From: a candidate division WOR-3 bacterium
GTDB lineage: Bacteria > Hydrothermota > Tepidihabitantia > Tepidihabitantales > Tepidihabitantaceae
Assembly (NCBI GenBank): GCA_965648905.1
Contig: CBFGIT010000039.1
Span: 1-22,104, forward strand
Direction of reading: 5' to 3'
DNA: 22,104 bases
How positions within the stretch are numbered: the first letter of the stretch is position 1; the number at the start of each line of letters is the position of its first letter. The notes beneath the pieces are model-generated. The model was not told where the DNA came from. It was given only the letters and a program-made list of their open reading frames with translations, and did not search any database. A program made the translations under genes and the position numbers. Below are positions 1-22,104 of this stretch, piece after piece.

Positions 1-31
1 CGACGCCCGAATCGATTCTGGCTGCGCACCC

Positions 32-223
32 GAGAGCGCAGTGCCGAGCCACAAGGAGAGCCGAAAGGACTGCGCCTCGGGTCGCGGCAGCCACCGGGGC
101 TCGGGCCGCGCCGGCCTGAGCCGCGGCCCAAGCCGCAGGGAAAGCCGCGAAGAGAGCGCTTGGGGGTTTGCTCTGGAGAGCGGTTCCCTGAACCGTATGG
201 GGAACCGTTCCCCCCGGGGGTTC
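32..223 (+). repeat. Degenerate 12-bp-period tandem repeat (many units nnnAGCnnnnnn), open in one frame as xSxx tetrapeptides
   Basis: Units gagagcgcagtg, ccgagccacaag, gagagccgaaag ... ctgagccgcggc, ccaagccgcagg, gaaagccgcgaa, gagagcgcttgg, gagagcggttcc at 12-nt spacing; frame open from window start to TGA 224-226. Confidence 0.5.
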
Positions 224-364
224 TGAATACCGGTCCATTTTCGGATAACTTCATGATGCTTTGAGGGTTGAGTCTCGAAACCGGCCAAATCGCCATTATA
301 CAATTCTGCTTGGTGGCCTCTGAGTCGCCGAGCAGTCTGGCCGAAGTCAGCGCCTGTGCGCCGC

Positions 365-934
365 TCAGGTTGTCACGCGGTGAACAGGAAGAGCTGCGCT
401 GGCCGGGTCGCTCCGGAGCATTTCGCTGAGCCGGCAACAGAATGAGGCGCCGCGCTCGGGCAGCATCCAGAGCGGAATCCGAACCGGCTTGCTGCCGCGC
501 ACATGGAGGAGCAGGGTCTCAACGTGCCAGCCGTCTGGTCCGGCCCAGGGAAAGACCGGTCGTCCTCGGATGACTTCGACCCTGACTACTTCATATGGCT
601 GGACAAACCAGCGGACCTGACCCTTTTCGTCGACTTCCTGGACAAAGGCGTTGGTGACAACCAGCCGTTTGCCCAGAGCGTGGAGAAAGCCGCCCGGGTC
701 AGCAAGCAGGCCCATTGTGCCGAGTCCGATGCTGAGCAGGGCAAGCAGCGCCCAGCACAAGGCCAGACCGCCGCTGCCCCAGGCGGCAAGCGCGACCAGC
801 ACGGCCAGACCGCCAAACAAACAGACGCCGAGCCAGGTTGTGTATCGGTATTCGTGCGGCAGGGCCGCGTCACGGACCGCGGCACGCGCGTATTCCGGGA
901 CCCAGAGACCTTCCTGTTGATTCAATGACAGCAA
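365..934 (-). CDS. Hypothetical membrane protein (two TM helices plus soluble C-terminal domain)
   Basis: Hydrophobic segments WLGVCLFGGLAVLVALAAW and LALCWALLALLSIGLGTMGLLA; promoter-like TGGACT-17-TACAAT upstream; start (TTG 934 or 925) uncertain. Confidence 0.65.
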   Translation of the reverse strand: MLSLNQQEGLWVPEYARAAVRDAALPHEYRYTTWLGVCLFGGLAVLVALAAWGSGGLALCWALLALLSIGLGTMGLLADPGGFLHALGKRLVVTNAFVQEVDEKGQVRWFVQPYEVVRVEVIRGRPVFPWAGPDGWHVETLLLHVRGSKPVRIPLWMLPERGASFCCRLSEMLRSDPASAALPVHRVTT

Positions 935-938
935 TATA

Positions 939-967
939 ATTGTAGCCGAAGATAGAAGGGTAGTCCA
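939..967 (-). promoter_or_regulatory. Putative sigma70 promoter
   Basis: Minus strand TGGACT (967-962), 17-nt spacer, TACAAT (944-939). Confidence 0.5.
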
Positions 968-991
968 GTCGGGCCGGAGCTTCTGCCCGAC

Positions 992-1822
992 CTACTTCAG
1001 GGCCGGACCGAGCGCTCGAACCGACTCTTGAACCTGGCTCTGGAGCCGAGCCAGAGTTCGTCGGCGGGTCTCAGAGCGGCGGCGGTGGCTGTTCGCGACG
1101 TTCAGTTTCACATCAAACCCGGCAGGGTTGCCCTGCGCCAGCGCGGTTACCGCTTCCTCCATTGTCCGCAGGTACTGATACTGGTCGTCGGCCTCGCTCG
1201 TCAGCATGGCCAGCCACCGGTCAGCCGCAGTGTACGCGACGCTCAGTCGATACCCGAGCCCGGCCCCGGCCTGCCTTGACGCCAGTCGTATCTGCTCGAC
1301 CCGAGGCCGCGACTGGCTTATCAGTGCCCGGACGCTGTCGGCGAGCAGCGCGGCTTTTCTGAATCGAGTCACGGCATCGGTCGCGGTTGCTGAGTCGAGA
1401 GAGCCGGTCGGCAGCAGGTCGCGGGCACTGGCCCAGCGCGAAAGAGCGTAGCGGTGGACCGTATCGAGCATGGCGAGCGCGGAAAGCGTCTGCTCGACCG
1501 GCCCGGCTGCGGTCTGCTTCGGCTGGTCCGGCCTGAGCTGGACCGGCTCAGTGGGCAGGCGTTCGGCAGTCGTGGGCGTGTCTGGTACTGCGCTTCCGGT
1601 AACGTTGTATCTGGGCAAAGGCGGTCGATAGAGCAGGACCAGAACAATCGTCAGGAGCAGGAGTATGGCTGTAACCCCAAGCCCACCGGTTCGGAATCGG
1701 GCAACCCACTTCGCTCCCGAACGTTCCGGAGCGGACAGCGGGGGCAGAACCGGACCGGGCGAAGCGCCGGGCTGATGGCCCGAGCTCGGCTTCGAATGGT
1801 CCTGGGGCGATTCGGGTGTCAT
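992..1822 (-). CDS. Hypothetical single-pass membrane protein with helical/coiled-coil C-terminal region
   Basis: 276-aa ORF; Pro-rich N-terminus, TM segment GLGVTAILLLLTIVLVLLY, Ala/Arg/Leu-rich helical remainder; upstream promoter. Confidence 0.7.
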   Translation of the reverse strand: MTPESPQDHSKPSSGHQPGASPGPVLPPLSAPERSGAKWVARFRTGGLGVTAILLLLTIVLVLLYRPPLPRYNVTGSAVPDTPTTAERLPTEPVQLRPDQPKQTAAGPVEQTLSALAMLDTVHRYALSRWASARDLLPTGSLDSATATDAVTRFRKAALLADSVRALISQSRPRVEQIRLASRQAGAGLGYRLSVAYTAADRWLAMLTSEADDQYQYLRTMEEAVTALAQGNPAGFDVKLNVANSHRRRSETRRRTLARLQSQVQESVRALGPALK

Positions 1823-1842
1823 ATTTGCGCCAACTGACTCAA

Positions 1843-1871
1843 ACCATAGGCGAGGAAGCCGGCTCTGTCAA
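1843..1871 (-). promoter_or_regulatory. Putative sigma70 promoter
   Basis: Minus strand TTGACA (1871-1866), 17-nt spacer, TATGGT (1848-1843). Confidence 0.6.
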
Positions 1872-1890
1872 CCCCTTCAGGCAGCCGGGC

Positions 1891-1918
1891 TTGCAGGTGC
1901 GGTGCGCCCAACTAGAAT
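1891..1918 (+). promoter_or_regulatory. Putative sigma70 promoter for chrA (leaderless geometry)
   Basis: TTGCAG 1891-1896, 16-nt spacer, TAGAAT 1913-1918, GTG start 6 nt later. Confidence 0.6.
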
Positions 1919-1924
1919 CTGACC

Positions 1925-3079
1925 GTGACTCAGGCTGACGAGCTCAGGCCGGGCAGGTCCGGCCGCGTTTCGCTGGCGGAAATTGCCCGGTCGTTTCTGA
2001 AGCTGGGGTCGATCGGGTTCGGCGGCGGTGTCGGCATGCTTGCCCTGCTGCGGAACGAGGTGGTCGAGCGGAAGCGCTGGATCGATGACCGGCAACTCGG
2101 TGTCGCCGTGACGATGGGCCAGATGCTGCCCGGGCCGTTTGTCTCGAACTACGCCGAGTACGTCGGCTATCAACTGCGCGGCTGGCAGGGAATGGTCGTG
2201 GCCGGGCTGGCTCTACTCGCGCCGTGCTTTGTCCTGATGGTCGGCCTGAGCATCCTCTATTTCCGATTCGGCAGCGTGCCGGTTGTAATGCGCGTCTTTG
2301 CCGGCGTGCAGCCGGTCGTGGTCGGAATCCTTGCCTGGGCAACCTACACCATCGGTCGCGCCAACCTGAAAAGCCGTCAGAGCCTGCTGATTGCCGCGAT
2401 TGCCGCCCTGGCACTCTTTTTCCGCGGAGACGTGCTGCTCGTGGTCATCGGCTGCGGGGTGCTCGGCATTGTCCTGTCGGCAAAGAAGATTCCGGCCGCA
2501 TCCGGCGTTCTCATACTGCTACCGGTCTTGCTTGGCGCCGCGGGCAGCGCGCCCGGCATCCTGGCCCGGGCCGGCGAACTTGCTCTGGTCTTCTTCAAGG
2601 TCGGTACGGTCATTTTCGGCGGCGGATTTGCTGCCATCCCCTTTCTCCAGCACGAGGTCGTGGACGTGCGCCAGTGGCTGACGATGCGCGAGTTTATCGA
2701 CGGCGTGGCCCTGGGCCAGATTACGCCCGGCCCGGTCGCGATTACTGCGGCGTTCATCGGCTACAAGGTGCTTGGCGTTCCGGGCGCGTTCGTGGCTGCG
2801 GCCGGGACCTTTCTGCCTTCAGGCCTGATGCTCTGGGGCTTGATTAGGGTCTATCGTCGGGTAGAATCAAACACACTCGTGCAGAGATTTCTTTCCGGCA
2901 TCATGCCGGCGGTAACCGGGATGTTGCTCGTAACGACCGTGGCGGTCGGACGCAGCGCCGTCACCGGCCCGGTCCAGGCCGTGGTTGCGCCGCTCGCGCT
3001 GACCCTGCTCTTGCGGTTCAGGCTTGACCCGGTCTGGCTGGTTCTGGCCGGCGGAGTGGTCGGCCTGGTGTCGGCCTGA
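1925..3079 (+). CDS. chrA: Chromate efflux transporter, long-chain (bidomain) CHR family
   Basis: Two homologous halves: FLKLGSIGFGGG...GQMLPGP and FFKVGTVIFGGG...ALGQITPGP; highly hydrophobic. Confidence 0.92.
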   Translation: MTQADELRPGRSGRVSLAEIARSFLKLGSIGFGGGVGMLALLRNEVVERKRWIDDRQLGVAVTMGQMLPGPFVSNYAEYVGYQLRGWQGMVVAGLALLAPCFVLMVGLSILYFRFGSVPVVMRVFAGVQPVVVGILAWATYTIGRANLKSRQSLLIAAIAALALFFRGDVLLVVIGCGVLGIVLSAKKIPAASGVLILLPVLLGAAGSAPGILARAGELALVFFKVGTVIFGGGFAAIPFLQHEVVDVRQWLTMREFIDGVALGQITPGPVAITAAFIGYKVLGVPGAFVAAAGTFLPSGLMLWGLIRVYRRVESNTLVQRFLSGIMPAVTGMLLVTTVAVGRSAVTGPVQAVVAPLALTLLLRFRLDPVWLVLAGGVVGLVSA

Positions 3080-3089
3080 ATGAATGAGA

Positions 3090-3117
3090 TTGACTTAGGA
3101 GGAGCATGGTCTAACAT
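3090..3117 (+). promoter_or_regulatory. Putative sigma70 promoter for the C25 peptidase gene
   Basis: TTGACT 3090-3095, 16-nt spacer, TAACAT 3112-3117; same hexamer pair as the tRNA promoter. Confidence 0.55.
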
Positions 3118-3126
3118 CTCTGTCGT

Positions 3127-6100
3127 ATGACTTATCCCGCCCGACTGGTCTGCGCCGTTTCGGCTTTCTTCCTCGTCACAACCGTAGCTGCCCACGCGGC
3201 CAAAACCCGGCCGACCGGCCCGGACGCTTTCTCCGCACCGGCCGCACCTTCGGTCCTATCCGGCCCGGACCAGGCCCGGCCCGAGCCGAGTGTGGTCCAG
3301 CTTGTCAAGTCCGGACCGACCGGGGTTTCCTGTCGGGCGGTCGTCAACGAGTTCGACCTGGCCGTGTCTAGTGACGGTACGCAGGTTGGGGCCGAGGGTT
3401 GGTACCGTCTTGCTCAGCCCGGCGAACCGGACCTGCCCGGCCGGATTCTGCTCGTGGGCCTGCCCCAGCAGGGTGGTGTGCGGCTGGCGGTTTCGGTTAC
3501 CGGCACCGAGACCAGAACCGGCGTCACGGTCAGACCGGCACCGGGTTTCAGCGAGCGCCCGGCAGAGGACAGTCCGGGTGACGCTTCGGGCTGGTTCCCG
3601 GCCCAACCGGCCGAGCTCGTCGCCATCGAGACGATGCGCGGTATCCGGGTGGCAAGCATCAGGGTCAACCCGGCTCAGTACGACCGTTCCACCCGGACTC
3701 TGCGCCTGCACCGCGAGGTCAGGGTGGACGTGGAGTTTGAGTCACCGGCCCGGAACGTGGTCAGACATGACCCGTTGGATGAAGTCCTCGCAACGATGCT
3801 CATCAACGGTACAGACGCGGTGGGCTGGTCGATGCCGAGACTGCAGCCGGACACAGTCAACTTCTTCCTTCGCTCACCGGTCTGGTGCAAGGTCGTGACC
3901 GAGACCACCGGCATCTACCGCGTTACCCCGACCGAGCTGAAGAGTGCCGGCTTTGACCCGGACAATATCGTGCCGTCGACCATGAAGCTTTATTCAATCG
4001 GCCGCTATCCGGTCAACGGGCCCTACCCGGACACGATGGTCGAGCTGCCGGTGTACCTGAAAGAGAACGGCGACGGCAGGTTCAACGGCAGCGACTTCCT
4101 TGCGTTCTACGCTGAAGCGGCGTCGTGGTTCGACCCGGGCGATACGTCCTGGCGGTCTAACCCGTTCACGCCGCACTCCTGCTTCTGGCTGACCTGGGGC
4201 GGCGCGACGGGCCGGCGCATGGCCGCAGTGCCGGCCGCGGGTGCGGTCAACCCGAGTGCCACTGCGCCCCGGCGACTGCATCTTGAATACGACAGCCTGT
4301 GTCCGGCCCGGTCCGGTCTGCTCTGGCTGTGGCGCCGGTTCTACAAGCCGGCCGACGTTGAATCGGGCGTCGGCCCGGTCGCGCTCCGTCTGCCCCAGCG
4401 CGACACCATCTATTCTCTCTCGGGCCGAGTCCTAGGCGTGGCTCCGACCAGCTCGCTCGTCTATCGGCCGGTCGTGCTGACCCTGAACGGGTTCCTGCTC
4501 GACACGCTCAGCGTCGGCGCCAAAGCGTCGACTCCGCCCTGGACCAGTTTCTCTTTCAGCGGCCTGCCGACGAGCGCAAGCGCGCGCGGTACCAGGACCG
4601 ACACCCTCACGGTCCGGCTCGTCTCGGCCCAGGAGTCGGACGTCTATCTTGACTACCTTGAAATCCGCTATGCCCAGAAACTGAAGCTGTCCGCTGACTT
4701 TCCCTACCTTGAGTTCTCCTACGAGAGCGCAGGCGTGGTCGAGTTCAGCATTGACGGCGCGGCCCGCGACGGCATCGTGCTCGATGTCACTGACCCGTAT
4801 CAACCGCGCGAGGTTACCGATGCCCGGGTTTTGGGCAGCAAACTTGATTGCCGGCTGACCCTCGCCGGCCCGAGCCGGTTCTGCTGTGCGCTCAAGTCCC
4901 GGCTGCGCGCACCGGTGCGGGTCGAGCAGCGGACACCAGGAAACCTCCGCTCACCCCTCGAGCAGGCCGACTACTATATCGTCTGTCCGGACGAGTTCTT
5001 AACTGTGGCCCGGCTCTACGCCCGCTATCGCCAGGGCAGTGTTGCCGGCATCACGAACGCTGTGGTCCGGGAGGCCCGGCTTTCGGAAATCTACGACGAC
5101 TACGCGTTCGGCCAGGCCGAGCCTGGTGCCCTCAAACGCTTCCTTCAGGCCAAGCAACCTGCCTACGTGCTGCTGGCCGGCGACGGCACTTACGACTACA
5201 AGAACGTCCTCGGCCAGGCAGCCGGACCAATGGTACCGGCGTACGAACTCGGCTACGACGTCGACGCCGAGGTCTACGGCCAGACCGCCAAGGCGCTCGA
5301 CGCCTGGTACGCAGACCTGGACGGGAACGGTGTGAGCCCAGACCTGATTCTGGGCCGGGTGACGGTTCGCAGCGCAGCCGAGTTTCGGACGTTCCTCGAC
5401 AAGGTCCGGCGGTATGAGAGCCAGCCGCTCGGGTACTGGGCCAAACGGCTCATCCTCCTGGCGGACGACGAGTATCTCGGCGACCCGACCAAGCCGGACG
5501 GCATCGGCTTTGCCCACATCAACGGCTGCGAACAGATTGCCAACATCGGTTACGGCCTGTTTGACCCGGCCAAGGTTTACCTGACTGAGTATCCAATCGG
5601 CCAGCGCGGCAGCGGCTCAGAGGCTGCACTGCGCACCGAGTTGAACCGCGGAGCACTGCTCTGGTTCTTTTTCGGCCACGGAGCCGGATTCCAGCTCAAC
5701 CACGAGATGACGCTGCACATCACCAACTCCCTGCCCAATATCAGCAACGGCACGCGCACGCCCCTGGCCTTCTTCGGCTCCTGCGGGGTGGGCCGGTTCG
5801 ACGACACGAAATACTCAAGCATCGCCGAAGAGCTGGTGCGCAAAGAAGACGGCTGCATCATTACCTCGGGTGCGACCAAGGCGACTTCACCGGGCGGGAA
5901 CGAGATGCTCGCGCAAATCTGGCTTCGCCAACTCCTCAACTACCCTGCGCGCACGACCGGCATGGCCTTCTTCGAGGCCTGGCGTACCAACACGCTCTAT
6001 CACTTCTTTGGCGACCCGGCAACCCTGCTCCGAACTCCGCTTGCCGGCCCGAGTCCGGAACCAAGACCCGACACGTTCTACCCGGGCGGACGCATGAGCG

Positions 6101-7107
6101 TCCGCGGCACCGCATCGTCCACCCGCGGTACCTACGACGTGGCTGCCTATGAAGCCGAGTGGCTGAGGACCTACCAGTCAGACCGAGGCACGGCTTCGTA
6201 CGTCCTGCCTGGTTACACGATTCACTCGGGCTGCGGAACGTTCGACTCCGGCGTTGTGCATACCTCGTTCATCGTGCCTAAGGTTCCCTATCCTGAGACG
6301 ACGGTTGTGCCCAATGGTCGCTATGTCCGCGAGCCCGGGTCGGGCCGGGTGAGCCTGCTCGTCAGCGGTGACGCTGGAACCTACTCAAGCCTGCGTACTC
6401 AGGTCCCGCTCGGAGCCCCGGTCGCGGTCACTGACAGCCTGCCGCCGCAGGTCACGCTCTACGCCGGTGACATTCTGCTACGGCCCAGGGACACGACCCT
6501 CGTGCCCAAGAGTTTCAGTCTGACCGGGGTGGTGAGCGATGAGTCCGGGGTCATGCTCCTGCCCATCCCCGAGCTGGCGTTCACGCTTTCTATCGGCACA
6601 GGCCAGCGCACGAGTATTGCCGACTACTTCGCCTACGACCAGAACTCGACGACCACCGGCCGTTTCAGCTATCCGATACAGTTGTCCGAATCGCTGACGA
6701 TCCTCACGGTCCGTGCTGCGGACAACGTTGCCGACCCGGCCAACCCGGGCCTGAACCGGACAACTGTTTCGGTCGCGGTCAGAATCAGACCGGGCGACGC
6801 GCTGAAGCTGACCGACTGCCTGGTCTATCCAAACCCGGCCGCGGGCCGGGCCGCGTTCACGTTCAACCTGTCAATGCCGGCCCTGGTTTCGGTCCGGATT
6901 TTCACGATATCAGGCCGGCTCGTGCGCCGAATCGAGGCTCAACCGCGCGGTTTCGGGTTCGGCCAGCTCGACTGGGACGGGTTGGACAAAGACGGCCAGC
7001 CCCTGGCCAACGGTATCTACCTGTACAAGCTCGATGCCCGGCCACTCGACGGCGGTAGCGCGGGCAGCTCGGCCAGCTTCCGCGACAAGTTCATCGTCTA
7101 CCGTTAG
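3127..7107 (+). CDS. Secreted peptidase family C25 (gingipain/PorU-like) with propeptide-like N-terminal domain and C-terminal FlgD-Ig/T9SS type A sorting-like domain
   Basis: Signal peptide (...TTVAAHA); TETTGIYRVT, YVLLAGDGTYDYK, LGRV motifs; catalytic FFGHG (His codon 5677) and FFGSC (Cys codon 5782); C-terminal YPNP...RIFTISGRLVR...WDGLDKDGQPLANGIYLYKL. Confidence 0.88.
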   Translation: MTYPARLVCAVSAFFLVTTVAAHAAKTRPTGPDAFSAPAAPSVLSGPDQARPEPSVVQLVKSGPTGVSCRAVVNEFDLAVSSDGTQVGAEGWYRLAQPGEPDLPGRILLVGLPQQGGVRLAVSVTGTETRTGVTVRPAPGFSERPAEDSPGDASGWFPAQPAELVAIETMRGIRVASIRVNPAQYDRSTRTLRLHREVRVDVEFESPARNVVRHDPLDEVLATMLINGTDAVGWSMPRLQPDTVNFFLRSPVWCKVVTETTGIYRVTPTELKSAGFDPDNIVPSTMKLYSIGRYPVNGPYPDTMVELPVYLKENGDGRFNGSDFLAFYAEAASWFDPGDTSWRSNPFTPHSCFWLTWGGATGRRMAAVPAAGAVNPSATAPRRLHLEYDSLCPARSGLLWLWRRFYKPADVESGVGPVALRLPQRDTIYSLSGRVLGVAPTSSLVYRPVVLTLNGFLLDTLSVGAKASTPPWTSFSFSGLPTSASARGTRTDTLTVRLVSAQESDVYLDYLEIRYAQKLKLSADFPYLEFSYESAGVVEFSIDGAARDGIVLDVTDPYQPREVTDARVLGSKLDCRLTLAGPSRFCCALKSRLRAPVRVEQRTPGNLRSPLEQADYYIVCPDEFLTVARLYARYRQGSVAGITNAVVREARLSEIYDDYAFGQAEPGALKRFLQAKQPAYVLLAGDGTYDYKNVLGQAAGPMVPAYELGYDVDAEVYGQTAKALDAWYADLDGNGVSPDLILGRVTVRSAAEFRTFLDKVRRYESQPLGYWAKRLILLADDEYLGDPTKPDGIGFAHINGCEQIANIGYGLFDPAKVYLTEYPIGQRGSGSEAALRTELNRGALLWFFFGHGAGFQLNHEMTLHITNSLPNISNGTRTPLAFFGSCGVGRFDDTKYSSIAEELVRKEDGCIITSGATKATSPGGNEMLAQIWLRQLLNYPARTTGMAFFEAWRTNTLYHFFGDPATLLRTPLAGPSPEPRPDTFYPGGRMSVRGTASSTRGTYDVAAYEAEWLRTYQSDRGTASYVLPGYTIHSGCGTFDSGVVHTSFIVPKVPYPETTVVPNGRYVREPGSGRVSLLVSGDAGTYSSLRTQVPLGAPVAVTDSLPPQVTLYAGDILLRPRDTTLVPKSFSLTGVVSDESGVMLLPIPELAFTLSIGTGQRTSIADYFAYDQNSTTTGRFSYPIQLSESLTILTVRAADNVADPANPGLNRTTVSVAVRIRPGDALKLTDCLVYPNPAAGRAAFTFNLSMPALVSVRIFTISGRLVRRIEAQPRGFGFGQLDWDGLDKDGQPLANGIYLYKLDARPLDGGSAGSSASFRDKFIVYR

Positions 7108-7126
7108 CAGGGTGGTTCGACCTGCC

Positions 7127-7154
7127 TTGACTTGGCCGGCCGGTTCCCTAACAT
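7127..7154 (+). promoter_or_regulatory. Putative sigma70 promoter for tRNA-Arg and nitroreductase
   Basis: TTGACT 7127-7132, 16-nt spacer, TAACAT 7149-7154. Confidence 0.6.
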
Positions 7155-7204
7155 AGACGTGCAGGTTATCAGGGAACAAAGAGACTAACCCAACCGACAC
7201 CTGT

Positions 7205-7278
7205 GCGCCCGTAGCTCAGATGGATAGAGCGGCAGACTCCGGATCTGCAGGCCACGCGTTCAACTCGCGTCGGGCGCT
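7205..7278 (+). tRNA. tRNA-Arg (anticodon CCG), CCA not encoded
   Basis: Acceptor GCGCCCG/CGGGCGC, D stem GCTC/GAGC with loop AGATGGATA (A20), anticodon stem GCAGA/TCTGC with loop CT-CCG-GA, T stem ACGCG/CGCGT with loop TTCAACT. Confidence 0.95.
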
Positions 7279-7331
7279 TGTTTCTTCTCCAGTATCGGAT
7301 TCACCATCGGTGATGCTCCCAGGGAGGTCCT

Positions 7332-7850
7332 GTGGATTTCTACGAAGCAGTCCGTAACCGCCTGAGTGTCCGCGCCTACCGACCCGACCCGGTGCCCGAG
7401 GATGTGCTCAAGCGCATCCTTGAAGCCGGCCGTCTCGCCCCGTCGGCCAAGAACTACCAGCCGTGGAAGTTCATCGTCGTCAAGGACGAGCAGGTTCGGG
7501 CGGCACTCGTGCCGGCCTGCCGGGGGCAGGCATTTGTCGGTGCCGCTCCGGTGACCATCTGTGCCTGCGCCCTGGTCGAACAGGCCTGGAAAGGCATGGG
7601 CGGCTACTGGTCGGCCGAAGCAGTTGACGTCACCATCGCGCTGGAGCACATGATACTTGCGGCTGCGGCTGAAGGACTTGGGACGTGCTGGATTGGAGCG
7701 TTCATCGAAGCCGAGGTCAGGAAGGTGCTTGCCATCCCCGAGAACGCGAAGCCGATTGCGCTGACGCCACTCGGCTACCCGGCCAGACCCGGGACCCCGC
7801 GGCCGCGCCGACCGCTTGACGAAATCGTCTGCTACGACCGGTTCTGCTAG
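7332..7850 (+). CDS. Nitroreductase family protein
   Basis: RNRLSVRAY, GRLAPSAKNYQPWKF, LAAAAEGLGTCWIG, LGYP motifs; SD GGAGG before GTG. Confidence 0.93.
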   Translation: MDFYEAVRNRLSVRAYRPDPVPEDVLKRILEAGRLAPSAKNYQPWKFIVVKDEQVRAALVPACRGQAFVGAAPVTICACALVEQAWKGMGGYWSAEAVDVTIALEHMILAAAAEGLGTCWIGAFIEAEVRKVLAIPENAKPIALTPLGYPARPGTPRPRRPLDEIVCYDRFC

Positions 7851-7871
7851 CCGCAGCCCGGCGCTTTCTTC

Positions 7872-8312
7872 TCACCGTTCTTTCAGCTCCTTTTCCATCA
7901 CAATTGCGTCCTCGCCGTTCTCATAGTACCCCTTGCGGAGGTAGCTCGGCACGAATCCAAGCCGGGCATAGAACTGACGGGCAATCGTGTTCGACGGGCG
8001 GACTTCAAGGTACATCGACGCAGCCAGGTGGCTCCGGCCAAATGCGAACACCTCATCCATCAACCGGCTGCCGATACCCTGGCCGCGCGCTGCCGGTGCA
8101 ACTGCCAGGTTGGCAAGATGAACCTCACCCGTTCCCCACGCCACAGCGTAACCGACCACCTGTCCGTCAGACTCCGCCACAATGCAGCATCCGGCCGGCC
8201 GGCCGATGTCTGCCTTGAAGAACGACCGGCGCCACGGGCTGGCAAAGATGGCGTTCTCGAGCGCCATCACCTGGTCCAGGTCATTTTCAGTCATTGGTCT
8301 GATGGTCAGCAC
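7872..8312 (-). CDS. rimI: Ribosomal protein S18 alanine N-acetyltransferase (GNAT)
   Basis: TIRPMTENDL, NLAVAPAARGQGIG, LEVRPSN, RKGYY, EDAIVM; GTG at 8312 preferred over ATG 8324, which lies inside a putative -10 box. Confidence 0.9.
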   Translation of the reverse strand: MLTIRPMTENDLDQVMALENAIFASPWRRSFFKADIGRPAGCCIVAESDGQVVGYAVAWGTGEVHLANLAVAPAARGQGIGSRLMDEVFAFGRSHLAASMYLEVRPSNTIARQFYARLGFVPSYLRKGYYENGEDAIVMEKELKER

Positions 8313-8319
8313 TGCCAGT

Positions 8320-8347
8320 ATCATGCCCGGCGCAAGTTATCTGTCAA
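8320..8347 (-). promoter_or_regulatory. Putative sigma70 promoter for rimI
   Basis: Minus strand TTGACA (8347-8342), 16-nt spacer, CATGAT (8325-8320), GTG 7 nt downstream. Confidence 0.5.
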
Positions 8348-8425
8348 CACCAGCCCGACTGACCCAAGACCGCATCCGGTCCAGCTCCGACGCAATGGCA
8401 ACCCGGATGCTCCTTTCTGCCGGGC

Positions 8426-8453
8426 TTGAACTGGTCGCCAGTACGACTATCCT
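8426..8453 (+). promoter_or_regulatory. Putative sigma70 promoter for the beta-propeller gene
   Basis: TTGAAC 8426-8431, 16-nt spacer, TATCCT 8448-8453, GTG 6 nt downstream. Confidence 0.55.
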
Positions 8454-8459
8454 ATTCCT

Positions 8460-10874
8460 GTGACCGACAGCAGGTCAGTCAGGCGTGTCACCTTTCGCTG
8501 GCCGCTCATCGTTCTGGGTACGGTCTCCTGTCTACTGCTTTCTTCTGTCGCGGCCCAGCACATCGAGACACGGGTAGAATTGCCGGACACGCTCGCCGGT
8601 CTGGAATACCCGCTTTGTCTGGTCGACGCGACCGGAGCCGGTCGAGTCTACGTTGCCGGACTGGGGAACTCGCTCGTCGTCATCGATGCCGCGACCAGCC
8701 GCCGGGTTGCGTCTCTGCCGATGACCGACTGGGAAGTCAGGCGCCTCTCGTACAACTACCGCGACCACAAGGTGTATGCCCCGGGTACCCGCAATCGTGA
8801 CGTGACCGTGATTGACGCGGCCACAATCCGGGTGAAGACCAGCGTATCCCTGGGCGCGAGTCCTTCCGACATCTGCTACGACGGCGATGGGAACAAGGTC
8901 TTTGTCGCCTGCCCGCAGCGTGGACTCCTGGTCATTGACGGCGCTAATGATTCATTGCGACTCCATGTCCCCGGCATCTCCGCCGTCGCTACCCTTTGTC
9001 TGCATCCCGGCCTTGGCAAGCTGTACTGCGCCAGCTATGCCGAGTCCGTGCTCACGGTCGTCGACATTCACGGCGATTCGGTCATCGCCAGGATTCCCCT
9101 GCCTTCATACAGCGACGCCTTGTGCCTGAACCCGACATTAGGCAAACTCTACTGCGCGGTCTACCCGAACCAGGTTGCGGTCATCGACTGCCGTGGGGAC
9201 AGTCTGCTCAGGCTCCTGGCGACCCCGGCCCGTCGCATCGCCTGTGATTCAACGCGCGGCCTGGTCTACTGCGCGGGCAGCGAATCGGTCGCGACTATCG
9301 ACTGCGCCTGCGACTCGGTGATTGCCACGGTGCGGATCGGAGGACAGGTTGAGGCAATGTACTGCCTGCCAGCGGCAGGCCGGGTCTACTGCGGTCTGGT
9401 CATGTGCAATCGGGTTATCGTGCTGGACGCGGCAACCGGCCTGATTCAAGACACCATCTACACCGGCCGCTGGCCCACGGCGTTTCTCGCCCGGGGGCCG
9501 GACACACTCTACTGCCTGGGCCAACACAGCTCCGACGTCTCCCTGATCAATACTGCCGACGGCCGAGTCCTCGACAACATCCTGGTCGGATTCGTGACCG
9601 CCGACCTCTGCTCCAACCCGGCTGAGTCCAAGCTCTACGTCGGGGCAAACAACTCGGCCTCGCTCGTGGTCGTGGACGGCGCAACCAACCAGGTGCGCGG
9701 CGAGGTCAAACTCGGTGGTCACCGCTGGGCCGAGCCGCGGCTGCCCGGGCTCTGTCTGAACTCGGTGCACAACAAGCTCTACTGCCGGTTGCACGATTCG
9801 ATCGCGGTCATCGACTGCCGGACCGACTCGGTCGTTTCCTACGTCGACTTGTCCGCTCTTGAAGGTGGGAGCGCGTTGCTCGAGTTCAACGTCCGGGCCG
9901 ACAAGTTCTACGCCTGCGGTCAGGAATCGCTTGCGGTCTTCAGCGGCGCAGACGAGCATCGGCTCTCCGCCCTGCCGGTGCACAACCTGGGGATTGACGA
10001 CCGGGCCGGCCTGTGCTTCGACCCGCTCCGGAATCGGCTGTACGACACCGGCAGTGAATCACTTGCGGTCATCTCCGGCGCGACCGACAGCGTGCTTGCG
10101 ATGGTCTTCGTCGGTCACGTGGCCGGCCCGACTCCGAGCCTGTTCTGCGTGAGCGCGTCGGGCCGGGTCTATCTCCTGGGCGAGGACTGCGTAGCCGTGC
10201 TCGACTCCGACTACATCGTCCGAGTGATACCAGCGCAGACCCTCGAATGCCGAGTCCCCGCTGCCTGCGGCAATCCTGACGCCGGCAAGGTCTACGTCGG
10301 TGAGTACGACAGCCTGCTGTTTCTGGCTGCCGACGACGACAGCGTGCGCAACCGGGTCTACGTGGGCGGAGAGATGGGCGGCGACGTCTCGGGCCTCTAC
10401 TACAGCCCGGTCAGTCGACTTCTGTACTGCGCGTCCGATGCCTGGACCAGCCGGGATACGGTTTACGTTTTCGATGGCCAGAACGACTCGGTAGTCAAGA
10501 AGTTTGGCGGGTTCAACGGACCATTCGGGCTCGTGCCCAACCTGGTCCATGACCGCATCTATGTTGCCAACCATCATGACGGCACCCTGACGATACTGCG
10601 CGACAGTTTGCCGGCCGGGCAGGCCAGGGACGGCGGTGCGCCGGTGACAGGACCCGGAGCGACGGTCGTGCGTGGGAAACTGCATCTGCCAGCAGACTCG
10701 AAGCCTGATGGCTGCGAGCGTGTGCCAATGACCACGCTGCTCGACGCGTCTGGCCGCCGAGTGCTGGCGCTTCATCCCGGCACTAACGACGTGCGCTCGC
10801 TTGCGCGTGGCGTCTACTTCGTTGTCACGCATTCGCTGCCCTCAACTGCGGCCCGCAAGGTCATCCTGGAGTAA
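8460..10874 (+). CDS. Secreted YncE/YVTN-type beta-propeller repeat protein with C-terminal sorting-like domain
   Basis: Signal peptide ending SSVAA-Q; many ~40-aa repeats K/R-(L/V)-Y-(C/V)...V(I)D...DS-V; C-terminal LLDASGRRVLALHPGTNDVRSLARGVYFV...RKVILE. Confidence 0.85.
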   Translation: MTDSRSVRRVTFRWPLIVLGTVSCLLLSSVAAQHIETRVELPDTLAGLEYPLCLVDATGAGRVYVAGLGNSLVVIDAATSRRVASLPMTDWEVRRLSYNYRDHKVYAPGTRNRDVTVIDAATIRVKTSVSLGASPSDICYDGDGNKVFVACPQRGLLVIDGANDSLRLHVPGISAVATLCLHPGLGKLYCASYAESVLTVVDIHGDSVIARIPLPSYSDALCLNPTLGKLYCAVYPNQVAVIDCRGDSLLRLLATPARRIACDSTRGLVYCAGSESVATIDCACDSVIATVRIGGQVEAMYCLPAAGRVYCGLVMCNRVIVLDAATGLIQDTIYTGRWPTAFLARGPDTLYCLGQHSSDVSLINTADGRVLDNILVGFVTADLCSNPAESKLYVGANNSASLVVVDGATNQVRGEVKLGGHRWAEPRLPGLCLNSVHNKLYCRLHDSIAVIDCRTDSVVSYVDLSALEGGSALLEFNVRADKFYACGQESLAVFSGADEHRLSALPVHNLGIDDRAGLCFDPLRNRLYDTGSESLAVISGATDSVLAMVFVGHVAGPTPSLFCVSASGRVYLLGEDCVAVLDSDYIVRVIPAQTLECRVPAACGNPDAGKVYVGEYDSLLFLAADDDSVRNRVYVGGEMGGDVSGLYYSPVSRLLYCASDAWTSRDTVYVFDGQNDSVVKKFGGFNGPFGLVPNLVHDRIYVANHHDGTLTILRDSLPAGQARDGGAPVTGPGATVVRGKLHLPADSKPDGCERVPMTTLLDASGRRVLALHPGTNDVRSLARGVYFVVTHSLPSTAARKVILE

Positions 10875-10879
10875 CACCC

Positions 10880-11419
10880 CTGGCTACCGAACCCGCGGCC
10901 CCGATCCTGAGCGAGCTCGCGCTGCTCATCAAGTCTCGCTACCCGGTCGTCTACTACGAATGCGTGGACGAGGAGTTCGGGCTGCGCGAACTCCAGGCCA
11001 TTGCCCGGCAGCTCGGGCTCGACCTCTACCGCTGGTCCCTGACCCGGGGTCTTGAGCTGCAGGTCGGGCCTGACTTCGCGCCCTACGAGCGGACCTTGGA
11101 GCCAGTCGCGATGCTTAAGCAGGTCGAGTCGCTCTGCGAATCACGCAGCCACCAGCCCGGGCTGTTCGTGCTGGTCGACTTCGACCGCCACCTTGAGGAC
11201 AACATGGTTCTACGGCTGTTCAAAGACGCGGTGGCCAGGGTGCGTGGTTCGCGCGACACCTTTGTCATCCTCGCCCACGATTACCGGCTGCCCGCAAGCC
11301 TGGAGCCGGACACAGCCTGCATTCGCGGCGGCTATCCGGCCGAGCACGAACTGGTCGGCGTGGTCAAGGAAGCGTTGCCGAAATGGGACGCATCCAGCCC
11401 GGCATCGCGGTCGACCTGA
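10880..11419 (+). CDS. N-terminal part of a Ycf46-like AAA ATPase (frameshifted; probable CTG start)
   Basis: Frame reads ELALLIKSRYPVVYYECVDEE...WSLTRGL...LFVLVDF, typical of the Ycf46 N-domain; no ATG/GTG/TTG in frame between stop 10784 and 10964; GGAG (10868-10871) 8 nt before CTG 10880. Confidence 0.7.
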   Translation: MATEPAAPILSELALLIKSRYPVVYYECVDEEFGLRELQAIARQLGLDLYRWSLTRGLELQVGPDFAPYERTLEPVAMLKQVESLCESRSHQPGLFVLVDFDRHLEDNMVLRLFKDAVARVRGSRDTFVILAHDYRLPASLEPDTACIRGGYPAEHELVGVVKEALPKWDASSPASRST

Positions 11420-12387
11420 ACCCGGATGACGTCCGGGCATTTGCCCGCGCCCTTCGGGGCCTGACCGTGCAGCAGGTGCGCAACGTTGTCTGTCAGTGCG
11501 GCCTGCGTTCGGGCCGGCTCTCCGGCGCCGACATCACTCTGCTTGAAGCTGCCAAGAAGAGAATCTTCGACCGGGAAGGCGTGCTTGAGTTCCACCTGAG
11601 CGAACGCCGCGACCATATCGCCGGATTCGACAACCTGAAGCGCTGGCTGGCCGAGCGCCGGGGCAGCTTCATGCACCCGGACGGCCTGCTGCCGCCGCCC
11701 AAGGGTGTGCTGCTCCTGGGGGTTCAGGGCTGCGGCAAGAGCCTGGCCGCCAAGGTCATTGCCCGGGAGCTTGAGCTGCCGCTCTACCGGCTCGACGTGG
11801 CCCGGCTGTACTCGAAGTACATCGGCGAGACCGAGCAGAACCTGCGCCACCTGCTGACGGTCGTCGACCAACTCGCGCCGCTCTGCCTCTGGCTCGATGA
11901 AATCGAGAAGGGCTTTGCCGCCTCGCGCAACGATGTGGACGGCGGCGTATCCCAGCGGGTCCTAGGCACGTTTCTCACCTGGATGCAGGAGCGAAAGTCA
12001 AGCTGCTTCATTGCTGCCACGGCCAACGATGTCGACCAACTGCCACCTGAGTTCATGCGCAAAGGTCGGTTCGATGAGACCTTCTTCGTCGACCTGCCTT
12101 CAGTTGAGCTGCGCGCGCAGGTCTTCCGCATCCACCTGGCCAGGCGCAATCTCCCGGTCGAGGAGTTTGACCTCGACCGACTGACCGAGGAATCCGAGGG
12201 TTTCAGCGGCGCGGAAATCGAGCAGGCGGTCATCTCCGCCCTCTACCGCGCCTCGAGCCGCAAAGAGCCGATTACGACCGACCACATCGTCGAGCAGCTC
12301 AGGGGCACACGCCCCATTTCCGTCGTCAAGGCCCAGGAAGTCGCGGCCCTGCGCAACTGGGCCCGCAGCCGTACCGTCCCGGCCTGA
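11383..12387 (+). CDS. C-terminal part of a Ycf46-like AAA+ ATPase
   Basis: GFDNLKRWL, Walker A GVQGCGKS, Walker B LWLDEIEK, ATAN, PPEFMRKGRFDE, GFSGAEIEQ, LRNWA; continues the upstream ORF in the -1 frame. Confidence 0.88.
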   Translation: MGRIQPGIAVDLNPDDVRAFARALRGLTVQQVRNVVCQCGLRSGRLSGADITLLEAAKKRIFDREGVLEFHLSERRDHIAGFDNLKRWLAERRGSFMHPDGLLPPPKGVLLLGVQGCGKSLAAKVIARELELPLYRLDVARLYSKYIGETEQNLRHLLTVVDQLAPLCLWLDEIEKGFAASRNDVDGGVSQRVLGTFLTWMQERKSSCFIAATANDVDQLPPEFMRKGRFDETFFVDLPSVELRAQVFRIHLARRNLPVEEFDLDRLTEESEGFSGAEIEQAVISALYRASSRKEPITTDHIVEQLRGTRPISVVKAQEVAALRNWARSRTVPA

Positions 12388-12413
12388 GCGATGCTCGCTG
12401 TCCCCTGCCCGGC

Positions 12414-12441
12414 TTGCACCGGCACCTGAGTCGGCTATCCT
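12414..12441 (+). promoter_or_regulatory. Putative sigma70 promoter for hutI
   Basis: TTGCAC 12414-12419, 16-nt spacer, TATCCT 12436-12441, GTG 6 nt downstream. Confidence 0.55.
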
Positions 12442-12447
12442 GTTCCC

Positions 12448-13656
12448 GTGCCTGATGACAACAGCCTGGTCCTGACCAACTGCTCGCAGGTGCTGACCAT
12501 GACCGGCACCGGGCTGGGTATGGTCGAGAACGCGACGGTGCGGGTGAAGGACGGCAGAATCGTAGAGGTCGCAGGCCCCGGTCTGGGACACGGTCCCGTC
12601 GCCGACATCGACTGCCGCGGCCGCGTGGTGATGCCCGGGTTCGTGGACCCGCACACGCACCTTGTGTTCGGCGGGTGGCGGGCCGAGGAGTTCGAGTTGC
12701 GGCTGGCAGGCAGAACCTACAAGGAAATCGCCCAGGCTGGCGGCGGCATTCTCTCGACCATGAAAGCGACGCGGGCCGCATCCGAGGATGAACTCTACGA
12801 AAGCGCCCTGGACCGTTTGCACGAGATGACATGCTGGGGCACGACCACGGTCGAGGTGAAGTCCGGCTACGGGCTCGACACCGAGACCGAGATGAAGATG
12901 CTGCGCGTGGCACGGCGGTTGGACGAGACCGGACTCGCCACGGTCGTGCCGACCTTTCTCGGGGCGCATTCGGTTCCAGCAGGGTGGGCGAAGTCCGACT
13001 ACATTCGACTCCTGACCGATGAGATGATTCCGGCAGTGGCTGGGGCTGGGCTGGCACGGTTCTGCGATGTGTTCTGCGAGAACTTTGTGTTCAATGCAGC
13101 CGAGAGCACGATGATACTTGAGGCGGGCAAGAAGCACGGCCTGCTGCCGACCGTGCACGCCGACGAGATCGAGTCCTCGGGCGGGGCCGAGGTCGCAGCC
13201 CGGGTCGGTGCGGTTTCGGCCAGTCACCTGCTTCAGCCGTCGGACGCAGGACTCAGGGCCATGATGGAAGCCGGGGTTGTTGCTGTGCTCCTGCCCGGCA
13301 CGTGCTTTTTCTTGCGCGAAGCACACCGCTCACCGGTGGCGCGGATGCGTGAGCTGGGCATACTGATGGCCGTGGCCACGGACTTCAACCCAGGCTCGTG
13401 TACCCTCTTGGCCCAGCCGCTCGCAGCCCAGCTCGCCTGCATTCACTACGGCCTGACAATCGAAGAAGCCCTGCGCGGCATCACGGTCAATGCGGCGCGC
13501 GCGCTCCAGCTTGAGGCCGGCACGATTGAGCCAGGACACTGGGCCGACCTTGTGGTCACGAACGTGCCCGACTACCGACATCTCATCTATCGCCTTGGTC
13601 ACAATCCGGTGCGATTCACGATTCGCCGGGGTCGTGTCGTTTGTGACAACTCGTGA
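12448..13656 (+). CDS. hutI: Imidazolonepropionase
   Basis: PGFVDPHTHLVFGG, GGGILST, EVKSGYG, TFLGAH, DVFCE, HADE, ATDFNPGS motifs. Confidence 0.95.
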   Translation: MPDDNSLVLTNCSQVLTMTGTGLGMVENATVRVKDGRIVEVAGPGLGHGPVADIDCRGRVVMPGFVDPHTHLVFGGWRAEEFELRLAGRTYKEIAQAGGGILSTMKATRAASEDELYESALDRLHEMTCWGTTTVEVKSGYGLDTETEMKMLRVARRLDETGLATVVPTFLGAHSVPAGWAKSDYIRLLTDEMIPAVAGAGLARFCDVFCENFVFNAAESTMILEAGKKHGLLPTVHADEIESSGGAEVAARVGAVSASHLLQPSDAGLRAMMEAGVVAVLLPGTCFFLREAHRSPVARMRELGILMAVATDFNPGSCTLLAQPLAAQLACIHYGLTIEEALRGITVNAARALQLEAGTIEPGHWADLVVTNVPDYRHLIYRLGHNPVRFTIRRGRVVCDNS

Positions 13657-13678
13657 CCTGCGCCAGACCGGGTCGGAT

Positions 13679-13706
13679 TTGACGCGGCTGGCCAAGGCTG
13701 TATGAT
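13679..13706 (+). promoter_or_regulatory. Putative sigma70 promoter for fabH
   Basis: TTGACG 13679-13684, 16-nt spacer, TATGAT 13701-13706. Confidence 0.6.
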
Positions 13707-13713
13707 TAAGACT

Positions 13714-14799
13714 GTGAACGAGGTCTCTTCGCTGATTGAGACCAACCCTGATAAGGGTACGGTCCAGACTGCCTACATTCCCAGCCCTGACCCGGCGTCC
13801 TTGCACGAACCCAGGCTGCTTTCCGCGGTCGTCGCCGGTACCGGGTTCGACGTGCCTGAGCGCGTGCTGACCAATGCCGACCTTGAGAAGATAGTCGAAA
13901 CTTCGGATGAGTGGATTACCGAGCGCACCGGCATGAAAGAGCGTCGCATCGCTGCTCCGGACCAGGCCGCGTCCGATTTCGCCTTCCGCGCCTCACAGCG
14001 CGCACTGGCTGATGCCGGTGTCAGGGCCGAAGACGTTGACCTGATTGTCGTTGCAACCGTGACCGGTGACATGCCGTTTCCCTCGACTTCCTGCATTCTT
14101 CAACACCGGCTGGGCGCAACCAAAGCTGCGGCGGTCGATGTCGCTGCCGGTTGTACCGGCTTCATCTACGCGCTGGCCACCGCACGCCAGTTCATTGCCA
14201 CCGGCGCATACAAGACCGTGCTGGTCGTCGGTGTCGAGGTTCTCTCCAAGATTACCGACTGGACCGACCGCGGCACGTGCGTGTTGCTGGCGGATGGCGC
14301 GGGCGCAGCCGTGCTCAGGGCCTCGGCTGACCAGGACCGGGGAATCATCGCCAGCTATCTGGGCGCGGACGGCTCGCGCGGTGAGGACCTTTACATGCCG
14401 GCCGGTGGCTCGCGCCTGCCCGCCTCGGTTGAGTCGGTCCAGCAGCGGCTTCACTACCTGAAGATGAACGGCAACGCCATCTTCAAGGTGGCGGTGCGAC
14501 GGATGGCCGAATCGGTGAACCGTGTGTTGCGCGCGGCCCGGCTCAAGGCCGAGGACATCAAGCTGCTGATTCCGCACCAGGCCAATCTGCGGATTATTGA
14601 GGCAACGGCCAAGCTCCTTGGTTTCCCCATGGACAAGGTGTTCGTCAACATCCAGAAGTACGCCAATACCTCATCGGCCACAACGATTATCGCCCTGGAC
14701 GAGGCACGCCGGGCCGGCCGGGTTCTTGCTGGTGATGTCGTTGTTCTGGTTGCTTTTGGTGCCGGCCTTACCTGGGGCGGAGTTGCCATTCGCTGGTAG
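13714..14799 (+). CDS. fabH: Beta-ketoacyl-ACP synthase III; start uncertain (GTG 13714 or TTG 13801)
   Basis: TSDEWITERTG, catalytic AAGCTGF, IPHQAN, YANTSSA, FGAGLTWG; ATG 13702 overlaps the putative -10 box. Confidence 0.95.
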   Translation: MNEVSSLIETNPDKGTVQTAYIPSPDPASLHEPRLLSAVVAGTGFDVPERVLTNADLEKIVETSDEWITERTGMKERRIAAPDQAASDFAFRASQRALADAGVRAEDVDLIVVATVTGDMPFPSTSCILQHRLGATKAAAVDVAAGCTGFIYALATARQFIATGAYKTVLVVGVEVLSKITDWTDRGTCVLLADGAGAAVLRASADQDRGIIASYLGADGSRGEDLYMPAGGSRLPASVESVQQRLHYLKMNGNAIFKVAVRRMAESVNRVLRAARLKAEDIKLLIPHQANLRIIEATAKLLGFPMDKVFVNIQKYANTSSATTIIALDEARRAGRVLAGDVVVLVAFGAGLTWGGVAIRW

Positions 14800-14818
14800 A
14801 CCCCGAGTCCTCCTGAAC

Positions 14819-14847
14819 TTGCTTCGGCAGCGGCTATCCGGTATAAT
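14819..14847 (+). promoter_or_regulatory. Orphan near-consensus sigma70 promoter in the convergent fabH/MFS gap
   Basis: TTGCTT 14819-14824, 17-nt spacer, perfect TATAAT 14842-14847. Confidence 0.65.
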
Positions 14848-14853
14848 TACCCA

Positions 14854-14943
14854 AGGATGCAACGCTTCCTCCTTTCCGCATCCTACCACCCCCTGCCTTC
14901 GCGTGCCCGCCGGGAGCCACGGCTGAACTAGACTCAGCCGGGC
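14854..14943 (+). ncRNA. Candidate small RNA with anti-SD loop (alternatively a 24-aa ORF at 14857..14931)
   Basis: Stem AGGATGC (14854-14860)/GCATCCT (14878-14884) with loop AACGCTTCCTCCTTTCC; second stem CGGCTGA/TCAGCCG 14920-14940; follows the orphan promoter. Confidence 0.4.
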
Positions 14944-14970
14944 GAGTATTTGCCGCCAGGCCCAGACGAA

Positions 14971-16083
14971 CTACGTTCCGCTGTCTTTGCTGCTCGCCGT
15001 GGACGCTGCGGCCGGCTGCCCGATGTAGAGCAGGCCGCCGGCAAGCGCGAGCCCTGCGGCCGTGAACATGATGGCACGGTAGCCGAATGCACCGGTGATT
15101 CCCTCGAGCAGAGCTCCGGCAACCGCGGCAAGACTGGCTGCAGACTGGAACATGCCGGCGGCAGTGGATTTCTCCGGGTTGAGCCGCATCAGCTCTTTGA
15201 GTGAGCCCAGGTACAGACACGACCAGGACAGGGCCAAAAAGACCTGAATCGGGATTACCTGCTGCCAGCTTCGCGCCAGGCCAAAGGCCGCGAACACCAG
15301 GGCTGACAGCGCGAATCCCCATATCACCATTGCCCGTTCGCGTGCCCGCTCCAGCAGATTGAGAAAGACAAACTGGCCGAACGGGTTGATGGCAAAGAGC
15401 ACACCGACGAGCAGCCGGCTGGCACCCAAGTCAGAGAGGTAGACCGGGAAGATGGTCCAGATGGAGAATGCGCCCGCATGGCGGAGGAAGAACGAAAGGT
15501 ACAGACGCCAGTTGCGTCGGAGCACGCGCGCATCCACGAACGGCTGGGCAAGACGGACGCGCTGAGGCTTGAGAGTCAGAGCGGCCAACAGCGCGGTCAG
15601 CACCATCACTGCGGCAGCAACCGGAAACACCCAGTCTGCGGGTATCATGCCCAGGGTGAACGCGCCGATGCCCCAGCCCAAAGAACCGAACCCGACAAAC
15701 CGTCCCAGCAGATTGGTCTGGTCTGAAGTGTAGGCCATCAGGGCCGCAGGAAAGCTGCCAACACAGATGCCGGCAAAGACCCGGGCAATGAGCAGACTGC
15801 CCAGACTCCGGGCAAGCACATGGGCGGCAAGCGCGAGCACTGAGACTGATATGCCCCAGACGACGAATCGCTTCCGGTCGCCGTAATCGGCCCAGCGGCC
15901 AAAGAGCATGCTTGAGACGAGCACCGCAGCCTGATAGGCAGCAACCAGGAATCCGATTTGGGAACTCGATGCTCCCATGCTTCGGGCCAGAAGCGGCACG
16001 TAGACAATCGTTGCCATCAGACCGGCATTGGTCAGCAGTTGTACCAGATTGGGGCCGGTCAGAGAAGCGGCCGGCCGGTTCAT
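14971..16083 (-). CDS. MFS transporter
   Basis: About 12 hydrophobic segments; motif A-like FGRWADYGDRKRF; ARVFAGI; ATG overlaps the upstream stop (ATGA). Confidence 0.88.
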   Translation of the reverse strand: MNRPAASLTGPNLVQLLTNAGLMATIVYVPLLARSMGASSSQIGFLVAAYQAAVLVSSMLFGRWADYGDRKRFVVWGISVSVLALAAHVLARSLGSLLIARVFAGICVGSFPAALMAYTSDQTNLLGRFVGFGSLGWGIGAFTLGMIPADWVFPVAAAVMVLTALLAALTLKPQRVRLAQPFVDARVLRRNWRLYLSFFLRHAGAFSIWTIFPVYLSDLGASRLLVGVLFAINPFGQFVFLNLLERARERAMVIWGFALSALVFAAFGLARSWQQVIPIQVFLALSWSCLYLGSLKELMRLNPEKSTAAGMFQSAASLAAVAGALLEGITGAFGYRAIMFTAAGLALAGGLLYIGQPAAASTASSKDSGT

Positions 16084-17825
16084 CGGGCCTCAAGCGGCAT
16101 GAGCCGGCTGAGCGGTGTCGCGTTGTACCACGCGGCCAGACGTTCGACTTCCGCGGTCCGGCCGAGCTCAAGCAGCAGTCGGCCGCGCCGAATCACGAAA
16201 AAGCGGTATCGTTCAAGCATCGCCTGAGTGCGTGCGTCAGGCACGTGCGGCGGCACCCGCACCGTCATCGGGTCGAAGCTGAACTCCGGCACGAGCGAAT
16301 CGGTCCTGAGCTGGAACAGAAGCCCGACCGGAACCCGACGCACGCCTGAGAGCATCTGCTGCGCATCAAGGTTCGCGTCGGCATCAAAGGTCGTGTACGC
16401 GGGCCGGTCTGGATGACGGGTGACAAAGCTCTCCAGGAGCGCGATAAAACTGCGCTGGATACCGGCCGGGTCGCGCAGCCGATTATGCTCGAACTGGTCC
16501 AGCCAGGCCCGGTACTGGTCGAGCTCAGGCCGCGATGCCTCGACCAGCCACGGGTATGCGCGGCCAAGGTAATCAAGATACCATGAGCGCCGCACCAGCT
16601 CTTTGTCGATCATGCACACGTCTCTTCTCATGCCCGCGACGTTTCTCAAGTAGAAGACCGGTGAGTAGACGTCCCACCAGTCGGTGATGATCGTAGCATT
16701 CGGTTCAGCCGAGAGCAGGGTGTTGACCGCGTGGTCATAAGCGACGTAGTCATGACGCCGGCTGGCACTGGCGTAGTTCAAGACAACGGCCAGCACTCCG
16801 GCCAGCCAGAGCAGGTGCTGCCACTTCCCGATGCGTCGCGCCAGGCCGTCAAGCCCGACCGCGCCAAAGACCGCAAGCGCCAGCACACACGGCAGGTAGT
16901 ACGACTCGATATCAGGAATGCTGTAGTTGACCGCGTAGAAGAAGGCGACGGCAGCGGTGACGAGCAGCCCGACCGCAAACGCGCGTCGCTGACGCAGAAG
17001 CCGCACCATCCCATACACCACAAGCGGCACCAGCACGTACCCGAAGCTCCGGGCCAGCAGACTCGAGCCCCGTGCCGCATTACGCCCCACCTCGGCAATG
17101 GGCAGCGAGAACATCCAGACCTGATACTGCTTGCCGGTGACATGCCAGATGAATCGCTCCAGTGTCTGGGGATTGCCCCATGCGAACAACGGCCCGGCCC
17201 TTGCTCTTAAGATGAGAAACAGGTAAGGGGAAACCCCGAGGAGAAACGCGCCGAACATGGCCGGCAGCCAGGGCATCAACCTGCGCCGCAGAACTAGAAA
17301 GACGCAGAGTCCGGCACCGAAGACCACACTGACCACGGACATGTGATTGGTCAGGGCAAGCCCGGAGATGTACCCGAACCAGACCAGTCCTCCGGATGCT
17401 GCTGAGGCCGTTCTTTCGGCTGCCAGCCACACCAGGACCGCGAGTACTAGGGTCAGGCTGTAGACCTCAACATCAACTGCGACTGCCCAGACTGGAAACG
17501 AGAACGCCAGGGCAAGTGCGCTTGCGCCTGCAGCAGTCACCGACACGCCCAGTTGCAGGACCAGAAAAAGAAAGAGCCCGACACCAGCCGCAGCCAGCAC
17601 TGCACTCAGCACTGCTACCCGGTTTACAACCTCGCCCAGCGGAACAAGGGTTGCCAGCCGGCCGAGCATCGTGTACAGCGGATAACCGGTTGGATGCAGG
17701 ATATTCAGCATCCAGCACCCGGCGGCCAGCTCGCCCGAGTCAATCAGGCCCACGGTCGGCGAAAGCGTGTACAGATAGACCGCGAATGCTGCGGGCACAA
17801 CGAGCCAGACCAGCCGACGGGTCAC
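16080..17825 (-). CDS. DUF2723/TMEM260-like membrane glycosyltransferase (GT-C type)
   Basis: TLSPTVGLIDSGEL...ILHPTGYPLY, VEVYSL, GLALTNH, WGNP motifs; multiple TM helices. Confidence 0.82.
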   Translation of the reverse strand: MTRRLVWLVVPAAFAVYLYTLSPTVGLIDSGELAAGCWMLNILHPTGYPLYTMLGRLATLVPLGEVVNRVAVLSAVLAAAGVGLFLFLVLQLGVSVTAAGASALALAFSFPVWAVAVDVEVYSLTLVLAVLVWLAAERTASAASGGLVWFGYISGLALTNHMSVVSVVFGAGLCVFLVLRRRLMPWLPAMFGAFLLGVSPYLFLILRARAGPLFAWGNPQTLERFIWHVTGKQYQVWMFSLPIAEVGRNAARGSSLLARSFGYVLVPLVVYGMVRLLRQRRAFAVGLLVTAAVAFFYAVNYSIPDIESYYLPCVLALAVFGAVGLDGLARRIGKWQHLLWLAGVLAVVLNYASASRRHDYVAYDHAVNTLLSAEPNATIITDWWDVYSPVFYLRNVAGMRRDVCMIDKELVRRSWYLDYLGRAYPWLVEASRPELDQYRAWLDQFEHNRLRDPAGIQRSFIALLESFVTRHPDRPAYTTFDADANLDAQQMLSGVRRVPVGLLFQLRTDSLVPEFSFDPMTVRVPPHVPDARTQAMLERYRFFVIRRGRLLLELGRTAEVERLAAWYNATPLSRLMPLEAR

Positions 17826-17840
17826 TGGCAGGCCCCAAAG

Positions 17841-17882
17841 GCGAATGCGGAAACCAGAATGCAGAATGCAGAAGTCAGAATC
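17841..17882 (+). repeat. Heptamer tandem array (CAGAATG consensus on + strand), downstream flank of the four-helix-bundle gene
   Basis: gcgaatg cggaaac cagaatg cagaatg cagaagt cagaatc. Confidence 0.85.
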
Positions 17883-18270
17883 ACTTCGACCGCGACTTGG
17901 CCGTGCGTATCGACGCGACGCATATCCTTACGAGTTCATCCGCCTCACGTGAGAGTGAATCGCCGTCGGCCAAGGGGACACCGGAACGGGCATCGAGTGA
18001 CAACCAGTACAGGCTCTCGCGCAACTCTTTGAGCACAACCTGCATCTTGTGAACGAAGTCGGCCCGGCTCTCCGCGGCACACGCCTCCTGGTAGTTGGCG
18101 CCGGCAGATGCCGCCGAGCGCATGAGCTGCCCGGCGAAGTACCTGCTGGCCGCAGTGCGGCCCATCTTGCTTGTGCCGACAACCACCTTGGTCGCAAAGG
18201 CCAGCAACCGCTCACCCAAGTCTTTCGCTCCACCTCCGGCACGGGCCCTTCTGCATTCACTATTCTGCAT
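17881..18270 (-). CDS. Four helix bundle protein (23S rRNA IVP / TIGR02436 family)
   Basis: DLGERLLAFA, GQLMRSAASAGANYQEA...ESRADFVHKMQVVLKELRESLYWL, EADELVRI...SIRTAK; ATG 18270 is the first ATG after the livF stop (the 18528 start overlaps livF). Confidence 0.9.
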   Translation of the reverse strand: MQNSECRRARAGGGAKDLGERLLAFATKVVVGTSKMGRTAASRYFAGQLMRSAASAGANYQEACAAESRADFVHKMQVVLKELRESLYWLSLDARSGVPLADGDSLSREADELVRICVASIRTAKSRSK

Positions 18271-18288
18271 TCTGTATTCAGCCTTCGG
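18247..18288 (-). repeat. Heptamer tandem array (CAGAATG consensus on - strand), upstream flank of the four-helix-bundle gene
   Basis: Minus strand ccgaagg ctgaata cagaatg cagaata gtgaatg cagaagg. Confidence 0.85.
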
Positions 18289-18295
18289 CCGTACG

Positions 18296-19000
18296 CTACT
18301 CTCCCAGATACGCGGCCTTGACCTTGGGGTCTTCGCGCAACTCTGCGGCCGGGCCGGAAAAGACCACTCTGCCGGTCTCAAGCACATAGGCCCGGTGGGC
18401 AACCTGTAGAGCCATGAACGCGTTCTGCTCAACCAGAAGAATCGCGGTGCCCTGACGGTTGATTTCCCGGATGATGGCGAATATCTCGCGCACAAGAATC
18501 GGCGAAAGACCCATCGACGGCTCGTCAAGCATCAGCAGCCTGGGACGGGCCATCAGACCCCGGCCCATCGCGAGCATCTGCTGCTCGCCGCCGGACAGAG
18601 TGCCGGCAGTCTGGTTCAGCCGCTCCTTGAGCCGGGGGAAAGACTGGAACACCCGTTCCATGGCCGCGGCGATTTCGCCTTTGTGCCGGGTGAATGCACC
18701 GAGCAGGAGATTCTCCCGCACCGACAGCAGAGCGAACGGCTGCCTGCCTTCAGGCACGTGGGCGATGCCCAACTGCGCGACCTTGTGTCCGCTCAGGCCG
18801 TCGATGCGGGAATTGCCCAGGAACACTTCGCCGGCCGAAGGCCTCGTGAGTCCGGACACCGTGCGCAGGGTTGTGCTCTTGCCCGCACCGTTCGCACCGA
18901 TGAGTGTCACGACCTCGCCCTCGTTCACCTCGAACGAGATGCCGTGCAGCGCCCGTATCGCGCCATAGTCAACGACAAGGTTCTGCACCCTCAGCAGCAC
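18296..19000 (-). CDS. livF: Branched-chain amino acid ABC transporter ATP-binding protein
   Basis: GANGAGKST, HVPEGR, LSGGEQQMLAMGR, LDEPSMGLSP, LLVEQNA, AYLG; SD GGAG. Confidence 0.93.
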   Translation of the reverse strand: MLLRVQNLVVDYGAIRALHGISFEVNEGEVVTLIGANGAGKSTTLRTVSGLTRPSAGEVFLGNSRIDGLSGHKVAQLGIAHVPEGRQPFALLSVRENLLLGAFTRHKGEIAAAMERVFQSFPRLKERLNQTAGTLSGGEQQMLAMGRGLMARPRLLMLDEPSMGLSPILVREIFAIIREINRQGTAILLVEQNAFMALQVAHRAYVLETGRVVFSGPAAELREDPKVKAAYLGE

Positions 19001-19042
19001 ATCAGTCTCCGTGCTCTACTTCTGTCTTCACCCTAATCCGCA

Positions 19043-19915
19043 CTACTCCGCCTTGCCCAGGTACGCTTCGATAACTTTCGGGTCGGCCTGCACGGTCTCA
19101 GGTGCACCTTCGGCAATGAGCATGCCGAAGTCCATAACCATCACCCGCTGGCACACACCCATCACCACTTTCATCTGATGTTCAATCAGCAGCACGGTCA
19201 GCTTGAACTGGTCGTGGATGAAGTGAATCAACTCCATGAGCTGACCGACCTCAAACGGGTTCATGCCTGCAGCCGGCTCATCGAGAAGCAGCAGCCTGGG
19301 CCCGGCCACAAGCGCCCGAGCAATCTCGACCCGGCGCTGCTCGCCATAGGGCAGGTTGCGGGCCAGTTCGTGCTTCCGGCCCTCAAGGCCGAGCATCGAA
19401 AGCAGTTCCAGGGCCCGGTCGGCAACGCGCCGCTCTTCCTGATAGAACACCGGGCTGCGCAAGACCGATGCCAGAAGCCCGGCTTCGCCCTTGTGATGGT
19501 ACGCCACGCGCACGTTGTCGAGCACGGACAGCTCCTTGAACAGTCTGATGTTCTGGAACGTCCGGGCAATGCCGCGCTGATAGATGAGATAGGGCTTCAT
19601 CCCGCCGATTTCAGCGCCGCAGAATCGTATCGAACCCGCGGTCGGAACGTACATGCCGGTGATGAGGTTGAAGACCGTGGTCTTGCCCGCGCCGTTCGGT
19701 CCGATAAGACCAACCAGGTCGTGCTCGTGCAGGACCATGTTGAAGTCCCGCACCGCCTGCAACCCGCCGAACGACTTACCCAGGCCTCGAGTTTCCAGCA
19801 GCACGCTGTGCGGTCCCTCGTCACTGCGCCCCGACCGCGCTTGCGGAGCCCGTGCCCTGCATTCTGCCTTCTGCATTCTGCACTCTGGCTTCTGCATTCG
19901 CTCCTGGTCTTTCAT
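19043..19915 (-). CDS. livG: Branched-chain amino acid ABC transporter ATP-binding protein (alternative start GTG 19804)
   Basis: GPNGAGKTT, IARTFQNIRLF, LPYGEQRRVEIARAL, LLDEPAAG, DPKVIEAYLG. Confidence 0.93.
   Translation of the reverse strand: MKDQERMQKPECRMQKAECRARAPQARSGRSDEGPHSVLLETRGLGKSFGGLQAVRDFNMVLHEHDLVGLIGPNGAGKTTVFNLITGMYVPTAGSIRFCGAEIGGMKPYLIYQRGIARTFQNIRLFKELSVLDNVRVAYHHKGEAGLLASVLRSPVFYQEERRVADRALELLSMLGLEGRKHELARNLPYGEQRRVEIARALVAGPRLLLLDEPAAGMNPFEVGQLMELIHFIHDQFKLTVLLIEHQMKVVMGVCQRVMVMDFGMLIAEGAPETVQADPKVIEAYLGKAE
19853..19901 (-). repeat. Heptamer tandem array (7 units) at the livM/livG junction
   Basis: Minus strand gcgaatg cagaagc cagagtg cagaatg cagaagg cagaatg cagggca. 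Confidence 0.85.
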
Positions 19916-20892
19916 CTGCGATACTCTCTGGGCTTCAGGAACCGGAACTCGGTGCCGCCGAAAACCCCGCCCGGCCGGAAGAGCATGAAGATGATAAGGA
20001 GCAGCGGGTAGATAACCCAGCGCCAGTCCTGAACTGCGGGCGGCAAGAGCACGCGCAAACCCTCAAGCAGGAACGTCCAGGCGACCGCAGCCACGAGCGT
20101 GCCTGAGATACTGCCGAGCCCGCCCAAGACAACAATCAGCAGGACGTCAATCGACTTGAGGAAGTCAAAGTTCGAGGGATGCAGGAACGTGTACAGGTGC
20201 GCGTACAGACCGCCGGCCAGCCCGGCATACATGCAGCCGATAACAAATCCGAGTGTCTTGTACCTGGTGGTGTTGATGCCGACTGCCTCGGCAGCCAGCT
20301 CGTCCTCGCGCACCGAGACCAGAGCCCTTCCGACACCGGAGAAGACCAGATTGCGCAGGACCACGACCGCGCCCAGTGCCAGAAAGAACACCCAGACCCA
20401 GTTGGTCATCTTCGGAATCGCACTCATACCCCGTGACCCGCCCATCATCGGCAGGACCGCATCCGAGTTATCGAACAACACCTTGACGATGATTCCGAAC
20501 CCGAGCGTGGCAATGCCCAGGTAGTCGGACTTAAGCCGAAGAATCGGCAACCCGATGAGAAGGGCAACCACGCCGGCCAGCACCGTGCCGGCGCAGAGCC
20601 CGAGCGCCAGTATCCACGGTCCGCCGCCACCCAGGCTTCGGGTGATGAGCGCCGAAGTGTACGCGCCCAGTCCGTAGAACGCGGCATGGCCAAGCGAGAA
20701 CTGACCGGTGTACCCGTAAATCAGATTCAGACCCAGCGCCGAAACCGCCATGATACCGGCCAGACAGAGAATCTGCTGCCAGTACGGATTGAGCACGCCG
20801 GTCAGGGCAAGAACCTGCACAACCACAAATCCAGCCAGCGCGACCAGCAGTGCCATGATACTCGCGTCCGGTCTCGTCCTGGTCATTCGCAC
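19912..20892 (-). CDS. livM: Branched-chain amino acid ABC transporter permease (exact start uncertain)
   Basis: GLNLIYGYTGQFSLGHAAF, LRLKSDYLGIATLGF, VREDELAAEAVGIN, VVLGGLGS. Confidence 0.93.
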   Translation of the reverse strand: MRMTRTRPDASIMALLVALAGFVVVQVLALTGVLNPYWQQILCLAGIMAVSALGLNLIYGYTGQFSLGHAAFYGLGAYTSALITRSLGGGGPWILALGLCAGTVLAGVVALLIGLPILRLKSDYLGIATLGFGIIVKVLFDNSDAVLPMMGGSRGMSAIPKMTNWVWVFFLALGAVVVLRNLVFSGVGRALVSVREDELAAEAVGINTTRYKTLGFVIGCMYAGLAGGLYAHLYTFLHPSNFDFLKSIDVLLIVVLGGLGSISGTLVAAVAWTFLLEGLRVLLPPAVQDWRWVIYPLLLIIFMLFRPGGVFGGTEFRFLKPREYRR

Positions 20893-20941
20893 TCCGGCTC
20901 CGGGTATTCAATCTGCATTCTGACTTGTCCTCGCTGGCGCA

Positions 20942-21826
20942 TCACACTTTTTCCCGCGCCGGCCGGCCCAGAATCCCGGCTGGTCGGACCAGTAACACAA
21001 CAATCAGAATCCCGAACGCGACCGCATCGCGCAGGGTCGAGGAGACATAGGCCGAGGTGAAAGTCTCGACCGTGCCCATGATTACCGCGCCGAGCATTGC
21101 GCCGGGAATCACGCCGATGCCGCCCAGCACCGCAGCAACAAACGCCTTCAGCCCCGGCATCACGCCCATGAACGGGTGAATCTGCGGATAGGCGATGCCG
21201 TAGAGCACGCCGCCGGCTCCGGCCAGAGCCGAGCCCACACCGAACGTAACTGAGATTATCAGGTCAACGTTGATACCCATGAGCCGGGCTGTGTCCTTGT
21301 CATAGGAAACCGCACGCATTGCCATGCCGGTCTTGGTCTTGTTGACAAAGAAGGTCAGGGCGAGCATCAATAGAATCGCCACACCGAACACGATAATCTG
21401 GATGTTTGAGATGTTCACGCCGCCGACATCGAAACTGCGCACGGCAAACGGCCGCGGATAAGCCCGGTAGTCCGGCCCGAAAACGAACTTCAGGCTGGTG
21501 AAATACTCAAGGAACAGAGACACGCCCATCGCGGTGATGAGCGCGGAAATGCGCGGGGCATTGCGCAGCGGCTTGTACGCCACCCGCTCGATGAAGATGC
21601 CCAGAGCGGCGCAGCCGACCATCGCCGCAACGAGCGCCAGCGGCAGGGGCAGATGCCAGCTTGCCAGGGCAAAGAACCCGAGATAGGTCCCGACCATGAA
21701 CACGTCGCCGTGGGCGAAGTTGATGAGCCGCACAATGCCGTAGACCATGGTGTAGCCCAGGGCGATGAGCGCATAGACGAACCCGAGCTGCAGGCCGTTG
21801 ATGAGCTGCTGAAGAAAGTACGACAC
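20942..21826 (-). CDS. livH: Branched-chain amino acid ABC transporter permease
   Basis: QQLINGL, YALIALGYTMVYG, INFAHGD, GMAMRAVS, GLKAFVAAVLGGIG. Confidence 0.95.
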   Translation of the reverse strand: MSYFLQQLINGLQLGFVYALIALGYTMVYGIVRLINFAHGDVFMVGTYLGFFALASWHLPLPLALVAAMVGCAALGIFIERVAYKPLRNAPRISALITAMGVSLFLEYFTSLKFVFGPDYRAYPRPFAVRSFDVGGVNISNIQIIVFGVAILLMLALTFFVNKTKTGMAMRAVSYDKDTARLMGINVDLIISVTFGVGSALAGAGGVLYGIAYPQIHPFMGVMPGLKAFVAAVLGGIGVIPGAMLGAVIMGTVETFTSAYVSSTLRDAVAFGILIVVLLVRPAGILGRPAREKV

Positions 21827-22017
21827 GCGGCCCGATAGCTAACCCAAAACCGCGCCCAAGTCAAGCACGACCGAGGCTCGGGCCCGGACAACTGTCATGG
21901 CCGCGATGGCTGAAGAAGATGGACGGCATTGACAACAGCCGGGCCGACGACCTCGGCCCGCGTCGACAATTCCGTATTGTGAGTGCTATATGATTATGCC
22001 GATGCCGGAAGCCGAGC

Positions 22018-22045
22018 TTGACAGGAAAGCTGTCCCGCTTTCAAT
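22018..22045 (+). promoter_or_regulatory. Putative promoter for the divergent gene, overlapped by inverted repeat GACAG-N5-CTGTC
   Basis: TTGACA 22018-22023, 16-nt spacer, TTCAAT 22040-22045. Confidence 0.4.
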
Positions 22046-22094
22046 TGGTAGTAGCAAGTGTCCGTTAATGACCTACCAACGAAAGGAGACAGCA

Positions 22095-22104
22095 ATGACT
22101 GTCG
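22095..22104 (+). CDS. 5' end of a gene running off the window (product unknown)
   Basis: SD AAGGAG 22083-22088, then ATG ACT GTC at 22095. Confidence 0.6.

Follow-up and report, generated by a model that had tools for sequence, protein, structure and literature searches.

What is a four-helix-bundle gene, enclosed by two oppositely oriented arrays of one 7-base word, doing inside a housekeeping operon, and do its product and its arrays belong together? This question is raised by the livF-DUF2723 junction of the genome studied here (G000), which was analysed in a window of 22,104 nt, the whole stretch of DNA under study. Profile matches identify the left host flank as a livF-type ABC ATPase gene (18296..19000, minus strand) and the right host flank as a gene for a DUF2723/TMEM260-like membrane protein (16080..17825, minus strand). 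Between them, the upstream arm (18247..18288, minus strand) begins 7 nt past the livF stop and runs across the start codon of the small gene. It consists of six NNGAANN heptamers of the CAGAATG type (CCGAAGG, CTGAATA, CAGAATG, CAGAATA, GTGAATG, CAGAAGG) in exact 7-register, with GAA at positions 3-5 of all six units and the exact CAGAATG in only one of them. The downstream arm (17841..17882, plus strand) bears the word of the upstream arm on the opposite strand, again in six heptamers (GCGAATG, CGGAAAC, CAGAATG, CAGAATG, CAGAAGT, CAGAATC), and its innermost unit overlaps the TGA stop of the four-helix gene. That gene (17881..18270, minus strand) starts at an in-frame ATG at 18270, within the upstream arm, and encodes a product of 129 aa.

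Both arms were found by sequence reading, by an inverted-repeat search and by TRF, which detects both cassette arrays. No inverted repeat in 17000-19000 is longer than the one they form together (39 nt, 77% complementary, with a spacing of 368 nt), and the pattern GAAN4GAAN4GAAN4GAA occurs 6 times in the window, always inside the two arms, while 100 shuffles give 0 matches. The oppositely oriented six-unit arrays described in an initial annotation at 18288-18247 and 17882-17841 are thus confirmed, and its statement that the window holds no transposase or reverse transcriptase agrees with our scan of 18 window ORFs, none of which matched a transposase or RT family. No promoter or minus-strand terminator was matched in 17600-18600. 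Elsewhere in the window, a tRNA gene (7205-7278, plus strand) is the sole Rfam match, and two overlapping ORFs in different frames (10964-12387), the second of which encodes an AAA ATPase, may be a frameshifted gene; the first ORF presumably corresponds to the missing N-terminal part of that ATPase (Ycf46-like).

In order to see whether the cassette is an insertion, as the initial annotation had proposed, we compared the corresponding regions of 20 relatives, of which 16 keep livF beside DUF2723, three have another gene after livF and one has no liv genes. The four-helix gene is absent from all 16 syntenic junctions, and the junction, 470 bp long here, measures about 11-122 bp in these relatives. 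This supports the view of a cassette inserted in a housekeeping operon. In three relatives (G010, G018 and G022) the same junction holds inverted hairpins that lack a gene and are built from three other heptamers, and in the congener G001 it holds a short run of another unit. This junction has thus served more than once as a site for elements of a common design whose words differ. No target-site duplication was seen by eye, the nearest empty allele being only about 82% identical in the flanking genes, and there is no second copy of the cassette in G000. We conclude that the cassette appears and disappears between relatives, its arms matching its protein. As a separate observation, the liv operon of G010 (L031), a genome with 31 TIGR02436 hits, has gene-less hairpins at three successive junctions, made of a heptamer, a 9-mer and a heptamer, respectively.

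The encoded protein scores above both curated cut-offs, with 68.7 vs 24 bits for TIGR02436 and 42.6 vs 33.8 for PF05635, and it has every one of the 17 columns that are invariant in the subfamily alignment. Its AF2 model (pLDDT 91) shows four long helices, and a Foldseek search with this model returned 2RLD and 2GSC at E<1e-3, as well as the accessory protein Avd (4DWL) with a TM score of 0.69. The cassette protein thus has the four-helix fold of 2RLD and 2GSC that marks members of the family. Both of these structures contain five chains. A model of four copies of the cassette protein, rather than five, reached a score of 0.75 vs 0.02 for the best control; the mark used was reached by 20 of 30 solved pairs and by 1 of 23 single chains. 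Model runs agreed in 95% of contacts, with pLDDT of at least 87, and the interface residues named lie on helices 1-3, with none on helix 4. The pass of this model may stem from likeness to the solved relatives. The protein is predicted to form a five-part ring. It carries no known catalytic motif, and a single-protein viral scan with it found no relative.

Is the combination of gene and arms peculiar to this locus? The 310 homologous genes collected came from this and other named phyla as well as from metagenomes and viral contigs, and 281 of them had full flanks. We called arms by a strict rule, namely a 4-mer repeated at 7-nt spacing at least three times upstream with its complement at least three times downstream. 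Inverted period-7 arms were present at 173 of the 281 homologues, compared with 0 of 169 windows shifted by 450 bp and 65 of 841 swapped partners, and so the inverted 7-mer arrays for which the initial annotation proposed to test other TIGR02436 genes are indeed there. In 201 non-redundant loci with periodic arms the period was 7 in 189, 8 in nine and 6 in three. Further loci from other genomes of the phylum had inverted heptamer arms in 83 of 95 cases, and each of the seven classic paralogues in G000 has, by eye, arms of its own word. Unit similarity follows protein identity (Mantel r 0.26, permutation maximum 0.12). The most frequent number of units per arm, as well as the median, is five (153 of 378 arms), the number that a pentamer would call for if every subunit took one unit. 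The orientation of the cassettes equals the background of co-directional neighbours (44/54 and 45/61 of callable cases vs 79%). A unit-order shuffle (101/130) was discarded as evidence, as it favours the observed offset. These data show a family-wide package of gene and arms whose unit word is specific to each protein subfamily.

Genes of two other kinds associated with 9-base repeats were also seen in G000. At C19:12081-12476 (L485), a gene for a PF13366 (GxxExxY-type) nuclease is flanked by inverted 9-base arrays of the CACCAAGAG type, which suggests a second gene-plus-arms family with another period. Longer four-helix genes of a 'suffix' type at C6:66773 and C4:123479 (L008, L009) contain in-frame 9-base repeats encoding SDxSDx peptides.

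The anatomy of the cassette recalls the intervening sequence (IVS) in helix 45 of the Coxiella burnetii 23S rRNA, where GACAGAT heptamers precede the S23p start and RNase III cuts a 28-bp terminal stem (PMC4990558). According to the accessible text of that paper, both elements place a PF05635-type ORF between terminal inverted repeats, have heptamers just before the start, measure about 430-450 nt and are sporadically distributed; the same text draws no link from the heptamers to the protein. The initial annotation accordingly considered that the cassette may be an mRNA intervening sequence, with RNase III cutting the stem formed by the arms and thereby removing the gene from the operon transcript, as in the 23S rRNA. 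The terminal repeats can indeed form a stem around an S23p-type ORF: in the predicted RNA ensemble the arms pair with about 31 expected pairs, and their duplex is worth -48.5 kcal/mol. That part of the proposed fold stood, whereas the whole cassette region folds no better than shuffles (RNA z -0.88, DNA z -1.59), the arm stem is 71-77% paired, and the antisense duplex is as stable (-53.5 kcal/mol). The cassette, unlike the Coxiella element, lies in a protein-gene junction, between livF and DUF2723, and not in a helix of 23S or 16S rRNA.

Conservation as an mRNA stem would be expected to leave an excess of G·U mismatches on the transcribed strand. This bias is seen in the ordinary hairpins following stop codons in G000, which served as a positive control (47 vs 23, p 0.006), and not in the arms, whose G·U mismatches are balanced between the mRNA and the opposite strand (279 vs 301 at 226 loci), as they also are at the new loci (142 vs 141). 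Furthermore, no PF00636 match to RNase III was found in G000, which is 99.57% complete, and partial TIGR02191 matches in 3 of 41 genomes were all below the cut-off. With no G·U bias in spite of a working control, and no RNase III detected, excision is very improbable as the function of the arms, which we read instead as sites that are symmetric between the strands and face the gene on either side. Four public sequencing runs, assembled into contigs, gave partial coverage from a close strain; the single RNA run among them did not cover the cassette, and none of the joints listed, with 97 more beyond the listing, crosses it, so that they carry no weight for or against excision. If the protein does bind them, DNA is somewhat favoured as the ligand. 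Apart from the cassette, the lack of an RNase III above the cut-off in G000 and 40 relatives raises the possibility that this lineage matures its rRNA without that enzyme.

Next, we asked whether individual residues of the protein change together with the bases of the unit. Residues are numbered from positions 17884-18273 of the window, the first residue being 1, and Val119 lies on helix 4. At 145 loci of the clade with the cassette gene, 582 column-by-position tests with within-clade shuffles singled out residues 115, 119 and 122, all on helix 4. Residue 115 passed the family-wise correction at both block sizes, and residue 119 passed it with blocks up to 25 (FWER <0.004) and was not significant with blocks up to 12 (0.38). 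Residue 66, which was at the top of an initial ranking that included repeat-encoded N-terminal residues, failed in the redone scan and in the pair test described below. With Val, Thr or Ile at residue 119, position 3 of the unit is G at 47 of 58 loci, compared with 13 of 82 for other residues. The rule is also seen, phase-free, in the upstream arm alone (51/58 vs 18/86), and no arm overlaps codon 119. When the loci are divided into three strata of GC content, it holds in the upper two and does not reach significance in the lowest (4/11 vs 2/15). The cassette itself obeys it, having Val119 together with CAGA.

An alternative is that arms grown by slippage simply hitch-hike with a gene of some other function, the covariation being a result of shared ancestry. 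Kin do share units, and the tree is poorly supported. However, the rule succeeded in predicting hold-out loci from other genomes of the phylum (13/15 vs 4/30, p 3e-6), with p only 0.046 for those below 65% identity (4/6 vs 2/13). For a count of independent pairs, 25 bootstrap trees were computed with helix 4 left out, the discovery set being pooled in and unsupported branches retained. Residue 119 gave 16.4 concordant vs 2.0 discordant pairs on these weakly supported branches (median p 0.0009), residue 115 gave 14.3 vs 2.9 and residue 116 gave 8.4 vs 1.0, whereas residue 122 and ten other columns were not significant by median p. A stricter version limited to well-supported branches retained just 2 pairs and had no power. 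About 16 independent concordant pairs, concentrated on one helix face with 11 other columns null, are hard to reconcile with common descent only. Moreover, slippage gives homogeneous arrays, not one-period units with a fixed core and variable spacer that are inverted at both ends. Co-descent alone is thus improbable, albeit less so than excision. We conclude that residues 115, 116 and 119 covary with unit position 3, this being a correlation and not a measure of binding. Direct recognition of its own repeat by the protein is nevertheless probable.

Heptamer arrays are not confined to the cassettes in this genome. A strict search of G000 gave 153 period-7 arrays and 0-20 for other periods; by a looser score there are 269 at period 7 and 7, 0 and 0 at periods 8, 10 and 11, respectively (the period-5 count of 182 was obtained with a shorter window and so is not comparable with that for period 7). 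An inverted partner within 200 bp accompanies 23 of the 269 arrays vs 12 in the null, most arrays being solo arms, and 211 of the 269 have no copy of at least 40 nt at 90% elsewhere in G000. One solo array with the word of the cassette arms lies within the window, in frame ahead of the livG core (19857..19901, minus strand, found by TRF). Both this array and the roughly 270 related ones in the genome were missed in the initial annotation. It is the closest genome-wide match to the downstream arm (37/42; runner-up 36/42), above the cassette's own upstream arm (30/42 by hand count), and it is missing from the corresponding junction in the congener G001. Copying of arrays from near neighbours was considered and set aside, since the excess of 24/145 vs 1.8 shrank to 8/135 vs 1.6, five of them at cassettes, after larger duplications were removed; the livG array is not listed in that filtered test, and its 37/42 match comes solely from the unfiltered search.

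By our own gene calls, 99 arrays lie in genes, of which 62 are mid-gene and in frame, in both orientations. Five such in-frame sites were compared with relatives: at two of them the array is absent in all three alignable relatives, and no target-site duplication was seen by eye at any of the five. In a UvrA-like loop G000, G024 and G010 carry different arrays and G022 carries none. In-frame arrays have thus been gained separately at the same tolerant loops.

At the genome level the link of arrays to a cognate gene holds only in part. Among genomes of the family that have no TIGR02436 hit, 6 of 7 have 0-1 matches to the CAGAATG pattern; the other side of the account is G008, with 14 matches and no TIGR02436 hit, G015, with 174 matches and no gene of the cassette subfamily among its hits, and G020, with such a gene and 1 match. 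G015 and G008 are the exceptions that speak for mere co-descent. The match of genome-wide arrays to the units of resident genes gave p 0.007 against other taxa and was not significant against relatives (0.06) or GC-matched sets (0.08).

Several larger structures containing heptamers were noted in G000. A MITE-like element of 850 bp (C7:63089-63937), of which more than ten complete or partial copies exist, is bounded by imperfect terminal inverted repeats, lacks a called gene and includes a CAGAATG array as a passenger. Heptamer hairpins are the building blocks of tandem higher-order repeats at C1:113711-114336, and long same-strand mosaics of several heptamer words occur at C14:2606-3806.

A ring protein matched to a periodic repeat with a fixed core and a variable spacer is also found in TRAP, which has 11 subunits, reads a 5-nt period on ssRNA, has a fold unrelated to the four-helix bundle and lacks flanking inverted arms. 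By analogy, the pentamer would wrap single-stranded (CAGAAUG)5-6 over its own start codon, and near the starts of other genes, and so control translation, while the downstream arm would sequester the site by pairing. The ATG within the arm suits such a regulator, the residue-base covariation fits an RNA ligand equally well, and at co-directional junctions solo arrays place the purine-rich word on the mRNA in 48 cases vs 28. Further support, which at the same time speaks against a DNA ligand, comes from Avd, the only relative to have been studied structurally. It is a pentamer with sequence-dependent binding of nucleic acid by all five subunits (10.1101/2023.10.23.563531, PMC6182149), and in the accessible text of the first of these reports the ligand is an RNA stem-loop, touched by each of the five subunits, whose flipped bases enter crevices. 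MacGregor, too, proposed an RNA-binding regulator for the TAACTGA heptamers of Beggiatoaceae (PMC4679880). However, the arms lack the G·U bias of the control hairpins, arrays inside genes give the mRNA the purine word 37 times and its complement 50 times, and congeners differ in the arrays they have at genes unrelated to one another, which fits poorly with a regulon. We therefore regard this RNA regulator as unlikely, though the strongest of the alternatives. The suggestion in the initial annotation of a ring protein binding its own periodic repeats gains indirect support from the helix-4 covariation, the mode of five units and the interface model free of helix 4; its TRAP-like RNA ligand is not favoured by the strand symmetry.

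The likeness to Avd itself has limits. The cassette protein shares its fold and is 14% identical to it, no RT or template repeat lies near the cassette, and RT hits in G000 are confined to contigs C3 and C31, with none in the window. A true avd is found in a separate, complete-looking diversity-generating retroelement (DGR) at C3:87194-92431 (L482), with avd at 89226-89576, the template repeat at 89592-89722 and RT at 90323-91372. At the 3' ends of two target genes there, the departures from the template fall, by eye, at adenines. Ahead of avd comes a run of 8-base repeats, and a four-helix gene with heptamer arms (86804-87169) is found just upstream.

Considering the evidence together, we give an even chance to the reading that this is a selfish cassette of gene plus arms, whose predicted five-part ring likely binds its own arms, probably as DNA, through the outward face of helix 4, and which may help to copy arms and cassettes to new sites. 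In this ring each of the five subunits would take one heptamer unit, the outward face of helix 4 reading arms of five to six units. In the most speculative step, the bound ring would hold the arms for a repair or recombination enzyme of the host, which is invoked because the cassette protein has no known catalytic motif. The outcome of copying by such an enzyme would be cassettes, gene-less hairpins and solo arms. That the ring helps a host enzyme to copy arms into new places is a speculative idea, to which we give somewhat less than an even chance.

The proposed logic resembles that of RAYT and REPIN minus the transposase. According to the accessible part of PMC3116915, that system likewise combines a protein-coding gene with inverted repeats of its own on either side, dispersed gene-less doublets and singlets, and a repeat specific to each protein variant. 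Unlike RAYT, the cassette has no Y1 (HUH) transposase between its repeats: PF01797 does not match its gene, and the two Y1 hits of the genome are on C2 and C3. The arms are degenerate tandem heptamers and not palindromes, singlets dominate here rather than inverted doublets (the 23 paired arrays of 269 given above), and many arrays lie in frame in genes. One stand-alone Y1 transposase of RAYT-like size (C3:109283-109951, L483) adjoins uvrA.

Cyanobacterial STRR and SDR elements belong to the same class of heptamer repeats in period-7 arrays. The arrays described here share with the heptamers of Xanthomonas, Nostoc and Beggiatoaceae a period-7 intergenic arrangement near gene ends, often in inverted pairs, with some inside ORFs, as far as the accessible texts describe them. 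No protein partner is assigned to the GGGAATC repeats of Xanthomonas and Nostoc in the accessible text of PMC4692102, no four-helix partner is named for the TAACTGA repeats in that of PMC4679880 either, and the terms 'four helix' and 'intervening' are absent from the main texts of both papers. A full-text search, covering few subscription papers, found no description of the gene-plus-heptamer-arm class beyond the Coxiella IVS. To that precedent the present locus adds a host in which RNase III is not detectable, a test of strand symmetry with a control and a residue-base rule tested on hold-out loci.

The finding joins two long-open puzzles, namely the function of S23p/TIGR02436 proteins and the excess of 7-base repeats in many bacteria, and it yields a prediction of one residue for one base: Val119 should go with G, and Ala or Gly with A. 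In its broadest form, which is possible although we rather doubt it, TIGR02436 proteins would be a widespread class of pentamers that read repeats in a programmable way, by a code on helix 4 that relates residue to base, and their transposase-free mobility would write heptamer arrays into junctions and protein loops. They would then be the missing cause of heptanucleotide over-representation in bacteria and the source of ORF-bearing rRNA IVSs. If the protein also seeds arrays, it would be a small ring of tunable specificity and a previously unrecognised origin both of junction turnover and of in-frame insertions in the loops of essential proteins.
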